Shown: positions 1 to 64,000 of the stretch, piece after piece
How positions within the stretch are numbered: the first letter of the stretch is position 1
Layout: the number at the start of each line of letters is the position of its first letter
Assembly: GCA_913009825.1 (NCBI GenBank)
Contig: CAJVYQ010000022.1
Coordinates: 3,870 to 67,869 of the forward strand
DNA: 64,000 nucleotides
Direction of reading: 5' to 3'
Source: an uncultured Deferribacteres bacterium
GTDB taxonomy: Bacteria; Zhuqueibacterota; JdFR-76; DREG01
Made by a program: the position numbers and the translations under genes
Notes under the pieces: generated by a model
Databases searched by the model: none
What the model was told of the DNA's origin: nothing
The model's input: only the letters and a program-made list of their open reading frames with translations

Positions 1-349
1 AAATATCCGGGAACTTTCCATCGAATTAACCGCATTGGCGGAAAAAGCGAGGAACAGAAAACTATCTCCCGATGATCTTCAGGGTGGGAATTTTTCCGTT
101 TCCAACCTGGGCGGCATCGGCGGAACTTATTTTACGCCGGTGGTTAATGCGCCGGAGGTTGCTGTTTTAGGCGTCTCGCGCTCATCCATGCAGCCGGTGT
201 ATAACGACGGCCAATTTCAACCCAAACTGATGCTTCCGCTCTCCCTGTCTTACGACCACCGGATCATCGATGGCGCAGACGCCGTCCGGTTCCTGCGTTG
301 GGTGGTTGAAGCGCTGGAGAAACCGTTCCTCATTTTATTGGCGGGGTAG
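1..349 (+). CDS. Dihydrolipoamide acyltransferase (E2 of a 2-oxoacid dehydrogenase complex), C-terminal catalytic domain; 5' end lies outside the window
   Basis: Frame 2 is open from base 2 to the stop at 347-349. Translation carries the E2 catalytic signature [18 protein letters not shown] (DHRxxDG). E3 gene follows 35 bp downstream. Confidence 0.9.
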
Positions 350-384
350 CTACCTTTTTTTGAACCGTTATAGTGGAGAAGCAA

Positions 385-1815
385 ATGTCAGATAAACAAA
401 CACAAACTCAATTGGCGGTGATCGGCAGCGGTCCCGGCGGATATGCCGCAGCATTTTTGGCGGCGGATTTGGGCATGGACGTAACACTCATCGACACTGC
501 ACCGAATCCGGGCGGGGTTTGCCTCTACCGGGGGTGTATTCCGTCCAAAGCCCTGCTTCATGTGGCCAAATTGCTGAGCGAAGCAAAAGAAGCAAAAAAC
601 TGGGGCATTTCCTTTTCCGAACCCAAAATTGATTTGCCCCGACTGCGGGAGTGGAAAAACAGTGTGGTGGCACAATTAACCGGCGGACTCGGCCGGTTGA
701 GTAAGCAAAGAAAAGTAAATTTCATCCGTGGAAAAGCAACTTTTAACGATTCCCAATCCCTTAAAATTAACACGGTGGCAGGAGCAGCACAGAAATTGAT
801 CTTTCAACAGGCTGTATTGGCAACCGGTTCTCATCCGGTAACTTTGCCGGGAGTCCCGGTCGATTCCCCGCTGGTGATGGATTCCTCGGCCGCTCTGGCT
901 TTGGAAACATTACCGAAATCCATGTTGGTTGTGGGGGGCGGCTACATCGGTTTGGAACTGGGGACGGTGTATGCTTCCCTGGGGACAAAAGTGACCGTCG
1001 TTGAGATGTTACCTGGCTTGCTTCCGGGTGCCGACCGGGATCTGATTGCAGTTCTGGCTAAAAAACTAAATTCCGCTTTTACGGAGATCATGCTGGAAAC
1101 CACGGTAAAAAATATCCGGGTTAAAAAAAACGGTGTTTCCGTTCAATTCCAAACCGGGAATGGGACGGAGTTGAAAAAAGATTACGAGAAAGTTTTGATC
1201 GCCGTCGGCCGCAAACCCAATTCTGCTAATTTGGGATTGGAAAATACAAAGGTTCAAACCGATGAAAAATGGTTTGTGAAAGTCGATGCCCAGCGAAGAA
1301 CCGGTGATCCGGCCATTTTTGCTATTGGCGATGTTGCCGGGGAACCGATGCTGGCGCACAAGGCTGCTCACGAAGGCCGGACGGCGGTTGAAGTAATTGC
1401 CGGGGGAAAATCTGTTTTCGAACCGCGGGCAATTCCGGCAGTTGTTTTTACCGACCCGGAGTTAGCCTGGTGCGGCTTGACGGAATCGGAAGCGAAGAAA
1501 CAGAAGCGGGAAGTGAGCGTTACCCGCTTTCCGTGGGCCGCTTCCGGCCGGGCTGCAACGCTTGGCAGAAGCGATGGACTGACAAAAATAATATTTGATT
1601 CCCAAACGGAACGGGTATTAGGGGTCGGAATTGTCGGTCCCGGTGCCGGTGAACTGATTTCTGAAGCGGTTCTGGCCGTAGAAATGGCGGCGGTGGCCAA
1701 AGATCTGGAACTGACCATTCATCCCCATCCCACGCTCTCGGAAACGGTGATGGAGTCGGCAGCCATGTTGTTTGGCACCGGCACGCATATCTATCGGCCG
1801 AAGAGGAAGAGATAG
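385..1815 (+). CDS. lpdA: Dihydrolipoyl dehydrogenase (E3)
   Basis: Class I pyridine nucleotide-disulfide oxidoreductase redox motif GGVCLYRGCIPSKALL; FAD and NAD Rossmann motifs (GSGPGG, VVGGGYIGLE). ATG at 385 is preceded by GGAGAAG; the track ORF begins at an upstream GTG (373). Confidence 0.9.
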   Translation: MSDKQTQTQLAVIGSGPGGYAAAFLAADLGMDVTLIDTAPNPGGVCLYRGCIPSKALLHVAKLLSEAKEAKNWGISFSEPKIDLPRLREWKNSVVAQLTGGLGRLSKQRKVNFIRGKATFNDSQSLKINTVAGAAQKLIFQQAVLATGSHPVTLPGVPVDSPLVMDSSAALALETLPKSMLVVGGGYIGLELGTVYASLGTKVTVVEMLPGLLPGADRDLIAVLAKKLNSAFTEIMLETTVKNIRVKKNGVSVQFQTGNGTELKKDYEKVLIAVGRKPNSANLGLENTKVQTDEKWFVKVDAQRRTGDPAIFAIGDVAGEPMLAHKAAHEGRTAVEVIAGGKSVFEPRAIPAVVFTDPELAWCGLTESEAKKQKREVSVTRFPWAASGRAATLGRSDGLTKIIFDSQTERVLGVGIVGPGAGELISEAVLAVEMAAVAKDLELTIHPHPTLSETVMESAAMLFGTGTHIYRPKRKR

Positions 1816-1838
1816 AGACAAGTAAAACCGGGAGATGA

Positions 1839-1973
1839 AAAAAGAATTATGGCAGAACCTGTATGGGCACTTTCAGAACTACGGTTATTATCGATGAAGA
1901 AGGGAAGGTGAAGCATGTGTTCGAAAAAGTGAAAGCAGCAGGACATGCCGGGGAAGTTTTGTCCTGCTTATAG
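1839..1973 (+). pseudogene. C-terminal remnant of a peroxiredoxin (Bcp-like thiol peroxidase)
   Basis: Open frame without usable start translates to ...[40 protein letters not shown], matching the C-terminal ~40 aa of Bcp-type peroxiredoxins; the catalytic N-terminal part is absent. Confidence 0.5.
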
Positions 1974-2072
1974 TTGTGATTTCTGCAGATGAAGTGCAAA
2001 TTTTACTTGCTTTAAAAAGGGAATCCGTTTATATTTCAATAACATTTTAATGCCGGTTTTTTACAGGCAATT

Positions 2073-2147
<75 letters not shown>

Positions 2148-2556
2148 AGAAGTCATCCCGGTTCTAATCGGCATGTCGCCCATAAGTTCAATTTTGGTAG
2201 AAAAAACAGAACAAGTCCGATTAAGTGTCGGGCTTTTTTGTTAGCGGATTTATTTTACGACTTGCAAAATTTACTTGAGCATGATGGCGCTTTTATCAGG
2301 AATTTGTAGTTGTTTGGCATGCCTCAGCCAATGACTTAAATTGTGGACTGATAAGGAAAAAGGCGTTAGCCATCATTACGAGGCAATGGCTGAAGGCGTT
2401 GAAGGGATTTTCAGATGAACCGTTATTGAAAGGAAAATGATCGGATTGAATTTGTTGAGACGTTTCTTTAGTTCAGATAAAGCGCTCCGACAAATCTGGG
2501 CGTTTCTCTTCGGAAAGGTTTAAGTTGGAGACAGGTAATTTCTGGTAGTGAAATTT

Positions 2557-2769
2557 TCATTTGTAGTAAATGGAAATAAACGATCCTTCGCTTGAAATGC
2601 TGCATTGGGAAATTTTTGCATCTTTCCGGTTGGAAATGCGCTTGCGAATCTGTTCTTTTAATTCATCACTCGATCTGAATTGTCCGATGAAAATTACATC
2701 TTCGTCATATTGGCTGTATGGCTGGTTGGATGCTGATTCCATATCTATTTTATCCTGATCCGGTTTCAA
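2557..2769 (-). CDS. Hypothetical small protein (70 aa)
   Basis: ORF with TTG start preceded by GAGGAG (RBS-like); no recognisable domain. May be spurious. Confidence 0.3.
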   Translation of the reverse strand: MKPDQDKIDMESASNQPYSQYDEDVIFIGQFRSSDELKEQIRKRISNRKDAKISQCSISSEGSFISIYYK

Positions 2770-3172
2770 TTTTTCTCCTCAAAATTAGAACGTCTATTTA
2801 TAGGACGCTTAATAAAACAAAATAGTTTACCGTTTTTTTCTTTTTGATAAAATTTGTTGTTGAATGTTAAACAATAAAAATCTTTTTATTCAGATAGATT
2901 TTTTTTGTAACATATTACTTCTTTTTGAAATGAAACGCCCAATTTTCATTCCCGCATGATTTAAGCGGCTGCCTGTTGCAGACAAACCAATAATTAGTGT
3001 TTGTCAAAGAACTAAAATGTAACATTTTTATATAAAATCTTACTAAATAGATAAAATTTTTCTTGACTTTGCATTTTTACATTGGTAAACTTAAGTCAGT
3101 ATTAATAATACCCTATTAAATAATTTTATTTAACGCAATCTAATTGCAAATCGTTTCCCAACCGGAGTATTT

Positions 3173-3538
3173 ATGAGCAGAGGAAAATTAAGATTTATTG
3201 AAGAAATGAGAGGTGACGTTACCGTTCTTCACCTGAACGGAAAATTAATCGGTGATGAGGAAACGAAAAAATTGAGTAACCGTATTAAAGAGTTAATTGC
3301 AACGGGAACAAAGCATTTTGTCATCAATTTGAGTCAGGTGAACTGGATCAACAGCAGCGGAATCGGCGCTTTAATTGCCTGCATGACCAGTGTGCGTAAC
3401 GGCGGCGGCGATTTGCGACTGGCAATTTTGACGAATGCGGCAAAAAAATATTTTAAAATCATGAATTTGGATACTGTCATCAAAATATATGATAACGCAA
3501 ACGATGCGGTTAAAAGTTTCACCGAAGAAAATAGGTAG
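3173..3538 (+). CDS. STAS-domain protein (anti-sigma factor antagonist, SpoIIAA-like)
   Basis: 121 aa; STAS pattern with the conserved phosphorylatable serine context (INLSQVNWINSSGIGALI) and C-terminal LDTVIKIY motif. Confidence 0.8.
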   Translation: MSRGKLRFIEEMRGDVTVLHLNGKLIGDEETKKLSNRIKELIATGTKHFVINLSQVNWINSSGIGALIACMTSVRNGGGDLRLAILTNAAKKYFKIMNLDTVIKIYDNANDAVKSFTEENR

Positions 3539-3853
3539 GCGAAAAGCCGGTAGAATAACACACCGCAACGGTCTGATTTTCCAACTAAACAATATGAATG
3601 AGCAAGAGAAAATGAAGGGGGAAATGCTCTATTCAGCTTACCTCATCACTGTTCTGTTTTTTCTCTTCCTCAGCAAAGGACATGCCTGTACAAATTTTTT
3701 AGTTTGGTGAATGCATATTATTTTTATTTTGTTCTGTGCAGGTAAAAAGTAATATATAAAAAAAATGCTAACCCGGCGCTCATCGTGTCAAGTTAAATCC
3801 GTGTCGTTGGGATTCTCTAAACAGGGATGAAATTCGACATTATTATCCAGTTG

Positions 3854-5017
3854 GTGCGAACTGATCATATCCGGTTCAAGTGCCACCTGCTCAAAGCCTA
3901 ACCAACAAAGCAGTAGTGAACCTCACGTGTAAACTCAGTAATGAGAATGCGAAGCTGAGGGAATCAAGAATGCAGGCTGCGTCACTGAGCCCTGAAATAT
4001 GTATAGTTGTGGTTTTTTAGATAATTCCCGATCTGTATTAGGGAAGAAAGCCGACGGCTTTGAGCTGTCCGGAAGGCAGAAGTCTTGCAAGCGGGGCATA
4101 TTTTCACAGGGATAATCCGGGAACTTGTCTGCCCGTCCGCAGGCGGGAGAGAGCCAACTGTCTCCTTGCAAGATTGCGGTCATGGGAGTACCAATCCGGG
4201 AAGGGCAAACCCCTGGCTTTTGTAAGGTTTTGCTCTACCCTTACAAGAGAGTCCGAGCAGGAATACCACGAATAAGGGAGCATGCGAAGGTATCCGGTAG
4301 CGATAGCTAACAGCGAAGTGGCCGGAGAAGGGCTTTTGGCAGTCTTAGTGGAACATAGTAGTGAAGATTTGTGAGTCATTTCTCACACATCGTGCAGATG
4401 GGGAAGTATACCAAGCCCAAGCGACCCACTGTATCCGCCATCAGACCGGTGGACATTCCCAAAGACAGGAATGGCGAATGTGACACCGGGCATAACGAAC
4501 CACTTTAGGGAATTATAGGAAAAACACAGAGTTTAGCAGCCATATCACCGAAACTGGAGAGAATTGCAGAGCTTGCAGAAACAGATTCAGAGCGGCAGTT
4601 TATTTCCGCAGCACATTTGTTAAACGTTGAATTGCTTTACGAGTCATTCAGGCAATTACGTAAAGACGCTGCGAGTGGCGTATCCGGCGTAACAGCGTAT
4701 GAATATGCAGAACGCTTCGAAGAGAATCTTGGAAATCTACATGACAGATTACGGACGAAGCGTTATATTGCACCGCCGGTAAAAGGAGTGTTGATAGACA
4801 AGGAGAAAGGCAGGCAGCGTCCACTTGGCATCCCAGAGCATGCAATTTGAAAGCATTTGTAAGTGGGCGGCAAAGTTATGCGCTCTGTCCTTTTCGGACA
4901 GAATTATACAACCGCTGATAAGCTATCTCTTAGTGCGGTTGTATACCGAAGAACCGTATGTGGTAATCCCACAAGTACGGATCTGTGGGGGGAGCGGCGA
5001 GTAATCGCCGATTCTAC
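3854..5017 (+). mobile_element. Degenerate group II intron-like element (RT ORF truncated); boundaries approximate
   Basis: GTGCG at 3854 (typical intron 5' end); GC-rich non-coding structured stretch 3860-4520; reverse-transcriptase N-terminal fragment; 34-nt domain-V-like hairpin at 4950-4984 (GAACCGTATGTGG-TAAT-CCCACAAGTACGGATC, 2-nt bulge on the 3' strand); domain-VI-like hairpin 4993-5014 with a bulged A about 7 nt before the proposed 3' end. Confidence 0.5.
4525..4850 (+). pseudogene. Reverse transcriptase (group II intron-type) N-terminal fragment
   Basis: Translation ...LLNVELLYESFRQLRKDAASGVSGVTAYEYAERFEENLGNLHDRLRTKRYIAPPVKGVLIDKEKGRQRPLGIP matches RT domain 0/1 and stops right after GIP; the finger/palm domains and maturase region are missing. 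Confidence 0.55.
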
Positions 5018-5019
5018 CT

Positions 5020-5649
5020 GGAAGCAGGTATGAAGTCAATACTATACTTGCAAAAGTACATACCTTCAGGCATCGGGTTTGTCTGAAAACAATCTACTCC
5101 TGCGGATTACGCCTGAATGAAGGCATTCATCTCCAGGTGTGTGACATCAACAGCGACCCCGAGCAGATGCTCGTCCATGTACGGTTTGCAAAAAGAGGAA
5201 TGCAGAGATTCGTGCCGTTGCCGAGTACCACCTTGAATATGCTCAGAGAACTATGGATGACTCACAAAAATCCTGTATGTTTCTTCCCGGCAACAGGCCG
5301 CGGTAGGGGTAAGACCAGTATGACTTCCGCAACTGAACCGGTCTCCAGAACCACCATACAAGATGCTTTCAGAGCAGCGCTCAAAGAAAGCGGTATCCGT
5401 AAAAGAGCTTCCGTGCATACATTACGTCATTCTTATGCCACTCATCTGTTGGAAAAAGGCGTTAACTTAAGGCTGATCCAGCAGTATCTGGGACATCGTT
5501 CGCCTCGTACCACCGCTATTTATACTCATTTGACCAAAACTGCTTTTGAAGCCGGATACCTGTCTGCTACAGGCAGGCAAGGCCATCGAAGAATTAATGA
5601 CCGATATTTAGCTACGACACAGACAACCTCCCGCGTTAAAAGAAACTAA
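5020..5649 (+). pseudogene. Tyrosine recombinase (phage integrase family), catalytic-domain fragment without N-terminal domain
   Basis: Open frame from 5005; ...CLKTIYSCGLRLNEGIHLQVCDIN...VHVRFAKRGMQRFVPL...HTLRHSYATHLLEKGVNLRLIQQYLGHRSPRTTAIYTHL carries the R..HxxR..Y catalytic signature. The only start is a GTG at 5137; no core-binding domain upstream. Confidence 0.7.
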
Positions 5650-5664
5650 AACATTGAGATTGCT

Positions 5665-6313
5665 ATGTTAGAAATGGCTGATATTTTCCGTCAGTACGGA
5701 CACCAATACATCGATCAATACGGTGAAAAAATGCTGCCGGGACACAAGCGAGTTATCCGTAATCTTCCGGGCCAAGTTCCGCGATGCTCTGAAACAAACC
5801 GACCTGTTTGATAAAGTGCCGCATGTGGTTTGGAAAAAAGATTGGGTGGTTCATGCCAAAGAGGCAGGAAACGGTGAAAACGTGCTCAAGTATTTCGCTC
5901 CTTATGTCTACCGGGTGGCTATCAGCAACAGAAATCTGGTTAAGCTGGAAAACGACCACGTTACCTTCCGGTTTAAGGACAGCAAGACAAAGCAGTGGAA
6001 GATGATGACGTTGCCTGTCTTTAAGTTTATGCATCGTTTCTTACAGCATGTACTGCCGAAAGGGTTCAAGAAAATACGATATTACGGATTCCTCAGTTCC
6101 AACAACAAACTCACGCTGAATCTGCTGAAATACCGACTGGGAACCCCTAAATCCAAAACCGATGAAGTCGGCGATGAACCGGAAAAAGACGGCAACGGGA
6201 TTCATCACACAACAAAAAAACACATCTGTCCCGTGTGTGGAAAACCGATGGTGTTGGTGGCTGTCATTTCCCGGTTCAGCAGAGACCCCCCCGTAAATCG
6301 GGCGGCGGCATAA
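5665..6313 (+). mobile_element. IS91-family transposase gene remnant (internal deletion/frameshift)
   Basis: N-terminal piece MLEMADIFRQYGHQYIDQYGEKMLPGHKRVIRNL (5665-5811) resembles IS91-family N-termini. A second frame (5723-6313) encodes the C-terminal region VLKYFAPYVYRVAISNRNL...VTFRFKD...MMTL...FLQHVLPKGFKKIRYYGFLS. The zinc-finger/HUH core between them is missing. Confidence 0.7.
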
Positions 6314-6630
6314 GTAGTAATAAAACAGACATATATGGCATCGATAGCTTGACTTTTTCAAAAAACGCGATCCGGGGGAACAGGATCCGTATGTCCTTAT
6401 CAGCCAAAATGAGGCGAAATGAACGTATGAAACGGAAATATGGATGTCAAAGAACAGGACAAAAACATGAGACTGAGCTTTTTGTCCGAATATTTGCTCA
6501 AATTGTCAACAATAGCCGGGCTCTGGTCAGAAACAGACCGGTTACGAAAACCTCAATACAGCAAACCAATGTTCCGGACTGAGTTATAAACCGGAAATCT
6601 GCTCTGTACAAGCGGCTTCGTCCAACCCAG

Positions 6631-6757
6631 GATTAGTGTGGTGGCTTCTTGCAATCCGGAACGTCTTCCTTATTTAAAACTTTTGTGATAGTTAAATTAA
6701 CCTCTGCTATTTTACCCGGCGCACCACACTAATCCCTTATTCGTTACTAATCCCTTA
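6631..6757. repeat. 14-bp inverted repeat (GGATTAGTGTGGTG / CACCACACTAATCC) followed by a tandem 18-bp direct repeat (ACTAATCCCTTATTCGTT x2)
   Basis: Read directly from sequence: arms at 6631-6644 and 6722-6735; the tandem repeat lies at about 6720-6757. Confidence 0.5.
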
Positions 6758-6781
6758 TTCGTTTATGTTGCTAATTTATAA

Positions 6782-7588
6782 TTATTGTTTTAACCATTCA
6801 ATTGCACTCTCTAACATCTCATTATTAACTGAATGACCGCCCATAAAATCCCGAAACGTCACATCATAACCAAAATTTGAGAGAACATTCTTCGCTTTAA
6901 TTCCTAATTCATATTTCACCCTTTTATCATCTTTTCCATGAGCAATAAATATCCTTAAACTTTTAGCAGATTTGATATCATCTTTTTCAAGCCAATTATC
7001 ATCTTTTTCACCAGTAAAAGGGGAAATCAACGGTTCTAACAAACCGGGGCCTGAATGAATGATAAGCCCTTCATATAAATTGGGATTTCTTATACCGGCG
7101 ATATACGCAAAAACGGCTCCTTGAGAAAAACCAAATAAATAGATATCTCCAATATTATATTGTTTCTTCAACGACATTGCTAAATCGCTTACGTATTTCA
7201 CAACTAAATTTGATGCACGTTCAATTAATATCTTATTTCCAGTTGGCCATAAGGCCCAATCATATCCCAATTTCTTATCAACTAACCAGGGATAAGGAGC
7301 TTGAGGAACCGCATAAATAAAATCTGTAATATTTAAACTATCCCAAATTGTAATAAACCGTTCAAGACTACTTCCACCACCATGTAAACCTATTACAAGT
7401 ATATACTTATTTTGAGGATCATAATTTACCGGAAGTTTAATGTTACATTTAAAAAGTGCACTACTTTCAAAATAGATCGGGTTTGTTTTGTTATTACGTG
7501 TTGAATCAATCTGGGATTTTTGAGCATAAATGGAAGACGTGAAAGAAAAAACTAAAAAAAAGAAAAACAGATTTTTAGATTTTGTCAT
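6782..7588 (-). CDS. Secreted alpha/beta-hydrolase (phospholipase/carboxylesterase family)
   Basis: N-terminal signal peptide (MTKSKNLFFFFLVFSFTSSIYA); GFSQGA nucleophile elbow (GxSxG); HGGGS oxyanion region; C-terminal HGKDD. Confidence 0.75.
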   Translation of the reverse strand: MTKSKNLFFFFLVFSFTSSIYAQKSQIDSTRNNKTNPIYFESSALFKCNIKLPVNYDPQNKYILVIGLHGGGSSLERFITIWDSLNITDFIYAVPQAPYPWLVDKKLGYDWALWPTGNKILIERASNLVVKYVSDLAMSLKKQYNIGDIYLFGFSQGAVFAYIAGIRNPNLYEGLIIHSGPGLLEPLISPFTGEKDDNWLEKDDIKSAKSLRIFIAHGKDDKRVKYELGIKAKNVLSNFGYDVTFRDFMGGHSVNNEMLESAIEWLKQ

Positions 7589-8060
7589 TTGAACCTCCTC
7601 TTAAATGAATTCAGTTGCAAGTGAATCTATACTTTAGCAACATAACGGTTTGGGTATCAGCCGATTTTACAGCAGGAGACTTACCTCATTAATAGCATAT
7701 AACTACAACCAAAACCGAACTGAAAAACCAAAAAACTACCGGCTGTAAAATTCGGCTGCACACCCTTGTTAGGGCATTACGTTTGAAAATTGAAATGAGC
7801 GCCGTTTTGCCAAATCAATGATTTTATTAACGTATATTTTTTTTATTTCGATTCTTACTTCTTATTTAATTGTAAACTTAATAAATACCATATTTTTCTT
7901 AACGCGACACTGGTGATTCCAACATTATATTTAGAAAAAAATAGAGCGTGAACAACGTATTTGTAAAATAAACCGGAACGAGGATTAAGTCAAGGAATAA
8001 ATTGATGAAAATGGAAAGTTCAGGCAAAAAAAAAGCGAGAAGTATTTCTCGCTTTTTCCG

Positions 8061-8133
8061 CGTCCCCAAGGGGAGTCGAACCCCTGTTGCAGGATCGAAA
8101 ATCCTGAGTCCTGGGCCACTAGACGATGGGGAC
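8061..8133 (-). tRNA. tRNA-Glu (anticodon TTC)
   Basis: Reverse complement reads GTCCCCATCGTCTAGTGGCCCAGGACTCAGGATTTTCGATCCTGCAACAGGGGTTCGACTCCCCTTGGGGACG; anticodon arm CAGGA-TTTTCGA-TCCTG; closely resembles canonical bacterial tRNA-Glu. Confidence 0.85.
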
Positions 8134-8182
8134 GTTCGAGAGTGAATCTATGTTGGTTATGAATCTAATCCATAAATCCATG

Positions 8183-8256
8183 GGTGAGAGACGGGACTTG
8201 AACCCGCGACCGCCAGGGCCACAACCTGGTGCTCTGCCAGTTGAGCTACTCCCACC
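8183..8256 (-). tRNA. tRNA-His (anticodon GTG)
   Basis: Reverse complement G(-1)GTGGGAGTAGCTCAACTGGCAGAGCACCAGGTTGTGGCCCTGGCGGTCGCGGGTTCAAGTCCCGTCTCTCACC; anticodon loop TTGTGGC; extra 5' G typical of tRNA-His. Confidence 0.85.
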
Positions 8257-8343
8257 ATTACCAATTGCCGTTTTTACAAAACGACTACAAATATAAATTG
8301 ATTTTTCCCGAAATGCAAGAAAAAATTCAAAATATTTTTTTAG

Positions 8344-9621
8344 CTAAGCCTTCCAGGTTTTTAAAATCCGGAAGTTTTTTTTACGTTCCGGAAGATTTTT
8401 TACGCCGGTCTTAAAGCCCAATATTTCCAAAGCAGAGGATAGGTTTCCATTTTCTCGCGGCAATATAACCGTTGTGTGATAAAATTCCCGGCGCACAGGA
8501 TACGTCTTCCGCAATTGTTCAAAATAATCCGCAGCGTCGGTTTCATTCAATTGTTGAATCTTCCGCAGATTAACATCATCCGCCCGGATATCGTAAATCT
8601 GTCTGACCGTGTCTGCCAATAAAGATTCAGGCCGGTTTTCCCCACCGGACAATCGGATCTTCTTTTTTTCCGGTTCGGGCAGAGAATTTTCCGGCCGCCA
8701 CCGGGGTCGAATGTGAAATCGCTTGCATACCGCCTGATAGACCTGAAACACACCGTTTACTTTCCCGTCCAGAGAATAGCCGGCAATATGCGGTGTGCCC
8801 AATTCAATTAACGGGAGTAATTCCCGGTCGATGGCCGGTTCATTTTCCCAGACGTCCAGCACGGCGGTTTTTAAGCAGCGGGTCTGCAGCGCTTTTTTTA
8901 CGGCTGCATTATCCACCACGGCGCCGCGGGAGGAATTGATAAGCACACTGCCCGGTTTCATTCTGGCAATCCTGTTTTTATCAAATAAGTGGTATGTTTT
9001 GTCCCGGCCGCTCATGGTTAACGGCACATGCAGTGTGATGATATCCGCCTGCAACAGATCGTTCAGCGGCAAATAATGCGGCGCGCCCGTTTGCCGGGCC
9101 AGAGGCGGATCATTGTGAAGAACGGTCATCCCCAACTCCGCGGCCTTCCGGGCTACAATTTTACCGATATTGCCCATGCCAACCACACTCATTTTCAGAC
9201 CCGACAACTGCCAATCAAACCGGACGGCCAGCTCGAGAACGGCCGCCATCACATATTCGGCCACCGAGTTGGCATTTGAACCGGCGGCGTTGGCAAAAGC
9301 AATTTTTTCTCCGGCAAGATACTTCGTATCTATGTGGTCAACTCCGATGGTAACACTGCACACCATTTTTATTTTTGAACCGTGCAGTAATCTCGCATCT
9401 ACTTTGGTGACAGAACGCACCAGAAGAATATCGGCATTTTTAAGCATGGCGGACTTTATCTCCCGGCCCGGAAAAAGCTCCACGCTGCCAATATGAGCGA
9501 AAGCATCGGCAGCAAAAGGGATGTTTTCATCAGCGACAATTTTTATGTTCAACAAGCCCTCCGCTATTTTGCGCTTGATAAATTGAATTTTTCGGTTTAA
9601 CTTCGTATTGTTTTCAATCAT
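8344..9621 (-). CDS. pdxB: Erythronate-4-phosphate dehydrogenase
   Basis: D-isomer 2-hydroxyacid dehydrogenase fold (GVGNIG NAD motif) plus the PdxB-specific C-terminal domain (TPHIAGYSLDGK, IYDIRADDVNLRKI). Start chosen at the ATG giving MIENN...; the track ORF extends further upstream. Confidence 0.85.
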   Translation of the reverse strand: MIENNTKLNRKIQFIKRKIAEGLLNIKIVADENIPFAADAFAHIGSVELFPGREIKSAMLKNADILLVRSVTKVDARLLHGSKIKMVCSVTIGVDHIDTKYLAGEKIAFANAAGSNANSVAEYVMAAVLELAVRFDWQLSGLKMSVVGMGNIGKIVARKAAELGMTVLHNDPPLARQTGAPHYLPLNDLLQADIITLHVPLTMSGRDKTYHLFDKNRIARMKPGSVLINSSRGAVVDNAAVKKALQTRCLKTAVLDVWENEPAIDRELLPLIELGTPHIAGYSLDGKVNGVFQVYQAVCKRFHIRPRWRPENSLPEPEKKKIRLSGGENRPESLLADTVRQIYDIRADDVNLRKIQQLNETDAADYFEQLRKTYPVRREFYHTTVILPRENGNLSSALEILGFKTGVKNLPERKKNFRILKTWKA

Positions 9622-9706
9622 TGTTTTTACACAGTAGAAAATCAAGAGCAATCTTGCAAGGTTTTTTTGTTTCTCGCCGGAGAAATAAGAAAAACAGGGA
9701 GGCTGC

Positions 9707-10318
9707 GTGGCTGAAGTTTTTCGTATAAATCCCGACAATCCGCAGGGAAGGCTGATCAGAAAAGCTGCCGAAGTGCTGGAACGTGGCGGGGTTATCATTT
9801 ATCCTACGGATACGGTGTACGGTATTGGCTGCGATATTTTCAACAAAAAAGCGATCGAACGAATTTATCAATTGAAGGGCAAAATACGGAAACAGCCGTT
9901 AAGTTTCATTGTGCCCGATCTCAAGGAGATCAGCACGTATGCCATTGTTTCCAACTACGCTTATCGGATTATGCGGAAATTGTTGCCCGGTCCATATACG
10001 TTTGTCTTACCGGCAACAAAGATGGTGCCCAAAAAAATAGCCGAAGTAAATAAAAAATCCATTGGCATCCGCATTCCGGATAATAATGTTTGTCACCTTC
10101 TACTGGAAGAATTTCCGCGTCCGATCATCAGCACCAGCGCCAATTTATCCGGCGCCGATGTCCTGAATGATCCCGAAGTGATCCGGGATGAAATGGGAAA
10201 ATTGGTGGATGTTATTCTGGATTGCGGTATTCTGGGTCTGGATGCTTCAACCGTGATCGATTTGACCGGCGACGATGCAAAAATCCTGCGCCAGGGAAAA
10301 GGCCCGTTCCCTATTTGA
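9707..10318 (+). CDS. tsaC: L-threonylcarbamoyladenylate synthase (YrdC/Sua5 family)
   Basis: YrdC signature IIYPTDTVYGIGCD and STSANLSG; 203 aa; GTG start. Confidence 0.85.
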   Translation: MAEVFRINPDNPQGRLIRKAAEVLERGGVIIYPTDTVYGIGCDIFNKKAIERIYQLKGKIRKQPLSFIVPDLKEISTYAIVSNYAYRIMRKLLPGPYTFVLPATKMVPKKIAEVNKKSIGIRIPDNNVCHLLLEEFPRPIISTSANLSGADVLNDPEVIRDEMGKLVDVILDCGILGLDASTVIDLTGDDAKILRQGKGPFPI

Positions 10319-10332
10319 CCCGGCGCAGAACG

Positions 10333-10390
10333 ATCTGAATTGAGCGATTGTAAGGCGATTCGCCTGTCTGCACAGGCAGGCTGAATCGCC
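10333..10390. repeat. Family-B repeat, truncated copy (CTGAATTGAGCGATTG end plus GGCGATTCGCCTG...CAGGCTGAATCGCC hairpin)
   Basis: Near-identical to the cores at 41359-41416 and, reverse-complemented, 56850-56911. Confidence 0.6.
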
Positions 10391-10982
10391 AACCGGATTT
10401 ATATTAAAAAATGGCAACAATTTAGTTTTTGATTCAATAAAACTTGTGAATAATCCAGGCCACATAGCTTACAAAAATGTTTCATCTGTGCGTATGTGTT
10501 TAAAAACCTTCTTTTCGTTTAAATGAAAATATAGTCACCCAGATGTTTTTTTGTTAAAATATTGTCATCTTTATGATTTTACTTGATATTTTCATTCCTG
10601 TTTTTTATTTTTTCAACACTACCGGATTTGTAAAATTATTTTCACGCTGAGGGTTCAGCAATAAATTCAGGGATTTCGAGAACTTTACTGTAAAATTTTG
10701 CCCGTTCTTTGTTTCACCTGAATTGAGCTATTCTAATGTCATCCAGAAGGAATCTTGTTGGTTTGTGCGTATAATCAACAAGATCCCCCTTGAATGACAA
10801 ACCCCCTGAGGAGTAGTTTTGAGTAAGGAATCGCTCAATTTAGGTGTCAATAAAATATAAAAAAGGTTGTCTTTTACCATAAGAAACAGTTACAGTGTGG
10901 GGTCTGGATCAGGATGATTTGTGAGTGATGGGGAAATTTAGTTTTACATCACAATTGTAGCTATGGAAGAGGAGGTGTTTCA

Positions 10983-11396
10983 ATGTCAAAGACACAATTT
11001 CATGTTTTGTTAGTGGAAGACAATCAGGACCATGTCATCTTGATAAAGGAAATCCTGAATAAAGTGAAGAGGATAACCCGAATTACCTGCATCGGTGACG
11101 GACAGAAAGCAGAAGATTTTCTGGAAAAGGCTAAAAGTAAAATGGATTTTCCCAATTTGATCCTGTTGGATTTGAAGCTGCCCTGCATCAGCGGTTTTGA
11201 ATTATTGAAAATCTGGAAGCAGGATTACATCCTTAAACAGATTCAAACGGTAGTACTTACTACATCGGATATGGAAAAGGACAAAGAGGCCGCATTCGCC
11301 CTGGGTGCGGATAACTATCTTGTAAAGTCCACCAATTTCGACATATTGTACCAGGAGATTAGCGCTCTCACACAAAAGCAACTTGCGCTTCAATAA
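10983..11396 (+). CDS. Stand-alone response-regulator receiver domain protein (CheY-like)
   Basis: REC motifs: acidic pocket LLVEDN, phospho-acceptor region ILLDLKLP, downstream T and K positions; no output domain. Confidence 0.8.
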   Translation: MSKTQFHVLLVEDNQDHVILIKEILNKVKRITRITCIGDGQKAEDFLEKAKSKMDFPNLILLDLKLPCISGFELLKIWKQDYILKQIQTVVLTTSDMEKDKEAAFALGADNYLVKSTNFDILYQEISALTQKQLALQ

Positions 11397-11417
11397 TTCT
11401 TCTCGTTAAATAAAAAA

Positions 11418-12500
11418 TTATACCGCATCCACAATATCACGCCAGATTGTGTCCACAGACTTTTGCGTAGCTTCCGGCAAAAAAAGTCCGGGATATTTTT
11501 CGGCTCCGGCAATGGTCTGGGTAAGCCGTAATTCCTTTTGCCGGACAGAATAGAACCAGCCTTTTTTGCGCACATATCCGGCCAGATAGAGTTGTTCCGT
11601 TTGCCCCGGCGTGGGGATAAACAGGGCTTTCTTACCCAGTTCCGCCAGTTCCATAAGGGTTGAATAACCCGGCCTGCTCACAATCAATTTTGCCCGATTG
11701 TACAATTTTTGTATTTCCATTCTTGGCAAATGAGTATAAATGACGCAATCTTCCTTACTGTCTACCAATTTGCTCTCTTCGCTTTTTCCCAATAGCACAA
11801 CCTTTTTACCGGGAATATCTTCCACCTGTGTTAAAATGATTTTTTCAAAGATGGTCCGCTGCGGTTCCGGACCGGATATCGAGAAAAGGATGTCGATATC
11901 CGCAGCTTCGGCTGTTTTTTTTAAACTGGACAGGATGCCGATATAGTCGTATTTCACATCATACTTTTTTACCTGACTCAGGCTGCCGCTGAGCAAACCG
12001 GTTTCATTGTCCTGCTGATCCGGAATCAAGATGCGGTTGAATTTTCGGTGAAACAGCAGGTTGAATTGTGCCGGTATGGAACGAAAAGCCTGAAACCGGC
12101 GAGGCACGGCAAAATAAATCTGGTGGCTGATAAAAAAAGATGGCACATGAGCATGATAAGCGCCGTAACAGTGATCACCGAAAATTATATCGGGAGAGAA
12201 TGTTTTCACAACCCGGTCGGTGAATTGGTGCTCCGCATGAATTTTCTGCAAAATTGCCGGCGTTTGCAGCAGAAGTTTTAGTAACAGCCAATTGCTCTGT
12301 GTATAGGTGATGCCGTAATCAGGCGTCACAACAAAATCGAGACCGGGGAATTCCCGGCGTAAAAATTGCAGGGCACGACCGTTGCTGCCGATCAAAACCT
12401 GCCAATTTTGCCGGACAAATTTTTTGATTATAGGTGTACTACGGGCAGCATGGCCCAATCCCATATTCAGAACGGTGTAATAAACCCTTCCCGTTTTCAC
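11418..12500 (-). CDS. Glycosyltransferase (GT-B fold, MurG/MGT-like)
   Basis: N-terminal G-loop NMGLGHAARSTPI and C-terminal nucleotide-sugar-binding region (SRPGYSTLMELAELGKKALFIPTPGQTEQ). Confidence 0.65.
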   Translation of the reverse strand: MKTGRVYYTVLNMGLGHAARSTPIIKKFVRQNWQVLIGSNGRALQFLRREFPGLDFVVTPDYGITYTQSNWLLLKLLLQTPAILQKIHAEHQFTDRVVKTFSPDIIFGDHCYGAYHAHVPSFFISHQIYFAVPRRFQAFRSIPAQFNLLFHRKFNRILIPDQQDNETGLLSGSLSQVKKYDVKYDYIGILSSLKKTAEAADIDILFSISGPEPQRTIFEKIILTQVEDIPGKKVVLLGKSEESKLVDSKEDCVIYTHLPRMEIQKLYNRAKLIVSRPGYSTLMELAELGKKALFIPTPGQTEQLYLAGYVRKKGWFYSVRQKELRLTQTIAGAEKYPGLFLPEATQKSVDTIWRDIVDAV

Positions 12501-12720
12501 GTTTGGTATTTTCCCGTCAATTTTCAGGGAAAGCGGTTATTTTAATTACGATGATCATATTTCTGCAAAGTTAAGTCAAAGTTTAGCTTCAATCTGAAGG
12601 TTAGAGATCGATAATGTTACATCTTTCTGTCCTCACAAAACCACAAAGTTCGTAAAAGCGCTTTTGGCAAACTTTGTAGTTCAACAGAAATGATCTGCTG
12701 TTTTATCCAATAGAAGTGTT

Positions 12721-13374
12721 CTATCCGCCGTGATCTTCCATATCATGGATAAGGTTTTCAATCTGCTGCCAGAGAACAGAAATATCCTGCGTCAAAATTA
12801 GAAGATCATGTTTTTTATTCCTCATGTCCATAACCGCATCTTTCAACACGGCTTCCTTCTTGAAACCCAATTTTTCAAACACCCTGATTGCATCTTCCTG
12901 GGTTGACATCACTTGAGCCATTACCATATCGACCCGCAATTTCTGGGCGAGGAAAAAGATTTCCCGGGTCAACAAATAGCCCAACCCTTTTTTGCGATAT
13001 TCATGAGCGGTGACAATTCTCATTTCACCGACATGGCGCGCCCAACCGCGACTGCTGCGATGCAGTGTGGCATTTCCGATAATTTTATCATCCTGAAACG
13101 CCAGGATCGGAATGATGCGGGAAAAATCCAGATTGTCTTCCCAATACTGAATCACTTTCGGATCGGACACATCATCTTTTAAAAAAAGTTTGGCGCGGGG
13201 TTCTAAATTGTTGAAAAATTCAAGCAGCTTTTCACCATCCCCTTTTTTCATAGGACGCAAGGTCACCTGTGTGTCATCCCTTAATTTCAGTTCTTTGGGA
13301 TAGCCGGACAGATCGATTTTTTCCTGCCGTAACGCCTGTTTCTTGTACTGACTGAGTGGAAGCAAAGTTAGCAT
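12721..13374 (-). CDS. GNAT family N-acetyltransferase
   Basis: Acetyl-CoA binding motif A (RKKGLGYLLTREI) in a GNAT-like arrangement. Confidence 0.8.
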   Translation of the reverse strand: MLTLLPLSQYKKQALRQEKIDLSGYPKELKLRDDTQVTLRPMKKGDGEKLLEFFNNLEPRAKLFLKDDVSDPKVIQYWEDNLDFSRIIPILAFQDDKIIGNATLHRSSRGWARHVGEMRIVTAHEYRKKGLGYLLTREIFFLAQKLRVDMVMAQVMSTQEDAIRVFEKLGFKKEAVLKDAVMDMRNKKHDLLILTQDISVLWQQIENLIHDMEDHGG

Positions 13375-13799
13375 ATCGAAATCTCCTGTTTTGTATCATT
13401 ATTAATATTTTGAAATTGTTAATTCAGTTCCTTTCATAAGGTAGATGTTTCGACTCCGTTCCGACAAAAATCAGCGGAACTTCCTGCCTGCTGCGGACGC
13501 GCGCTCAACACGACATGTTTAGAGGCGGTCACCCTGAGCGGAATCGAAGCGTGATTACAGCTAATTCATGAAGCAAACCCGGGTAGTTACATTTTTGAAT
13601 TCAATAAAATGAGTCTTGTCTTTTTTAATGCCGGTTTGAGACCTTTAAGGTTTTTACTAATTTACTGATTGTAAACATCCTATTCTCATGAATAATACCA
13701 GGATTAAACCTGCCGGGTCATTTTAACCGGTTCGCCTTATAATTTTTTCGTGTGTTTTGCGGGCTGAATAATTACCTTTTTTTATGACGGCGTGTCTCC

Positions 13800-14456
13800 T
13801 TAATTCAGTTGCCTGATTTTTTCAACATCGCTTATTTTTCCAATCACTACTAAAATATCACTGTCTTTGATAATATAATCCGCCGCCGGCACCGCCACTA
13901 AATTTTCCGGCACCAGTTCTTTAATGGCGATCACCTGGATATGATGTTTATTTCTAATATCCAGTTCCCGCAGTGTTTTGCGCAGGAATTTAGCCGGCGG
14001 CGCCAGTTCAAAGATGGAATATTCCGGTCCCAGACTTAAAGCATCCAGAATATTCGGATGAACCAGCGTTTGCACAATTTTCAGGGCGGCATCTTTTTCC
14101 GGGAAAATCACATCCGTGGCGCCAATCATATCTAAAATTTTCGCGTGGTCTTCCGTGATGGATTTAACAATAATCTGTTTTACTTTCATCTCTCTGAGGT
14201 AGAGGGTAATCAACACGCTCTGATCAATTTTATCTCCCACACTAACCACCGCAGCATCTATATCCGTTACACCCAACTGCTCCAGGGCATTTTTCTGCGT
14301 GGCATCGGCAATCACCGCTTTTTCTACAAAAGGTTTAATTTTCTCCACCTGATTTTCATCCGCATCGATTGCCAGTACCTCTACGCCATTTTCAGCCAGG
14401 AAACGTGCCACATAGTAGCCAAAACTTCCCAGTCCAATTACGACAAAACTTGCCAT
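13800..14456 (-). CDS. trkA: K+ uptake system NAD-binding subunit (TrkA/KtrA, RCK domain)
   Basis: Rossmann GLGSFG motif at the N-terminus followed by an RCK C-terminal domain; adjacent to trkH. Confidence 0.85.
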   Translation of the reverse strand: MASFVVIGLGSFGYYVARFLAENGVEVLAIDADENQVEKIKPFVEKAVIADATQKNALEQLGVTDIDAAVVSVGDKIDQSVLITLYLREMKVKQIIVKSITEDHAKILDMIGATDVIFPEKDAALKIVQTLVHPNILDALSLGPEYSIFELAPPAKFLRKTLRELDIRNKHHIQVIAIKELVPENLVAVPAADYIIKDSDILVVIGKISDVEKIRQLN

Positions 14457-14480
14457 GCAATACTCCTTGTAATGAAATTA

Positions 14481-15851
14481 TCAACCGACCATCAGGTTCT
14501 CTTTTGCGTAGCGGTAGGGTAATTTTGTCCCCCGCTCTCCGGTTATTGCCATCGCCAGGGTTATGGGCCCCAGGCGCCCGATATACATCAACAGAACCAA
14601 TAAAATACGTCCCGTGTTGGAGAAATCCGCGGTAATACCGGTGGAAAGCCCAACCGTACCGAAAGCCGAAACCACTTCAAACAGAATTTCCAGAAAACTT
14701 CCTTTGGTTTGAAGGTGGGAAAGTCCGCCCACTTCGGTAAACAACAGGATAAGCGTAAACATCGCAATTATGATGAAAGAAAACGCACCGATGGATACTG
14801 CTTTTGAAATTACATCCTGGTCGATGCGGCGATGGAACAGGTGAACATCCTCCCGGTTTCTGAATCTGGCCGCAACCATGGCCGTAAGTACGGCAAACGA
14901 AGTGGTTTTCATGCCGCCGCCGCAGGAAGCGGGAGAAGCGCCGATAAGCATCAGCATGGAAATTAGGAACAGGGAAGAATTGGAAACAGCGCCGATGTCC
15001 ACCGTATTAAATCCCGCGGTTCGACTGGTAACAGATTGAAATAAAGCCGTGAGAATTCTCGAACTCCATGGTAACAGCTGTAACCGGTTAAAAAAATCAA
15101 ACACAAAAAACAGCACAGCACCGGCTATGACCAACCAAAAACTGGTGTGTAAAACCACACGGGTGTGAAAACTGAACTGTGACCGGGCCATTGTCCTTTT
15201 GGTTCTCAGTTTTTTGTACAGGTCGAAAAGAACAATAAAACCAACGCCGCCCAAAAGGATCAGGATAATTGTTGTGAAATTGATAATAAAATCACCCTGG
15301 TAACGTACAAAGCTGTCCGGGAACAGGGAAAAACCGGCATTGCAGAACGCCGAGATAGAATGAAAAACCGAAAAATAAAGCGCTTTGCCACCGGGAAAAT
15401 CTTTGGAGAAGCGCAAAAAATAGAAAAGAACCCCAACCGACTCGATCACAATAGTGACGCCAAAAACTGATTTGAGCAGAGAAGCTAAATCTTTCACCGG
15501 CTGCTGACTGAGTGTTTGCTGCAATAATTCCCGGTCACGGATGCTGAATCTTTTCGAAATCAAAAAAATAAAAAATGTGGAAAAAGTCATAATACCCAAC
15601 CCGCCGATCTGGATCAGGGACATGATTACAATCTGGCCAAAAAGAGTAAGTTTTGCGCTGATATCGATGACGGTCAGGCCGGTCACGCAAGTTGCCGATG
15701 TGGCAGAGAACAACGCTTCGATGAAGGAGAGCGGGTTACCTGCCGCGGCATACGGCAATTTTAACAGCGCCGTGCCCAACAAAATGATTGTTGCAAAACT
15801 GAACAGAAGCAACTGTGTCGGTTTGAGCTTTCCCATCGCGTCAATTACCAC
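14481..15851 (-). CDS. trkH: K+ uptake system membrane subunit (TrkH/KtrB)
   Basis: Multi-pass membrane protein with repeated pore-loop glycine motifs (QIGGLG, NAGFS, GASPASCGGG, TVGLSTG). Confidence 0.85.
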   Translation of the reverse strand: MVIDAMGKLKPTQLLLFSFATIILLGTALLKLPYAAAGNPLSFIEALFSATSATCVTGLTVIDISAKLTLFGQIVIMSLIQIGGLGIMTFSTFFIFLISKRFSIRDRELLQQTLSQQPVKDLASLLKSVFGVTIVIESVGVLFYFLRFSKDFPGGKALYFSVFHSISAFCNAGFSLFPDSFVRYQGDFIINFTTIILILLGGVGFIVLFDLYKKLRTKRTMARSQFSFHTRVVLHTSFWLVIAGAVLFFVFDFFNRLQLLPWSSRILTALFQSVTSRTAGFNTVDIGAVSNSSLFLISMLMLIGASPASCGGGMKTTSFAVLTAMVAARFRNREDVHLFHRRIDQDVISKAVSIGAFSFIIIAMFTLILLFTEVGGLSHLQTKGSFLEILFEVVSAFGTVGLSTGITADFSNTGRILLVLLMYIGRLGPITLAMAITGERGTKLPYRYAKENLMVG

Positions 15852-16875
15852 TCATCAATACACTTACCGGACGCAGCGCCGGGAAATTGGCGGTAACAAT
15901 TTTGATAGTTGCCGCGATGGGAACAGCCAAAATCATGCCTACAATTCCCCACAGAAAACCCCAGAAAATCAAAAACAGGATGACTACTAACGGACTCAAA
16001 TCCAGGCTCTTGCCCATAAATTTAGGTTCGATAATATTGCCCATGGCCATTTGTACCAGCAGCAGCAGTACTGTAATCCACAGCGGGCGGAGGAATGAAT
16101 CAAACTGAAGAAAAGCTACCAAAATGGGTGGTGCCGTGGCAATAATTGACCCGATGTTGGGAATGTAATTCAGGAGAAAGGTCAGCATTCCCCAGACAAC
16201 GGCGAAGTCCACACCAAAAACAAGCAGGATGATGGTGGCGATCAGACCGGTTGCCAGACTGATCAGCGTTTTAGTGATCAGGTATTTTTGAATTTGGTCG
16301 TTGATGTTTTCCATGGCATCACGGATTTGCTGCGATCTTTCCCCTTCAAAAGCTCTTTCAATCCGGCCAACCATATATTCTTTGCCTACCAGGAGGTAAA
16401 CCATAAAAAGCAGCACAATAAAAACATTGCCCAAAAAATTGAAAAAAGAACCGATGCCGCTGGATACAATCGACGGCAGGGACAGGTCTTTGATTGCCGT
16501 AGTCCAATCGATCTCCTTTATTCTTGCGTTCAGTTCCTCCATGGGCATATCAAACATAGTAAGGACATTTTGAAAAATATTCACAAATTTAGTCTCATAT
16601 TTGGGCAGCTCGTCGGCAAAAGAGGTAATGCTGGTGTAAACCAGCAATCCAAGCAAAAACAGAAAGCTGAAGGTTAGAATCAACACCAAAAGAAGGGCAA
16701 GCGATTTGGGGATTTTTATTCCCCGCAGCCAGCGCATGATCGGCTCCAGCAAAATGGACAGGAAAATGGCCACGAAAAACGGTTTGAGAATACTCTGCAA
16801 AAAATAGCAGATGACACCTACCGCTACCATTGCCAATATTCCCAACAAAAACAGCACGGATTTAGATTGATTCAT
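15841..16875 (-). CDS. AI-2E family transporter (PerM/YhhT-like)
   Basis: Eight predicted TM segments and conserved C-terminal region FWGFLWGIVGMILAVPIAATIKIV. Confidence 0.8.
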   Translation of the reverse strand: MNQSKSVLFLLGILAMVAVGVICYFLQSILKPFFVAIFLSILLEPIMRWLRGIKIPKSLALLLVLILTFSFLFLLGLLVYTSITSFADELPKYETKFVNIFQNVLTMFDMPMEELNARIKEIDWTTAIKDLSLPSIVSSGIGSFFNFLGNVFIVLLFMVYLLVGKEYMVGRIERAFEGERSQQIRDAMENINDQIQKYLITKTLISLATGLIATIILLVFGVDFAVVWGMLTFLLNYIPNIGSIIATAPPILVAFLQFDSFLRPLWITVLLLLVQMAMGNIIEPKFMGKSLDLSPLVVILFLIFWGFLWGIVGMILAVPIAATIKIVTANFPALRPVSVLMSGN

Positions 16876-16906
16876 CCTTTATATCCTGTAAAATTCCGGT
16901 TAAATA

Positions 16907-17063
16907 ATTACCTAAATAGAGTCTGTCCGAAAACCCTGCTTTTCTGTCATTCCCGTGAAAACGGGAATCCATAGCATCTCGTATCCTTTAGGTTCCTGCT
17001 TGCGCAGGAATAACGTTTTTTACTGATTTTCAGAGTCTTCGGACAAACACTAAATAGTTTCCT
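16907..17063. repeat. Palindrome-rich intergenic repeat element (MITE-like)
   Basis: Imperfect terminal inverted segments (..AGTCTGTCCGAA / TTCGGACAAACACT..) and internal hairpins (CATTCCCG-TGAAAA-CGGGAATC; TTCCTGC-TTG-GCAGGAA). Confidence 0.5.
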
Positions 17064-17083
17064 GGTCAAAATAGAATTTTATT

Positions 17084-17194
17084 GTAACTATGCAAATAAA
17101 TTGAAGGAACATCCCCCGTACCCCCGGAGTCCCCATTGAGTGGGTACGCAGGGTGAAAAACAACTTCCAATATGGTTTGTATCCTGAATAGTTA
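17084..17194. repeat. Small MITE-like element ending in CTGAATAGTTAC (family C)
   Basis: Begins GTAACTATGCA, ends CTGAATAGTTAC; internal CCCCCGTACCCCC...GGGTACG hairpin; related to the copy at 33767-33852. Confidence 0.55.
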
Positions 17195-17223
17195 CAATTT
17201 ATTTTTTACTCAAAATATCAAAC

Positions 17224-19587
17224 TCAGGATTCCATTTTCTTGCGTAATTCCATGGTTTTTTCGTAAAATTCCACCAAGGTTAATTTTCTGAGAAAGCATA
17301 AACCATGAGTAGCGCGCAGCCGCGGATGAGTATTTTCGTTGAAGAAATCCCGTCCAACGCAGGTTTTGACGGCCAGAAATTGATCCGACTGGATCTTCTG
17401 CGCCAGCCGGGAAAACGGCCCGTCATATTCATAACTGGGAAAGGAAGCGTCTTTTTGTGAGCCGAAACAGTTGCGAAAAGATTCATTCAAAATCGAAGTG
17501 GAATTGAGGGAAACCGGGACAAAAATATTCGCTTCGGACGGGTCAAACCGGTACCAGACATTCCGGTATCCCCACACTTCAAGATCGCTCCGTCCGCTCT
17601 CTTTTTCATAAATTTTCAACGCTTCGCTGATTGTCTGCATCACTTTGTAATGGGTGTCCGGGCCGCTGCCTTCCGGATCGAAAGCGAGGGTGACGATATC
17701 GGGGCGAATTTTTTCCAACTGTTGCAAAACCGGTTTCACATCCCGCTCAATTTCCGGTTCTTCCGTAAAAATTTCACCTTTGTAAAAACCAAGCCGCAAA
17801 TGATTTACCGAACTGGAGTTGAAACCAAAATGGTTCCACAGCAAATCCGCTTCCCATTCACGGGTCATTCCTTTTAACTGCTGGATATAGGTTAAATCTT
17901 TTTTACCCGGATACTGAGTGCGAAAATAGTTGATCAACTCGTTGATGCGGTCTTTCAGGTGGTGGATGCTGTCTTCTTCGAACAGAAAGATGATATTCCT
18001 CAGTGTTCTGCGAGCAAGCGCTTCATTTTTCATGGTGCGGCTGCGAGCGGCAATACCATCCAAATATTGGTAAACATCCCGGTTACGGCCGTTGTCATTC
18101 AATGGATTGAAATAATCTTCTTCCATCATTTGCCGGAAATCGGGTGTGTCGATGTGGCTGAGAAGAATTTCCAGTAAATTCAGAATGTATTTATTCGTGA
18201 CGGCATTGAAACCGCTGGTCATATAGGTGAAATAGTGTTTGTTCAATGGAGTTCTGACCAGGTGAAAAATGAACGGTAAATAGCCCAACATGATATCGTC
18301 ATGGTGCGGCGCGGTATGCATAAAAATTTTATTTTCGATATTGGCCAGCCCCGCTTCAATTTTTTCTTTCAGGCTGTAGACCACTTTGGCAAGTAGTTGC
18401 TGATAATTTTCTCCGGTTTTTTGCAACAGGGCTTTGGCGAAGCGGTTGCCGTTAAAATCGGCACGATTCAAACGGTTCAACCGTTTCCGTTTCTGAAGAG
18501 CAAGATCGATAATCACCTTCTCCGTCTGTTCATCTGTAACAGTTCCTGTGCTCTTGAAATCTTCGTAATTTCTCTCTACCAATCCCTTTGCAGCGCCTTT
18601 GGTTAAATAGAACCGGGCGTTTTCCAGATCCTGCAAAGTGGATGCAGGATACAAATTATCCTTTTCGCTCTGGATTGCCCGGGCCACAATTTTTGCTTTG
18701 GCCTCGCCGGCCGCTATGATGATGGCCACAGCATCCTTGTTGTAAGTAATAGTAGACAGGCCGATGCTGATAACCAATCGGTTTTTTGCCACTTCGATGC
18801 CGCCCAGGTCCGATGCGGCCGCAGCCTGAGTTTCATAGTTGGTTCGGGTTAAGCGGGTGGTGGAATAAAGGTCGGAACCACGAACATTGAAAGCGACGTG
18901 GCCGTCCGGGCCGATACCGCCCAGAAAAAATCCGATGCCGCCCATTGCACGTATCCCGGTCTCGTATACGGTACAGAACCGATCCACCGCTTCAATCACC
19001 GCCTTTTGTCTGCGTTCCCGGCTGTTCGCCGGATGTGTGGTTCGCAGACTCAAATCAACTTTGCCTTCCGGGAAAATGTCCGTTAGTCTCATTCCAACCG
19101 GTGTACCCAAATTCCAACAATTGATGAGCAGCGCTTTGTCCGGATCCAGGCCAAAACCATCGATGTAAAATTTATTTACGTAATAGTAAAAGCTGTTGTG
19201 CTGCTGCGGATTGATAGGATAAAATTCATCGATCTGCACAAAATGGAAACTTTTCATGTCCGGTTTGATTTCCGGATCGACTCCGTTTTCCTGCAGATCT
19301 TTTTTGATTTCCGGTAAACTCCACTTGTTCAGATAATAAGTAACCCACTTGATGAAATGTTCCGGTGTTTTTCCTGTAGGCAGAGAGATGACGCCGCCGG
19401 GATTGTTTTGTACCCATTCGATGAATCGCAGAGCTGTCAATTTACCCAACAGCGGGAAGTTTTCCACCTCGATGATTTTTATTTTTTCCGTTGGCAGGTA
19501 AACTATTTTTCGATTTGAGTGTTTTAAGGCGACCGCCTCCACCTGAGATTCTTCTTTGCCCTTTTTTGTTTTACTGCCGGGACTCAT
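17224..19587 (-). CDS. nagB: Glucosamine-6-phosphate deaminase (NagB domain) fused to an LmbE/PIG-L-like deacetylase domain
   Basis: N-terminal half has NagB motifs (GGIGPDGHVAFN); C-terminal half has an LmbE-like HHDD motif (APHHDDIMLGY). 787 aa. Confidence 0.75.
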   Translation of the reverse strand: MSPGSKTKKGKEESQVEAVALKHSNRKIVYLPTEKIKIIEVENFPLLGKLTALRFIEWVQNNPGGVISLPTGKTPEHFIKWVTYYLNKWSLPEIKKDLQENGVDPEIKPDMKSFHFVQIDEFYPINPQQHNSFYYYVNKFYIDGFGLDPDKALLINCWNLGTPVGMRLTDIFPEGKVDLSLRTTHPANSRERRQKAVIEAVDRFCTVYETGIRAMGGIGFFLGGIGPDGHVAFNVRGSDLYSTTRLTRTNYETQAAAASDLGGIEVAKNRLVISIGLSTITYNKDAVAIIIAAGEAKAKIVARAIQSEKDNLYPASTLQDLENARFYLTKGAAKGLVERNYEDFKSTGTVTDEQTEKVIIDLALQKRKRLNRLNRADFNGNRFAKALLQKTGENYQQLLAKVVYSLKEKIEAGLANIENKIFMHTAPHHDDIMLGYLPFIFHLVRTPLNKHYFTYMTSGFNAVTNKYILNLLEILLSHIDTPDFRQMMEEDYFNPLNDNGRNRDVYQYLDGIAARSRTMKNEALARRTLRNIIFLFEEDSIHHLKDRINELINYFRTQYPGKKDLTYIQQLKGMTREWEADLLWNHFGFNSSSVNHLRLGFYKGEIFTEEPEIERDVKPVLQQLEKIRPDIVTLAFDPEGSGPDTHYKVMQTISEALKIYEKESGRSDLEVWGYRNVWYRFDPSEANIFVPVSLNSTSILNESFRNCFGSQKDASFPSYEYDGPFSRLAQKIQSDQFLAVKTCVGRDFFNENTHPRLRATHGLCFLRKLTLVEFYEKTMELRKKMES

Positions 19588-19655
19588 TTATAAAACTCCA
19601 TACAATCTTTATTAAATCCTTAGCTTGGCGAATGCCGGATTGATTTACCGGATAT

Positions 19656-19669
19656 GTGGATATCCACAA
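19656..19669. promoter_or_regulatory. Perfect 14-bp palindrome TGTGGATATCCACA, candidate operator about 70 bp upstream of the nagB-fusion start
   Basis: Read from sequence; each half-site resembles a DnaA-box-like TTATCCACA (8/9). Function not established. Confidence 0.3.
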
Positions 19670-20085
19670 AATGAAAACAGGCCGGGGAATCTTGTCAAAG
19701 AAATTATTTACTTAGTGTCCGACCGAAAACACTCTTTTTTTCATTTCGATCCGCCAAAAGGTGGAGATAAATCGGTTTAACCCTTTAAGTTATTGTAACA
19801 TACAGATTCCTCGAGTTTTCGTTCAGACACTATTTAGCACTTCTGCTCGAAATTATCTTTCCGAAAAGCAGAGCGGCGAAAAATAACATCCCGGCGGAAG
19901 AATTTTATCCGTAAAAAGGATGATATTTCTTCATCGCCAGAACAGGATTTCGGAATGATAAAAAGTTGAAAGATTACTTTAAATGTAACGGTTCAACCAT
20001 GTTAAAAATAATATTCTTTGCACAAAAATCAAGTTATTTGCAAAATAATGCGGGGATATTGATGAGTTTATTGATTTACTGTAAA

Positions 20086-20183
20086 AAACTGCCAAAGTTT
20101 TTAATCAATTTTGTAAAATGTAATTTATATTTTTAGAACATACAATATATTGATAAATACTTACAAAGAAACTTTGGCAGTTT
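20086..20183. repeat. 15-bp perfect inverted repeat (AAACTGCCAAAGTTT / AAACTTTGGCAGTTT) flanking a 68-nt AT-rich spacer
   Basis: Arms at 20086-20100 and 20169-20183; located about 100 nt downstream of the ald stop. Confidence 0.6.
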
Positions 20184-20287
20184 AGTTAATCAACAGAATC
20201 ATTAATGGTTCAGAAAAAGAGAAAGACTGAAAATTGGAAAAATACCGGCGATGAATGGTTCACCGCCGGTATTCCTTGTTTGTTAAA

Positions 20288-21403
20288 TTAGGAAAGGATA
20301 TCTTCGACCGGAGTTAATTCCATATTAAAAGCTTCTGCAACGCCGGCATACGTTATTTTTCCCAAAACAACGTTGGCGCCTTTTTTGATCTCTTCATTTT
20401 CCAGAATCGCAGTTTTATAACCCTTGTCGGCTATTTCCACGGCATACGGCAGTGTGGCATTTGTCAACGCGATGGTGGACGTTCTGGGCACCGCGCCAGG
20501 CATATTTGCAACACAATAATGAATCACGCCGTCCACTTCAAAAATAGGATCCTGGTGTGTTGTCGGATGGGATGTTGCGACGGAACCGCCCTGGTCGATG
20601 GCGACATCCACAATTACGGCGCCTTTTTTCATCAGCTTTAACATATCTTTTGTGATCATCTTGGGTGCTTTTGCACCGGGGATGAGTACGCTGCCGACAA
20701 CCAGGTCGGCTGTTTTTAGTAACTCGCGCACATTATGAGAATTGGACATCATGGAAATCACATTTTTCGGCATCACATCGTTGAGGTAACGCAACCGTTC
20801 CAGGCTGATATCCAGAATATAAACTTTGGCGCCCAGACCGGCAGCCATTTTTGCGGCATTGGTGCCGACAACGCCGCCGCCGAGGACAACAACCGTGGCA
20901 GGTTCAACGCCGGGAACACCGCCCAACAGAACGCCGTAACCGCCGTAGGTTTTTTCCAGGTATTTCGCGCCTTCCTGTGCTGCCATTCTGCCGGCAACTT
21001 CGCTCATGGGCGTTAACAGAGGTAAATGGCCATTCTCCTGTTCGACGGTTTCGTAGGTAATGGCAATACAGTTTGATTTGATCATGGCATTGGTCAGTTC
21101 TTCCGAAGCGGCAAAGTGAAAATAAGTAAACAGAATCTGGCCTTCTCTGATTAAACCGTATTCCTGCGGCAGCGGTTCTTTTACTTTCATAATCATATCT
21201 GAAATTTCATACACTTCTTTGGCAGATGAGATAATTTCCGCTCCCGCTTCTTTGTACATTTCATCATCAAAACCGCTGCCGACTCCTGCATTGGTTTCCA
21301 CAACCACCCTGTGACCATGGGCAATCAGCGTTTCCACACCAACCGGCAGCAGGGCAACCCTGTTTTCGCTCGGTTTGATCTCTCTCAACAGTCCAACAAT
21401 CAT
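20288..21403 (-). CDS. ald: Alanine dehydrogenase
   Basis: AlaDH/PNT family motifs (MIVGLLREIKPSENRVAL; NAD-binding VVVLGGGVVGTNAAKMAAGLGAKV). Start set at the ATG giving MIVGLL; the track ORF begins 7 codons upstream. Confidence 0.85.
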   Translation of the reverse strand: MIVGLLREIKPSENRVALLPVGVETLIAHGHRVVVETNAGVGSGFDDEMYKEAGAEIISSAKEVYEISDMIMKVKEPLPQEYGLIREGQILFTYFHFAASEELTNAMIKSNCIAITYETVEQENGHLPLLTPMSEVAGRMAAQEGAKYLEKTYGGYGVLLGGVPGVEPATVVVLGGGVVGTNAAKMAAGLGAKVYILDISLERLRYLNDVMPKNVISMMSNSHNVRELLKTADLVVGSVLIPGAKAPKMITKDMLKLMKKGAVIVDVAIDQGGSVATSHPTTHQDPIFEVDGVIHYCVANMPGAVPRTSTIALTNATLPYAVEIADKGYKTAILENEEIKKGANVVLGKITYAGVAEAFNMELTPVEDILS

Positions 21404-21602
21404 TTTTTCCTCCTTACATGACATTAAGTGAAGATCGTCTTATCCCCACCATTTATTTTTTCTTAGTTCTCACTTTTACTGCTCTTCATTTAAAAAATTT
21501 AATATAGATAATTTTATACAGCTAAACAAGTCAATTCGGCAAATCACAGAAACCCGGAAAGATTTTTTTAAGAGAAGAAACTGAATTTAGCTACTCTTTT
21601 TT

Positions 21603-22493
21603 TCAACGTAAAAACAAAATAGCCACACCGGAAACGGTCAGAACCGTGCCGGAGATTGCCCGAAAGCTAAATCTCGTTCCGTGAATCTTCATTTCGAGGG
21701 GAATGATAAACACCGGCATGAGCGACATCAGTGTAGCGGCCACACCGGTATTTGTATGTTTAATGGCAACCATGGATAACCAAACTCCCAAAAACGGGCC
21801 GAAGAAAGTGCCGCCCAATAAAAACAGGACAGCCCGGCCTTTATCACGGAATAGTTTCACCGGATTTTGTATTTTTCCCATCAAAACCGCTGCCGGCCAG
21901 ATAAACAGCGTTGCCGCCGCCATGCGAATGACCGTAGCTAAAAGCGGATTGATCTCCATTTGCAAAGCTGACTTTGCAATGACCAATCCGATTGCCTGTC
22001 CCAGAGCGGCAAATAATGCGAAGACAACTCCCGGAATTGAAATAGTTTGCGCATGATTTTGATGGTCGGATTTCTTTTCTAACAGAACGAGAAAAACACC
22101 CGATATGGTTACCCCGATACCCGCGGCAGCTATAAAACTTACGCTCTCATGTAAAAATAAAAAGGCAATGATGGCCGCCATGGCGGGTGAGAGTGAAAAA
22201 ACCAGCAGCGCAAGGCGTGCGCCAAGATGAACAAAAGCTTCAAAAAGAAAACTATCTCCGGCCGCCAACCCGATAACCCCGCTTAAGGCCAGCATCCATA
22301 TCTGAAAACGGGTCGCGGTAAAATCGCCAAATAACAGCAGATAAGAACTGAATAACAGAATTAATGCCAGCGGGATGCGCAGCAGATTCACCTGAAATGA
22401 ACCAACCCGTTGCGAGGCGGCCGAAAAGAACATGGCTGTGAATGTCCAGGAAACGGAAGTTGTCAGTGCGGCGATTTCACCAAGGCAGGGCAT
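21603..22493 (-). CDS. EamA/DMT-superfamily transporter
   Basis: Ten hydrophobic segments in two EamA-like halves; 10 bp downstream of the Hsp70-like gene on the same strand. Confidence 0.7.
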   Translation of the reverse strand: MPCLGEIAALTTSVSWTFTAMFFSAASQRVGSFQVNLLRIPLALILLFSSYLLLFGDFTATRFQIWMLALSGVIGLAAGDSFLFEAFVHLGARLALLVFSLSPAMAAIIAFLFLHESVSFIAAAGIGVTISGVFLVLLEKKSDHQNHAQTISIPGVVFALFAALGQAIGLVIAKSALQMEINPLLATVIRMAAATLFIWPAAVLMGKIQNPVKLFRDKGRAVLFLLGGTFFGPFLGVWLSMVAIKHTNTGVAATLMSLMPVFIIPLEMKIHGTRFSFRAISGTVLTVSGVAILFLR

Positions 22494-22503
22494 TTGAAAT
22501 TTT

Positions 22504-24207
22504 TTATTCCAACTCGAACAATTTGTCTAATAGTTTTTCTTTTAGATTTTCTAAATCGTCCGGGTTATTTTTCCGCACGGCATTTTTTATCTTTGCAATT
22601 AACATTTCCAACCGGTCTTTGTCATCACCATCCTGCATTTCTGCCGTCAGCTTTTGTGCCTTATTGATCAGTGTAGTGATTGCGCTGTCGGAAGAGAGAC
22701 CCATGGACAGAATTTTATTCCTGGCTTCCTCTTTTTCGGTTTCCGAAAGTTTGATTTGTGACGTTTTAACGGTGATCTGTTCCTTTTTGCCGCTATCCTT
22801 ATGTGTGGCGGAAACATGAAGGATACCGTTTATATCCAGATCGAACCGGACAATTAGCTCCGCCGGTTTATCATCCAAAGACACGGGGATGTTTTCAAAA
22901 ACAAAAGAACCAAGCAAAATGTTTTTGGATGCTGTTTTATGTTCGCCCTGAAATACATCGATTTCCACCTTAGTTTGCAAAGGGTGCATCGTATAATAAA
23001 CTTCCGATTTAGTAACCGGAATAACGGTATTTTTGCGTAGAATGACGCTGTAACGATCCTCCCGAATATTGCCAAATTCCACTTCAACCACTTCGATGCC
23101 AAGAGAGTAAGGCGTAACATCTACAAGGATTGAGTCCACATTTTCCCCGGCAATGATGGCTGCCTGAATCGCTGCGCCGATGGCCACACATTCATCCGGG
23201 TTGATTTCCGAATGCAGTTCCTTCTCCATCATCTCTTTCACAACTTCTGCAACCAAAGGAATTCTGGTTGATCCGCCTACCATGAGCACTTTTTCAATCG
23301 CCTCCGGTTTCAATTCGGAATCATCCAACGCTGTTTTGATGGAATCAAGCGTGGAACGAACGAGGGGATCGATCATATCATTGAATGAATTGCGGGAAAA
23401 TTCCGTATTAATATGGAGAGATTTGTTTTTTCTTTTCGCGATAAATTCTTCCACAATTTGCGTAAAAGGCTGATCGGAAAGGCTGATTTTTGCTTCTTCG
23501 GCCGCTCTGTTAAGCCTGGCGAAAGATTTCATATCCCCGCTCAGATCGATGTTATGAGTTTGTTCGAAATCCCTGATCAGAAATTCAACAATTTTAGCGT
23601 CAAAATCGTCACCGCCCAGGTGGTTGTTGCCGTGGCTCGCCCGCACTTCAACAATACCCGAATTAATTTCAACAACCGAAACATCAAAAGTACCGCCGCC
23701 CAAATCATAAACCATAACAAGCTGATCTTCTTCTTTATTAAGACTGTGAGCAAGAGAAGCGGCTGTCGGTTCATTTATAATTCTTACAACTTCCAGGCCG
23801 GCAATTTCCCCGGCATCTTTAGTAGCCTGGCGTTGCGCATCGCTGAAATAGGCCGGAACGGTAATTACAGCTCTTTCAACGGACTCCTCTAAAAAATCTT
23901 CGGCAATTTTTTTCAACCGCCGCAGAATAATGGCAGATATTTCCTGAGGTTTGTATTCTTTGTCGCCCAAAAGGATTGTCTCTGCACTGCCCATCTTTCT
24001 TTTAACCGATTTGACTGTCTTTTCCGGAAAAAGAGTGTACTGGTTTTTTGCCGCCTGTCCGACTAACAGTTCTCCGTCGGCAGAAAGGCCTACCACAGAA
24101 GGCACCAAATGTTGGTCGCCATCCGGAATTATTTGCGGAATACCATCCACCACAACTGCCGCTAATGAATTTGTTGTTCCCAAATCGATGCCGATTATTT
24201 TGCTCAT
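22504..24207 (-). CDS. Hsp70-family ATPase (DnaK paralog, 567 aa, short C-terminal lid)
   Basis: Intact actin-fold motifs: phosphate-1 IGIDLGTTNS, connect-1 VITVPAYFSDAQRQATKDAG, phosphate-2 DLGGGTFDVSVV, adenosine VLMVGGSTRIPLV. Start overlaps the upstream gene by 4 bp. Confidence 0.85.
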   Translation of the reverse strand: MSKIIGIDLGTTNSLAAVVVDGIPQIIPDGDQHLVPSVVGLSADGELLVGQAAKNQYTLFPEKTVKSVKRKMGSAETILLGDKEYKPQEISAIILRRLKKIAEDFLEESVERAVITVPAYFSDAQRQATKDAGEIAGLEVVRIINEPTAASLAHSLNKEEDQLVMVYDLGGGTFDVSVVEINSGIVEVRASHGNNHLGGDDFDAKIVEFLIRDFEQTHNIDLSGDMKSFARLNRAAEEAKISLSDQPFTQIVEEFIAKRKNKSLHINTEFSRNSFNDMIDPLVRSTLDSIKTALDDSELKPEAIEKVLMVGGSTRIPLVAEVVKEMMEKELHSEINPDECVAIGAAIQAAIIAGENVDSILVDVTPYSLGIEVVEVEFGNIREDRYSVILRKNTVIPVTKSEVYYTMHPLQTKVEIDVFQGEHKTASKNILLGSFVFENIPVSLDDKPAELIVRFDLDINGILHVSATHKDSGKKEQITVKTSQIKLSETEKEEARNKILSMGLSSDSAITTLINKAQKLTAEMQDGDDKDRLEMLIAKIKNAVRKNNPDDLENLKEKLLDKLFELE

Positions 24208-25439
24208 AAATTTTTCTCCTGTTGTTTTACGACAATTACCTCTGCATATCTAATTATTTGTTGCCCCTTTTTATACCCTTTCAGGTGCTCTCTGCTGATA
24301 TAGCCTGCGGGAATATCCTGATTGTTCTCAACCCCAACCGCAATATGCTGTTGCGGATCAAATTTTCCCCCAACACTGAGAATCGGTCGGACCCCTTCGT
24401 CTTGCAGCACTTTTAATAAGCGCCGGTAGATCAGTTCAAGCCCTTCCCGCCAGGTTTGAACTGCTTCCGGCAACGCTTCATTCCCGGCATTCCGGGACAA
24501 AAATATTTTTTGCCAGAATTTTTTCTCTTTCTGTGTCGAATCGACCGACGAGGATGAAAGTTCTTGTCCGGGAATGGTTGCCAGCGCTTCGGCAAAACCA
24601 TCCAAAACGGGGAGAAGGTTTTTAATCAATTGCAAGTTTGCCCCCGATTTCAACTCGTTTTTAAGATCCAGCAATTCTTTTACCATTTTTTCCGTACGCT
24701 GAATCCGCCGCTGTAAATCCGGAAAAATTTGGTTGTCCGTCTCCTGTTTTGTTTCAAACAGCATGTTGATTTTGTAAATTTCACGTCCGAATTTCTTCAG
24801 GTTTTTTGCCAGGCCGGAAAGTTCCGTTTGAAAAACCGACAAATCCTGCCCAGATAAAAAAGCGCCGACTCGAATAAGTTCGTCTAACCGCTTATCAAAC
24901 AGCTCCCGGGATTTGTTTGTTATGTTTTCTATTTTATCTTCGTACTGTTGGAACAGGGTCGCGCTGATTTCGGGATGATCCCCGGCAATAAGAAGCATTT
25001 CTTTTTTCAAAGAATCGAACCGATCCCGAAGATAACCGATCGCTGCAGTTGAGGAAAGTAGTGTATCCAGCTTGCGCATTTCCCGGAATACAGTGCCGGA
25101 CGGAGAAGATTTTACTGTCCGGGCTATGTATCGAATCATAGTCAGGGTATTATTTTTTACGATCCGTTTTTTATGGAGGAAATGAAAATACCTGCGGAAT
25201 TTGTATGAAATCGTATTCCTGTGTCGGACGGAAAGCTGCAAGGTTCGTTGATAAAAGAAGTCGTCGAAAAGTTCAACCACTCCGTCATTTTTGAAATCAT
25301 AAATATCCCCGGCAGTAAAAAATGCAGTAAACCGTTCCAATTCGTGTTGATATTCGCAACAGGTTCTCTGAGATATGCCGGTTTTTTGTAATTTTTTCAG
25401 AAATAAAGCAACAGTTAATTGTATTTCCACAACGTACAA
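24204..25439 (-). CDS. GrpE-domain protein with a ~120-aa N-terminal extension and central coiled-coil region
   Basis: C-terminus LPVLDGFAEAL...GGKFDPQQHIAVGVENNQDIPAGYISREHLKGYKKGQQIIRYAEVIV fits the GrpE dimerisation helix and beta-domain. N-terminal ~100 aa loosely resembles a tyrosine-recombinase core-binding (SAM-like) domain (weak, by eye). Confidence 0.65.
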   Translation of the reverse strand: MYVVEIQLTVALFLKKLQKTGISQRTCCEYQHELERFTAFFTAGDIYDFKNDGVVELFDDFFYQRTLQLSVRHRNTISYKFRRYFHFLHKKRIVKNNTLTMIRYIARTVKSSPSGTVFREMRKLDTLLSSTAAIGYLRDRFDSLKKEMLLIAGDHPEISATLFQQYEDKIENITNKSRELFDKRLDELIRVGAFLSGQDLSVFQTELSGLAKNLKKFGREIYKINMLFETKQETDNQIFPDLQRRIQRTEKMVKELLDLKNELKSGANLQLIKNLLPVLDGFAEALATIPGQELSSSSVDSTQKEKKFWQKIFLSRNAGNEALPEAVQTWREGLELIYRRLLKVLQDEGVRPILSVGGKFDPQQHIAVGVENNQDIPAGYISREHLKGYKKGQQIIRYAEVIVVKQQEKNL

Positions 25440-25793
25440 CTACTCTGGTTTTATTGTTGAATAGTCTTCACTGAAATCTGTTTTATATAAATCTGAAAAC
25501 AGATATTCGACGGCGATTAAAAAATCCGTAAAAGTAACTTCCGTAAAATAAGAATCCGGATTGTCAGCCTCCGGTGGCAAAATAAAACTCCCTGCCGGTT
25601 CTTTCAGTATGGAAAAATCGGTTTTAACACGAGCCGGTGTGGATTTAATCTGTTCATAAGCATGCCTGATCGTCTTGAATTTTTCCGGTTCCTTTTCGGG
25701 CGGATATTTTCTAACCAGACGAAAATAAGCTTTCTTGATCTCCGGCGGTGAGGCATTTTGAGAAATATTCAGTGTTTTATACGGATCCATCAA
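25440..25793 (-). CDS. J-domain-like protein with non-canonical PPE in place of HPD
   Basis: DPYKTLNISQNASPPEIKKAYFRLVRKYPPEKEPEKFKTIRHAYEQI aligns to J-domain helices II-III, but the HPD tripeptide position reads PPE. 117 aa; abuts the flanking genes. Confidence 0.65.
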   Translation of the reverse strand: MMDPYKTLNISQNASPPEIKKAYFRLVRKYPPEKEPEKFKTIRHAYEQIKSTPARVKTDFSILKEPAGSFILPPEADNPDSYFTEVTFTDFLIAVEYLFSDLYKTDFSEDYSTIKPE

Positions 25794-28045
25794 TTATCCC
25801 CGGAAAATTGTAATTCTTTGAATAAATCCAACTCTTTACGCATTTTTTTGTGCAGATCAAATACATCTTCAAATCGTTCCGACAGACCGGCTTTTTCAGC
25901 CAGGAATTCCGCGGCCAACTTATGTTCTCTTGATTTTTTCGTCTTGTTCTGCAGCATGTAAACGAAACTCAGATCGATATGAGCATAGATATGGTTTGGT
26001 TCCAGTTTAATACATTTTTTGAAATATTTTTCCGCTTCCGGCAGGTCATCGGCTAAGTATTTTTTGCCAATTTTATAATACCATTCTGCATTTTGGGGAT
26101 CGATTGCAAGCGCTTTTTTAAAATAGCTTTTCGCTTTTCGCCTGGATTTTTCGAAAAGCAACTTTCCCAGTTCAATTAACAGCAGAGGGTCGTTTTTTGC
26201 CAATTTCTCCGCTTTGCTTAAAAAGAAATTCGCTTCCCCGGAATGTTCAAATTCCAGGTACGCCTGACCTGCCTCCATATAAACAACAGGATTATCCGGG
26301 TCGGTTTGGACATAGCTCATGAATAGCGATCGCACGGCTTTCAGGTCATCATATTCCTCTAAATAAAGTTGTGCCAATTCAAAATATCCGCCGAAATCGG
26401 CAGGACTTAATTCGATCTGTTGTTTGTATAATTGAACCGCTTTTTCGATATTGTCTTCTTCAGTCCACTGATTATAAGCCAGTTCATTAATCACCGAAGC
26501 AAGCTGCTTTTTTGCACCAACATTGCCCGGATCAATTTCCAGCACTTTGTTCAGCGTTTCAATTGCTTTGGTCTCATTCCATTCCATCTCCTGAACAAAA
26601 GCCAAATCGAGCATTGCCTGAATATTTTCCGGGTCTTTCAGAAGTAAGTTTTCTAATAACCGGCGCGCGCTGCTCCATTTTTCCAAATCTATGAAAGCTT
26701 CCGCCAATTGAATCTGAATTTGTGAATCATCCGGCTTTAAAGCCGCTAATTTTTGCAATACTTTTAACGAACGGCCGGAATTATTACTATTCTCGTAATT
26801 TTCAATTAGATGCCGGTAGGAAACAGTGAGGAATTCTATCCTTGCTTTGTCATCCGGATGTTTGCGAAGTTCATTTTCATGGAACTGACAAACTTTATTC
26901 CAGTAAATATTGGCTCGTTTCGCGTCCGCCAATTTGTCATAAGCGATAGCTACGTTATGAAACGCATTCAAATCTTCTTTGGCACAAGACAACTGCCACA
27001 TATTAAGCGCTTCCTCCCAGTGATTATTTAGCGCCAGATCGTTTGCCTGCAGAAAACAAACCCGCTCAAGATTTGACAGCGTTGCCTGATGATCCGGTTG
27101 CAAAGATAAAATTGCTCTGAACCATTCTTTGCTCTTTTCCCAATCTTTTTTTCGGGCATACTCCAATCCCTTTCGCCACAAAAGAATCATCAGATTACGG
27201 GAGTAGCGTTCAATAGTAAAACCGTTTTTAAACGCCCGCAGCCAATATTTGTCACACAGATCCCGCTCATTTCTTTTCAGATGAAGCAAACCGGTAAAAT
27301 AATAAAGCAGAGAAGTCAGACGTAATTTGTCATCCCCTTTTATCCTCCGGTAACTCATATCGAACCATGTTTTTGATTCTTCCGTTGAACCCTTTTTAAG
27401 GAATAGCAAACCGGTAAAAAATTGTCCGGTTTTTGTTTGGCGCAGGTTTTCCGGGAATATTTCAAAAGGATGCTGCGCGGTTCCGGCTTTCAATTTATGC
27501 AAAACGGAAAGAATCCCGCTTAAAAAAGGTTCAGCACCCGTTTCGGATAATTCAGATAACTTTTGCGTGTGACCGGATTTAAGATAGGCCATGGCAAGAT
27601 GAAAACCATATCTTTTATTTTCCGGTTCCAGTTCGACGGCCTTGCGATAGGCGTTGCGGGCTTTTTTGTCATTGCCCAAATGTTTATAAGCCAAACCGAG
27701 ATGAAAATAAGTAATGGCCTGATTTTCCTGCAAAGAAATCGCCTGGGAAAGTTCTGCAACAATCAAATGATATTTTTGGGCGACATCCCGGTCACGATAA
27801 TAACCAATTCCGAGGCGAAAATGAGCTTCGGCAAACAATGGCGCAAGTTCGACCGGTCTTTGGTGTGTTGGAATTCTGTTCCATTCACCAACAGCCTTCC
27901 GGAATTTCCCTGCTGCAAAATATTTTTTCCCGGCTGTAAAAAGATGGGAATATTTTCCTTTTAATTGAGCAGCGGTGAAATGATTTCCCGTTCCGCCCGG
28001 TTTATCCGTTTGCGCTTGTTCTTTTTTCTTTTTTTTTCTGCTCAT
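25790..28045 (-). CDS. Large TPR-repeat protein (751 aa) with a lysine-rich N-terminus
   Basis: Many TPR-like 34-residue repeats (recurring W-LG-Y/A-P patterns, e.g. AITYFHLGLAYKHLGNDKKARNAYRKAVELEP). First gene of the four-gene minus-strand operon. Confidence 0.8.
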   Translation of the reverse strand: MSRKKKKKEQAQTDKPGGTGNHFTAAQLKGKYSHLFTAGKKYFAAGKFRKAVGEWNRIPTHQRPVELAPLFAEAHFRLGIGYYRDRDVAQKYHLIVAELSQAISLQENQAITYFHLGLAYKHLGNDKKARNAYRKAVELEPENKRYGFHLAMAYLKSGHTQKLSELSETGAEPFLSGILSVLHKLKAGTAQHPFEIFPENLRQTKTGQFFTGLLFLKKGSTEESKTWFDMSYRRIKGDDKLRLTSLLYYFTGLLHLKRNERDLCDKYWLRAFKNGFTIERYSRNLMILLWRKGLEYARKKDWEKSKEWFRAILSLQPDHQATLSNLERVCFLQANDLALNNHWEEALNMWQLSCAKEDLNAFHNVAIAYDKLADAKRANIYWNKVCQFHENELRKHPDDKARIEFLTVSYRHLIENYENSNNSGRSLKVLQKLAALKPDDSQIQIQLAEAFIDLEKWSSARRLLENLLLKDPENIQAMLDLAFVQEMEWNETKAIETLNKVLEIDPGNVGAKKQLASVINELAYNQWTEEDNIEKAVQLYKQQIELSPADFGGYFELAQLYLEEYDDLKAVRSLFMSYVQTDPDNPVVYMEAGQAYLEFEHSGEANFFLSKAEKLAKNDPLLLIELGKLLFEKSRRKAKSYFKKALAIDPQNAEWYYKIGKKYLADDLPEAEKYFKKCIKLEPNHIYAHIDLSFVYMLQNKTKKSREHKLAAEFLAEKAGLSERFEDVFDLHKKMRKELDLFKELQFSGDN

Positions 28046-28391
28046 AAAATGAGATGACCGGTTTGTAAAAAAAGTGCTGTTTAAAAATAAAAATACTGAA
28101 AAATGTTTTTATCAGTACTAAAAATGTTACCCAAAATCGAGCTGTGAGTTAGCAATTAATATAAAAAATAATTCTCCCTTTAACAATAATATTGTTACGT
28201 TTTTACCACATCGTGCATCACCAGAATAAAGAATGCAAAAAACGCAGCCATCCGGCGATAGCTGTGTAGAAAAATTGAACATTTTGAACTCCCTTTTTGT
28301 ATTGGTAGTTAAATTTATAATTGAAAACAGACGGCATAGTCAAATTTAGCAAACTGTTGCCACAATTTGCAGTCGAAAAAGGAGGTTCAAA

Positions 28392-29129
28392 ATGAGAAGA
28401 AAAATATTATTCACGGCCTTTCTCACACTATTTGTATCCTTTTCCTTGCCGGCACAACAGACTTTTGAAAAGGATCTTATTAAAACATCTGCGGGTGATT
28501 TAGAGATCACATTTATCGGTCATGCCGCGTTGATGTTTCAATTTAAAGGTAAAATTATACATATCGATCCGGTAGCAAAATATGCAGATTATTCTCAAAT
28601 GCCCAAAGCGGATCTGATTTTGGTGACACACAAGCATGGAGACCATCTTGATGCCAACGTAATTAAAACATTGACTAAAAAGAATACCCAGATCATTTAT
28701 ACTGGATCCTGTGTACAAAAAGGGGTGAGTGGGATGATTATGAAAAATGGCGACACAAAGACTGTTTTGGGAGTTAAAATCCATGCTGTTCCCGCTTACA
28801 ATCAGGTTCACAAGAGGAAGAACGGACAGCCGTTTCATCCCGAAGGAGTAGGTAACGGCTACATTCTCACCTTCGGCAATAAAAGAGTTTATATCGCCGG
28901 CGACACGGAAAACACACCGGAAATGAAAGCGTTAAAGAATATCGACATCGCTTTTCTACCGATGAATCTTCCTTATACTATGACGCCGGAAATGGTTGCA
29001 GATGCGGCAAAAGCTTTCCAGCCGAAAATTTTGTATCCTTATCACTATGGCAAAACCGATCCGCAGAAATTAGTCGACCTGCTTAAAAATGAACCGGGAA
29101 TCGAAATCAGAATTCGTAGACTGAGATGA
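28392..29129 (+). CDS. Secreted MBL-fold metallo-hydrolase
   Basis: Signal peptide; metallo-beta-lactamase metal-binding motif THKHGDHLD and downstream D/H ligands. Confidence 0.75.
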   Translation: MRRKILFTAFLTLFVSFSLPAQQTFEKDLIKTSAGDLEITFIGHAALMFQFKGKIIHIDPVAKYADYSQMPKADLILVTHKHGDHLDANVIKTLTKKNTQIIYTGSCVQKGVSGMIMKNGDTKTVLGVKIHAVPAYNQVHKRKNGQPFHPEGVGNGYILTFGNKRVYIAGDTENTPEMKALKNIDIAFLPMNLPYTMTPEMVADAAKAFQPKILYPYHYGKTDPQKLVDLLKNEPGIEIRIRRLR

Positions 29130-29166
29130 AATAATTGGTTGCAACTTCGCAAAGAATCAGAATGGG

Positions 29167-30486
29167 ATGGTTAAAATGAACTGTAAATTTCGTTTTTTAG
29201 CACTACTTACCTTTTTGCTGTTTTTGCCGGTCACAAATTTGATTGGCGCCGAATCGAACGTGCCAAATTACGCAGATGAAGACCGGGAGCCGGATCATCT
29301 GCAGGAAAAAGCGGCAAAGATATTTCTGGATGTGCCCGGTTATTACCAGGATTATATTAAAACGGAAATCCCATTCGTCAATTATGTGCGGGACAGAAAA
29401 CTGGCACAAGTCCATATCATGATGACATCACAACGAACCGGCAGCGGCGGCAATGAATACACGTTTACATTCACCGGATTGAAAAACTTCGCCGCCCTCA
29501 GCGACACAATGAAATATGTTTCGCGTCAGATGGATACACGGGATATGACACGGCAAGGCATGGTCAAAATACTTAAATTAGGTTTGATGCCTTACATTGC
29601 CAAAACACCCCAGGCAAAATATCTCCACATTTCTTACAGAGTAAAATCGAACCCGATGGATGTGATTGATAAATGGAATTTCTGGGTGTTCAATATTAAC
29701 ACCGATGGTAATCTTGACCTGGAGGAGAGTAAGAAAAATTACCGGCTTGGCGGTTCGCTTTCCGCCAACCGTGTTACTCCCAATTGGAAGATGAGTTTTT
29801 CTCTGAACACCCGGTACAATGAAACCAATATCGAGACATCCGAAGGGTCTATTTCAAGTATTACAAGATCGCCCGGTTTCAGGGGGATCATTGTAAAAAG
29901 TTTGGGAGAGCATTGGTCCGTTGGCGGGTACGCCTCGGCCAGGTCATCGGTTTATTCAAACTTGAATTATTCTTACGGATTTGCGCCGGCGCTGGAGTTT
30001 AATGTGTTTCCCTATTCCATTTCAACCCGAAAGGAATTTCGCTTTCTCTATCGACTTGGCTATAACAATCTTCATTATAATGAAGAGACTATTTTTGATA
30101 AAATGAATGAAGCATTATTCAGCGAAAGTTTGTCTTCTACTCTGGAGATCAAAGAGAAATGGGGTTCGACCTCTACCACGTTGAGAGGTTCCCATTTTTT
30201 TCATGATTTCAGCAAAAACAAATTAGAAATGTCCGGCAATTTAAACATCCGGCTATTCGAAGGAATTTCAATCGATATAAGCGGTAGTATTTCCCGGGTT
30301 CACGACCAGTTGTCATTACCCAAAAAAGGCGCGACGTTGGAAGAAGTTCTGTTGCGCCGGAAACAATTGGCTTCCGAATGGGGAGTATCGACAAGAATCG
30401 GCTTGCGCTACACATTCGGTTCAATTTACAGCAATGTGGTAAATCCGCGTTTCGGTTCCGGCGGCAGGCATAGAAGATACTATTGA
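29167..30486 (+). CDS. Hypothetical exported protein, possible outer-membrane beta-barrel
   Basis: Signal peptide; alternating hydrophobic beta-strand patterns; C-terminal aromatic residues. No known catalytic motif. Confidence 0.55.
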   Translation: MVKMNCKFRFLALLTFLLFLPVTNLIGAESNVPNYADEDREPDHLQEKAAKIFLDVPGYYQDYIKTEIPFVNYVRDRKLAQVHIMMTSQRTGSGGNEYTFTFTGLKNFAALSDTMKYVSRQMDTRDMTRQGMVKILKLGLMPYIAKTPQAKYLHISYRVKSNPMDVIDKWNFWVFNINTDGNLDLEESKKNYRLGGSLSANRVTPNWKMSFSLNTRYNETNIETSEGSISSITRSPGFRGIIVKSLGEHWSVGGYASARSSVYSNLNYSYGFAPALEFNVFPYSISTRKEFRFLYRLGYNNLHYNEETIFDKMNEALFSESLSSTLEIKEKWGSTSTTLRGSHFFHDFSKNKLEMSGNLNIRLFEGISIDISGSISRVHDQLSLPKKGATLEEVLLRRKQLASEWGVSTRIGLRYTFGSIYSNVVNPRFGSGGRHRRYY

Positions 30487-30819
30487 TCTGTTCTGTAGTT
30501 TTTCGGGATCCTGTGATTGTCAAACATCTGCTGGCCGGTGTGCAGTTTGTGCTGGGCGATCTGGAGGCGGATGCTTCGCCGCGGCTGGATTGATGGCTCT
30601 GTTGTTATTCAACCCGGCTCTCTTTCGCCACAAAGATGCCGGGCCACGAAGTTTGAAAAATTTATAGTTACTAATTTACTCAAATTTTATTATGGTCATG
30701 TAAATCATATTAAACAAAAATTGAACCCATCCCGCCGCCGGTTTTTACGGAAAATGAGTTACGGTTTCACCGTTGCAACATTGGGAGGGAACGTGGAATA
30801 TTTAATACAATTCGAGTCT

Positions 30820-31150
30820 GTAAAAATTGCCCGTATCGAGATATTCCCCATTGTCTCTCCCATGGCTGGCCGGTTCAAATTTTTTGAAATCCCCCACGGA
30901 CACATGCCGGACTCCTGTTTCCGGGCAGTGGACTAACCGATCCGGATATTTCTCTTGCCGCGACGCCGGCCTTATTCGGCGCTTTTCAATATAAACTGCC
31001 GGCGGCGTTGAACGGCCCGCAATTTATCAACTACCCGATCCTGAAAAATCCGTTTATCCCCCGTCTTGTCAAGTTGACCGTTCCCGATGAACCGGGGCTG
31101 GGCGTTGAAATGGATATGGAGAAGATGAAGCGAATCATGATTGAAATTTA
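30820..31150 (+). pseudogene. Enolase-superfamily (mandelate racemase/muconate lactonizing enzyme-like) gene remnant
   Basis: N-terminal-like VKIARIEIFPIVSPMAGRFK and, in another frame, C-terminal-like ...LTVPDEPGLGVEMDMEKMKRIMIEI*; the whole barrel domain between them is absent. Confidence 0.4.
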
Positions 31151-31273
31151 AGAATTCGCCATATTTTTTCTGCAGATTTATCAGTTTTTTGTAGGTTGAA
31201 AAAATAATCATTGACTTTTTAGAGATTTCTTGTTAAGATAGCAACATTCTCAAACCAACAGAATGGAGGAATT

Positions 31274-32026
31274 ATGAAGAGATTCATCATTTTAAACATT
31301 GCCATCGTTTTGGGGGCTATGTTTCTTATGGGTTCTGCCTTCGCTCAGGAAGAAAATTATATTGCATCAGGTGATTCTGCCTGGAAGAAATTTGATAATC
31401 AGGCCGCTCTGGAGTACTATAAAGATGCGTTGGCGAATGATACCGGAAATTATGATGCGCTGTGGCGAATCAGCCGCGCTTATGTGGATATTGGCGAACA
31501 TCTGCCTAAAAATCAGCAACTTGGCTATTACGAAAAAGCGCGGTTGTTTGCCGACAGCGCCGTAACAGTTAATCCCAATAAAAACGAGGGATATACCCGT
31601 CGTGCCATCGCGGTCGGTCGGGTTGCTCTGTTCAAGGGTGTGTTTAAATCGATTGGCCTGGTGAAAAAAGTGAAAGCTGATTGCGAGAAGGCATTGTCCA
31701 TCGATCCCAATGATCAGATAGCCCTGTACGTTTTTGCCCGGTCTCATCAGAAAGTGGCCGATAAATCCAAATTCTTCCGTGTGCCCTTAGGGCTTGGTTG
31801 GGCCAGCAACAAAAAAGCCCGGAAATTGTACGAAAAAGCGATTGCCCTGGAACCGGAATCTGTGATGTTCAATCTGGATTATGCCCGGCTTTTGGTTAAA
31901 ACCAAAAAATATGATGAGGCGAAAAAGGTACTGATTAAATTGCAGAGTTTTCCTATTAAAGATGAAGATGATGAAGAAAACAAAACCGCGGCAAAGAAGC
32001 TACTGGAGGAGATCAAAAATAAATAA
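31274..32026 (+). CDS. Secreted TPR-like repeat protein
   Basis: Signal peptide (MKRFIILNIAIVLGAMFLMGSAFA) followed by TPR-like helical repeats. Confidence 0.65.
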   Translation: MKRFIILNIAIVLGAMFLMGSAFAQEENYIASGDSAWKKFDNQAALEYYKDALANDTGNYDALWRISRAYVDIGEHLPKNQQLGYYEKARLFADSAVTVNPNKNEGYTRRAIAVGRVALFKGVFKSIGLVKKVKADCEKALSIDPNDQIALYVFARSHQKVADKSKFFRVPLGLGWASNKKARKLYEKAIALEPESVMFNLDYARLLVKTKKYDEAKKVLIKLQSFPIKDEDDEENKTAAKKLLEEIKNK

Positions 32027-32056
32027 ACCGGTTTGTCGATCGGTTTAGCGAGATCA

Positions 32057-32093
32057 AACCTTCCGGGTTTTAAAAACCCGGAAGGTTTTTTTT
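32057..32093 (+). terminator. Rho-independent terminator
   Basis: AACCTTCCGGGTTT-TAAA-AACCCGGAAGG stem-loop followed by an 8-T tract, directly downstream of the 31274-32026 CDS. Confidence 0.8.
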
Positions 32094-32160
32094 ACGCCCA
32101 AAAGTTTTTTACTTGTCATTTCTGTGAAATCACCATATATTCATCCCTGTTTTATTTGAA

Positions 32161-32260
32161 CCTGAATTGAGCGATTATGAACTTCGGACTATCACTGTCA
32201 AGTGAAATGTCATTCAGTTTAGGTTGAAGTTACAAAAATAACTTCCTTAGACATTTCAGG
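32161..32260. repeat. Family-B-related repeat (CCTGAATTGAGCGATTA end, CATTTCAGG-like inverted end)
   Basis: Shares the CCTGAATTGAGCGATT terminus with copies at 10333, 41359 and 56777; the inverted end is degenerate. Confidence 0.4.
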
Positions 32261-32453
32261 TTTTGTAAACCTAAAAGGTCTTTTATCTAGAGGCTGAACG
32301 AAAAGTATCTAAATTGTATATCAAACATCTTGTTTGAATTATAATCTTATTGAGAAGCAGGAAACTAAACAGTTTATAAAACAAGCAAGATGCATGTTTT
32401 CCACTTTTCGTTAAGACACTATATAGTTGAAGTCATAAAAGAATGAGGAATCC

Positions 32454-33542
32454 ATGCAATTCGGCCTAATTGGTTATCTTAATTCCGGGAGGAAAACGAT
32501 TTTTGAACTGCTGACAGGCAAGCCTCTCAGCGAGAAATATTCCGGGAGTATCGGTGAAGCAATCCCCGGCATCGTCCATATTCGCGATCAGCGGCTGGAA
32601 AAACTGTCCCAACTTTATCAACCGCAAAAAACAACACCGGCAACTGTGGAATTCTTTTTAGCGCCGGACTTTGTCCACAAATCGGACAGCAGCGGGAAGA
32701 ATGCGCCGGCGGCCATGTTTCAGGTTCTCGAGCGGATGGATGTCATCGGTTTGGTTGTCCGGGATTTTGCTGACGATGCCGTTTTCTATGTGGAGGGAAG
32801 CGTGGATGCTGTTCGTGACATCCGCGTTATGCAGGATGAATTGTTGATTCATGATCAGATTTTTCTGGAAAAACGGATCGAACGGATTCGGAAAGATATG
32901 AAATCAAAAACAATGCCGGAAAAAGTAAAAGAGATGGAGTTACTGGAAAACCTGTTGCGTCAAGTGGAAGATGAAAAACCGCTGCGTTCATACTCCTTCA
33001 AAAAAGATGATTTGCAAACGCTGACCAGCTACCCTCTGCTCACCAGAAAGCCAATGATGATTATTCTCAATGTCAATGAAGACAAATTGTCCGGTTCAAC
33101 CAAATTAGCGGAATTGCAGGAAGAGTTCGCTGCGCATCGTTATACCTGGCTGCAACTGTCGGCAAAATTGGAAAATGAATTGTCACATCTGGACCCGGCT
33201 GATCGTGTCGAATTTTTTAAAGAATTGGGTATTGAAACATCGGCTTTGGAAAAACTGACACGGACAGCTTATGAAATGCTGGGTTTGATCTCCTATTTTA
33301 CGGTTGGCAAGGATGAAGTTCGATCATGGATGGTGCGCAAAGACAGCACCGCATCCCGGGCAGCCAGGGTGATCCACGCAGATATCGAACGCGGTTTCAT
33401 TCGCGCAGAATTGATGAAATATGATGATCTGATCCGTGCAGGCAGCGAGCAGAAAGTAAAAGACGCAGGGAAGTTTTATTTGAAGGGGAAAGATTACATT
33501 GTGGAAGATGGCGACATTTTCAGTTTTCGGTTTAATGTGTAG
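32454..33542 (+). CDS. ychF: YchF/Obg-like ribosome-binding ATPase homolog with atypical P-loop
   Basis: C-terminal TGS domain matches YchF (ISYFTVGKDEVRSWMVRKDSTASRAARVIHADIERGFIRAE...GKDYIVEDGDIFSFRFNV); G4 NVNE as in YchF. Walker A reads GYLNSGRKT rather than GxxxxGKS/T. Confidence 0.75.
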   Translation: MQFGLIGYLNSGRKTIFELLTGKPLSEKYSGSIGEAIPGIVHIRDQRLEKLSQLYQPQKTTPATVEFFLAPDFVHKSDSSGKNAPAAMFQVLERMDVIGLVVRDFADDAVFYVEGSVDAVRDIRVMQDELLIHDQIFLEKRIERIRKDMKSKTMPEKVKEMELLENLLRQVEDEKPLRSYSFKKDDLQTLTSYPLLTRKPMMIILNVNEDKLSGSTKLAELQEEFAAHRYTWLQLSAKLENELSHLDPADRVEFFKELGIETSALEKLTRTAYEMLGLISYFTVGKDEVRSWMVRKDSTASRAARVIHADIERGFIRAELMKYDDLIRAGSEQKVKDAGKFYLKGKDYIVEDGDIFSFRFNV

Positions 33543-33766
33543 ATAGGCGCGGAGCGATTTTTGCAAAAAATTTGGGAAATATTCTCGGTGTTACATCGAT
33601 TGCAATGTGACAAATGACAGCAGCAAAAAGGATGTGGACAATGAAGTCGCTGGGACTGTGAACATTCGATGAAGTGTATCCATTTTTCTTGCGATTTATA
33701 CAGTAAAGTTCTCCCGGAGATTTTTACTCATTAAGTTATCCGACTTAGAATATTCTTAACTATTCA

Positions 33767-33852
33767 GGTAAAGTGAGGAAACACCCCCATTGAGGAAAGT
33801 ACGGGGGTGTAAAAAAACTTCCAACACAATCACATATTATTCTGAATAGTTA
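33767..33852. repeat. Small MITE-like element with TAACTATTCAG / CTGAATAGTTA ends (family C)
   Basis: Inverted termini and internal ACCCCCATTGAGGAAAGTACGGGGGTG hairpin; related to 17084-17194. Confidence 0.55.
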
Positions 33853-33859
33853 TGAATAT

Positions 33860-34209
33860 TTGTAACTATTCAGTTCACGTCTGTCTGACACAGGCAGAAA
33901 GCACACGAAACAATCGAATGATCTCATCTAACTTTTTTCCTGTTTTTTTTTGAGTCTTTCGCGGGCTGCCTGAGTAGTGACAATACCGTAACACTTTAGT
34001 TTTTTGAACAAATCCGCTTTCTCTGCGCTCTCTGCGTCTCTGCGTTTTAAAGCGCCTGTTTTTTTAACGCAGAGACGCGGAGGGCGCAGAGAAATTGAAA
34101 AAATCGTCTGCCTATTCAACCCGCGAAACACACGAAATCATACGAATAGGACAAAATAGTTAACGATTCGCGTTTTTTAGCGATATTAGCGGGCAACCTG
34201 AGTAGTTAT
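33860..34209. repeat. MITE-like element, ~350 bp, copy 1 (12-bp terminal inverted repeats TTGTAACTATTCAG ... CTGAgTAGTTA)
   Basis: Near-identical over ~350 bp to 40705-41055, same orientation. Internal long palindrome CTCTGCGCTCTCTGCGTCTCTGCG...CGCAGAGACGCGGAGGGCGCAGAG. No ORF. Confidence 0.8.
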
Positions 34210-34312
34210 GAATATTTATATATTTTAAAGAATCATCTGCATGAGGATTTTTTAATCGACAAATATCAAACCTAAACTGAGTTATTCTTCTATAATCATA
34301 TTAAAAAAAAAG

Positions 34313-34414
34313 GTAACTATTCAGCATTGTGTTCTTTTATGCAGGGCGATTCGCTGAATCGCCTTAGCGAGACAGCGTCTCGCTCTACAAAGAATACTGA
34401 GCCTGAATAGTTAC
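34313..34414. repeat. Small MITE-like element with GTAACTATTCAG / CTGAATAGTTAC perfect 12-bp ends
   Basis: Ends read directly; internal GGCGATTCGCTGAATCGCC hairpin related to the family-B core. Confidence 0.6.
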
Positions 34415-34830
34415 GGAAAAAAGTGTTATTTTGGCTAAAAGGAGGGTTAATTATCAATAATAAAATGGTTTATGATATATGCTATAATATTATAATATGT
34501 TGACATTTATGCTATTTATTACTACATTTATTAATAATAAACGCATACAGACAATTATTATCATAATTATAACAATTGTCATGTGTACAATAATGAACAT
34601 AATAAACCCTCTGTAGTTAAGGATTCACAAAATTATTTCGCCGCACTTATCGGGAGAGATTAGAAGCAAGACAGGGGGATCTAAATTACCCGGAGACAGC
34701 AGATGTATCCCGGTTTGGCGAAACAACAGGAATTTACCACCATGCATGGCGGTATTTTTCTTTTTTACATCTGATTATGTAACTTCGTCTTCCTGATCTA
34801 TTTTCCACCATTGATTTTTATGGTTCCAAA

Positions 34831-35242
34831 ATGATTCTCAAAACATCCTATTGTATGTCTTATCCTGGCTTAAAACTATTAGGCCAAAACCGTCTTTGTA
34901 ATATTGATGATTTTAGTTTTGATTATGGTTGGGGCTTGTTTGCCGGTTTATTGCCGGAACGTTTCGTCTTTGATTCCAGGTTGACCACGTATGAAAATTT
35001 AAACCGGTTGAATCAGAAAGGAATATTATTCATCACCTTAAAACGGCAAGGAAGCAAAACCAAAAACCATAGCTGAAAAATTTATCGATGTTAAAGCTGA
35101 TGTAAACATTAATGACGACTCTGTAGTGGTAAAACTAGCTAAAAAACCTGAAATGCCGTTGGTAATGGATTGGATTAATTCTATAGATACTATCCGAATC
35201 CCTTGGTGGAATAATAAAAAATTAGTTTTCGAATTTGAATAA
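34831..35242 (+). pseudogene. Frameshifted ORF remnant of unknown function (possibly a transposase C-terminus)
   Basis: Two consecutive frames (...FAGLLPERFVFDSRLTTYENLNRLNQKGILFITLKRQGSKTK then EKFIDVKADVNINDDSVVVKLAKKPEMPLVMDWINSIDTIRIPWWNNKKLVFEFE*) with no N-terminal coding region; sits between MITEs and an AT-rich tract. Confidence 0.3.
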
Positions 35243-35440
35243 ACGCGAGGGTTTATTTTATGTGTAAAAATCCCCGGTAAATTTGTAGAATATTCAACAA
35301 CGAAGGGGAAATAATTCCTTTTGGGAGCTCCTGTCGGTTGGGTTGGCAATGGGTTCAGTTTTGGCAAGATGACCGGCATATTATTTGCTCAAAATGCGAT
35401 AAAGTAATGAAAAATTCAAGCATAGTGGATTATTTAGATT

Positions 35441-36415
35441 GTGAAAATGAACGATTCGGAAATATTTGACAGTATCATCATTGGCGCCGGGCCGGCGGGG
35501 ATGACCGCTGCTATTTTTGCCCGGACAAAAAACCTGCATGTTCTGATCATGGAAGGAGGAAAGGCCGGAGGTCAGCTCATCAACCTCTATCCTTACAAGC
35601 CGGTTTATAACTATCCGGGTTATGCGCAAATAACCGCAGGCAAACTTGCGCGGCAAATGATTCGCCAGGTACAGCGATTCGATATCCCGATTGTTGAAAA
35701 TTCTCCCGTTCTTGACATCAGAAAATCAGAGAACGGCGATTTTGAAATCTCAGGAAAGCATTCATTGGTAAAAACGAAAACAATCATTCTGGCGAGCGGA
35801 TTGGGTTTAAGCGAACCGAGGAAATTGAATGTCCCCGGTGAGGATGAACTGAAAGGTTGCGGAATTGAATATACAATTGACGATATTGCGAGCTGGGCCG
35901 GAAAGGAGATCGCCGTTATCGGCGGCGGCAACAGCGCCATCGACAATGCCCTGCTTCTGCAGGAGAAAAATGCCGGAGTTACTTTAATCCACCGTTCGCA
36001 TAAATTAAGGGCAGAAGCAGCCAATGTGGAAAAATTACAACAGAACGATGCCCAAATGCTTCTGGGTTGGCAAACCGTCCGTTTCCAAAAAGAAAACGAT
36101 AGTAAAATTTCCATGAAAATGGAAAATAGCGTGAACAAACAAAGCATGTGCCTCACATTTGATAAAATATTGATTAACGCCGGTCTAAAACCGAACACGG
36201 AACTTTTAGAAAAGACAGGTTTGGAAAAAGCGGGCAAACAGATACAGGTAGATACCGAGATGCAGACATCTGTTCCGGGTATCTTCAGCTGCGGCGATGC
36301 TGTGTTCTATCCCGGCAAAGTCCGGTTGATCGTTACAGCCATCGGCGAGGCAGCAACGGCAGTGAACAGCATGCAAAAATATTTGAATCTGAAATACTCA
36401 CATCTGGGAAAATAA
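35441..36415 (+). CDS. Thioredoxin-reductase-like flavoprotein lacking the CxxC redox centre (TrxR-like FNR/YpdA-type)
   Basis: FAD motif IIGAGPAG and NAD(P) motif IAVIGGGNSA present; the position of the TrxR CATCDG disulfide reads TIDDIASWAG. Confidence 0.75.
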   Translation: MKMNDSEIFDSIIIGAGPAGMTAAIFARTKNLHVLIMEGGKAGGQLINLYPYKPVYNYPGYAQITAGKLARQMIRQVQRFDIPIVENSPVLDIRKSENGDFEISGKHSLVKTKTIILASGLGLSEPRKLNVPGEDELKGCGIEYTIDDIASWAGKEIAVIGGGNSAIDNALLLQEKNAGVTLIHRSHKLRAEAANVEKLQQNDAQMLLGWQTVRFQKENDSKISMKMENSVNKQSMCLTFDKILINAGLKPNTELLEKTGLEKAGKQIQVDTEMQTSVPGIFSCGDAVFYPGKVRLIVTAIGEAATAVNSMQKYLNLKYSHLGK

Positions 36416-37140
36416 TGAGACTCCTCATGACAGCTAAATCAAAACTAAACAGAACCTTGCTGATATTATTCCCCCGGCCTAATTTGGGATGGAAAATCAT
36501 CGATTTGTTTTCACAAAACAGATTTCGGACAGTTGCCGTCTTCGATAAGGAAACGACACGGAAAGACTTTGTTTCAATGTTCGACGATACGGTGGGAATA
36601 ATTACAACTGTTCGCCGGCAAACATTTGAATCCGAATTCTGGCAAAATTTGTCCCGGCAAACAATGAATGAAATGCTGGCCGCACCTGTAATTATTTATT
36701 GCGCCGGGCAGGATTTCATGAAAATAAATGTCAAGGGAGCCGGAGAAGAATGGAAAATCGATCACAAAAGCGATCAGCAAAAAAGGTTGACTTTTATCGA
36801 TCAGTTAATGAACCGGTTTAAATCAAAATCGCTGCGATTATGGTTCAATCTGGCTTCCGGCACGAGCGGGAAAGAAAGTGAAGGGGAGGTTTATTGCAAC
36901 ACCCGTTACGGCATGATTGGATTCAATAAAATTTTTGATTTAAATCCGAAATTTGCCAATATTAAAATGGTCAATATTTGCCTGACTTACTTTCATCATC
37001 AGCTCAAAAATGAACCAATGAAGAACTGCGCTTATTGTGCTGCAGAACATTTCCCTGATGCCCTAAAATTCATTCGTGATGAGACCGGTTTGGGAGAATA
37101 TCTGTTGCAGGAAAGTGAAAAATTGATCGACCCTGCGTAA
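36415..37140 (+). CDS. Hypothetical protein, translationally coupled to the TrxR-like flavoprotein
   Basis: Start overlaps the upstream stop (ATAATGA); 241 aa; no confidently recognisable motif. Confidence 0.55.
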   Translation: MRLLMTAKSKLNRTLLILFPRPNLGWKIIDLFSQNRFRTVAVFDKETTRKDFVSMFDDTVGIITTVRRQTFESEFWQNLSRQTMNEMLAAPVIIYCAGQDFMKINVKGAGEEWKIDHKSDQQKRLTFIDQLMNRFKSKSLRLWFNLASGTSGKESEGEVYCNTRYGMIGFNKIFDLNPKFANIKMVNICLTYFHHQLKNEPMKNCAYCAAEHFPDALKFIRDETGLGEYLLQESEKLIDPA

Positions 37141-37673
37141 AAATCAGCGCCTGATTGGGAACTTGTCAGCCAAGGTGAAACCGTATTTAAAATTGATCCA
37201 TTAAAATAAAGTCAACCCAACTTTCGCACTTCATCGCAGCTAAAAATAATTTAAAAAGTGAAGTTAGTTATTAATAAACAGTCAGTTGCATATATTTTCA
37301 ATGATTTTAATATAGTCCATAAGTCCTTAAAAAACAACGAAGATATGTTAACATGCGGAAAGTAGTGCATGACCATAAAGAAGATACAGACCGCCGGGAA
37401 ATGGGATTCCGCCGGAAAACAGGTTTAATGATTCAAAGAGGAAACAGAAGACAAGGCTGATGTTGCTGAAGTCTTTATAGACGATGTAGAAGAAGGAGTG
37501 ATTGCCGTCAGATAGTCGTGGCGTTGGTTCTTAACGGCGAGGGTTTTATCCGCCGCTATCGTATCTTTAATGGCAAGAAAGATGAGCGATGTCAACTCTT
37601 TAGAACATATTCTAAAAGCTCTCAAAGAAGATTTTTAAAGGCAGTGAAATCTCTACAATAATAATGGATCCCG

Positions 37674-39260
37674 TCAATTGCGACGACGATTCCGGTGGCT
37701 TCCCTGTTTTCTGTGTTTTGCCGGTGAACCTTTTTCTTTGCCGAATTTTCCTGTTGCCAGCGCTTTTTTTTGCTCTTCTCTGCCGCGGAATGTCTTTTCC
37801 ACAAAACAGGGTTCACCCGTGAACGGATCCCGCTCCGTCCAGTACATCACAGAAGAATAAGTAGACGGCGTGGGAGTAAATATTTGCACCTGCCGGGGTA
37901 CAAGTTTCAGGTTTTTAAGTGCGAAAGTTTTTAATGCGGTCATATCGGCAAACATACAGCCGGGATGTGCCGCGATGATGTAGTAAGTGAGAAACTGATC
38001 TTTTCCCGCCTCTTTCGTCAATCTGAAAAATAGTTCACGGAATTGCAATAAAATGTCCGCACCCGGTTTGCCCATCTTTTCCAGAACATGGCCTTCCGTG
38101 TGTTCGGGCGCTATTTTCATCTGACCGGAAACATGATGCCGGACTACTTCCCGGAGATATTTTTCACCGTTTTTTTCATCTGCCAAAATCATATCATGGC
38201 GGATGCCGGATGCAACCACCACTTTGCGAACACCTTTTATTTTGCGCAACTTTTGCAGAAGAGAAATTTGCCGATTATGATTGATGGGCAGTAGAGAGCA
38301 CATTTGGGGGTAAACACATCGCTTTTTAGCACAAACACCTTTTTTTAATTTTTTATCGCATTCGAAACCATACATGTTTGCCGTCGGCCCGCCAACATCA
38401 TGGATGGTGCCTTTGAATTTGGCATGTACAGCGATCTGTTTCGCTTCGGCAAGAATGGAATCATGACTGCGCCACCGCACAGTCCGGCCTTCGTGAACGG
38501 CGATAGCGCAAAAGTTGCATTCTCCGTAACAGCCGCGGTGAGCGGCAATGGAAAAACGGATGGTTTCCAACGCTTTTACGTCCTCCGGTTTTCCGTAGTA
38601 CGGATGGAGCTCCCGCTCGAAATTCAGGTTGTAAACGGCATCCAGTTCTTCGCCGGAAAGATAAACGGCGGGAGGATTTTGAATCAGGTAGCGGGAATCC
38701 TGTTTTTGTGCCAGCCTTTCAGCGGTGAGGGGATCGGTATTGCGATAAAAAAGATGGAACATTTCGGTAAACGCATTTTTATCAGCAGCAGCTTCCTGAA
38801 ATGAAGGCAATTTGATGCAGTTTTCCGGGATTTCCTTTGCAGCGTAACACAGGCCGTTCACCGTACGCGGGTCCCGGGAGTTTTTGAGTGCGTCTGCTAA
38901 TTGAACCACGGAACGTTCGGCCATACCATAAAGGAGATAGTCGGCTTTGGCATCGAACAGAATCGATTTTCTGATCTTATCGGACCAGAAATCGTAATGG
39001 GCAATTCGCCGTAAACTGGTTTCTATGCCGCCCAATACAATGGGTTTTGTATTTTTAAAATAGCGCCGGATCAGATTGCTGTAAACTATAACCGCACGGT
39101 CCGGCCGCCGGTTATTTTTACCTCCGGGAGTGTAATCGTCCCGCTTTCTTCTTTTCCCCCCGGCAGTGCGGTTGGCAACCATGGAATCGATGCAGCCGCC
39201 GGTGACGCCCCAGAATAGCCGGGGTTCGCCCAAACGGGTGATATCGGCAGCCGAAGTCAC
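37674..39260 (-). CDS. YgiQ-family radical SAM protein
   Basis: CxxxCxxC cluster (RGCYGECNFCAI) embedded in a YgiQ/UPF0313-like N-terminal domain; characteristic basic C-terminal tail (KHRKQGSHRNRRRN). Confidence 0.8.
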   Translation of the reverse strand: MTSAADITRLGEPRLFWGVTGGCIDSMVANRTAGGKRRKRDDYTPGGKNNRRPDRAVIVYSNLIRRYFKNTKPIVLGGIETSLRRIAHYDFWSDKIRKSILFDAKADYLLYGMAERSVVQLADALKNSRDPRTVNGLCYAAKEIPENCIKLPSFQEAAADKNAFTEMFHLFYRNTDPLTAERLAQKQDSRYLIQNPPAVYLSGEELDAVYNLNFERELHPYYGKPEDVKALETIRFSIAAHRGCYGECNFCAIAVHEGRTVRWRSHDSILAEAKQIAVHAKFKGTIHDVGGPTANMYGFECDKKLKKGVCAKKRCVYPQMCSLLPINHNRQISLLQKLRKIKGVRKVVVASGIRHDMILADEKNGEKYLREVVRHHVSGQMKIAPEHTEGHVLEKMGKPGADILLQFRELFFRLTKEAGKDQFLTYYIIAAHPGCMFADMTALKTFALKNLKLVPRQVQIFTPTPSTYSSVMYWTERDPFTGEPCFVEKTFRGREEQKKALATGKFGKEKGSPAKHRKQGSHRNRRRN

Positions 39261-39536
39261 ATTCGGTTGGGCGATAATGCCAACACGGTAACCGGCATGG
39301 AGAAGAACCTTACCGATGACTGCAACTCCGATAAACGGCGAATCGATGTAACTGTCACCGGTTATCAGGATGATGTCAAACCGGTTCCAGCCGTATTTTT
39401 TCAGTTCTTCTCTTGTGGTCGGTAGAAAAATAAAATGACTCCGGTTTACTTTGACAACATCTTCCTTATTATTTATTCCGGAAAATTCCGCTTGCCTCCA
39501 AGCATTTTTACCATTGCACCCAAAAGGTTCAGAAAC

Positions 39537-39878
39537 TCACTTCCTTATATTTACAGGGTACGCTTCCAGGCCGGCTTTCATTGCTCCTTCCACAGTGCCG
39601 TCGACATGTTCCACACCGGGGAAGAACCATTCATCGGGATCATATTTTTCCCGGCTCCATCTGAAAATGGCAAAATCCCATTTATTCATTTTACCGGTAT
39701 AGGTGAGATGACAGATCTGATCGGGCCGGCCGGTTTCATCCCGGTCGAGATAAAGATATTTTCCTCTGTATCGCGCGGAATAGCGGCAATTCTTGTTTTT
39801 CAAATGTTCTTTGTTAAATTTTTTGATAATCTTTTCCACTTTTTGTTTAATGCCATCCGGAATTGGTTTTTCTTGCAT
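39537..39878 (-). CDS. Hypothetical protein (113 aa)
   Basis: Clean ORF on the minus strand; the overlapping + strand ORF (39435-39890) has no domain and is taken as its shadow. Confidence 0.5.
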   Translation of the reverse strand: MQEKPIPDGIKQKVEKIIKKFNKEHLKNKNCRYSARYRGKYLYLDRDETGRPDQICHLTYTGKMNKWDFAIFRWSREKYDPDEWFFPGVEHVDGTVEGAMKAGLEAYPVNIRK

Positions 39879-39917
39879 GGTTTCTCCTAGGTAATCAGAT
39901 TTTATTTTTGATCTGCC

Positions 39918-40142
39918 TTATTTTTCAGGAAATTTGCCGCCGGCCACGTCTTTAATGAAATCGATAACGCCGTTCATAAAAACTTCCTGATCGTCCCACA
40001 TGTCGAGATGGCTGCCGTTGGGGCAATACAGGGATCGGCCGTTTTGCACTAGTTTGCTCATCTCTTCCATCTCTTCAGGATTCATGGTGTCGTGGCCGGC
40101 CCCGCCGTGCAACAACAGGACTTTAACGGGACTGTTGCCGAA
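39918..40142 (-). pseudogene. Alpha/beta-hydrolase C-terminal fragment
   Basis: Translation ...VKVLLLHGGAGHDTMNPEEMEEMSKLVQNGRSLYCPNGSHLDMWDDQEVFMNGVIDFIKDVAGG resembles the last ~70 aa of alpha/beta hydrolases including the catalytic His region; upstream frame closed by stop codons. Confidence 0.45.
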
Positions 40143-40240
40143 CGGTTTCTATCTGTGTCAACGGTTTTTCAGAAAGGGTTACAATTTAGTTTTTTGAAAA
40201 ATTTTATCAAACTCCTATTTAAAGTGCTGAAATCATAGTT

Positions 40241-40314
40241 GGAGGAAGAAACCTCCCCCGGCTCCTTCTTTATTAAGGAGGGGAAATTCCTCCCCTTCCC
40301 AAGGGGAGGTTAGG
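40241..40314. repeat. GC-rich nested palindromic element
   Basis: Complementary pairs GGAGGAAG/CTCCTTC, CTCCCCC/GGAGGGG and a perfect 9-bp stem CCTCCCCTT-CCC-AAGGGGAGG. Confidence 0.4.
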
Positions 40315-40704
40315 ATGAGTTGTAACATATTTTTCAATGAACTAAAGTGTTACCGGAAAGGTTGTTTTTTGCGGGATATTTTTCTCCTGGACAGTAATAT
40401 TTTTATCATCAGAAAGACAAACAAAATAATGATCCCGCCGTTGATCAAATCTCCCCGCCGTTGCGCTTTGCGCATCTGCTCTGCGTGAAATTTCAGCAAG
40501 TCCAATTGAACGGAGATTCTTTCTTGCTCCCGGCTCAGCGAATCCAATTTTTTACTGATTATTTTACTTTTAGAGTGGGAGCCGCGCACCGTCTCCGGGT
40601 TTTGCGCGCCCGGCGTATCGGTTGTTGGCAGTAAAATTGTGTCCATCGGTTTCAAATTGAAAAGACCCTGAATTTTTTTTAAATTCCCGGTTGAGCAAAT
40701 CATT

Positions 40705-41055
40705 TTGTAACTATTCAGCTCACGTCTGTCCGACACAGGCAGAAAGCGCACGAAACAATCGAATGATCTCATCTAACTTTTTTCCTGTTTTATTTTTGTG
40801 TCTTTCGCGGGCTGCCTGAGTAGTGACAATACCGTAACACTTTAGTTTTTTGAACAAATCCGCTTCCTCTGCGCTCTCTGCGTCTCTGCGTTTTAAAGCG
40901 TCTGTTTTTTTAACGCAGAGACGCAGAGGGCGCAGAGAAATTGAAAAGATCGTCTGCTTATTCAGCCCGCGAATTACACGAAATCATACGAATAGGACAA
41001 AATAGTTAACGATTCGCGTTTTTTAGCGATATTAGCGGGCAACCTGAATAGTTAC
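40705..41055. repeat. MITE-like element, ~350 bp, copy 2 (ends TTGTAACTATTCAG ... CTGAATAGTTAC)
   Basis: Near-identical to 33860-34209; perfect 12-bp terminal inverted repeats in this copy. Confidence 0.8.
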
Positions 41056-41358
41056 ATCATTTTATTTATTTATGAATTTATTTTGCGTGCTAAACCGGAG
41101 ACAGCCTGTTTTGAGCATCATTACCTTTTGCCCGGCAGAACCCAATTTTCAGCGCTCAATTCATAAATAAAAAATAATAAAAATTATTTCGGTCAAACGC
41201 AATGGAAATATTGAAAAATTTGCAACTGTTCAGAGGAATGCAAACGGAAGCTAAAAGCGCTGTAAACAGGGCCGGTTCAGCGAATCGACCGACAAATCCT
41301 CTATTCGGGATCTGGTGTATTTTATGCGTTGCATGATTCCCAATCCGGATTATTTAGA

Positions 41359-41487
41359 CCTGAATTGAGCGATTGTAGGGCGATTCGCCTGTCTGCACAG
41401 GCAGGCTGAATCGCCAGACGTATTTGTATTAAAAATGAAAATCCGTTTAGTAACAAAAACAAGGTCAAAAACAAGAGAATCGCTCAA
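41359..41487. repeat. Family-B MITE-like element with 17-bp terminal inverted repeats (CCTGAATTGAGCGATTG ... GAATCGCTCAATTCAGG)
   Basis: Ends and internal GGCGATTCGCCTGTCTGCACAGGCAGGCTGAATCGCC hairpin read directly; same core as 10333-10390 and, inverted, 56850-56911. Confidence 0.7.
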
Positions 41488-41796
41488 TTCAGGTTAGATA
41501 TAACAAGTTAAGCTGTTGTTGGTAAAAAACAAATTTCTAAACGCAGAGTTCCCCAGGAACGTAGTGAATAGCAATTTCCCTTTTCCGGTAATTTCTGGTT
41601 TACAGCTATCTCTGATTGGAATAAACAGGTAAGATTTTCTCTGCGTATCTCTACGGACTCTGCGTTCATTATTTTTCTGAATCGTTCCGGCCAAATTAAT
41701 AAAATGGCCTCGGCAAGCCTGTACTTGATTTTTCCCATATTTTCCCCTAAATTGTAAAATAAAAATAGATACTTAAACCATTTTATAGGAAATTTT

Positions 41797-43167
41797 ATGC
41801 CGGACCTGTTTAATTCCGCGCCATCAAAAATAAAAAACGAAAATAAGCCAACGGAGCGGCTATCTCAACCGTTGGCAGACCGGATGCGTCCACAGAATAT
41901 GACGGAAATTGTCGGGCAGGATCATATTTTGGGCAAGGGGAAAATTCTGCGCCGGGCGATTGAAAAGGATCAACTGTTTTCCATGATATTCTGGGGGCCG
42001 CCCGGTGTGGGGAAAACGACCCTGGCAAGAGCCGTTGCCAATGAAACCCGCAGTGTGTTTTATTCTTTCAGCGCCGTAACCGCCGGTGTTAAAGAAGTAC
42101 GACAAGCGTTGGAAAAAGCAAAGTTTAATCTGCAAAAATTACGCAAACGGACGGTGTTGTTCATCGATGAGATTCATCGTTTCAACAAAGCGCAGCAGGA
42201 TGCGCTGCTGCACGAGGTGGAAGACGGCACTATTTACCTGTTTGGCGCCACAACCGAAAATCCTTCTTTTGAAGTGATTGTGCCTCTTTTGTCCCGGTGC
42301 CGTGTGTTTCAGTTGAATCCTCTGAATGATGCTGCTGTTCTGGCACTTTTAGACCGTGCTGTAGCGGAAGATGTCCATCTTGCCGAAAAAGAGATTGAAT
42401 TTGTCTCCACTGCGAAAAAGTTGCTGGTACAGTTTGCCTCCGGCGATGCGCGGATGGCGTTGAATGCGCTGGAACTGGCGGTAAAAATCTGTGCGCCGGA
42501 TAAAAGCGGAAATATAAAAATCACACCGGAAATTGTTACGGAAGCATTTCAAAGCAAGGCGCTGTTTTACGATAAAAAAGGGGAGTACCATTACGATGTT
42601 ATTTCCGCCTTCATCAAAAGTATCCGCGGGTCCGATCCGGATGCGGCGCTGTACTGGTTGGCGCGTATGATCCATGCCGGCGAGGACGCCAAATTTATCG
42701 CCAGAAGGATGGTTATTCTGGCTTCGGAGGACATCGGCAATGCAGACCCGCAGGCGCTGGTAGTGGCGACTTCCGGCTTTACCGCTGTAAATTATATCGG
42801 CATGCCGGAGGGACAATTGGTGCTGGCACAGGTTGCCACTTACCTGGCTTCTGCGCCCAAAAGCAACGCCTCCTATCTGGGAATCAAACAGGCGTTGGCG
42901 GATATCAAAAATGAAAAAATGCAGCCTGTGCCGCTGCATATCAGAAATGCGCCAACCGGTTTGATGGCTGAGTTGGGTTACGGTAAAGAGTACAAATACC
43001 CTCACGATTACGACGGTCATTTTGTGGAACAAAATTATCTGCCCGAGGGAATAAAGGATAAAATCTATTACAACCCTGCATCACAGGGATATGAAAAAAA
43101 ATTGAAAGAATATTTAGCGTGGATATGGAAAAAGAGAAAGGAAAAAGATACTGACGATGACAAATGA
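41797..43167 (+). CDS. rarA: Replication-associated recombination protein A (AAA+ ATPase)
   Basis: Walker A GPPGVGKTT, Walker B LFIDEIHRF, sensor and C-terminal MgsA/RarA-specific region. Confidence 0.9.
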   Translation: MPDLFNSAPSKIKNENKPTERLSQPLADRMRPQNMTEIVGQDHILGKGKILRRAIEKDQLFSMIFWGPPGVGKTTLARAVANETRSVFYSFSAVTAGVKEVRQALEKAKFNLQKLRKRTVLFIDEIHRFNKAQQDALLHEVEDGTIYLFGATTENPSFEVIVPLLSRCRVFQLNPLNDAAVLALLDRAVAEDVHLAEKEIEFVSTAKKLLVQFASGDARMALNALELAVKICAPDKSGNIKITPEIVTEAFQSKALFYDKKGEYHYDVISAFIKSIRGSDPDAALYWLARMIHAGEDAKFIARRMVILASEDIGNADPQALVVATSGFTAVNYIGMPEGQLVLAQVATYLASAPKSNASYLGIKQALADIKNEKMQPVPLHIRNAPTGLMAELGYGKEYKYPHDYDGHFVEQNYLPEGIKDKIYYNPASQGYEKKLKEYLAWIWKKRKEKDTDDDK

Positions 43168-44125
43168 TTTTAAAGTAATTGGTATTGACCTTGGCGGTAC
43201 GAATTTGAAATATGGGATTTTTACACCATCCGGGGAGTTGGACAATTTGGCATACCGTCCGGCAGAGGCACAACGGGGGCCGGAGCGTGTCATTGAAAAG
43301 ATAATCGATTCTATTGATCAAACTCTTACCGGTTCGGAAGGAAAGAGTATTTCCGGTATTGGCGTCGGCGTGCCGGGTCAGGTGGACCGAATAACCGGCG
43401 TGGTGCGGAACCCGCCGAATTTCCCGGGCTGGGAAAGTGAAAACCTGCGGGAGATTATTGAAAGAAAGTTCGATTTACCCACATATATCGACAACGATGC
43501 AAATGCAGCTGCTCTGGGCGAAAGCGTTTGGGGAGGAGGAAAAAATTCCCGCTATTTTGCTTTAATTACACTGGGCACCGGAGTCGGTTGTGGCCTGATT
43601 TTGGACAATAAAGTTTATCACGGTGTCACCGGAGCGGCCGGCGAATTTGGCCACACCGTCATCAAATATGACGGTCCGGTTTGTCTGTGCGGGCAGCGCG
43701 GCTGCATTGAACGATATGTCGGCGCGCAGTGGATTGTGAAACGGGCTGTCAACCATTTGTCAAACTATCCGGAATCCGCCCTCGGCCGGTACGTTCGGGG
43801 GGAGAAAGTTTCTCCCAAAGTCATTTCCAGGCTGGCCAATGAGGGGGATTGTTTGTGCCGGCGAGTCATAGAAGATACGGGTGATTTTTTGGGTATTGCA
43901 CTTGGCTCACTTGTAAATCTGTTGAATCCGGATCTTATTTTGATTGGCGGCGGTGTTGCCAATGCCGGCACATTGTTATTTGATGCCGCCGGGAGATCTC
44001 TGCGAAAATTTTCATTGCCGGTCCCACGGGCAACCGTTAAAATTGAACACGCTGTTTTGGGAGAAAATGCCGGGGTGATCGGCGCTGCCCAGTTGGCAAT
44101 CGACAACCTCAAAAATTCCGTATGA
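43157..44125 (+). CDS. ROK-family sugar kinase (glucokinase-like)
   Basis: ATP-binding IGIDLGGTN; ROK zinc motif GHTVIKYDGPVCLCGQRGCIERY; start overlaps rarA by 11 bp. Confidence 0.8.
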   Translation: MTNDFKVIGIDLGGTNLKYGIFTPSGELDNLAYRPAEAQRGPERVIEKIIDSIDQTLTGSEGKSISGIGVGVPGQVDRITGVVRNPPNFPGWESENLREIIERKFDLPTYIDNDANAAALGESVWGGGKNSRYFALITLGTGVGCGLILDNKVYHGVTGAAGEFGHTVIKYDGPVCLCGQRGCIERYVGAQWIVKRAVNHLSNYPESALGRYVRGEKVSPKVISRLANEGDCLCRRVIEDTGDFLGIALGSLVNLLNPDLILIGGGVANAGTLLFDAAGRSLRKFSLPVPRATVKIEHAVLGENAGVIGAAQLAIDNLKNSV

Positions 44126-46692
44126 AACGGTTCAAACCAAATATTCTTTTCATTTTGTTGGTTTACAGCTCAACTACACTTTCGCTTTACGCCCGGCAAG
44201 CAAAAACAGATACTCTGAAAAATTATTCCATCGTGCAACATACCGATCTGGACACAACTATCTTTTATCAGGCGCAGCAAAAGGAGATCGATGTAAAAAC
44301 AAAAATAACCCGTCTGATCGGTCAGGCGGAAGTAACTTATCGGAATATGCGACTTACCGCCGGACTGATTACCATCGATTGGGATAAAAATTTGCTCATT
44401 GCCGAAACATTACCGGACAGTCTGGCAGCCGAGGATTCGGTGCGGAAGGACAGCTCGTCGCTGGGCTATCCCACGGTCACAGAAGGCGGACAAACCATGA
44501 CAGGGGAGAAGATGTTCTTCAATTTTAAAACCAAAAAAGCCCGGATCATCCGCGGCAGAACCCAGTTTCAGGAAGGATATTACAGCGGCAAGCGGATCAA
44601 AAAAGTGAGAGAGGGTGTGTACTATGTGAAGGACGGCATGTTTACCACCTGTGATCTGGATACTCCCCATTATCATTTTGCCATTAAACAGATGGAAATG
44701 ATTTATAAGGATAAAGTGATTGCTAAACCGGTTATTTTTTATATACATAATATTCCGGTTGCCGTTTTGCCGTTTGCGGTGTTTCCCAATCGCAAGGGAC
44801 GGCATTCCGGCATATTGGTGCCCCGCTACGGCCAAAGTTACACCGAGGGCAGATACCTGCGCGGGTTGGGATACTACTGGGCGGCAAGCCAATACTGGGA
44901 CACTAAGCTGGAGATGGATTTTTTTGAGAAAACCGGTTTCATGTTTCACAGCACTACTAATTATGCCGTGCGTTACTTGCTGCGCGGCACGGTTTCAGGG
45001 TCTTTGCTGCGCAAAAGTTTTAGCGGAGAGAAGCAATCCCGCTGGGATTTAACTTTCAATCATTCGCAAACGTTGTCGCAAACTATGAATATTTCCGCGT
45101 ATGGTTCCTTTGTCAGCGATGGGAATTATTACAACGATTTCAGCGGCAACCGGGCACAGCGGTTACAGCGGGAGATGCGCTCCAATGCAACCCTCACTAA
45201 AAGCTGGCCGGGATCAAAAAACAGCGTGACTGTTAATGTTTCCCGCAGCCAGTATCTGGACACCGGAAGTTGGCGGGAGACGTTGCCGCAGGTAAATTTC
45301 CGGCACGGGCAGGAGGCGCTGATCAATCTGTTCCGGTCGAAAAAATCACGTAAATCTTCCTCTTTCGACCGGCATTGGTATGAAAACATCTATTTTTCTT
45401 TGAATTCACGAATGTTGAACACCCGCGCCAGCACACGTAGCAGCAAAGATGCTCCGTTTCAAAATTTAAAATATTTTGGTATGAACCATCGCATTACCGT
45501 TAACAGTCCCTTTCGTTTGTTCCGGTATTTTACGTTCAGCCAGAATTTAAGCTACGCCGAATTATGGCAGGATCGCAGTAAAAAATATTCTTTGAACCGT
45601 GAAACCAACCGGATCGAGTCGGAAGATAAACCGGGTTTTGCCGCGCGCCGGACTTTTAACCTGTCTGTCAGCGCCAACACAAAAATTTACGGCATTTTCC
45701 CGGTGAACCGCTGGAGCATCATCGGATTTCGTCATGTCATCACGCCCAATGTTTCCCTTGGGTTTCAGCCGGATTTTTCGGACCCTGTTTTCGGCTATTA
45801 CCAGGAGATTGAAGATACCACCGGACGGGTTTACAAGCGAGACCGTTTTACAGGCGGACAATTTGGCGCCACTCCTTCCACCGGTCGCCACAGTCTCAGC
45901 TTTAATGTGAATAACCTGTTTCAGATGAAACGGCTGGTTGACGGGAAGGAGAAAAAAACGGATCTGTTCACTTACAACCTATCGTCCAATTATAATTTTG
46001 AACTCGATTCACTGCGATTCGCCCCGTTGTCCTCCTCTTTGCGGGCCAGCCCCAGCCGGATTTTCAATTTCACCATCAATATGTCGCACACTTTTTATAA
46101 ATATGATTTGACGGCCAAACGACAGACCGGTCAATCCCTTGCGTCCGAAAATCTCTGGCATCCGTTACGTTTAACCAACCTGACGTTAAGCTCTTCGCTG
46201 CGTCTCACCAACAAATTATTTGAATTTGGCAAAAAAGCCGTTTCCACCAAAGGTTCGGAAACAGACACGACGGCCGGAGAATTTGTAGAACCGGTGGGTG
46301 GGAATTTCGCTGCCGGTAACCGCTTTGAAAACAGCGGCCGATGGACTTCTGAAAAAATTCCCTGGACAGCCAATTTTTCGTTTAGTTACAATGAAAGACG
46401 GTTCAACCCGGAAAAGGTTATAAAAAGTATATGGCTCAATCTGGACGGGAATTTAAAGCTGACAAAAAAGTGGCGTATTCAGTATCACGCCAGAATGGAT
46501 TTGAAGAAGAAATCGCTCATCTCCCAGGATTTTCGTATTTACCGCGACCTGCATTGCTGGGAAGCGAGCTTTACCTGGACGCCCACCGGGCCGTATAAAC
46601 GGTATTATTTACGCATCAACATCAAATCCAGCATGCTGAAGGATATTAAGCTGGAAAAGCGGGGAGGGCGCGGGTCTATTTTTGGTTATTAG
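44122..46692 (+). CDS. Large outer-membrane protein, putative LPS-assembly protein LptD (OstA-like)
   Basis: Signal peptide, N-terminal OstA-like region, then ~650 aa of amphipathic beta-strand pattern ending in aromatic residues; ATGA overlap with the upstream gene. Confidence 0.55.
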   Translation: MKRFKPNILFILLVYSSTTLSLYARQAKTDTLKNYSIVQHTDLDTTIFYQAQQKEIDVKTKITRLIGQAEVTYRNMRLTAGLITIDWDKNLLIAETLPDSLAAEDSVRKDSSSLGYPTVTEGGQTMTGEKMFFNFKTKKARIIRGRTQFQEGYYSGKRIKKVREGVYYVKDGMFTTCDLDTPHYHFAIKQMEMIYKDKVIAKPVIFYIHNIPVAVLPFAVFPNRKGRHSGILVPRYGQSYTEGRYLRGLGYYWAASQYWDTKLEMDFFEKTGFMFHSTTNYAVRYLLRGTVSGSLLRKSFSGEKQSRWDLTFNHSQTLSQTMNISAYGSFVSDGNYYNDFSGNRAQRLQREMRSNATLTKSWPGSKNSVTVNVSRSQYLDTGSWRETLPQVNFRHGQEALINLFRSKKSRKSSSFDRHWYENIYFSLNSRMLNTRASTRSSKDAPFQNLKYFGMNHRITVNSPFRLFRYFTFSQNLSYAELWQDRSKKYSLNRETNRIESEDKPGFAARRTFNLSVSANTKIYGIFPVNRWSIIGFRHVITPNVSLGFQPDFSDPVFGYYQEIEDTTGRVYKRDRFTGGQFGATPSTGRHSLSFNVNNLFQMKRLVDGKEKKTDLFTYNLSSNYNFELDSLRFAPLSSSLRASPSRIFNFTINMSHTFYKYDLTAKRQTGQSLASENLWHPLRLTNLTLSSSLRLTNKLFEFGKKAVSTKGSETDTTAGEFVEPVGGNFAAGNRFENSGRWTSEKIPWTANFSFSYNERRFNPEKVIKSIWLNLDGNLKLTKKWRIQYHARMDLKKKSLISQDFRIYRDLHCWEASFTWTPTGPYKRYYLRINIKSSMLKDIKLEKRGGRGSIFGY

Positions 46693-47275
46693 GGGAACGG
46701 ACGATGTAGCCGCGTTCTTTCAGCTTTTTCTTGAGCATTTCCCGGGCGCGGAATATTCTTGCTTTAACTGTGCCGATGGGAACCTGTAAAATGGCGCTGA
46801 TCTCTTCGTACGATTTATCCTCTTTATGACGCATATTGATGACAGAACGGTATTTTTCCGGCAGGGTCTCGATGGCGCCTAAGATTATGGATGTGCTTTC
46901 GCTGGAAATAGCAGATTGTTCCGGTGTGTAGTGTTTATCGGCAAATTCCCTGTTTACCTCGCCGTTTTTTGTCTTCACCGGGGAGTCTAAAGAATATGTG
47001 CTCAGTTTCCTTTTCCTAAGTGTGTCGATACAGTTATTGGTGGCGATTTTGAACAACCAGGTGGAAAATGCGAATTCTTCATTGAAGGTATGTAATGCGT
47101 TGAAGGCTTTGATGAATGTTTCCTGCAGAATATCTTCCGCTTCCTGCCGGTTTTCAATCATACGGTAGATTAAATTGTATACGCTGCCGCGATATTTTTT
47201 CACTAATTCATCGTATGCTTTCTGGTCGCCCTGCAGAGCGGTATGGATCAGTATTCGATCGACTTCGTGAATCAC
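46676..47275 (-). CDS. ECF-type RNA polymerase sigma factor (sigma-70 family)
   Basis: Region 2 (DILQETFIKAF...FSTWLFKIATNNCID) and region 4 HTH (EEISAILQVPIGTVKARIFRAR). Confidence 0.85.
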   Translation of the reverse strand: MIHEVDRILIHTALQGDQKAYDELVKKYRGSVYNLIYRMIENRQEAEDILQETFIKAFNALHTFNEEFAFSTWLFKIATNNCIDTLRKRKLSTYSLDSPVKTKNGEVNREFADKHYTPEQSAISSESTSIILGAIETLPEKYRSVINMRHKEDKSYEEISAILQVPIGTVKARIFRAREMLKKKLKERGYIVRSPNNQK

Positions 47276-47822
47276 AAATCACCTGTTGTTTAGCGTATGT
47301 GAATGATTTGAGCTAAATGATAATGTAAATATTTATGTTTTTATTTTTAATAAGACAAACAGGATTCAACCCGGATAATTCGTGAATTTTTGCCACAAAG
47401 GCACCAAGCCACTAAGAATAGAAAAATTAAAATCACTTAATGTCTTAAACTTAATTTTATTCTAATGTTATCTCATATAACATCTTGTTTTATTTGATTT
47501 TTGTGCCTTTGTGGCCAATGAATTTCTCAGGTTAAAAGATTTTTTATCCTGTGCATCCTGCTAATCCCACCAAATAAAGAGTAGCACCGGAAATTATTTT
47601 TTTAGAAATGTGCCGCTAAGCGATAACAAAACAAAATAATCATTTTCCCGGCATGAACTTAATTTAAACGTTTCCTCACTTTTTAGCAAGTATAAAATCG
47701 TTGCAAATCATGTTTAAATTCTTTATTATTTCTCTGACTTAAGCTGCCGGCTGCTTACTGAAAAGGAATTGGCTGACGACTAACGGCGTTTATTGATTAC
47801 CGATTTAAGGAAAACGCATAGC

Positions 47823-48194
47823 ATGCTTGGCGTGGGAATTGATATTTCGGAAGTAGACCGCATACGGAAAATCACCAACCGTTTCGGGAAGCGATTTCTT
47901 GATCGTATTTACACGCCGGGGGAACTTGAATATTGCTCCATTTCCGGTAGCGGCCGTTACCGTTTCACGTCTCTTGCCGCCCGGTTTGCGGCAAAGGAAG
48001 CTTTTTACAAAGCTGCATTTCCCCTGTTGCGGCATGCAATCTTATGGCACGCCTGTGAAGTGATCAACGATACCGATGGTGTGCCGCAAATGAAAATTGC
48101 AGAAAATATTTTAAAGGAACTTCATTCGCAAAAAATTCATGTTTCCCTGTCTCACAGCGACCGGTACGCGGTGGCAATTGTGATGATCGAATAA
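47823..48194 (+). CDS. acpS: Holo-ACP synthase (4'-phosphopantetheinyl transferase)
   Basis: MLGVGIDISEVDRI...FAAKEAFYKA...VSLSHSDRYAVAIV matches AcpS across its length. Confidence 0.85.
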   Translation: MLGVGIDISEVDRIRKITNRFGKRFLDRIYTPGELEYCSISGSGRYRFTSLAARFAAKEAFYKAAFPLLRHAILWHACEVINDTDGVPQMKIAENILKELHSQKIHVSLSHSDRYAVAIVMIE

Positions 48195-48231
48195 ATATTG
48201 GAAATTTTGGCGGAAAAGGAGAGAAGATACA

Positions 48232-49827
48232 ATGGAATTTATTCTTTCTGTTGAAGAAATGAGACGCGCGGATGCCGTTGCCATTGAAAAATTGAAAATT
48301 CCCGGCATAATTTTAATGGAAAATGCCGGTTTGAAAACGGCGCAATATATTGCCGAACGGTTCGCACCGCTATCCCGGAAAAAAGTGGGGATTTTTTGCG
48401 GCAAGGGCAATAACGGCGGTGATGGGTTTGTTGTCGGCCGGCATTTACATCAGATGAGCGCTAAGGTAAATTTTTGGCTTGTCGGGAAAAAAGAGGATCT
48501 GCATGGCGATGCTCTCATCAATATGAGGATTGCTGACCAGATGGGATTGACAATCCGGGAAATAGAAACCTGGCAATCTGAAGTAACCTCTTGCGGTTAC
48601 GATCTTTTAATCGATGCGCTTTTGGGCACCGGCTTGAAAGGGGAAGTGCGCGGCATTTACGCGGAAATCATCAAAAGTATCAACCAATTTCCCGGAAATG
48701 TGGCTGCTGTGGATACACCCTCCGGATTGAATTGTGACAGCGGTAAACCGCTGGGCGATTGTGTTTGTGCAGATATTACGGTTACCATGGGCAATATCAA
48801 AACCGGAATGCTCTTTTACCCCGGGCGGGAATACACCGGAGAATTGGCCATCGCCGATCTGAGTGTGCCCGCGTCCGTATTCCGGCAAATCCATTCGCAA
48901 AAACAGCTTTATAGTATTGACAATTACATTGCTCTGCTGCCGTCCCGTTCCGCCGATGCCTATAAAAATACATTTGGCAAAGTACTAGTGCTGGCCGGTT
49001 CCACCGGACTCACCGGCGCTGCCAGCCTGTGTTCCCAGGCGGCATTGCGTTCCGGCGCCGGGATGGTTATTCTGGGCTGCCCGGACAAATTGAATTCAAT
49101 TTTTGAAGAAAAATTGACAGAGGTCATGACCGATCCTCTGCCCTGCACGGATAATGGTTGTTTACAGGCCTCCGCTTTCGATGCTGTGGCCGGCTCTCTG
49201 GCCTGGAGCCATGTAATTGCGTTGGGTCCCGGATTGTCTACTCACCCGGAAACACGCAAGTTTGTGCACCGGGTTCTGCGGGAACAATCCCGGCCGATGG
49301 TCATCGATGCCGACGGGCTGAATAATCTGGCGGAGGCCGCCGAATTATTGGCAGAATATAAAGGAGAACTGGCGCTGACACCACACGTGGGTGAGTTGTC
49401 CCGGCTGACCGGTCTGAAAATTGCGGAGATTCAGGAATCACCGGTAGAGATTGTAAAAAAATACGCACAAAAATGGGATGCTGTTTTGTTGCTGAAGGGA
49501 GCGCCCACTATCATTGGCGACAGGGAGGGAAATATTTATTTCAATCCTTCCGGTAATTCCGGACTGGCAACGGCTGGATCCGGAGATGTGCTTACCGGCC
49601 TGATCACCGGATTTTTGGCCCAGGGATTGAAAGCGAAAAATGCGGCTCTTCTGGGCGCCTTTGTGCACGGTTTAAGCGGCGATCATGCCGCAATGGCGAA
49701 AGGGCAGCGGGGTTTGATTGCCGGTGATCTGCTGAATCATATTCCGGACGTACTTGTCGATCTGGAAGCGCGGAATTATGAATCAATTGCTAACTATTTT
49801 TTGGAATACCACCTGCGGTTGTTTTAA
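48232..49827 (+). CDS. nnr: Bifunctional NAD(P)H-hydrate repair enzyme (epimerase + ADP-dependent dehydratase)
   Basis: YjeF-N motif FCGKGNNGGDGFVVGRHL and YjeF-C carbohydrate-kinase domain (GSGDVLTGLITGFLAQG). Confidence 0.85.
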   Translation: MEFILSVEEMRRADAVAIEKLKIPGIILMENAGLKTAQYIAERFAPLSRKKVGIFCGKGNNGGDGFVVGRHLHQMSAKVNFWLVGKKEDLHGDALINMRIADQMGLTIREIETWQSEVTSCGYDLLIDALLGTGLKGEVRGIYAEIIKSINQFPGNVAAVDTPSGLNCDSGKPLGDCVCADITVTMGNIKTGMLFYPGREYTGELAIADLSVPASVFRQIHSQKQLYSIDNYIALLPSRSADAYKNTFGKVLVLAGSTGLTGAASLCSQAALRSGAGMVILGCPDKLNSIFEEKLTEVMTDPLPCTDNGCLQASAFDAVAGSLAWSHVIALGPGLSTHPETRKFVHRVLREQSRPMVIDADGLNNLAEAAELLAEYKGELALTPHVGELSRLTGLKIAEIQESPVEIVKKYAQKWDAVLLLKGAPTIIGDREGNIYFNPSGNSGLATAGSGDVLTGLITGFLAQGLKAKNAALLGAFVHGLSGDHAAMAKGQRGLIAGDLLNHIPDVLVDLEARNYESIANYFLEYHLRLF

Positions 49828-49861
49828 ATTAGCAGTTGCAGGATAAATGTAAACGACAATT

Positions 49862-50347
49862 TTGCTGAAACCGAAGAATTTTCAGAAACGGATTGGAGTT
49901 GCGGTGAGGGAAAAAAAGAACGGGGGAATTCGGTTTGTATATTTTGTTTTACCGGTTTTGCTGTACGCTGCGGCAATTTTTTATGTGTCTTCTCTGGAGA
50001 CGGTTTCTCTCCCGGATTTGCATATCAGTCTGGAAGATAAATTGCTTCATGCCATTGCGTATTTTCTGTTTGGCATGCTGCTGATCCGGGCATTCCATTT
50101 TGGCGGTGCCAGAACGTTGTCGAAGAAACTGATTGTAGCGGTAATGTTGCTTGGCTTTGTTTATGGCCTGTCCGATGAAATTCACCAATATTTCGTTCCG
50201 GGCAGGTCGTCGGAAGTTTTGGACTGGCTGGCAGATGCCATTGGAATTATGTTTGGAGTTCTGTTTTATATCCGGTTCAGCAAGTTTGAGATGCAGCTAA
50301 CCCGCGCTGTCACCAGGAATTTAAATTACCATGGAACAGAAAAATAA
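49862..50347 (+). CDS. VanZ-family membrane protein
   Basis: Four TM segments with the conserved D-E-x-H-Q pattern (LSDEIHQYFVPGRSSEVLDWLAD). Confidence 0.6.
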   Translation: MLKPKNFQKRIGVAVREKKNGGIRFVYFVLPVLLYAAAIFYVSSLETVSLPDLHISLEDKLLHAIAYFLFGMLLIRAFHFGGARTLSKKLIVAVMLLGFVYGLSDEIHQYFVPGRSSEVLDWLADAIGIMFGVLFYIRFSKFEMQLTRAVTRNLNYHGTEK

Positions 50348-51362
50348 AGGACTTACAAGGTCGGCCATTGTCTTTTTCCTGATTATGATCGGCATTATAT
50401 TTTTGGGAACAGTCGGTTTCAGTATTGTTGAAAAATGGAATTGGCTGGATTCACTTTACATGACGCTGATTACCGTTACCACAGTCGGGTTTGGCGAAGT
50501 TCATCCGTTGTCTGAAAACGGCCGTCTCATCACACTGCTGATTTTGGCTGGCGGTTTAATTACTTTTTCAGTGGGTGTCTCAACCCTAACGCGGTTTGTA
50601 GTCGAAAAAGAATTAGGCACAATTTTTTGGAGAAAGCGAATGGAAAAAGATTTAAAAAATCTTAAAAACCATGTGATTATCTGTGGTTGTGGGGACACCG
50701 GTAAAATTACCCTTAGAGAATTTGTCCGTAGCAAACAAAAATTTGTTCTCATTGAAAGAAACCCGGAAATTATCAATCAATTGAAAGAGATCTATCCGGA
50801 AATGTTAATTATTGAAGGCGACGCCACCAAAAATGAGGTGCTGCAGGAGGCCGGCATCGAAAATGCAAAAGGTGTGATTACTACACTATCCAGCGACACA
50901 GAAAATCTCTTTGTCACCATTTCCGCTAAAACATTGAACAAAAATATTAAAATGGTGGCTCGCGCCGTTGATGAGGATACGCAGAGTAAATTATACCAGG
51001 TTGGCGCCGATTACGTAATTTCTCCCAATATCATCGAAGGGCTGAGAATGGCTTCGGTAATGTTACGGCCAACGGTGGTGTCTTTTCTGGAGGTGATGAC
51101 GTTGGGAGAAGATATCGATCTGTTTCTGGAAGAAGTGTCCATTCAAAGCGCTGCCCAAATGAAAAACAAAACATTAGCGGAAGCGCAAATTCCACAAATA
51201 ATTGGTCTTATCGTAATTGCCATGCGTAAAAATGACGGTAAATTTTTATACAATCCCCAATCGGATACGCTGTTGGAGGCTGGAGATACCCTCATCGTTT
51301 TGGGCAAACCGGCACAAGTTGATCAATTGAGGCATTATCTGGTAAAAGGGAAAGTTAAGTAA
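50331..51362 (+). CDS. Potassium channel with cytoplasmic RCK (TrkA-N/TrkA-C) domains
   Basis: Two TM helices flanking a pore loop with filter TTVGFGE; Rossmann VIICGCGDTG and RCK-C region. Confidence 0.8.
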   Translation: MEQKNKGLTRSAIVFFLIMIGIIFLGTVGFSIVEKWNWLDSLYMTLITVTTVGFGEVHPLSENGRLITLLILAGGLITFSVGVSTLTRFVVEKELGTIFWRKRMEKDLKNLKNHVIICGCGDTGKITLREFVRSKQKFVLIERNPEIINQLKEIYPEMLIIEGDATKNEVLQEAGIENAKGVITTLSSDTENLFVTISAKTLNKNIKMVARAVDEDTQSKLYQVGADYVISPNIIEGLRMASVMLRPTVVSFLEVMTLGEDIDLFLEEVSIQSAAQMKNKTLAEAQIPQIIGLIVIAMRKNDGKFLYNPQSDTLLEAGDTLIVLGKPAQVDQLRHYLVKGKVK

Positions 51363-51373
51363 TTGGAGATATC

Positions 51374-51997
51374 ATGAAAATTCGCTGGTTTCTTTTTATG
51401 GCAATTTTACTGGGAGGCGTCACCTTTTCCGGTCAAGCTCAGTCATTCGGCTATGCTAAAATCCGGCTGGGTGTTAACGGCGGCATCTTCCGTATTAGTG
51501 TAGATAAATATCCAGATTTCTATGGCAGCCGGGTTGGTTATCCGTTTGGCGGTTCGGTCAGTTACGCCATCTCACCTTCTTTTCATATAACTTTGCAGGC
51601 CAAACAGTACCAAAAAGCAGCAACAAAATATGATAACTCAGAAAGAAAAAATCTGAACCGGGTTTGGCGGGAACGCTGGATCGGTTTGGGAATTCAACAA
51701 TACTCCATTTCATTCAATGAAAAGATGCGCTCTTATTTGGGATTCGGTCTGGCATTTTTTTTCATCGAAGAGAAAAAAGAGGGAAATTTTCTTTCCCGGT
51801 TGGGCTACGGTAACGGGAAAATACAGCCCACCGGTTTCTATCTGAGCGTTGGTTTTGAACGGTTCCTTTTGGAACGAGTTACATTGGGGCTTGAAATTGA
51901 ACTGTCTTCCGCCGGTGTTGGCAAAGGAGGCGGACTGGAAGCACAAAGCATCGGCGGAATTTATGCCGGAATCGGGTTGAACTGGCTTATTTTTTAG
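51374..51997 (+). CDS. Outer-membrane beta-barrel protein (OmpW/porin-like small barrel)
   Basis: Signal peptide, alternating hydrophobic strands, C-terminal ...NWLIF. Confidence 0.55.
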   Translation: MKIRWFLFMAILLGGVTFSGQAQSFGYAKIRLGVNGGIFRISVDKYPDFYGSRVGYPFGGSVSYAISPSFHITLQAKQYQKAATKYDNSERKNLNRVWRERWIGLGIQQYSISFNEKMRSYLGFGLAFFFIEEKKEGNFLSRLGYGNGKIQPTGFYLSVGFERFLLERVTLGLEIELSSAGVGKGGGLEAQSIGGIYAGIGLNWLIF

Positions 51998-52094
51998 TTC
52001 AGTTAAAATTTTTGTTGACTTTTGCGAAAAATTGTTTAATCTTAAATGCAGCACAAATAAACGGATTTTAATCTTACGAAAGGAGGTGATTTAG

Positions 52095-52244
52095 GTGGCA
52101 GAAACAGCATATTGTGTGAAATGTAAAGCTAAACGTGAGATGAAAGATGCTCAGAAGGTGACCATGAAAAATGGCCGGCCGGCAATGAAAGGAACATGCA
52201 CAGTTTGTGGGACGGGAATGTATAAAATTCTTCCTTCCAAGTAA
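52095..52244 (+). CDS. Small zinc-ribbon protein (49 aa, CxxC...CxxC)
   Basis: GTG start 9 nt after AGGAGG; translation VAETAYCVKCKAKREMKDAQKVTMKNGRPAMKGTCTVCGTGMYKILPSK; followed by a terminator. Not in the ORF track, which lists an antisense ORF here instead. Confidence 0.55.
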   Translation: MAETAYCVKCKAKREMKDAQKVTMKNGRPAMKGTCTVCGTGMYKILPSK

Positions 52245-52296
52245 GTGTGTTTGATTTGTAAAATCAATTTTTCGTTGAGAGGGATTGTTTGTCATA

Positions 52297-52328
52297 CGAA
52301 AAGCGGAATTGTAAAATTCCGCTTTTTT
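52297..52328. terminator. Bidirectional rho-independent terminator
   Basis: AAGCGGAATT-GTAA-AATTCCGCTT hairpin with an A-tract upstream and a T-tract downstream; sits between the convergent zinc-ribbon gene (+) and dnaE2 (-). Confidence 0.75.
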
Positions 52329-52329
52329 G

Positions 52330-55300
52330 TTATCCGGTCATGGCATAAAATGTTTTATCTGCTATCGCGAACTGCCGCTTTACCGGAAACAGTCGCAGGG
52401 GGATCACTTTTTCCGCAATGAGATTCACTTCGCCGGGAACCCGTGATTGAATTTGTCCGATAATCTGCACTGGCCCGGACAAGTTGGTTTCTCTGCCGAA
52501 TTTTTGATATACGGCGGGAAAGAGCACAACCTCGATGGTACCCCACAAATCTTCGATGGTAAGAAATTTCATATATTCATGTTTCGATGTTGATAACCGC
52601 CGCGACATAATAACCCAGCCGACAACCGTAACTTTTTCTCCTTTCTTTTGCAGCAGATCTACGGACTGTGTAAAATCAATTCCCGGATTGTTTTCTATGA
52701 ACAGAGAAAGTGGATGTGCCGTAACGGAAAATTTCAGCAGTTCCAGTTCATTCAGAATTTTCCGGTATTTGGGATAAGGGGGTAAATTCAGATCGGTAGA
52801 GAATGCCTCCGCCAAATATTTTCTCCGGTGATTTTTGAAAAACAGTTTTATTTTCATCAGGATGACAGCTTCACTGTTTTCAAAAAACCGGAAGCCGTTA
52901 CAGCGTGCCAGATTTTCTGCTTCCCGTTGATTCATTCCCGTTCGTAAAATCACATCGTAGAAATCACGGAAATCTTTTTGCCTTCGTTCCTTAATTATTT
53001 TTTGAATGGTCGACCGGCGCAATTCGGAAATAAAGGATAATCCTACCCGGATTCCGTTATTTTCAACCGTAAAAAGGGAATCGGATTTCAATATGTCCGG
53101 CGGGAGAATTTTGATACCAAGCCGGCGCGCTTCTTCCAGATAAGCGAAGCGGGGATAAAAACCGCCGTCGTTATTGAAAATGGCGGTCATATATTCCGCC
53201 GGGAAATGTTTTTTCAAATAGGCGGTTTGATATGCCAGCAGGCCATACGTGGAACTGTGCGCTTTATTAAACCCGTATCCGGCAAAATGATTGAGCCACT
53301 CCCATATTTTTTCCGCTGTTCCTTTGTCGATCCCTTTCCTTTCGGCGCCCCGGATGAATTTTTGCTGCATCGGTAAAAGGATGTCGTTATTGCGTGATTT
53401 TGTCATCGCCCGGCGCAAAACATCCGCTTCGCCCAATGTAAAACCGGCAATAGCCTGAGCCGCTAACAGAACCTGCTCCTGATAAAGGATGATGCCGTAT
53501 GTGCTTTGCAAAATGGATTTGAGGCTGGGATGTAAATAGGTTGTTTCTTCCAATCCGGCGCGACGGCGAATATAAACGTCTTTCATCCCGCCTTCAGCAG
53601 GGCCGGGTCGGATAAGGGAGATGGCGGCGATCACGTCATCCAGATTTTCGATTTGCATTTTGCGGATCAGTCCCCGCATTCCCGGACTTTCCAACTGAAA
53701 ACAGCCGATAGTGTCCGCCGCTTCGATGAAGGCGATGGTGCCGGGATCATCTTCCGGGATGCCGTTTATGTCGATTTTTATTTTGCGGTGCTGCTCTACC
53801 AATTTTACGGTTTCCGTGATCACACTCAGAGAACGAACACCCAGCAGATCTATTTTTACCAGGCCCAATTTTTCAATGGAATACATATCGTGCTGTGTGG
53901 TGATCAGTCCGCCGCCGGCCACTTCCAGTGGCGTAAAATGAGTAAGCCTGTCTGGCGCAACGACCGTGCCGCCCGGATGAACAGAAAGGTGACGCGGAAA
54001 ACCGGCGATGAAACGGGCCATACGATCAATCTTTTCCAGAACGGTTTCCTTATCCGGTTTGCCATTCTCCTGTGTTCGGGATTGTGACAACAAATTCGCT
54101 TGGCTGGTCAGGTGGGCGCATTCCGGAATATCGGTAATGGCGTGAGGAAGTTCCGTAATGCTGCGATGAGGAAGATTTTTGGTAATCCGCTTGATCTCGG
54201 TTTCCGGTAACCCCATAATTTTGGCAATTTCCCGGATGGAAGAACGCATTTGGAATGTAACAAATGTGGCAATCAAAGCGGTTTTTTCATGCGAGTATTT
54301 CTGATAAACGTATTTAAGCACTTTTTCACGGTTTTTCCAGCAGATATCCAAATCGATATCCGGAGCGTCGGTTCTTTCCGGATTGAGGAACCGTTCGAAG
54401 TACAGTTCATAGCGGATCGGATCTACTTGTGTAATGTCCAAAACATACGCCACCAGACTATCTGCAGCGGAGCCCCGGCCAACACAGGGTATGTTCTCTC
54501 TGCGGCAAAAATCGACAATCTCTTTGACAATCAGAAAATATTCTACAAAACCAAGGTTGGCAATGGTGTTCAATTCATGAGTTAATCGTTGTCTTGCTTC
54601 TGTGGTTACCGGTTGATAACGTTTTTTTAATCCGGAGTTGCATAATTTTTGTAATCGTTGAAATGCTGTTTCACCGGGATTCAAGTCGATTGCCGGGAAA
54701 ACAGGTTTGCCGAGAGAAAATTGGAAATCACATTTTTGCGCAATTTCCAGTGTGTTCAAAAGCGCTTCAGGGGAACTGCGGAAGCGTTTTCCGATCAGGA
54801 ACGGGGATTTGAGATATTGTTCGGAATGGCCGAATTCTGCAACCCGGTTGATTAGCTTATTCTCATCGATTGCCCGTAAAACCAGCCAGATTTCGTATTC
54901 CTGTGAGCGTAGTAGATGCACATCATTGGTCGCCACCGTATTAATTTTTAGCGCTTTGGCCAGATCGGTTGAGTAAATGAGAGAGAAATCATCCCGGGAA
55001 TGAAAACTTTGTAATTCCATGTAAAAATCATCTTTAAAAATTTCTTTCCACAAGAGTGCATTGTGGAAAGCCCGACGACGATTTCTTCTCTTTAAATGAC
55101 GGTAAATACTGCTCTTTTTCCCGCCGGAAAGGCAGATGAGCCCTCCACACCGTTCCGCAATGATGTGTGGATTCATGCGGAAATTGCGATGTCCGCCCTG
55201 CAAATTTCCACGGCTGATGATTTCACAAAGATTCCGGTAACCGGTTTGATTTTTCACCAGAAGAATCAGCGAGGATTCATCTTCCAAAATAATTTCCGCC

Positions 55301-55497
55301 CCGATAATCGGTTTGATCCCCGCCTCCTGTGCCAATTCAAAAAATTCCACCGAGCCGGACAGATTATTTGTGTCGGTTAGTGCCACGGCATTCATGTCCA
55401 GATCGCGTGTGCGGGCAACTAAATTTTGTAGTGTGATGGTGCTGTCGAGCAGTGAAAAGTTACTGTGACAGTGAAGGTGTATGAAGGATGTAGCCAT
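52330..55497 (-). CDS. dnaE2: Error-prone DNA polymerase (DnaE2/ImuC-type Pol III alpha paralog)
   Basis: N-terminal PHP domain (HLHCHSNFSLLDS), Pol III alpha palm/fingers; 1055 aa (shorter than replicative DnaE); immediately downstream of, and overlapping, a Y-family polymerase gene. Confidence 0.75.
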   Translation of the reverse strand: MATSFIHLHCHSNFSLLDSTITLQNLVARTRDLDMNAVALTDTNNLSGSVEFFELAQEAGIKPIIGAEIILEDESSLILLVKNQTGYRNLCEIISRGNLQGGHRNFRMNPHIIAERCGGLICLSGGKKSSIYRHLKRRNRRRAFHNALLWKEIFKDDFYMELQSFHSRDDFSLIYSTDLAKALKINTVATNDVHLLRSQEYEIWLVLRAIDENKLINRVAEFGHSEQYLKSPFLIGKRFRSSPEALLNTLEIAQKCDFQFSLGKPVFPAIDLNPGETAFQRLQKLCNSGLKKRYQPVTTEARQRLTHELNTIANLGFVEYFLIVKEIVDFCRRENIPCVGRGSAADSLVAYVLDITQVDPIRYELYFERFLNPERTDAPDIDLDICWKNREKVLKYVYQKYSHEKTALIATFVTFQMRSSIREIAKIMGLPETEIKRITKNLPHRSITELPHAITDIPECAHLTSQANLLSQSRTQENGKPDKETVLEKIDRMARFIAGFPRHLSVHPGGTVVAPDRLTHFTPLEVAGGGLITTQHDMYSIEKLGLVKIDLLGVRSLSVITETVKLVEQHRKIKIDINGIPEDDPGTIAFIEAADTIGCFQLESPGMRGLIRKMQIENLDDVIAAISLIRPGPAEGGMKDVYIRRRAGLEETTYLHPSLKSILQSTYGIILYQEQVLLAAQAIAGFTLGEADVLRRAMTKSRNNDILLPMQQKFIRGAERKGIDKGTAEKIWEWLNHFAGYGFNKAHSSTYGLLAYQTAYLKKHFPAEYMTAIFNNDGGFYPRFAYLEEARRLGIKILPPDILKSDSLFTVENNGIRVGLSFISELRRSTIQKIIKERRQKDFRDFYDVILRTGMNQREAENLARCNGFRFFENSEAVILMKIKLFFKNHRRKYLAEAFSTDLNLPPYPKYRKILNELELLKFSVTAHPLSLFIENNPGIDFTQSVDLLQKKGEKVTVVGWVIMSRRLSTSKHEYMKFLTIEDLWGTIEVVLFPAVYQKFGRETNLSGPVQIIGQIQSRVPGEVNLIAEKVIPLRLFPVKRQFAIADKTFYAMTG

Positions 55498-56677
55498 TTT
55501 TATCCATCCTGTATTTTGATTTTAAAATATGTGTTTTCGCCGGCAGCATGGCTGTGAAGCCGAAGCGATTGCGTATTTCATCGACGCTGTTCAGTAATTT
55601 TTTATTTTTACCGTCCATTGTAAAAAAGTCGGGCTGCCGGTTTTCCGGTTCAATCTCAGAGACGGAAATGTGAACGTGCCGGATACGGATTCTTCGTTCC
55701 TGCAACCGGTTGTAGAGCCGGTGTACCATGGTATTCAGAACGGCGGCGTCTTGTGTGTGTAACGGTAATTTTTGACCGATGGAAGAAATTTTAAAATCCG
55801 AGTACCGCACACGTAAATGGATGCAGCCACAGGTTAATTGCTGTTTTCGTAATTTCATGGCAATTCGTTCACAAAGGTACTGAAAGGTGGCCATCGCCAC
55901 TTGTATATCCTGTGTGTCTTCTTCAAAGGTTGTTTCACGGCTGATTTGTTTCGGTATATGCAGCGGCTTCACTTCACGCGGATCGATGGCGTTTGCATAT
56001 TGCCAGATTTTAAGTCCGTTGGCGCCCAACAACTGTTGGAGTGCCGGTTTGGGAATCTTTGCCAGTTGGCCGACAGTCTGAATACCCATTTGGAATAGAA
56101 GTGTTTCCGTAACCCGGCCAATTCCTAAAATTTCCGCAACCGGCAGAGGATTGAGAAATTTCCGCTCCCTGCCCGCCGGGACATAGGTGACCCCTCTTGG
56201 TTTGTGCTGCGCCGAGGCGATTCTGCTGATCAATTTTGAGGAACCGATGCCGATTGAGACAGGTATGTTAAGCTTTTCATCAATTGTTTTCTGCATCTCT
56301 CCGGCCGCCGTTTGCGGATCGGCAAATTTTCGCTGTGTACCGGTCATATCAATGTAAGCGTCATCCAGGGAAGTGAATTCGACCAGGGGAGAATAACCGG
56401 AAAGGATTTTCAGAATTTCTTTGGATATAAATTTGTAATGGAGAAAATTTCCTTTTAAAAAAACGGCCTGCGGACAGATCCGTTTGGCCTCGTGGAGCGG
56501 CATACCGGTTTTTACACCCAACGCTCTTGCTTCGTAACTGCCGGTATGGACAACGCCGCGCTGGTGGGCGTAACCGCCCACAATAACCGGCTTGCCGCAC
56601 AGGAAAGGGTTGAGACTCTGTTCTGCAGAGGCAAAAAACGCATCCACATCGAGGTGGAAAATAAGTTTCTGTTGCAT
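55460..56677 (-). CDS. dinB: Y-family DNA polymerase (DinB/Pol IV-like)
   Basis: Catalytic acidic residues present (IFHLDVDAFFASAE, SLDDAYIDMT), unlike ImuB; HhH region; overlaps the dnaE2 start by 38 bp. Start set at the second ATG (MQQKLIFHLDVD). Confidence 0.75.
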   Translation of the reverse strand: MQQKLIFHLDVDAFFASAEQSLNPFLCGKPVIVGGYAHQRGVVHTGSYEARALGVKTGMPLHEAKRICPQAVFLKGNFLHYKFISKEILKILSGYSPLVEFTSLDDAYIDMTGTQRKFADPQTAAGEMQKTIDEKLNIPVSIGIGSSKLISRIASAQHKPRGVTYVPAGRERKFLNPLPVAEILGIGRVTETLLFQMGIQTVGQLAKIPKPALQQLLGANGLKIWQYANAIDPREVKPLHIPKQISRETTFEEDTQDIQVAMATFQYLCERIAMKLRKQQLTCGCIHLRVRYSDFKISSIGQKLPLHTQDAAVLNTMVHRLYNRLQERRIRIRHVHISVSEIEPENRQPDFFTMDGKNKKLLNSVDEIRNRFGFTAMLPAKTHILKSKYRMDKNGYILHTPSLSQ

Positions 56678-56776
56678 GAAAATCTCCAATAATAGTGAAC
56701 ACACGACCACTTGTTAGAGTATATAAATGTTCACCTGAAAAGTCAAGTATTTTTTAATAATTTGGCTTTATTTTTT

Positions 56777-56911
56777 CCTGAATTGAACAGTTCTCTTGTT
56801 TTCAAGCTTGTTTTTGTTACGAAGAAAATTTTCATTTTTAATGTAAATCCGGTTGGCGATTCAGCCTGCCTGTGCAGACAGGCGAATCGCCCTACAATCG
56901 CTTAATTCAGG
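56777..56911. repeat. Family-B MITE-like element, inverted orientation (CCTGAATTGAACAGTTC ... CAATCGCTTAATTCAGG)
   Basis: Terminal inverted repeats plus the reverse complement of the family-B core hairpin (GGCGATTCAGCCTGCCTGTGCAGACAGGCGAATCGCC). Confidence 0.7.
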
Positions 56912-57088
56912 TTTAAAAAAATTGAGGTAACCAAAATTATTCGTAATACTTTAGTTCTTTGAAAAAAGTTGATTTGTTGTTAGCCTCTTTTATTTTCTTT
57001 AAATTTCTTTCCGGTTCTTTTTATGGCTATTTAACCGGCAATAAACTATATTTTCCACGGAATTTTTTTTACAAACCATACAAAAGGT

Positions 57089-58378
57089 ATGCAAATGAGA
57101 CAAAATTGTATAAAGCTGAGAGTCCTCTTAATTTTCGCTTTCTCCATTTTGCTAATTGTTCCTCTTTTCAGTCAGGAAACCGGTTTGAAGAAACAGGCGA
57201 TGGCAAAATTCAGGCAGGGCGATTACGTGAAAGCGATAGAACTGCTGGAAGAAGCAAAAATTAAGGCGCCGAAGGATGCGGAAATTTATTACTACCTGGG
57301 TTATTTTTCTCACTACCTTGCTTACGATTATCGTCCGTTGATCGGGTATAATGTGGACTATTCCGATAACGTTTTACGGTATCTGTTAAAAGCTGTCGAA
57401 CTGAATCCGCATTTTGGTAACGCCTATTATTTTATCGGCGCTGAATATGGTGCAAGGGCGATCGGGGCTTTACAGAATGAAGATAAACATCGGTACAAAA
57501 CAGCATACCGGATGGCGTTCAAATATGAAGCCTTTCCACTTTGGTTGCTTGAGTATGGGCGCAACATATTAAACTCCTGTGACAAAAATGCCGTCCTTTT
57601 CGTCGGCGGTGATGCGGAATTCAATCCGTCGCAATACCTGCAGGTAGTGGAACATTTTCGAACGGATGTGACCGTAATCCCCATTGCGCTTTTGGACAGA
57701 CCATGGTATGTAGAAACGCTGTGTAAAGGCGTTGCCGGCGTGCTGAAAAAAGCGCCGCTCGGTTTCACTCACGAGCAAATTTTGAATATGCATCCGTACA
57801 AATGGGACACTTTAACAATTACAATTCCTATCAGCGATGCGCTGAAAAATGAGTTGCAGCTATCTCCGGCAGCCACAATGAAATGGAACATTCTTCCTGA
57901 TTTAAAATCCGATAGAGGCCCACGACTGAGCGCAGGCAGAGCGGTATTGGCAAATATCGTTGAAACCAACAAGTGGCAAAGACCAATCTGTTTCTCCCTG
58001 GGTTGTCATCCCTATTTTTTGGCAGGGCTGGATGATTATTTTCAACTTTACGGGGTGGTCAATCGATTGTTACCGGTGAAAACTAAAAACTCAATTTATC
58101 GGATTTCTCCACGGAGAGTAGAAAAAATTCTGTCAGACGTTCGAAATATCAAAGATTTTTATGATGTAAAATCGCATGATATGCCCCGTGTGTCAAATAT
58201 TTTATTGAATTATTATGTGGTTTTATACAGATTAGCTGCGCACTATAAAGAACAGAATCAGAAAGGGAAAATTAAAAAGATCGTAATTTATATAAAAAAA
58301 TATTTATCTCCGGATATTTTCCCGGGGGGACGGGAATTGATGAAAAGAATAGTTGAAATCGGAGATATGCATTTTTAA
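57089..58378 (+). CDS. Hypothetical exported protein with N-terminal TPR-like region
   Basis: Signal peptide/TM (LRVLLIFAFSILLIVPLFSQ), TPR-like helices, large C-terminal domain without recognised motifs. Confidence 0.55.
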   Translation: MQMRQNCIKLRVLLIFAFSILLIVPLFSQETGLKKQAMAKFRQGDYVKAIELLEEAKIKAPKDAEIYYYLGYFSHYLAYDYRPLIGYNVDYSDNVLRYLLKAVELNPHFGNAYYFIGAEYGARAIGALQNEDKHRYKTAYRMAFKYEAFPLWLLEYGRNILNSCDKNAVLFVGGDAEFNPSQYLQVVEHFRTDVTVIPIALLDRPWYVETLCKGVAGVLKKAPLGFTHEQILNMHPYKWDTLTITIPISDALKNELQLSPAATMKWNILPDLKSDRGPRLSAGRAVLANIVETNKWQRPICFSLGCHPYFLAGLDDYFQLYGVVNRLLPVKTKNSIYRISPRRVEKILSDVRNIKDFYDVKSHDMPRVSNILLNYYVVLYRLAAHYKEQNQKGKIKKIVIYIKKYLSPDIFPGGRELMKRIVEIGDMHF

Positions 58379-58455
58379 CCTTACTTAATTTTGTATCTCA
58401 ACTGTGAACTTTTTGTACTAAGAGTAAAGATTTCTGAACCGCTGCAAGTTTTTGT

Positions 58456-58896
58456 TTAGACCTTAACCCAGGAAGTACCCGACTTTTCCAGACTGTAATA
58501 GACCTTAATATCTTCCGTTTCCTCAAAGACCTGGGGAACCACCTGGAGTTCCATGCCGATCTCGATCTCCTCTTCTTTAATGGACTCGCCAAACCATGCC
58601 AATGCTCTGCCACCCTCTTCCATATCTACTACGCCCACGATGTAAGGGGCGGCATCCTCAAAACCGGTAGGCGCTGCCTCGACCTTTGTGAAGCTGTTGA
58701 GCCAGGCTTTCCCGCTCATCTCAAAAAACTCGAAATCCCCGCTCATGCACTTATCACAGTCGGCCCTGGGAGGAAAGGAGATAGAACCGCATTTTTTACA
58801 TTTCGATCCCATTAGATGACCGTCTTTTAGATAGCGGGCAAAGTCGCTTACTTTGGTATAAGGCGAATAATTAACTTTTCCGAACCATTTGAACAT
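58456..58896 (-). CDS. Zn-ribbon/OB-fold protein (DUF35-like; partner of thiolase-like enzymes)
   Basis: Rubredoxin-like CxxC...CxxC (KCKKCGSISFPPRADCDKC) followed by an OB-fold region; 4 bp downstream of the thiolase gene. Confidence 0.75.
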   Translation of the reverse strand: MFKWFGKVNYSPYTKVSDFARYLKDGHLMGSKCKKCGSISFPPRADCDKCMSGDFEFFEMSGKAWLNSFTKVEAAPTGFEDAAPYIVGVVDMEEGGRALAWFGESIKEEEIEIGMELQVVPQVFEETEDIKVYYSLEKSGTSWVKV

Positions 58897-58899
58897 TGT

Positions 58900-60057
58900 T
58901 TAATCCCTCCTCAAAACCTGGACAAAGCAGTACTGACCGATGCCTCCCACGTTGTGGGTGAGACCAATATCGGCGTTGGGGACCTGGCGCTCCCCGGCTT
59001 CGCCCCGTAATTGTTTGGCAATTTCATAAGTCATAGATACACCTGTGGCACCGATGGGATGCCCCTTTGCTTTTAACCCACCATCAACATTGACCGCCAC
59101 TTTCCCCCCGATATAGGTCTTGCGTTCGGCAATGAATCTCCCGCCTTCCCCTTTTTTGCAAAAGCCCAGGTCTTCATAAGCCATAATTTCGGCAATGGTA
59201 AAACAGTCGTGCACGTCGGCTACTTTAATATCGTCCGCCGTCACACCAGCCATCCGGTAAGCTTGGGCTGCGGCGGCTTCGGCACTGGGCAGGCTCGTCA
59301 GGCCCGGTCGTTTTAACACCGACATACTGGCAGTGGCACACCCCATACCGTCCAGCCAGACCGTCTTTTGAGAAATCTCCCTGGCTCTATCTTCGCAAGC
59401 CAGGATAATACATGCAGCGCCGTCCGCATTAGCACAGCAATCGTACACCTGCAGCGGTGATGCCACCTGGGCGGATGCCTTCGCTTTATCCATGGTGATC
59501 TCTTTGCGGAACAGGGCGTTGGGATTCTTTGCACCGTAAAAATGATTCTTTATGGCCACCTGGAACATCTGTTCGCGGGTGGTGCCGAATTCATGTATAT
59601 GCCGTTGGGCAAACAAGGCGTAGTAAGCGGGAAACGTTGTTCCAAAGACCGACTCCCACTGCACCTCACCAACCCTGCCCATGAGAGCCAGGATTTCCGG
59701 TGTGCTCAATTCCGTCATTTTCTGGCACCCGATGACTGCGACAATATCATGGACTCCCGCCTTAATTGACATCCACGCCGTGCGAATGGCTGCGCTTCCG
59801 GAAGCACAAGCCACCTCGGTGAGCCAGGTGGGTTTGGGCACAAGCCCCAGGTACTCCTGCACTACTCCCGCCAGGGAACGCTGCTTGTGGTATTCGGGAA
59901 CGGAACCGATAACCGACGCGTCCAGTTCTTTACGCTCGATCCCGGCATCTTCCAGCGCCGCTGCGAAGGCCTCGAAAGCCAGCTCCTGCACCGTAGCGTC
60001 GCTGCGCCTGCCGAATACGCCGTGACCTAAACCAATAATTCCGACTCGTTTCGTCAT
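58900..60057 (-). CDS. Thiolase-like protein (SCP-x/archaeal-type)
   Basis: Thiolase fold with active-site cysteine context (TEVACASGSAAI) and C-terminal GHPIGATG; lacks the classical biosynthetic thiolase signature. Confidence 0.75.
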   Translation of the reverse strand: MTKRVGIIGLGHGVFGRRSDATVQELAFEAFAAALEDAGIERKELDASVIGSVPEYHKQRSLAGVVQEYLGLVPKPTWLTEVACASGSAAIRTAWMSIKAGVHDIVAVIGCQKMTELSTPEILALMGRVGEVQWESVFGTTFPAYYALFAQRHIHEFGTTREQMFQVAIKNHFYGAKNPNALFRKEITMDKAKASAQVASPLQVYDCCANADGAACIILACEDRAREISQKTVWLDGMGCATASMSVLKRPGLTSLPSAEAAAAQAYRMAGVTADDIKVADVHDCFTIAEIMAYEDLGFCKKGEGGRFIAERKTYIGGKVAVNVDGGLKAKGHPIGATGVSMTYEIAKQLRGEAGERQVPNADIGLTHNVGGIGQYCFVQVLRRD

Positions 60058-60068
60058 TTACCGTCTCC

Positions 60069-60818
60069 TTAAATATACTGTCCGCCATCCACCTGGATAA
60101 CTTCGCCGGTGATGTGACGGGACCTATCCGAGCAAAGGAAAACCACCACATTTGCACACTCTTCGGGAGAGGCGATCCTTCCCAGCACGGTTTCATCCAC
60201 CGCCTTATTAAGAAACTCGGGCGGAATTTTTCGTGCCATCTCCGTCATCACCATGCCGGGCGCGACCACGTTGACATTCACGTTGAACTTTCCCAGTTCC
60301 CTTGCCAGGGATTTGCTCATTGCTATTTCGCCGCCCTTGGAGGCAGAGTAATTGACCTGACCAAACTTTCCCCTAAGCCCGTTGATGGAAGAAATATTCA
60401 CGATCTTACCGCTCTTTTGTGTCTTAAACACTGCCGCCGCCGCTCTGTTATAGTTGAAATAACCTTTCAGGTTCACGTTAATCACCCTATCCCATTGTTC
60501 CTCTGACATTTTCCAGATAACCCCGTCCCAATTAATCCCGGCATTACAGACCATTATATCCAACCGACCGAACTCCCTGACGACCGTATTTATCATATTT
60601 TGGCCGTCATTGTAACTGGCTACATCCGCTTTTACAGCCAATCCTTTGCAGCCCATCTCCTCGATCTTACAGATTACCTCTTTGGCTTCGGCATCGTGAC
60701 GCCGGTAGTTGATGGCAACATTACATCCCTCCTTTGCCAGTCCAAGGGCAATGGCAGCGCCGATTCCCAGACTGCCGCCGGTAACAATAGCACTTTTACC
60801 ATCCAAACCTAAATCCAT
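60069..60818 (-). CDS. Short-chain dehydrogenase/reductase (FabG-like)
   Basis: TGGSLGIG cofactor motif, NAG, S...YSASK catalytic tetrad, PG motif NVVAPGMVMTEM. Confidence 0.85.
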   Translation of the reverse strand: MDLGLDGKSAIVTGGSLGIGAAIALGLAKEGCNVAINYRRHDAEAKEVICKIEEMGCKGLAVKADVASYNDGQNMINTVVREFGRLDIMVCNAGINWDGVIWKMSEEQWDRVINVNLKGYFNYNRAAAAVFKTQKSGKIVNISSINGLRGKFGQVNYSASKGGEIAMSKSLARELGKFNVNVNVVAPGMVMTEMARKIPPEFLNKAVDETVLGRIASPEECANVVVFLCSDRSRHITGEVIQVDGGQYI

Positions 60819-61089
60819 AATTTATTTCTCCTCTTTTGTGCTATATGCAGTTTTTGCAGTTGAGAAAAAAATATTTTTCCCTGAATTTCCATTTTTTTTA
60901 TTGATAAATCGTAATTATTCAGCTAGCTAAATTTAACCACAGAGGTCGCAGAGAACGCGGAGTTTTTTTAAGCATTTTTATACCTTCATCAGAAAATTTG
61001 CTGTTTTCCTGAATTTAGCAAACATAGAAAACTAAATTTATTTTCTCAGCGTCCTCTGCGCTCTCCACGGTGAATAGCTGCGCTAAATC

Positions 61090-62847
61090 TTATGACTCAC
61101 GTAAATCAATAACATGGGCATCATCGGGCAAACCTTCAAATTGACCTTTAATCATGCAGTCGATGTACTCTTTATAATTTTTTTCTATGCTTCTCGGAAT
61201 AATCTTAAAAGAGGGAGTTAACTCATTCTTCTCTAAACTTAATTCCTGATCAATGAGAACCGCTTTTTCGATCCGTTCAAAATCCACGTTTAAGTGGCGG
61301 TTTATCTTGTGAAGGCATTCAGAAAAACATGTCGTCAGCAAATCTGATGTCCCGGGATGATTACATTCTGATTCATCCAGCACACTGATCCCGGTTGAAT
61401 CCAGAAGCTCATAGTTTGGGAAAAGCAAAGCAACAGGATGATCCTGTCCGGCGCCAAAAATGTAAGCATGTTTTATAAACTTACATAGATTTCCGATATT
61501 TCTTTCAAGCATTGAAGGAAATACTTTTTCACCATTATTTAATTTGAATATTCGATCTTTTCTTGCCTTGATTTTTAGACCGTCAGGGATGATTTCGCCA
61601 ATGTCGCCGGTCTTAAACCAACCGTCTTTATCAAGAACTTTAGCCGTTTCATCCGGCATGTTAAAATAACCTTGCATTACATTAGCCCCCCGGACTAAAA
61701 TTTCATCATCATCGCCTAATTTAATTTCTACACCGGGGATTGGAAATCCAACAACACCCGGTTTCCGATGGAGCAGCAGTTTTGTCAATGTGCAACAGGG
61801 TGAGGTTTCGGTTAGCCCCCATCCTTCGACGACGGGAATATCCTTTTGTTTAAAAACATCGGAAATAGCGAGAGACAAAGGCGCTGCTGCGGTAAACACA
61901 AATTTCAAATCTTTGTGAAAAAAAATATCTTCCGATTCTTTTGAAACCAGCACGCGGGAGATGATTTCTTTATACACCTTGGGTACACTAAAATAGATGT
62001 GTGGTTTAATTTCCGAAAAATTCTTAAACAAAATATCAATATCTTTGCCCCAGGAATCATCGACTGCCAGACAACCTCCCGAATGCAGGGCAAAGAAACG
62101 TTCAAACAGTCCGCCAAAGCTATGATGCCAGGGTAGATAGCACAAAAATCTCATGCCGGGGTCTGGATTCCACAGTGTCCGCAGCGCGCTTTGTTGAGAG
62201 AGTATATTATAATGCGTAAGTCTAACCCCTTTCGGAAAACGAGTGGTGCCCGATGTGAACATGATCAGACACGTATCGGTAGGTGCGATGTCTAAAAATA
62301 ACTTTTCAATGTTTTTCCTGTCCGCGGGAGACAGTTTGACTTTTCTCATAATATCATCGAAAAACTCAACATGTTTCTCAAAAGGATAAAACTTCCTCGG
62401 AAACTCCGGTGTTTCCATCACGACGAGATGCTTGTTTGCCACCGGCAAGTATTCAAGCCGCCAATAATTCACCAGAATGAGCATTTTAACTTCGGAAAAT
62501 TTAAGTAACTCGGACATCATCTTTTCTGTATAGCGATGAAAAATCGGAACGCTGATAAAGCCTGATGCCATGATTGCCATCTCAACGACTAAACGGTCGT
62601 AATAGTTACGACTGATCACGGCAATCCGATCTCCTTTCTTCAGTCCTTTATTTTTTAAGTAAAAAGAAAACTTGCAAATATCATTAACAAGCTTGGTCCA
62701 TGTCCAATATTGAAATTGGGCATCCATTTTCTGAGCAAATGCGGGCAGATCGCTATAGTTATCCTGATTGTTTAAGAACATGGTACCGATATTTTTGGTG
62801 ATTTTTCCCAATGGGAATTGTGAAGTTAAATAGTTGTTTTTAATCAT
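61090..62847 (-). CDS. AMP-dependent synthetase/ligase (acyl-CoA synthetase family)
   Basis: AMP-binding signature IMFTSGTTRFPKGV, downstream GWGLTE and C-terminal lysine region. Confidence 0.8.
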   Translation of the reverse strand: MIKNNYLTSQFPLGKITKNIGTMFLNNQDNYSDLPAFAQKMDAQFQYWTWTKLVNDICKFSFYLKNKGLKKGDRIAVISRNYYDRLVVEMAIMASGFISVPIFHRYTEKMMSELLKFSEVKMLILVNYWRLEYLPVANKHLVVMETPEFPRKFYPFEKHVEFFDDIMRKVKLSPADRKNIEKLFLDIAPTDTCLIMFTSGTTRFPKGVRLTHYNILSQQSALRTLWNPDPGMRFLCYLPWHHSFGGLFERFFALHSGGCLAVDDSWGKDIDILFKNFSEIKPHIYFSVPKVYKEIISRVLVSKESEDIFFHKDLKFVFTAAAPLSLAISDVFKQKDIPVVEGWGLTETSPCCTLTKLLLHRKPGVVGFPIPGVEIKLGDDDEILVRGANVMQGYFNMPDETAKVLDKDGWFKTGDIGEIIPDGLKIKARKDRIFKLNNGEKVFPSMLERNIGNLCKFIKHAYIFGAGQDHPVALLFPNYELLDSTGISVLDESECNHPGTSDLLTTCFSECLHKINRHLNVDFERIEKAVLIDQELSLEKNELTPSFKIIPRSIEKNYKEYIDCMIKGQFEGLPDDAHVIDLRES

Positions 62848-62853
62848 ATATAA

Positions 62854-63720
62854 TCAGCCTCCTTTTTCTTCTGAGGATTGAATAGATTGCTCTCTCAATT
62901 TTACATGACGAAAAGCGCCCCAGATTGCCGTCCCAATTGCGCCGGCAAAAACAGAAAGTTTATGAGTACAAAAACAAACGTTCATTTTCTCGTTTTCAGC
63001 CAATTCATGCATGGCTGCCACAAAACCTTTATTATTAGCTAATCCGCCGGTGATCATAACTTCGCCGCTTGCATTAAGACTGCGAAGTAAATTAATGAGC
63101 CGTCGTCCCATGGAAAGATGGATCCCCTTTAAAATATCGCCGGCAGGGATACCGCGACTGACCATGTTGATCACATCAGTTTCCGCGAGAACGGCGCAGA
63201 TTCCTGAAACCATCTCCGGCGAGGTGGATTGCATGGAAAGATCGCCCACATCTTCGAGAGGAATCCCCAGATAACGCGATATGTTTTCCAGGAATTGACC
63301 CGATCCCGAGGCGCACTGTGATGTCATTTTATATGCCAACACCTTTGAACGTGAGTCTACAACAAGAGCTTTGGCATGCAAAGCCCCCACATCTATAATC
63401 GCCCGGACATCCGGATTCAAAAACAAAGCGCCTCGTGAGTGAGACGTCATCGAGTAGAAATGTCCTCTCCGAAAATCCACCATCTCACCTTCACCGGTTG
63501 TGGCAATATAGGCAATGTCGCCGGTGGTCAGCTCTGCTTTCGACAATACATGTTCATAAGACTGTGAGATGACCTGCTTCGTATCTCTCTTCCTGATTTT
63601 GTTTAAATCTGTAGCAAGCAATTTTCCATTTTTACCGTTGTTATCAAATTCCATCACCACCGTTTTAATCGAGTTTGAACCGACATCGATTCCGGCGGTA
63701 TAAATTGTTTTCAGCCACAT
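62854..63720 (-). CDS. BadF/BadG/BcrA/BcrD-type ATPase (CoA-substrate-specific enzyme activase, HgdC-like)
   Basis: N-terminal ASKHA motif AGIDVGSNSIK, central GEGEM and C-terminal ITGGLANN. Confidence 0.7.
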   Translation of the reverse strand: MWLKTIYTAGIDVGSNSIKTVVMEFDNNGKNGKLLATDLNKIRKRDTKQVISQSYEHVLSKAELTTGDIAYIATTGEGEMVDFRRGHFYSMTSHSRGALFLNPDVRAIIDVGALHAKALVVDSRSKVLAYKMTSQCASGSGQFLENISRYLGIPLEDVGDLSMQSTSPEMVSGICAVLAETDVINMVSRGIPAGDILKGIHLSMGRRLINLLRSLNASGEVMITGGLANNKGFVAAMHELAENEKMNVCFCTHKLSVFAGAIGTAIWGAFRHVKLREQSIQSSEEKGG

Positions 63721-63905
63721 ATTTTTTCCGGTTTTTTTATTTTTTACCTAAATTGAGTGATTCTTAGCTTGAAACAACCACCCAAAGAGTTTTGTCATTC
63801 TGCCTGCCCGACCACAGGCGGGAAAGAATCTCGCTAGTTCTGTTCACTAAACCAACAAGATTCCTACGGAATGACATTAAAATCGCCCAATTTATTTTTC
63901 AGTTA

Positions 63906-64000
63906 TTACTTGCTGTTTCCGGCAAAAAGCGCCGCTCCGCAAGCGCCGGTATAGATGCTGTCCGGACTGACATTGATTTTAATATTACCGTAATTCTCTA
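63906..64000 (-). CDS. 3' end of a gene whose start lies outside the window (possibly another BadF/BcrAD-type ATPase)
   Basis: Minus-strand frame open to the window edge, ending ...ENYGNIKINVSPDSIYTGACGAALFAGNSK**. Confidence 0.3.
   Translation of the reverse strand, partial: ENYGNIKINVSPDSIYTGACGAALFAGNSK

Follow-up and report, generated by a model that had tools for sequence, protein, structure and literature searches.

The window (the whole stretch of 64,000 nucleotides that we analysed) encodes a 116-aa protein that is a genuine J-domain protein carrying Pro-Pro-Glu in the register of the His-Pro-Asp (HPD) tripeptide. Judged from its conservation among relatives, this Pro-Pro-Glu loop appears to be a selected, defining trait of a widespread bacterial J-domain subfamily. 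We favour, with a probability of roughly 0.6, the reading that the protein serves as co-chaperone in a self-contained Hsp70 system of four parts, with a loop maintained by selection and with DjlB and DjlC of E. coli as its nearest characterised kin.

Reviews report HPD in 99% of J-domains, with HPE as the sole tolerated variant, and state that whether other deviations are accidental or positively selected "remains enigmatic" (PMC13580251, PMC13254874). The largest census of J-domains excluded sequences without HPD from its main dataset, and HPE is the sole variant that it reports for these (PMC10410713). We consider that this locus clearly exemplifies selection for a triad other than HPD, because the subfamily comprises hundreds of clusters from many phyla, its Pro-Glu is invariant, and an Hsp70 and an exchange factor adjoin it.

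A J-domain with Pro-Pro-Glu in the His-Pro-Asp register

The features of the locus, with the evidence for each, are the following:

22504..24207, minus strand: dedicated Hsp70 paralogue, 567 aa (Pfam HSP70, 1e-158)
24204..25439, minus strand: GrpE-like nucleotide exchange factor, 411 aa (Pfam GrpE, 3.1e-23, 82.7 bits)
25440..25790, minus strand: J-domain protein gene, 116 aa (ORF list, identical public protein P0001, Pfam DnaJ 45.1 bits)
25443..25610, minus strand: C-terminal extension of the J-protein, residues 61-116 (motif conservation, AlphaFold2 pLDDT 66-90)
25461-25496, minus strand: conserved motif S99-D-L-x-[KR]-x-D-F-x-x-D within the extension (orthologue alignments)
25611..25790, minus strand: J-domain, residues 1-60, four helices (AlphaFold2 pLDDT 94-98, Foldseek matches)
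25695..25703, minus strand: loop tripeptide Pro30-Pro31-Glu32, ccg ccc gaa, at the His-Pro-Asp position (sequence, alignments with solved J-domains)
25790..28045, minus strand: TPR-repeat protein, 751 aa, cytoplasmic (many TPR Pfam families, e.g. TPR_2, 5.8e-30)

The stop codon of the J gene occupies 25440-25442 on the minus strand. As listed, the open reading frame starts with a TTG at 25793, and the next codon is an ATG at 25790 that shares one base with the TGA stop of the TPR gene upstream (TGATG), has a Shine-Dalgarno-like GGGGA motif around 7 nt 5' of it, and is the start in public gene calls (P0001, 116 aa, 100% identical). The protein is identical on four contigs from independent assemblies.

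The Pfam DnaJ profile (PF00226, gathering cut-off 27.8 bits) matched residues 2-54 of the protein with 45.1 bits (E = 1.1e-11), and 34 solved J-domains matched it at E ≤ 0.01. All phmmer alignments to human DNAJA1, Tid1 and E. coli DnaJ (1XBL/5NRO) agreed on one register, where KY-HPD-KNP...EKFK of the solved J-domains corresponds to KY-PPE-KEP...EKFK of the window protein, and the helix II-III loop of the latter is 3-6 residues shorter than those of DNAJA1, Tid1 and E. coli DnaJ. An AlphaFold2 model built from 47 homologues reached a mean pLDDT of 88.5, and 94-98 over residues 1-60, with helices at residues 3-6, 15-28, 35-48 and 51-60. In Foldseek comparisons, it superposed on solved J-domains with an rmsd of 1.2-2.2 Å, and on the DnaK-bound J-domain of DnaJ (5nro_B) with 1.6 Å over 61 columns; the four-helix fold with the antiparallel helix II/III hairpin is therefore present. 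Together, these results bear out the original prediction of a J-domain-like protein with PPE in the HPD loop, the profile alignment giving the same register. Nor did we find a genuine HPD elsewhere in the protein, which the prediction had named as the finding that could overturn it: the sole His is H43, in helix III, and the position that defines canonical J-proteins of classes A-C by His-Pro-Asp reads Pro-Pro-Glu. Helix II is basic, although Lys26 of DnaJ, the helix II residue that contacts E217 of DnaK, is replaced by Phe, with E217 kept as Glu, so that docking may follow a different geometry.

Residues 396-398 of the TPR protein read HPD, with surroundings that at first sight look like helix II-loop-helix III. 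We rejected this HPD as a hidden J triad and assign it to an ordinary TPR 'xPD' turn: it is kept in three of the seven orthologues, and the J-family HMM scored only 2.6 bits on this protein, elsewhere than at these residues.

Beyond the J-domain, the C-terminal extension ends in an acidic C-terminus without a hydrophobic segment. The seven closest orthologues all have S99, D100, D105, F106 and D109, and the consensus SDLxRxDFxxD holds in the 47 homologues, with D109 nearly invariant. The extension is lacking from J-TPR fusion proteins, whose matches stop near residue 60.

Conservation of the x-Pro-Glu triad

All seven close orthologues, which show 48-84% identity with the window protein, carry [P/T]-P-E. 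The orthologue check suggested with the original prediction thus finds xPE retained, and rules out a sequencing error or a strain-specific change. Among the short-form homologues (47 sequences, 30-84% identity), P31 and E32 are invariant, and no part of the protein is better conserved than the triad loop. A profile search of 1.84 billion representative proteins retrieved 668 proteins at E ≤ 1e-10; His was absent from the first triad position in 146 of the best 150 of these, a ranking that favours xPE loops because the profile was built from xPE sequences. That position was P in 80, S in 38 and T in 27 (145/153) of the relatives tallied, among which HPD occurred in only three proteins, all with tandem J-domains. 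His-Pro-Glu was found in just one of the 153, whose loop is different; the window protein has Pro in place of this His. The subfamily pattern can be written as [P/S/T]-P-E-x-[D/E]-P-x-x-F-K-x-I-R-x-A-Y-E.

With respect to HPD, the change of His to Pro is non-conservative and that of Asp to Glu is conservative. Type IV J-proteins, or pseudo-JDPs, are defined by a recognisable J-domain in which HPD is replaced non-conservatively (PMC13254874); the window protein fits this definition, although the label is descriptive and silent on activity. Neither [P/S/T]-P-E J-domains nor the gene cassette described below were reported in the literature searched, the scope of which did not extend to Barriot et al. 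2020 (J Mol Biol 432:3771).

A four-gene operon and its counterparts in other phyla

The order of genes on the minus strand is TPR protein, J-protein, GrpE-like exchange factor and Hsp70 paralogue. The original prediction spoke of an Hsp70 adjacent to the J gene, which needs correction, since the GrpE-like gene lies between the two. The four genes appear to be co-transcribed as one operon, because stop/start overlaps join TPR to J and GrpE to Hsp70, with an overlap of 4 nt between the GrpE-like stop and the Hsp70 start. In the GrpE-like protein, residues 232-405 form the GrpE domain, and the roughly 230 aa in front of it are a lineage-specific N-terminal extension, for which a sequence search of the PDB gave no match; public gene calls for this protein begin at GTG 25430. 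No CIRCE heat-shock operator was found in the window with three mismatches allowed, and promoter-like and terminator-like sites were no commoner than in shuffled sequence. The flanking genes are housekeeping, encoding alanine dehydrogenase, an EamA transporter, a metallo-beta-lactamase fold protein and YchF.

We scanned the collection with J-domain peptide patterns as the sole query, and the scan was therefore blind to neighbouring genes. It identified 45 loci with an Hsp70 beside the J gene. Seven of them are TPR / J / GrpE / Hsp70 cassettes, from Calditrichota, Anaerolineae, Spirochaetia, Bacillota and Chthonomonadaceae, and all seven have the TPR gene in the same position and a GrpE-like gene. 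The other 38 combine an Hsp70 with a J(xPE)-TPR fusion, in Lachnospiraceae, other Clostridia, cyanobacteria, Planctomycetota and Muribaculaceae, and 33 of these have a divergent GrpE directly upstream (29-59 bits on Pfam GrpE in the five tested, cut-off 25.8). In all, an own GrpE-type exchange factor is found in 40 of the 45 loci, and in one protein, P0058, the J(xPE) domain is fused to GrpE. The module, either as the cassette or as GrpE-like / Hsp70 / J(xPE)-TPR fusion, occurs patchily in at least seven phyla, and we found no HPD J-domain encoded in these modules.

The partner Hsp70

We compared 45 cognate Hsp70 sequences, including that of the window, using DnaK numbering. Residues D8, K70, P143, E171, T173, D194, T199, D201 and D393 are invariant, and R151, N170 and R167 are each kept in 44 of the 45, so that these Hsp70s look catalytically and allosterically competent from their residues.

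In the DnaJ-DnaK complex, His33 contacts L391/L392 and Asp35 contacts R167 (PMC13012618). The interdomain linker reads VLLLD...PL in DnaK versus SILVD...PY in the window Hsp70. L392 is replaced by V in all eight cassette-type Hsp70s and by T in 32 of the 37 fusion-type ones, T being also the residue in HscC, and L397 gives way to Y, F, H or W in all of them; the DnaKs of Geobacillus and M. tuberculosis retain LLD...PL. This co-variation of the linker is confounded by shared ancestry, as it represents few clades and not 45 independent events.

The window Hsp70 shows 41% identity to E. coli DnaK and 36% to HscC. HscC-type proteins are 550-580 aa long, with DnaK residues ~76-101 deleted, 4-8 residues inserted into SBD-beta loop L1,2 and a helical lid of reduced length (PMC8215388). 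All these traits are present in the window Hsp70: its length is within this range, it lacks DnaK 76-99, carries eight additional residues in that loop, its lid is shortened, and it is also devoid of the C-terminal tail. The deletion of DnaK 76-99, in lobe I, is also common among non-proteobacterial DnaKs. The subdomain IIB loop (DnaK ~285-295) is full-length in the window Hsp70, whereas E. coli HscC misses seven residues; the combination of a lost IIB loop with independence from GrpE, characteristic of HscC, is thus not found here, and the operon includes a GrpE gene.

Three other features of the cognate Hsp70s were considered and dropped. Asn in place of Asp481 of E. coli DnaK, a candidate compensatory change, is also found in Geobacillus and M. 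tuberculosis DnaK; the deletion of DnaK 209-212, which includes the J-contact D211, is shared by Gram-positive DnaK and is not a specific trait; and the conserved C-terminal 'LFELE', a candidate EEVD-like TPR-binding tail, corresponds in alignment to the final helix of the DnaK lid (KLMEIA).

Proposed mechanism and alternative explanations

From these comparisons, the J-domain probably still fires its own Hsp70, within a private and insulated system. With the normal fold and basic helix II described above, it would dock at the canonical site of the cognate Hsp70, where Glu32 would pair with the conserved equivalent of Arg167 and the shortened loop would contact the co-changed interdomain linker, leading to ATP hydrolysis without the histidine. 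The changes on both J-protein and Hsp70 would insulate the pair from the housekeeping DnaK/DnaJ. The TPR protein would select the client or the location, with the C-terminal extension tethering the J-protein to it as a substitute for the covalent J-TPR fusion, and the operon's own GrpE would reset the cycle. More generally, we see an even chance that many bacterial phyla hold a complete second Hsp70 system, with its own Hsp70, GrpE and TPR specificity factor, whose J-domain activates Hsp70 without His, by means of x-Pro-Glu and an altered linker.

The loss of the histidine counts against this mechanism, and Pro, Ser or Thr cannot reproduce an imidazole contact. In DnaJ, substitutions of His33 kill stimulation and spare binding: H33Q abolishes stimulation (PMC13254874), and in simulations the H33A variant binds but fails to activate (PMC13012618). 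The original prediction held that the protein would bind Hsp70 but not stimulate it, or act by another mechanism, in the manner of eukaryotic J-like regulators. As such an adaptor, it would occupy the J site of its cognate Hsp70 without acting as a trigger, and would recruit or park ATP-state Hsp70 on the TPR scaffold, or tune another activator, with substrate alone triggering hydrolysis. The near absence of His from the best-ranked of the 668 relatives is compatible with this role, as are the replacement of helix II Lys26 by Phe and the precedent of Pam16, an essential J-like regulator (PMC13254874, PMC10939069). Nevertheless, the inference of binding without stimulation is unsupported as stated, because five observations oppose it: the loop is invariant, not degenerate; the acidic third residue and its Arg167 partner are retained; DjlC, an HPE relative, stimulates HscC (PMC8215388); the catalytic and relay residues checked in the Hsp70s are intact; and 40 of the 45 loci have a dedicated GrpE, which would be of use only to an Hsp70 that really cycles and points to a rapid cycle driven by the J-protein. 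Moreover, the modules encode no HPD J-domain to be regulated, the HPD of the TPR protein being a non-conserved turn. We thus regard an adaptor as unlikely, and favour it less than stimulation.

The remaining explanations are far less credible. A 2026 review on JDPs raises the competition of pseudo-JDPs with functional J-domains (PMC13254874), and the basic helix II retained here would allow the xPE J-domain to act as a decoy that binds the main DnaK, blocks DnaJ and damps general chaperone activity. This seems very improbable, since in the 45 loci, which come from many phyla, the J gene is strictly beside a private Hsp70 and GrpE, fusions of J to TPR and to GrpE occur, and translational coupling in the operon indicates that the partner is the neighbouring Hsp70 and not DnaK. 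Equally remote is a phage-defence or conflict system, with the Hsp70-type ATPase as sensor or switch and a regulatory rather than folding role for the J-domain. The patchy distribution across phyla would fit such a system, Hsp70-like NBD/SBD units do occur in CoCoNuT restriction systems (PMC11090510), and the TPR protein matched the candidate model PDC-M71B of PADLOC-DB 2.0 (1e-12). However, this match reflects generic repeat similarity, neither the J-protein nor the Hsp70 had a match in that database, where the GrpE-like protein gave a marginal one to DruC (0.0048), and tblastn found no relative in 72,556 plasmids and 50,697 phages. Besides, the genes flanking the operon are housekeeping, the neighbourhoods have no conserved gene for a nuclease or another effector, and the ATPase residues are intact, unlike those of the degenerate CoCoNuT Hsp70s. 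Lastly, an HPD J-domain altered by a sequencing error, by pseudogene decay or by a strain-specific mutation is already refuted by the identical copies in independent assemblies and by the retention of xPE in the orthologues and in hundreds of relatives across phyla; indeed, turning HPD into PPE would take three or more nucleotide substitutions as well as a deletion in the loop.

Implications

Whether the histidine is required mechanistically, or just for DnaK-type linkers, can be tested here with four small soluble proteins, and the outcome is informative either way. If our preferred reading of a stimulating J-protein is true, the system provides a stable natural alternative for the allosteric coupling of J-domain to Hsp70, and a ready-made orthogonal chaperone pair. 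Should it also be insulated from DnaK/DnaJ, it would constitute a natural orthogonal chaperone circuit, and the poorly understood HscC-type branch of Hsp70s would gain a version that uses GrpE. A non-stimulating protein would instead be the first bacterial counterpart of the eukaryotic J-like regulators, within the literature searched.

Comparison with known systems

As in the DnaJ/DnaK/GrpE (KJE) system, the J-domain, Hsp70 and GrpE of the window are encoded together, and the J fold is the same. The window Hsp70 resembles DnaK in the catalytic and allosteric residues checked and in its subdomain IIB loop, and differs from it in the altered linker, the L1,2 insertion, the shortened lid and the missing C-terminal tail. 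The J-protein departs from DnaJ by its PPE, its shorter loop and the Phe at Lys26, and it lacks the G/F region, zinc finger and client-binding domain, having instead a separate TPR protein as its companion.

The eukaryotic type IV proteins Pam16/Tim16 and DNAJB13 likewise possess a recognisable J-domain with HPD replaced non-conservatively (PMC13254874). The triad of Pam16 is not preserved, however (DKE in yeast, DKS in human), while Pro-Glu in the subfamily of the window protein is invariant across phyla and keeps the acidic residue; furthermore, Pam16 partners a true HPD J-protein, Pam18, for which the window module has no equivalent. AtcJ, from the Shewanella atcJABC operon, is also a very short class C J-protein composed of a J-domain and a short conserved C-terminal extension, which binds an operon-encoded partner and brings Hsp70 to it (PMC10939069; bioRxiv 10.64898/2026.09.07.749886). 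Nevertheless, AtcJ interacts with the housekeeping DnaK, with no private Hsp70 described for it in the texts cited, and its C-terminal motif is PX7W, as opposed to SDLxKxDFxxD; the window protein scored only 22.1 bits with the NCBIfam AtcJ model NF050028, whose cut-off is 150.

The resemblance is closer to DjlB (YbeS) and DjlC (YbeV) of E. coli, whose loop FHPETDPQGFKxLRQAYE is as short as that of the J-protein, YPPEKEPEKFKTIRHAYE. Both fit the family profile without gaps, whereas DnaJ requires a 6-residue insertion, and the short-loop motif of their type, x-P-E-[TK]-[DE]-P-x-x-F-K-x-[IL]-R-x-A-Y-E, is present in the J-protein. The third triad position is Glu in all of them, although DjlB and DjlC retain His (HPE) where the J-protein has Pro. 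Scores with the family profile are nearly equal and not discriminating (51.5 bits for DjlB and 50.1 for DnaJ), and in tblastn DjlB was alone among E. coli J-proteins in matching the J open reading frame of the window. The djl genes likewise lie beside a dedicated Hsp70 paralogue and genes for TPR-superfamily repeats (the Sel1-repeat protein YbeQ, and YbeT). DjlC is the only J-protein that stimulates HscC (PMC8215388, PMC13254874), and the two form an exclusive, orthogonal pair (PMC8215388). There are also clear differences: DjlB and DjlC are membrane proteins of 475-483 aa with a C-terminal tail-anchor (PMC8215388), and the J-protein, soluble and of 116 aa, has neither their length (~480 aa) nor the anchor. 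Likewise, the E. coli DjlB/DjlC-HscC locus is without GrpE, and HscC is thought to do without it (PMC8215388), whereas the window operon has its own. By loop length and motif, and not by phylogeny, DjlB and DjlC appear to be the closest characterised relatives of the J-protein.

A J-domain with Pro-Pro-Glu at the His-Pro-Asp position

The open reading frame at window positions 25440-25793 (minus strand) likely starts at the ATG at 25790, which shares one base with the TGA of the upstream gene and is preceded by a GGGGA motif. Public assemblies call its product, hereafter the J-protein, from this ATG (database protein P0001, 116 aa, 100% identity, four contigs). The original prediction of a J-domain carrying PPE at the site of the His-Pro-Asp (HPD) triad was borne out by the Pfam DnaJ score (45.1 bits, threshold 27.8; E = 1.1e-11), by the predicted fold and by structural superposition. 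An AlphaFold2 model based on 47 homologues (mean pLDDT 88.5; 94-98 for residues 1-60) contains the four J-domain helices, and Foldseek places it on solved J-domains at 1.2-2.2 Å, with 1.6 Å over 61 columns for the J-domain of DnaK-bound DnaJ (5nro_B). The register is identical in phmmer alignments to all 34 solved J-domains, KY-PPE-KEP-EKFK lying on KY-HPD-KNP...EKFK and the loop being shortened by 3-6 residues. We looked for an HPD across the whole J-protein and found none; its sole histidine is H43, in helix III.

25695-25703, minus strand: Pro30-Pro31-Glu32 of the J-protein, codons ccg ccc gaa

All seven closest orthologues (48-84% identity) have either PPE or TPE. A profile search of all 1.84 billion representative proteins retrieved 668 matches at E <= 1e-10; because the profile was made from sequences with a [P/S/T]-Pro-Glu triad (xPE), the ranking favours such loops, and the counts apply to the xPE family and not to J-domains at large. 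The first triad position was not His in 146 of the best 150 of these matches. Among 153 tallied relatives it was P (80), S (38), T (27) or N/R/G/D (7); the third position was nearly always Glu, with Asp in four cases. HPD appeared only in three proteins whose tandem J-domains sum to a high score; P0013 (679 aa) ranks among the top matches only through the summed scores of six tandem J-domains, all with canonical HPD. In 47 short-form homologues (30-84% identity to the J-protein) the invariant columns are P3, L7, Y22, P31, E32, F38, R42, A44 and Y45, which places the loop's Pro-Glu with the most constrained positions of the protein. The residue preceding the triad is His (67 cases), Tyr (61) or Phe (21) among relatives, like in ordinary J-domains; it is Tyr in the J-protein, so that its loop lacks any histidine. 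On these findings, the PPE of the J-protein is not an accident.

A four-gene operon

The J-protein gene belongs to a four-gene unit in which consecutive stop and start codons touch or overlap:

25790-28045, minus strand: gene 1, TPR protein, 751 aa
25440-25790, minus strand: gene 2, J-protein, 116 aa
24204-25439, minus strand: gene 3, GrpE-like protein, 411 aa, with a full GrpE domain (82.7 bits) as its last 180 residues
22504-24207, minus strand: gene 4, Hsp70, 567 aa (Pfam 1e-158)

The window comes from a marine metagenomic bacterium whose nearest relative, a Calditrichota MAG, has the four genes in identical order. On either side lie ordinary chromosomal genes, for an EamA transporter, alanine dehydrogenase, a metallo-beta-lactamase fold protein and YchF. 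The EamA-family gene (21603-22493, minus strand) starts 10 bp past the Hsp70 stop on the shared strand and may be co-transcribed with it; it is not conserved beside the cassette at other loci, and UPF0182 comes next after Hsp70 in loci L001 and L005. Two nearby ORFs, of 439 aa (29167-30486, plus strand) and 787 aa (17224-19587, minus strand), had no Pfam match at 1e-5.

The GrpE-like protein is extended N-terminally by about 230 aa (residues 1-230; 24750-25439, minus strand), a stretch weakly similar to the SAM-like (core-binding) N-terminal domain of the tyrosine recombinases XerC/XerD (NCBIfam TIGR02224, 8.7e-5, residues 13-140; Pfam PF02899, 0.026). A PDB sequence search with it gave no match. 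Apart from the window, only the Calditrichota locus L005 has it, the other cassette GrpE-like genes encoding 207-310 aa. The TPR protein contains an HPD at residues 396-398 (26852-26860, minus strand; context ELRKHPDDKARIEFLTVSYRHL) that mimics helix II-loop-helix III of a J-domain. We take this for a TPR 'xPD' turn that arose by chance: the J-family HMM had no match there, and HPD occupies the turn in only 3/7 orthologues.

Conservation of the gene neighbourhood across phyla

Two peptide patterns, both taken solely from the J-domain, were used to scan one genome for each of 185,579 species; they matched at 80 loci, where ORFs were called and searched with the window proteins. An Hsp70 gene adjoins the J gene at 45 of them, in two layouts. 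Seven loci, from Calditrichota, three Anaerolineae, Spirochaetia, Bacillota and Chthonomonadaceae, have the order of the window, TPR / short J (118-129 aa) / GrpE-like / Hsp70 (cassette type). The other 38 (fusion type) come from many Lachnospiraceae, other Clostridia, Nostocales cyanobacteria, Planctomycetota, Chthonomonadales and Muribaculaceae; after Hsp70, nearly all encode a 405-509-aa protein in which an xPE J-domain is fused to TPR repeats. The zinc-binding SEC-C motif, found at the C-terminus of SecA, ends some of these fusions (P0068 and P0064; Pfam PF02810, 3.6e-10 and 7.8e-10), a possible hint of a ribosome- or translocon-linked role.

When the neighbouring ORFs were all clustered, a third conserved gene emerged directly upstream of Hsp70 in 33 fusion-type loci. 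Its product is GrpE-like at the C-terminus, and all five members tested pass Pfam GrpE (29.6-59.4 bits vs 25.8); in all, 40 of the 45 loci have a dedicated exchange-factor gene. The same clustering showed no further gene conserved with these four functions. Moreover, in P0058 (536 aa) an xPE J-domain with its C-terminal extension is fused to a GrpE domain, thus joining J-domain and nucleotide exchange factor on a single chain, an arrangement of which we know of no description. The adjacency at 45 loci and the two kinds of gene fusion thus link the xPE J-domain, TPR, GrpE and Hsp70 functions. Separately, in an Acidobacteriota MAG (L051, 5745-10716) an 853-aa PPE J-domain protein adjoins an 802-aa Hsp70, whose gene is overlapped in its 5' part by a GrpE-like ORF in another frame; either a GrpE-Hsp70 fusion or a frameshift may account for this.

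Databases name xPE proteins only 'DnaJ domain-containing protein', and NCBIfam has no model specific to them. Full-text literature searches, of incomplete coverage, found no account of x-Pro-Glu J-domains or of the TPR/J/GrpE/Hsp70 cassette. The largest J-domain census left non-HPD triads out of its main dataset (PMC10410713), and whether such triads are selected is unknown according to recent reviews (PMC13254874).

The partner Hsp70

The window Hsp70 shares 41% identity with E. coli DnaK and 36% with HscC, and its best solved relative is Geobacillus DnaK (2e-139). Features listed for HscC (PMC8215388) recur in it: its length (567 aa), the absence of DnaK residues 76-99, additional residues in SBD-beta loop L1,2 (+8, against +4 in HscC) and a shortened lid without disordered tail. 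It differs from E. coli HscC in retaining the subdomain IIB loop, which HscC lacks, and in having its own GrpE in the operon.

Across 45 cognate Hsp70s, window included, D8, K70, P143, E171, T173, D194, T199, D201 and D393 (DnaK numbering) are invariant; R151, N170 and R167 are each kept in 44 and Y145 in 35. This set comprises the catalytic residues and the relay for J-triggered hydrolysis, R167 being the residue that pairs with the triad Asp in the DnaK-DnaJ complex (PMC13012618). Systematic differences from DnaK lie in the interdomain linker and directly after it, where DnaK reads V389-L-L-L392-D...P-L397, a pattern also present in the DnaK of Geobacillus and of M. tuberculosis.

Interdomain linker and following motif of Hsp70 proteins
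DnaK: VLLLD; PL
Cassette-type Hsp70: [A/S/M]-[I/V]-L-V-D; P-[Y/H]
Fusion-type Hsp70: x-I-[M/L/I]-T-D; P-[Y/F]
HscC: V-I-L-T-D; P-Y

His33 of DnaJ touches L391/L392 to relay the signal (PMC13012618), and the loss of His therefore coincides with a changed contact site. This match is suggestive but falls short of proof, as inheritance within a few clades underlies the changes.

Proposed mechanism

We propose that the J-domain would dock at the usual Hsp70 site, with Glu32 standing in for Asp35 and pairing with Arg167, and that the short x-Pro-Glu loop would act on the modified linker and trigger ATP hydrolysis. The changes in both partners would insulate the pair from DnaK/DnaJ, as in DjlC-HscC. 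An SDLx[K/R]xDFxxD motif is conserved in the 55-residue C-terminal extension of the J-protein. The J-TPR fusions, in which family-profile matches end near residue 60, lack this extension, and the J-GrpE fusion keeps it; from this distribution we propose that it serves as a tether between the free J-protein and the TPR protein, here a separate chain. The latter would pick the client or site. We give this whole account a probability of roughly 60%.

The original prediction went further than the fold, envisaging a J-like protein that binds Hsp70 without stimulating it. This main alternative, which we hold unlikely though worth serious consideration, agrees with the finding that His33 substitutions kill DnaJ (PMC13254874) and with simulations in which H33A binds without activation (PMC13012618). 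However, the module contains no HPD J-domain that a J-like partner could regulate, the loop shows no degeneration but is invariant, and a private GrpE is part of the module; dedicated exchange factors at 40 of the 45 loci favour a system of ATP turnover over a mere binder. That the J-protein is a decoy acting on the housekeeping DnaK is very improbable given a strictly private partnership. We give equally little credence to a defence system: PADLOC matched neither the J-protein nor Hsp70, phages and plasmids yielded no relatives, the neighbourhoods conserve no effector, and the neighbours are housekeeping genes. An artefact is excluded.

Comparison with DjlB, DjlC and AtcJ

Among known proteins, the closest to the J-protein are E. 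coli DjlB and DjlC, the partners of HscC, which it resembles in J-domain and genomic logic. DjlB and DjlC read ...SFHPETDPQGFKQLRQAYE..., matching YPPEKEPEKFKTIRHAYE of the J-protein in motif and in the shortness of the loop, and fit the family profile gap-free, whereas DnaJ requires six inserted residues; DjlB alone among E. coli J-proteins finds the J-protein ORF in tblastn (5e-6). Their triad, HPE, is described as the only tolerated variant (PMC13254874), occurring in about 1% of J-domains (PMC10410713). The hscC locus also includes two Sel1-repeat (TPR-like) genes: in E. coli K-12 (NC_000913.3, 674000-686000) we observed the parallel triplets ybeQ(Sel1)-ybeR(DUF1266)-djlB and ybeT(Sel1)-ybeU(DUF1266)-djlC, and TPR-superfamily repeat proteins therefore accompany HPE J-proteins there too. 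The J-protein lacks the His, the size of about 480 aa and the tail-anchor of DjlB/DjlC; we liken it to them by motif and loop and do not file it as a family member. The proposed tethering by its extension has a parallel in AtcJ, whose short C-terminal motif binds AtcC (bioRxiv 10.64898/2026.09.07.749886).

Follow-up and report, generated by a model that had tools for sequence, protein, structure and literature searches.

Miniature intergenic elements with the terminal motif of ISBst12-group insertion sequences in an uncultured Deferribacteres bacterium

Results

Two related insertions between housekeeping genes

The DNA analysed here, referred to throughout as the window, is a stretch of 64,000 nucleotides (positions 3,870 to 67,869 of contig CAJVYQ010000022.1) from an uncultured Deferribacteres bacterium. 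It contains two copies of a ~350-bp repeat, and Pfam matches of the flanking genes place both of them in intergenic DNA among housekeeping genes. Copy A lies 320 bp downstream of ychF (YchF), which ends at 33542, and is followed by a thioredoxin-reductase-like gene starting at 35441 and by a gene for a YgiQ-type radical SAM protein (37674-39260). Copy B is located ~740 bp upstream of rarA (RarA/MgsA), which starts at 41797. A 140-aa open reading frame (ORF) on the reverse strand (40350-40772) overlaps the left end of copy B. It is probably a 97-aa gene with its start at 40645 (MDTILLPTT...), in which case copy B lies 62 bp upstream of the start; the 97-aa protein has a hydrophobic C-terminus and no Pfam match. 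No integrase or invertase was found in the neighbourhood of the copies.

Copy A spans 33862-34209 (348 bp) and copy B 40707-41055 (349 bp), both on the forward strand. The original prediction, made from the letters of the window, described two near-identical elements in the same orientation, and so they proved to be, with 95.7% identity; they differ at 14 substituted positions, of which 12 are transitions, and by a single 1-nt indel. The limits it gave were essentially right, except that the leading 'TT' of its left terminus (TTGTAACTATTCAG) belongs to a target-site duplication, and the elements start at 33862 and 40707. When the copies were aligned together with 60-bp flanks, the likeness was found to begin abruptly at GTAACTATTCAG on the left and to end abruptly at CTGAATAGTTAC on the right. 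The anticipated 12-bp terminal inverted repeats are perfect in copy B (40707-40718 and 41044-41055; 13 bp counting the flanking base). In copy A the left end, GTAACTATTCAG, is intact, while the right end reads CTGAGTAGTTAT and has two substitutions, the terminal base among them. With this terminal base mutated, copy A is probably no longer mobile. The near-identity of the copies had been taken as a sign of recent mobilisation; given a divergence of 4.3% and the decay of the right end of copy A, the case for 'recent' is weak.

Each copy is enclosed by a perfect 8-bp target-site duplication, which the original prediction had proposed to look for, and the duplicated sequences differ: GAATATTT for copy A (33854-33861 and 34210-34217; 8/8 match) and ATCATTTT for copy B (40699-40706 and 41056-41063; 8/8 match). 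Between A and B, the 100 bp on one side are 29% identical and those on the other side 36%, which is the random level. With no relation between the flanks and a separate perfect 8-bp duplication around each copy, a larger segmental duplication with identical flanks, the outcome that the prediction had named against itself, is ruled out: copies A and B are discrete insertions.

These are the only two full copies of the 350-bp element known, and they are dispersed with unrelated flanks, as befits non-autonomous DNA transposons of the MITE type. The terminal motif itself is more frequent, with TAACTATTCAG (at most one mismatch) occurring 11 times in the window against 0.81 expected, a number reached by 0 of 100 shuffled sequences. 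Two independent short-read contigs of the same organism, which come from an ENA marine metagenome (ERZ909563) and are 100% identical to the window, both stop within the element, one at window position 34001 and the other at 40984. Since dispersed repeats are expected to break assemblies, these endings argue for multi-copy status, and the repeated element explains the breaks in the short-read data for the organism. Searches for empty sites through exact-protein look-ups of the flanking genes returned only identical contigs breaking in the element, or nothing on record, so that mobility is read from the duplications and the copy number.

Shorter relatives and other repeats in the window

Copy A has a shorter relative on either side. 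A 98-bp element (33756-33853, forward strand) has the ends TTAACTATTCAG and CTGAATAGTTAT and lies between GAATATTC and GAATATTT, which match at 7 of 8 positions. A 102-bp element (34313-34414, forward strand) has perfect 12-bp ends and no clean duplication (AAAAAAAG and GGAAAAAA). Three GTAACTATTCAG-family elements (33748-34422) are found within 660 bp downstream of ychF. The single GAATATTT (33854-33861) between the 98-bp and the 348-bp element acts as the duplication for both, which argues for two successive insertions at the same 8-bp target; such double use of GAATATTT fits the AT-rich target consensus of the public loci described below.

Further members of the family were identified on the forward strand elsewhere in the window. 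A 112-bp element (17084-17195) runs from GTAACTATGCAA to CTGAATAGTTAC between the flanks ATTTTATT and AATTTATT (7/8), and a degenerate member of 171 bp (60911-61081) runs from GTAATTATTCAG to GTGAATAGCTGC between GATAAATC and GCTAAATC (7/8). The hairpin-arm sequence of the 350-bp element (CGCAGAG/CTCTGCG) recurs in the 171-bp member, directly beside its ends. One right end, TTTCGTGTGTTTTGCGGGCTGAATAATTAC (13746-13775), is solo, with no left partner identified, and is related in sequence to the 350-bp element's arms.

A second MITE-like family, unrelated to the first, has a 17-bp inverted end (ACCTGAATTGAGCGATT) and copies of ~144 bp that are 87-96% identical. Its copies are at 41357-41501 (forward strand), 56777-56920 (reverse strand) and, truncated, 10332-10420; one of them shares an intergenic region with copy B, and one has TAG on either side, possibly a 3-bp duplication. 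A sister subfamily of this second family is present at 10721-10855 and 63746-63892, together with a solo end at 32145-32176. Short modules such as GGGCGATTCGC...GAATCGCC and CTGTCTG(A)CACAGGCAG recur across repeat families: in the 102-bp element (34340-34380), in the left arm of the 350-bp element (33880-33900) and in the second family (41380-41415). This suggests that the families have exchanged or captured hairpin modules. Separately, a hairpin-like motif, AAGCCTTCCGGGTTTTTAAAA(C/T)CCGGAAGKTTT, is repeated near gene ends at 8346-8405 and 32056-32095, where it may represent shared terminator-type hairpins.

Anatomy of the 350-bp element

In the 350-bp form the palindromes are nested: two inverted arms of ~100-120 bp surround a 126-bp core that holds a hairpin. 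This central hairpin (40864-40940 in copy B, 34018-34094 in copy A) is the long CTCTGCG/CGCAGAG palindrome of the original prediction, and its 34-nt arms are 88% complementary across a spacer of 9 nt. The left arm of copy B (40707-40827) is closed by an internal right-end-like motif, CTGAGTAGTGAC (40816-40827, forward strand, 2 mismatches; 33970-33981 in copy A). Correspondingly, the right arm (40954-41055) is opened by an internal left-end-like motif, CTGCTTATTCAG, followed by CCCGCGAA (40954-40965, forward strand; 34108-34119 in copy A). The best match of the left arm is the reverse complement of the right arm (z = 12.8); the arms of copy B are also related in direct orientation (z = 6.8), and there is weaker self-inverted similarity as well.

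This architecture may reflect a compound origin, in which two MITEs of one family, each ~100-120 bp long, ended up on either side of a 126-bp hairpin piece, with the outermost ends now moving the whole unit in the manner of a miniature composite transposon. The end-like motifs at both inner arm borders and the relation of the arms in direct as well as inverted orientation are consistent with such a history, as are two other kinds of element: the separate 171-bp member, whose ends also adjoin the hairpin arms, and the ~152-bp Desulfobulbia elements described below, which contain a third, internal copy of the end. Against it, the inner motifs have 2-4 mismatches, weakly palindromic arms in any long palindrome give inverted end-like motifs, and only two copies are available, with intermediate forms not found. 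On these sequence comparisons we hold a compound origin to be plausible at somewhat under even odds, and would treat it as a refinement of the MITE explanation, not as a true rival.

The element was predicted to lack an ORF, and a comparison of copies A and B revealed no conserved coding capacity. A 67-aa ORF of copy A is interrupted in copy B, and a 51-aa ORF with a TTG start, found in both, shows 5 non-synonymous against 2 synonymous differences.

A different reading of the palindrome is a structured non-coding RNA gene or a cis-regulatory RNA that has been duplicated by chance. The predicted fold is indeed very stable, at -141.7 kcal/mol (z = -10.8), but the opposite strand is nearly as stable (-129.9 kcal/mol, z = -8.9), and near-equal folding of both strands marks a palindrome in DNA, not a strand-specific RNA. 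No Rfam family matched the 350-bp element at gathering thresholds. At the E-value threshold, the only matches were to generic miRNA-precursor models, on both strands, with scores of 17-45 bits where the model thresholds are 60-211 bits. Scans for promoter-like and terminator-like sites found no enrichment in the element, the substitutions between the hairpins of A and B are not compensatory, and target-site duplications and IS-type ends are foreign to RNA genes. We therefore consider an RNA origin of the repeat very improbable.

The same ends in public genomes

The original prediction had proposed searches for the terminus and for the full element beyond the two copies, and these had opposite outcomes. 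The 350-bp family's own end, as a 20-mer, was absent both from GTDB representative genomes (TAACTAYTCAGGTTGCCCGC) and from JGI metagenomes (GCGGGCAACCTGARTAGTTA). BLAST of copy B against plasmids gave marginal matches of 31-36 nt to the hairpin arms only (E = 7e-3), and against phages gave none. In contrast, a search of 596 Gb of genome contigs for the exact end pair, GTAACTATTCAG-N(70-100)-CTGAATAGTTAC, found more than 116 stretches where ~0.1 would be expected by chance. Elements with the exact end pair are ~95-125 bp long and come from more than 100 species in at least a dozen bacterial phyla.

Among the matches listed, bacterial hosts include Desulfobacterota, Chloroflexota, Clostridia, Bacteroidota, Gamma- and Zetaproteobacteria, Bdellovibrionota, Verrucomicrobiota, Planctomycetota, Spirochaetota, Nitrospirota and KSB1, and archaeal hosts are Methanoregula, Methanothrix and Candidatus Altarchaeum. 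Two copies from Altarchaeum metagenome-assembled genomes have a common core and perfect 8-bp duplications (AAATATAA and ATTTAATA), with bin contamination being possible. The Methanoregula and Methanothrix copies have exact 12-bp ends without duplications, and here too the bins may be contaminated.

The footprint of the public elements has the same length as that of copies A and B. Among the matches listed that had sufficient flank, perfect 8-bp duplications enclose 49 of 115 elements and duplications with a single mismatch another 17; in a shifted control, no element came within one mismatch. Other repeat lengths (6, 7, 9 or 10 bp) yielded only 0-2 perfect cases among the same 115 listed elements, compared with the 49 at 8 bp. 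The duplicated 8-mers of the listed matches are 75% A+T, against a background of 51% in the loci.

The interiors of these elements are diverse. Among the matches listed, 123 elements fall into 81 unrelated core groups, and several genomes have many copies of one core. Beyond position 12 the public elements share a preference for C at position 13 and nothing else. All-against-all clustering of ORFs revealed no gene recurrently linked to the 116 public loci, and no full-length IS was found beside solo ends in these loci, where the neighbouring ORFs are ordinary genes.

One conserved element of ~152 bp was observed across many species of Desulfobulbia and relatives, at eight of the loci. It contains three copies of the 12-bp end, two of them on one side and 44-46 bp apart, and its outer end pair lies inside perfect 8-bp duplications.

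Autonomous ISBst12-group elements share the ends

ISDge4 of Deinococcus geothermalis belongs to the ISBst12 group of the IS66 family; it encodes a single 449-aa transposase, its transposition has been observed, and it has the ends GTGACTACTCAGCA and GTAACTGCTCAGCA with an 8-bp direct repeat (PMC12898284). These ends match GTAACTATTCAG at 10 of 12 positions. The Geobacillus kaustophilus plasmid pHTA426 is listed with one IS66/ISBst12 copy (PMC8024623). The pHTA426 element spans 14107-15741 (1,635 bp) and is bounded by GTATCTATTCAGCCC and GTAACTATTCAGCCCG, with GACGAGTT as its duplication. The protein it encodes (485 aa) matches the Pfam family DDE_Tnp_IS66 (PF03050, E = 1.9e-64), along with zf-IS66, and the NCBIfam model transpos_IS66 (NF033517) with 333.7 bits, where the cut-off is 180. 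In RefSeq this protein (L118, 14182-15639) is named 'IS66-like element ISGka4 family transposase', and the name clashes with the paper that defined it, in which, for the same strain, ISGka4 is an ISLre2-family element with 9-bp repeats. The pHTA426 protein is clearly of the IS66 family despite this label.

Homologues of the transposase were detected on 124 plasmids by tblastn. Eight further plasmid copies were fetched, and seven of them have paired GTAACTNNTCAG-like ends and 8-bp duplications that are perfect or match at 7 of 8 positions, with lengths of 1.47-1.74 kb. These seven come from four phyla (Geobacillus, Bacillus thuringiensis, Clostridium, Candidatus Chlorohelix, Acaryochloris, Deinococcus and Nostoc); the Pseudanabaena plasmid copy yielded no GTAACTNNTCAG-like end pair with a duplication. 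Metagenomes, scanned with the guidance of a profile, added 80 loci. Both ends lie on the contig in ten of them, and all ten have GTAACT[AG][CT]TCAG ends and are enclosed by 8-bp duplications matching at 7 or all 8 positions. In one metagenome copy (L140, 1,542 bp) both ends read exactly GTAACTATTCAG, and the L140 protein is 42% identical to that of pHTA426 (E = 3e-107).

The autonomous relatives are thus single-ORF IS66-family elements of 1.47-1.98 kb overall. The elements of pHTA426, pGS18 and L140 carry GTAACTATTCAG without a mismatch, and the motif also fits the group consensus, GTAACT[AG][CT]TCAG, seen in the eight copies on plasmids and the ten from metagenomes for which both ends and a duplication were found; IS66-family ends in general reportedly begin with GTAA in most cases. 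As in the MITEs, conservation among the IS copies stops after ~12-13 bp. A single DDE_Tnp_IS66 ORF between such ends was found in the reference elements only. Judged by sequence, the window elements have the ends and the 8-bp footprint of the ISBst12 group of the IS66 family.

Discussion

We conclude, with a probability of roughly nine in ten, that copies A and B are non-autonomous DNA transposons (MITEs) whose termini are the recognition sequence of the ISBst12 group, single-ORF insertion sequences of the IS66 family. The ends, the duplications, the discreteness of the copies, their multi-copy status and the identity of their ends with those of autonomous ISBst12-group elements were established directly. 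All MITE hallmarks of the original prediction were found, and the 350-bp elements display every testable feature of MITEs and of ISBst12-type ends. They are ordinary selfish elements, not a new kind of system, and as intergenic insertions they give no sign of a host function.

The elements of this organism most likely owe their mobilisation to an ISBst12-type DDE transposase acting in trans. Such an enzyme, encoded elsewhere in the genome or formerly present, would bind the 12-bp GTAACTATTCAG at both ends and insert the element into an AT-rich target by an 8-bp staggered cut, repair of which would yield the 8-bp direct repeats. To our knowledge, the transposition mechanism of single-ORF transposases of the IS66/ISBst12 group is poorly characterised. 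The original prediction had called for a transposase encoded elsewhere; its family can now be named from the ISBst12-group elements with the same ends, and tblastn with nine transposases found no ISBst12-type enzyme either in the 64 kb of the window or among the 116 public MITE-bearing loci, which amount to ~800 kb. The partner in the organism's own genome is thus assumed, not seen.

The window elements resemble the ISBst12 group (ISBst12, ISGst1, ISDge4 and the pHTA426 element) in the terminal motif and the 8-bp duplication; they differ in being 348-349 bp long and without a transposase gene, and in sharing nothing with the sampled IS copies beyond position 12-13. In blastn comparisons with 90 IS loci, no MITE matched subterminal IS sequence beyond 17-19 nt. 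As the likeness of MITE and IS is limited to the end plus 5-7 nt, origin as a simple deletion derivative is unsupported.

Hairpin-forming intergenic repeats of ~100 nt in many copies are also a description of REPINs, and the elements could on that account be REP/REPIN-like palindromes spread by a RAYT, a tyrosine (HUH) transposase of the IS200/IS605 type. Transposition of REPINs by RAYTs leaves no target-site duplications, however, whereas precise 8-bp duplications are the rule here, and the ends equal those of DDE-type IS66-family elements; we give this reading even less credence than that of an RNA gene. Least probable of all is that the repeats arose by segmental duplication or serve as recombination sites, such as an integron attC or an invertible segment, a reading for which the AAC...GTT in the ends, the attC-like size of the short elements and the clustering of three elements at 33756-34414 could be cited, but which is contradicted by the unrelated flanks with a separate 8-bp duplication for each copy, by Pfam matches that are to housekeeping genes with no integrase or invertase nearby, and by the lack of any recurrently linked gene across the 116 public loci. 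All four candidates (segmental duplication, attC, REPIN/RAYT and RNA gene) were rejected.

The MITEs of the window can be compared with those described in other bacteria. Correia/NEMIS of Neisseria, RUP of Streptococcus pneumoniae, MITEPsy of Pseudomonas syringae and MITECca01 of Cardinium are likewise small and non-coding, with terminal inverted repeats, target-site duplications, multiple intergenic copies, a strong capacity to form hairpins and ends shared with an IS family. Examples of bacterial MITEs that share their ends with IS families have been published (PMC3189936, PMC9769881). The window elements differ in that their ends and 8-bp duplication point to another transposase family, and the 350-bp form has an unusual nested architecture with internal end-like motifs.

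The public loci allow a broader proposal, to which we assign even odds: the GTAACTATTCAG end may define a very widespread 'superfamily' of miniature elements, in which MITEs with ISBst12 ends were repeatedly born from unrelated DNA, 12 bp sufficing, and of which the 350-bp compound would be one product. No description of such a superfamily, nor of MITEs using ISBst12-type ends, was found in the literature searched, where text matches to the 12-mer were to unrelated primers only; ISfinder and subscription papers may list some.

Looking ahead, annotators can recognise these elements by a simple signature, GTAACTNNTCAG...CTGANNAGTTAC together with an 8-bp AT-rich duplication. The ends point to the transposase family, and the elements offer a minimal substrate for the study of ISBst12-type transposases. 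A bare 12-bp motif appears to be sufficient to define mobile units across many bacteria and at least one archaeal lineage.

Follow-up and report, generated by a model that had tools for sequence, protein, structure and literature searches.

A very probable class I benzoyl-CoA degradation operon with an attached, uncharacterised CoA ligase

Which substrate is served by the cluster of acyl-CoA genes at the end of the 64,000-nucleotide stretch of DNA analysed here (the window)? An earlier note on this DNA had held the substrate not to be identifiable. Its gene calls and minus-strand gene order held up: all five genes and a partial gene at the window edge were confirmed on the minus strand as real open reading frames with which domain models agree, and HMM E-values for the cluster proteins span 1e-13 to 1e-145, which puts chance matches out of the question. 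The genes and the gaps between them (in nt) run bcrA-185-bcrD-6-ligase-271-SDR-11-thiolase-3-DUF35. We consider it very probable that these genes form the promoter-distal half of a benzoyl-CoA degradation operon of class I (ATP-dependent, Thauera/BCR-type), from an uncultured bacterium of marine origin, probably of the Bacteroidota/FCB group; the full reading, which adds to this the roles proposed below for the ligase, the SDR and the thiolase/DUF35 pair, is one that we would also hold with good confidence on sequence grounds.

The edge gene (positions 63906–64000) comprises the last 30 codons and the stop of an open reading frame whose translation, ENYGNIKINVSPDSIYTGACGAALFAGNSK followed by the stop, is identical to the C-terminus of a 436-aa BcrA encoded on L082, a marine-metagenome contig that matches window positions 61085–64000 at 99.9% identity over a 2.9-kb overlap. 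Beyond base 64000, L082 continues with bcrA, bcrB, bcrC, a dienoyl-CoA-hydratase-like gene (dch-like) and the ring-opening hydrolase gene oah. This gives the operon order oah–dch-like–bcrC–bcrB–bcrA–bcrD–ligase–SDR–thiolase–DUF35, of whose ten genes only bcrA′ through the DUF35 gene lie inside the window; those upstream of bcrA′ are known from L082, a contig of another sample and not window DNA. We assign the edge gene as bcrA, its remainder lying beyond the window, and positions 62854–63720 on the minus strand (288 aa) as bcrD, encoding the predicted ATP-binding alpha and delta subunits of class I benzoyl-CoA reductase. BcrD passes TIGR02261 (benz_CoA_red_D; 336.3 bits against a cut-off of 312.85), matches Pfam BcrAD_BadFG at E = 7e-59 and also passes the generic activase domain model TIGR00241 (149.9 against 125.4). 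It keeps both cluster-bridging cysteines, Cys136 (CASGSG) and Cys175 (SGICAV), as well as the DVGS phosphate motif, and its nearest solved structures are MbdP/MbdQ of 3-methylbenzoyl-CoA reductase (9gai). BcrA from L082 scored 547.9 bits on TIGR02259 (benz_CoA_red_A), slightly below the cut-off of 578. The possible second activase-family gene that the earlier note placed at the window edge is therefore real and belongs to the BcrAD family, as the C-terminus of BcrA, and the activase homolog did not prove to be a sugar kinase-type ASKHA protein; the two proteins, taken at that time for helper activases, instead appear to be BcrD and BcrA, ATP-hydrolysing subunits that are part of the class I benzoyl-CoA reductase itself.

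An ATP-dependent radical reductase had also been expected nearby, and its genes lie just past base 64000 on L082, where the neighbouring sequence does relate to CoA-dependent radical enzymes: BcrB and BcrC exceed their equivalog cut-offs (719 against 487 and 533 against 421, respectively). Oah does so as well (530 against 464), and the Dch-like protein falls below its own (192 against 292.5). Because BcrB, BcrC, BcrD and Oah match their equivalog models, the reductase substrate appears to be identifiable after all, as benzoyl-CoA. BcrB retains three cluster cysteines, aligned with those of MbdO in 9g87. MbdONQP (9g87/9gai) and BzdNO (8s02; PMC11971306) belong to the same BCR/HAD radical-enzyme family, with an ATPase dimer and an Fe-S catalytic dimer, but are distant from this cluster, BcrB scoring 196 bits against MbdO and 73 bits against BzdO. 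As a separate observation, BzdO has its acid/base residue, His131, three positions beyond the second cluster cysteine, whereas BcrB has Phe at the corresponding site (three positions beyond Cys121); the MbdO alignment likewise places Phe at the position matching His131.

The ten-gene block is collinear in L083, L084, L085/L086 and L170, metagenome-assembled genomes of the Bacteroidota/FCB group, with protein identities of 61–91%, and in these syntenic relatives a Zn-ADH Had (439 against a cut-off of 339) is encoded upstream of oah. For the present strain, no had, ferredoxin or ferredoxin-regenerating gene is in view in the window or on L082, because L082 terminates in a repeat. The cluster has in common with the Thauera aromatica-type system (BcrCBAD with Dch/Had/Oah) the order bcrC-bcrB-bcrA-bcrD, the equivalog matches for B, C, D and Oah, the conserved cluster cysteines of the ATPase and BcrB and, in close relatives, the linkage of had-oah-dch to the reductase genes. 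It differs in that BcrA falls slightly and Dch clearly under the cut-offs, in its host, which is apparently of the Bacteroidota/FCB rather than a denitrifying betaproteobacterium, and in the gene after bcrD, a ligase gene where T. aromatica has the ferredoxin gene fdx. The cluster is of an ordinary kind for anaerobic benzoate degradation, and its unusual part is this attached, uncharacterised CoA ligase.

The model matches establish membership of the reductase family, and the chemistry proposed here is taken from the family's characterised members. The ligase would activate benzoate or a closely related aromatic acid to its aryl-CoA thioester. BcrA and BcrD would then act as an ATPase dimer holding a bridging [4Fe-4S] cluster; ATP hydrolysis by the dimer would drive low-potential electrons into BcrB/BcrC for the reduction of benzoyl-CoA to cyclohexa-1,5-diene-1-carbonyl-CoA. 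Dch, Had and Oah (with Oah evidenced on L082 and Had in relatives only) would hydrate, oxidise and hydrolytically open the ring to give 3-hydroxypimelyl-CoA, which the SDR would convert to 3-oxopimelyl-CoA and the thiolase, complexed with the DUF35 Zn-ribbon/OB protein, would cleave to glutaryl-CoA and acetyl-CoA.

The ligase gene (61090–62847, minus strand; 585 aa) starts 6 nt past the bcrD stop and in frame with bcrD, and natural BcrD-ligase fusion proteins occur (P0004 and P0039). Among the approximately 170 related loci that formed the comparison set for the ligase, SDR and thiolase/DUF35, 22 of 27 ligase orthologs directly follow the reductase ATPase genes, and all seven ligase-seeded look-ups landed in BCR clusters. 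The protein carries Pfam domains AMP-binding and AMP-binding_C_3 and six family-specific cysteines (C351, C352, C455, C495, C507 and C511); it passes no NCBIfam model (best, PRK12582, 178 against 777), and its best PDB relative is only ~20% identical. Rhodopseudomonas palustris badDEFG-badA likewise has a CoA ligase gene immediately behind that of the D-type ATPase subunit. Unlike BadA, a canonical benzoate-CoA ligase, the window protein is an ACSL/FadD11-like ANL enzyme with AMP-binding_C_3 and extra cysteines, and ring opening here falls to Oah (530 bits) rather than to BadI (121 bits). We assign the ligase, from its sequence, to an uncharacterised ANL subfamily tied to benzoyl-CoA reductase clusters. 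It probably makes the aryl-CoA substrate; benzoate itself is a plausible but tentative candidate for the acid, and a different one is hinted at by family members elsewhere, which occur as fusions with, or next to, PanE-like reductases and a HadB-like protein.

For the remaining genes, we favour, with reasonable rather than strong confidence, a role on the Oah product: the SDR would oxidise 3-hydroxypimelyl-CoA and the thiolase/DUF35 would cleave the resulting 3-oxopimelyl-CoA, their respective most likely substrates, because of synteny and because this product needs exactly a dehydrogenase and a thiolase, with neither hydratase nor acyl-CoA dehydrogenase. The classical SDR (60069–60818, minus strand; 249 aa) matches adh_short_C2 at E = 1e-63, but the cut-offs of generic subfamily models ("FabG" and "glucose 1-dehydrogenase") are reached as well; its top PDB match is (3R)-hydroxyacyl-CoA dehydrogenase 2et6 (222 bits), with FabG structures ranking behind. 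It is 84–89% identical to its close relatives, and in 14 of 63 evaluable loci the gene immediately downstream of oah codes for an ortholog that shares at least 50% identity with it; these loci also carry the Zn-ADH gene had wherever oah-upstream sequence is present. The SCP-x/archaeal-type thiolase (58900–60057, minus strand; 385 aa; Thiolase_N, Thiolase_C_1) passes NF004720 (482.8 against 420), contains an HDCF motif and is 79–91% identical in relatives, with the SDR adjoining every time; L089 and L171 have a classical thiolase at the position of the SCP-x/DUF35 pair. Beginning 3 nt past the thiolase gene, the DUF35 gene (58456–58896, minus strand; 146 aa; zf-ChsH2 and OB_ChsH2_C) encodes a protein that would serve the thiolase as a scaffold; it keeps four Zn-ribbon cysteines (CKKC...CDKC) and best matches 6esq_E, the DUF35 subunit of an archaeal thiolase/HMGCS complex (61.5 bits; BbsA, 36.7 bits). 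The SDR-thiolase-DUF35 triad (79–87% identity) also lies beside oah in loci of 64–67% GC with a divergent reductase.

6esq is the best solved relative of both thiolase and DUF35 protein, and in 6esq as in BbsAB (7pxp) the Zn-ribbon/OB gene stands beside that of an SCP-x-type thiolase. Unlike the 6esq complex, the window pair has no HMG-CoA synthase partner, and relative to both systems its direction would be catabolic and its substrate different. The pair is nearest archaeal-type thiolase complexes and, judged by synteny, would belong to the lower benzoyl-CoA pathway. Both reactions are established as the AabC and AabD steps, 3-hydroxypimelyl-CoA dehydrogenase and 3-oxopimelyl-CoA thiolase, in Aromatoleum sp. 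CIB (PMC9795900), and benzoate induces an SDR and thiolase pair in Geobacter metallireducens (PMC1924859). The likeness to aab is one of reaction and of adjacent dehydrogenase-thiolase genes; the window cluster combines an SCP-x/archaeal-type thiolase and its DUF35 partner with a FabG/MFE-2-like SDR as the dehydrogenase, and these genes lie within the reductase operon, whereas the aab pair adjoins bad-ali genes.

The ligase, SDR and thiolase/DUF35 could instead form a peripheral side-chain beta-oxidation module, which we regard as unlikely though the best of the alternatives. The ligase would activate an aryl-propenoate, or an aryl-lactate after dehydration, the SDR would oxidise 3-hydroxy-3-arylpropionyl-CoA, and the thiolase/DUF35 would release acetyl-CoA and benzoyl-CoA (or 4-hydroxybenzoyl-CoA) to feed the reductase. 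Such ligase/dehydrogenase/thiolase routes to benzoyl-CoA have been described for phenylpropanoids (PMC5109826), and aromatic 3-oxoacyl-CoAs are cleaved by the DUF35-thiolase BbsAB. In relatives, the gene that comes immediately after DUF35 encodes an enzyme resembling 4-hydroxybenzoyl-CoA reductase (TIGR03194, 982 against 995), and the PanE-like 2-oxoacid reductases and the HadB-like protein, which has its own activase, would together with the ligase give an aryl-lactate to cinnamoyl-CoA route. However, no 4-HBCR, PanE or HadB-like gene is in view in the window's own cluster, and the enoyl-CoA hydratase that the route needs is missing from FCB-type clusters except for Dch-like and Oah. Many loci, moreover, have the SDR, with or without thiolase/DUF35, between oah and dch and no ligase nearby. 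The curated BbsA and BbsB models failed by a wide margin (50.5 against 250 and 182.9 against 750), which also removes the alkyl-succinate likeness drawn in the earlier note.

Somewhat less probable still is a role at the C4 end, with the SDR and thiolase/DUF35 acting as 3-hydroxybutyryl-CoA/acetoacetyl-CoA dehydrogenase and acetoacetyl-CoA thiolase or in PhaB/PhaA-like synthesis. Among named models and structures, archaeal acetoacetyl-CoA thiolases lie nearest to the thiolase (NF053570, 355 bits; 7yvy and 6esq, its top PDB matches), and TIGR01829, a subfamily model for acetoacetyl-CoA reductase, gives the SDR 243 bits. The SDR also has an Arg-Arg behind strand beta-2, which suggests a likely preference for NADP(H), unusual for a catabolic dehydrogenase. 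Both model scores nevertheless fall under their cut-offs (600 and 302), the block lacks glutaryl-CoA dehydrogenase, crotonase and PHA synthase, and the tight oah linkage better suits the step right after ring opening.

In a further reading, which we think improbable, the reductase would act on a substituted aryl-CoA (methyl-, hydroxy- or halo-benzoyl-CoA) instead of benzoyl-CoA itself, and the ligase would activate the corresponding acid: BcrA and the Dch-like protein do score under their cut-offs, the ligase is non-canonical and some substituted substrates have class I enzymes of their own, such as MbdONQP, but BcrB, BcrC, BcrD and Oah clearly pass benzoyl-CoA-pathway equivalogs and BcrB matches MbdO weakly. 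A reading in which the BcrAD-family proteins would serve a fermentative 2-hydroxyacyl-CoA dehydratase as HgdC-type activators is effectively refuted: family and fold are shared, the activase domain model is passed and the solved relatives include HgdC and HadI, but BcrD scores more than twice as high on its specific equivalog, the two ATPase genes differ in size (436 and 288 aa) in the manner of BcrA/BcrD, the partners on L082 are BcrB/BcrC equivalogs (HadB/HadC, 157 and 197 against 750 and 700), and Oah and Dch-like genes adjoin.

Within the proposed benzoyl-CoA operon, the 271-nt gap between ligase and SDR has a folding energy of -70.9 kcal/mol (z = -5.5 relative to shuffled sequences), and the same gap spans only ~50–80 nt in relatives L083 and L085. 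A hairpin-forming palindromic repeat element of ~170 nt (60917–61088) is inserted in this intergenic region, and similar CTCTGCG-type palindromes occur at 34018–34094, at 40864–40940 and at the end of L082.

The segment at 58456-64000 is the distal half of what sequence comparison identifies as a class I, BCR-type benzoyl-CoA operon, with a predicted ATP-dependent, ferredoxin-driven conversion of benzoyl-CoA to the 1,5-dienoyl-CoA. Six minus-strand frames occupy it, as the earlier note had correctly called, and match Pfam and NCBIfam models with E-values between 1e-13 and 1e-145. In order of transcription they are the 3′ end of bcrA, encoding a second BcrAD-family protein and represented by its last 30 codons at the window edge (63906-64000); bcrD (288 aa, BcrAD_BadFG; 62854-63720); an AMP-forming ligase (585 aa; 61090-62847); an SDR (249 aa; 60069-60818); a thiolase of the SCP-x/archaeal type (385 aa; 58900-60057); and a DUF35 protein with zf-ChsH2 and OB_ChsH2_C domains (146 aa; 58456-58896). 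The genes are separated by 185, 6, 271, 11 and 3 nt, respectively. Because the next gene downstream of DUF35 is a convergent, plus-strand TPR gene (57089-58378), followed by a minus-strand Y-family polymerase/DnaE-like pair (52330-56710), we place the end of the cluster at 58456. None of the remaining genes in the window could be tied to aromatic metabolism; they include housekeeping functions (LptD, Hsp70, TrkH/TrkA, YchF, ROK, TPR), alongside three tRNAs and no rRNA.

The 288-aa protein, labelled an activase in the earlier note, is BcrD by TIGR02261 (336.3, above the cut-off of 312.85), whereas the generic model for the activase domain of acyl-CoA dehydratases gives only 150 bits. Its closest solved relatives are MbdP/MbdQ of 3-methylbenzoyl-CoA reductase (9gai). 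A nucleotide-binding (ASKHA) motif, DVGS, lies at residue 12, and Cys136 (CASGSG) and Cys175 (SGICAV) align with the matching MbdP cysteines in 9gai, positions that we take, from the HgdC/BCR family, to be ligands of a bridging [4Fe-4S] cluster.

The remaining reductase subunits were recovered past base 64000. Looking up exact matches to the ligase protein led to L082, a marine-metagenome contig of 8.9 kb (ENA ERZ909563) that is 99.9% identical to window 61085-64000 (3 mismatches in 2916 bp), extends 5967 bp beyond it, and encodes a BcrA whose C-terminus is identical to the window-edge fragment. Its gene order is Oah (TIGR03200, 530 versus a cut-off of 464), a Dch-like crotonase below cut-off (TIGR03189, 192 versus 292.5), BcrC (533 versus 421), BcrB (3473-4750; 719 versus 487), BcrA just below cut-off (548 versus 578), and finally BcrD and the ligase. 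The genes bcrC-bcrB-bcrA-bcrD are contiguous on this contig, the window itself containing only bcrD and the 30 bcrA codons; the ATP-dependent reductase that the earlier note expected nearby is encoded there, and its statement that the substrate is not identifiable was wrong, the cluster being assignable to a benzoyl-CoA operon. Since the ring-opening enzyme scores 530 bits for Oah and 121 for BadI, we assign the operon to the dienoyl-CoA (Thauera) variant of the pathway and not to the R. palustris variant. Activators of the HgdC/HadI type are encoded by a single gene, act as homodimers, and have partner HgdAB/HadBC dehydratase genes. A stand-alone activator of this kind was rejected on the two unlike ATPase genes in the cluster, and HadB/HadC partners were rejected on scores of 157 and 197 (cut-offs 750 and 700), where the BcrB and BcrC models give 719 and 533.

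Residue-level comparison of BcrB on L082 places Cys86, Cys121 and Cys364 in alignment with MbdO cysteines (9g87), and they would correspond to Cys95, Cys128 and Cys380, which hold the active-site cluster of BzdO (PMC11971306). Three positions past the second cluster cysteine BzdO has its acid/base residue, His131 (PMC11971306), where BcrB, three residues past Cys121, has Phe, as does MbdO in the alignment; BCR/MBR-type enzymes may thus deliver protons through other residues than the solved BzdO does.

Related loci were drawn from a comparison set of about 170, seeded independently with BcrD, Oah and ligase homologs. Ligase homologs at 63-84% identity carry the source labels 'Bacteroidota bacterium' or 'FCB group bacterium'. 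Scans of genome contigs with BcrD and of metagenomes with Oah reached at best 67% and 72% identity, and the taxonomic placement accordingly follows from those labels. The block oah-dch-bcrC-bcrB-bcrA-bcrD-ligase-SDR-thiolase-DUF35 recurs on related contigs (L083, L084, L085/L086, L170), with proteins 61-91% identical, and an FCB-group homolog (L089, ligase 63% identical) has the same block with a classical thiolase instead of the SCP-x thiolase and DUF35, a replacement also found in L171. Upstream of oah, L083, L085 and L089 encode the Zn-ADH Had (TIGR03201, 439 versus 339), as well as a single HadB-like protein with its own activase. In many related clusters the HadB-like genes form a trio of a ~410-aa HGD-D protein (NF052455, 226 bits, under cut-off), a 250-aa activase and a PanE/ApbA-like reductase (L083 1-1978, L085 1-1860, L089 1-2150, L101 1652-8487, and L171 9054-10022 and 15885-17967); for the window's strain the trio is not in view. 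After DUF35, L083, L084 and L085/L086 encode a molybdoenzyme resembling 4-hydroxybenzoyl-CoA reductase (TIGR03194, 982 versus 995), in which an FAD subunit accompanies a fused Fe-S/Mo subunit (L083 14310-18040, L085 14243-21758), followed in L085/L086 by Moco-biosynthesis genes. These molybdoenzyme genes are not present after DUF35 in the window (57089-58455), where the convergent TPR gene lies instead.

We then considered the three distal enzymes. Of 63 evaluable Oah-seeded loci, 14 have an SDR ortholog (at least 50% identity) as the gene immediately downstream of oah, and 19 have one anywhere in the locus. A Had-like gene precedes oah in every SDR-ortholog locus where that upstream sequence is covered; the SDR was therefore rejected as a replacement for Had, and we regard it as an extra enzyme. 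Its best solved relative, ahead of the FabGs, is the (3R)-hydroxyacyl-CoA dehydrogenase 2et6, which acts on a CoA ester. Against FabG models it falls short of the TIGR01830 equivalog (272.8 versus 297.75) and exceeds the loose subfamily NF009466 (233.4 versus 222); no fab genes were found near the SDR, which is conserved next to oah and thiolase. The thiolase passes NF004720 (PRK06064 subfamily, 482.8 versus 420), retains the catalytic loop VHDCF, and has archaeal thiolases as its nearest structures (7yvy, 6esq). The DUF35 protein, encoded 3 nt away, has four Zn-ribbon cysteines (CKKC...CDKC) and is nearest to the scaffold subunit of 6esq. The thiolase is thus of the SCP-x/archaeal type with an adjacent DUF35 partner, with which it forms a putative complex. 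An analogy to Bbs enzymes, suggested by the earlier note's comparison with aromatic/alkyl-succinate pathways, does not hold: BbsAB was rejected because both models are far from reached (NF053627, BbsA, 50.5 versus 250; NF053628, BbsB, 182.9 versus 750).

Conversion of 3-hydroxypimelyl-CoA to glutaryl-CoA and acetyl-CoA is established for AabC/AabD in Aromatoleum (PMC9795900), and benzoate induces an SDR and thiolase pair in G. metallireducens (PMC1924859). By analogy, the SDR would oxidize 3-hydroxypimelyl-CoA, the Oah product, and the thiolase/DUF35 would thiolyze 3-oxopimelyl-CoA to glutaryl-CoA and acetyl-CoA; the likeness to AabC/AabD of Aromatoleum sp. CIB is one of reaction logic only. 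The linkage to oah, the presence of the SDR in addition to Had, and an Oah product that needs exactly a dehydrogenase and a thiolase together argue for this C7 assignment, which we consider somewhat better than even. A rival reading has the same enzymes acting at the C4 level, on acetoacetyl-CoA; another, beta-oxidation of an aryl side chain, is set back by the missing hydratase that it requires.

The SDR-thiolase-DUF35 triad also stands beside oah in L097, L104, L108 and L109, loci of 60-67% GC (the window has 44%), with proteins 79-87% identical to those of the window, despite an Oah only ~66% identical and a reductase 27-35% identical and below Bcr cut-offs in the 64-67% GC loci L097, L108 and L109. 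Either this module is unusually constrained or it has been exchanged between clusters. A 'BZD-type' label for the reductase of L097, L108 and L109 was dropped, as BcrC (286 bits) and BcrB (221 bits) are its best matches, both below cut-off; the reductases of these high-GC loci match no bzd equivalog.

The ligase is unusual. It passes no curated NCBIfam model (best PRK12582, 178 versus 777), benz_CoA_lig is absent from its 25 best NCBIfam matches (each at least 100 bits, none above cut-off), and, MatB chimeras aside, no benzoate-CoA ligase appears in the listed PDB matches (60 of the 65 at E ≤ 1e-10). A canonical benzoate-CoA ligase (BadA/BclA/BzdA) was rejected for lack of an equivalog match and because solved relatives are only ~20% identical, and a FadD11/ACSL-like enzyme because FadD11 scores 144 versus 950, with only the AMP-binding and AMP-binding_C_3 architecture in common. 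A predicted structure (pLDDT 82.9) searched with Foldseek returned a generic ANL fold, with luciferases, 4CL, CAR and FadD13 as matches and no substrate hint from the fold comparison; identity to solved ANL enzymes, among the matches listed, is ~20% by sequence as by fold.

Ligase orthologs directly follow the reductase ATPase genes in 22 of 27 cases, the other five adjoining HadB-like/PanE-like genes in the same clusters, and all seven look-ups seeded with ligase homologs fall in benzoyl-CoA clusters. In the window, 6 nt separate the bcrD stop from the ligase start (62845-62856), with both in the same frame, and BcrD-ligase fusions of 871 and 878 aa exist in two independent lineages: P0004 (L170 4903-7518, whose cluster is ordered like that of the window) and P0039 (L171 6395-9031, found on six contigs, two of them from different sequencing runs). 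In other lineages the ligase is fused to the PanE-like reductase. Six cysteines (C351, C352, C455, C495, C507, C511) are kept by all reductase-linked orthologs, even at 40% identity, and are missing from the FadD11-like ligases of these loci; in the model, a single helix bears C507 and C511, and C495 falls within a loop of low confidence. These family-specific residues may build a site for a metal or an Fe-S cluster. No canonical benzoate-CoA ligases were found near the related clusters, where the other AMP-ligases are FadD11-like or PRK06187-like. Targeted literature searches turned up no paper on linkage between such a ligase and benzoyl-CoA reductase genes, and the family appears to have no characterized member.

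The likeliest role for the ligase is to form the aryl-CoA substrate of the reductase; in R. palustris, badA occupies the same gene position. Linkage to PanE-like and HadB-like genes allows for an acid substrate other than benzoate. We tentatively raise a broader idea, on balance doubtful, in which this Cys-rich ANL subfamily serves class I aryl-CoA reductases specifically: a non-canonical ligase for benzoate or 4-hydroxybenzoate would dock on BcrD, to which some lineages fuse it, and pass the thioester directly to the reductase. In an alternative form of this idea, equally doubtful, the ligase would open a route not yet described, in which it, the PanE-like reductase and the single-subunit HadB-like protein with its activase, both seen in relatives, turn aryl-2-oxo or aryl-2-hydroxy acids into benzoyl-CoA.

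In facultative anaerobes, the anaerobic breakdown of aromatic compounds has class I benzoyl-CoA reductase as its key enzyme, and metagenomic surveys have already found bcr genes to be widespread, non-Proteobacteria included. The core of the window cluster is that of an ordinary BCR-type benzoyl-CoA pathway, and its accessory genes are unlike those of characterized model clusters. The Thauera-type cluster described here, complete and well conserved in marine bacteria that are low in GC and Bacteroidota/FCB-like, is further evidence for spread beyond the Proteobacteria, and benzoyl-CoA capacity outside this well-studied group bears on carbon turnover in anoxic sediments. The corrected annotation replaces names that automatic pipelines would give as 'activase', 'long-chain-fatty-acid-CoA ligase', 'FabG' and 'acetyl-CoA acetyltransferase'. 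From the comparison emerge two candidates: the compact SDR plus thiolase/DUF35 for the two steps following ring opening, and the reductase-linked ligase family.

A family of CTCTGCG-rich palindromic repeats punctuates these sequences (window 60917-61088, 34018-34094 and 40864-40940; L082 1-209). The copy at 60917-61088, ~170 nt between ligase and SDR (-70.9 kcal/mol, z = -5.5), occupies a gap that spans ~50-80 nt in relatives, and shares a similar motif yet has no BLAST match to the other copies. A ferredoxin gene was sought in this 271-nt gap and not found, only tiny ORFs and the hairpin repeat. L082 1-209 matches window 34018-34208 and 40864-41071 at 94-95%; that L082 ends, just upstream of oah, in a repeat present twice in the window accounts for the assembly break and for had being out of view. 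The bcrA-bcrD gap (63721-63905) is 185 nt versus ~24 nt in the relative L083, and a 44-nt piece of it resembles window 10721-10764 (86% match). Beyond the TPR gene, the Y-family polymerase (416 aa) matches DNA pol IV models and overlaps by 38 nt a DnaE-like gene whose 1055-aa product scores 913 versus 1002 for the replicative DnaE model and 730 versus 939 for the error-prone one; the pair beside the catabolic cluster looks like an error-prone polymerase cassette.
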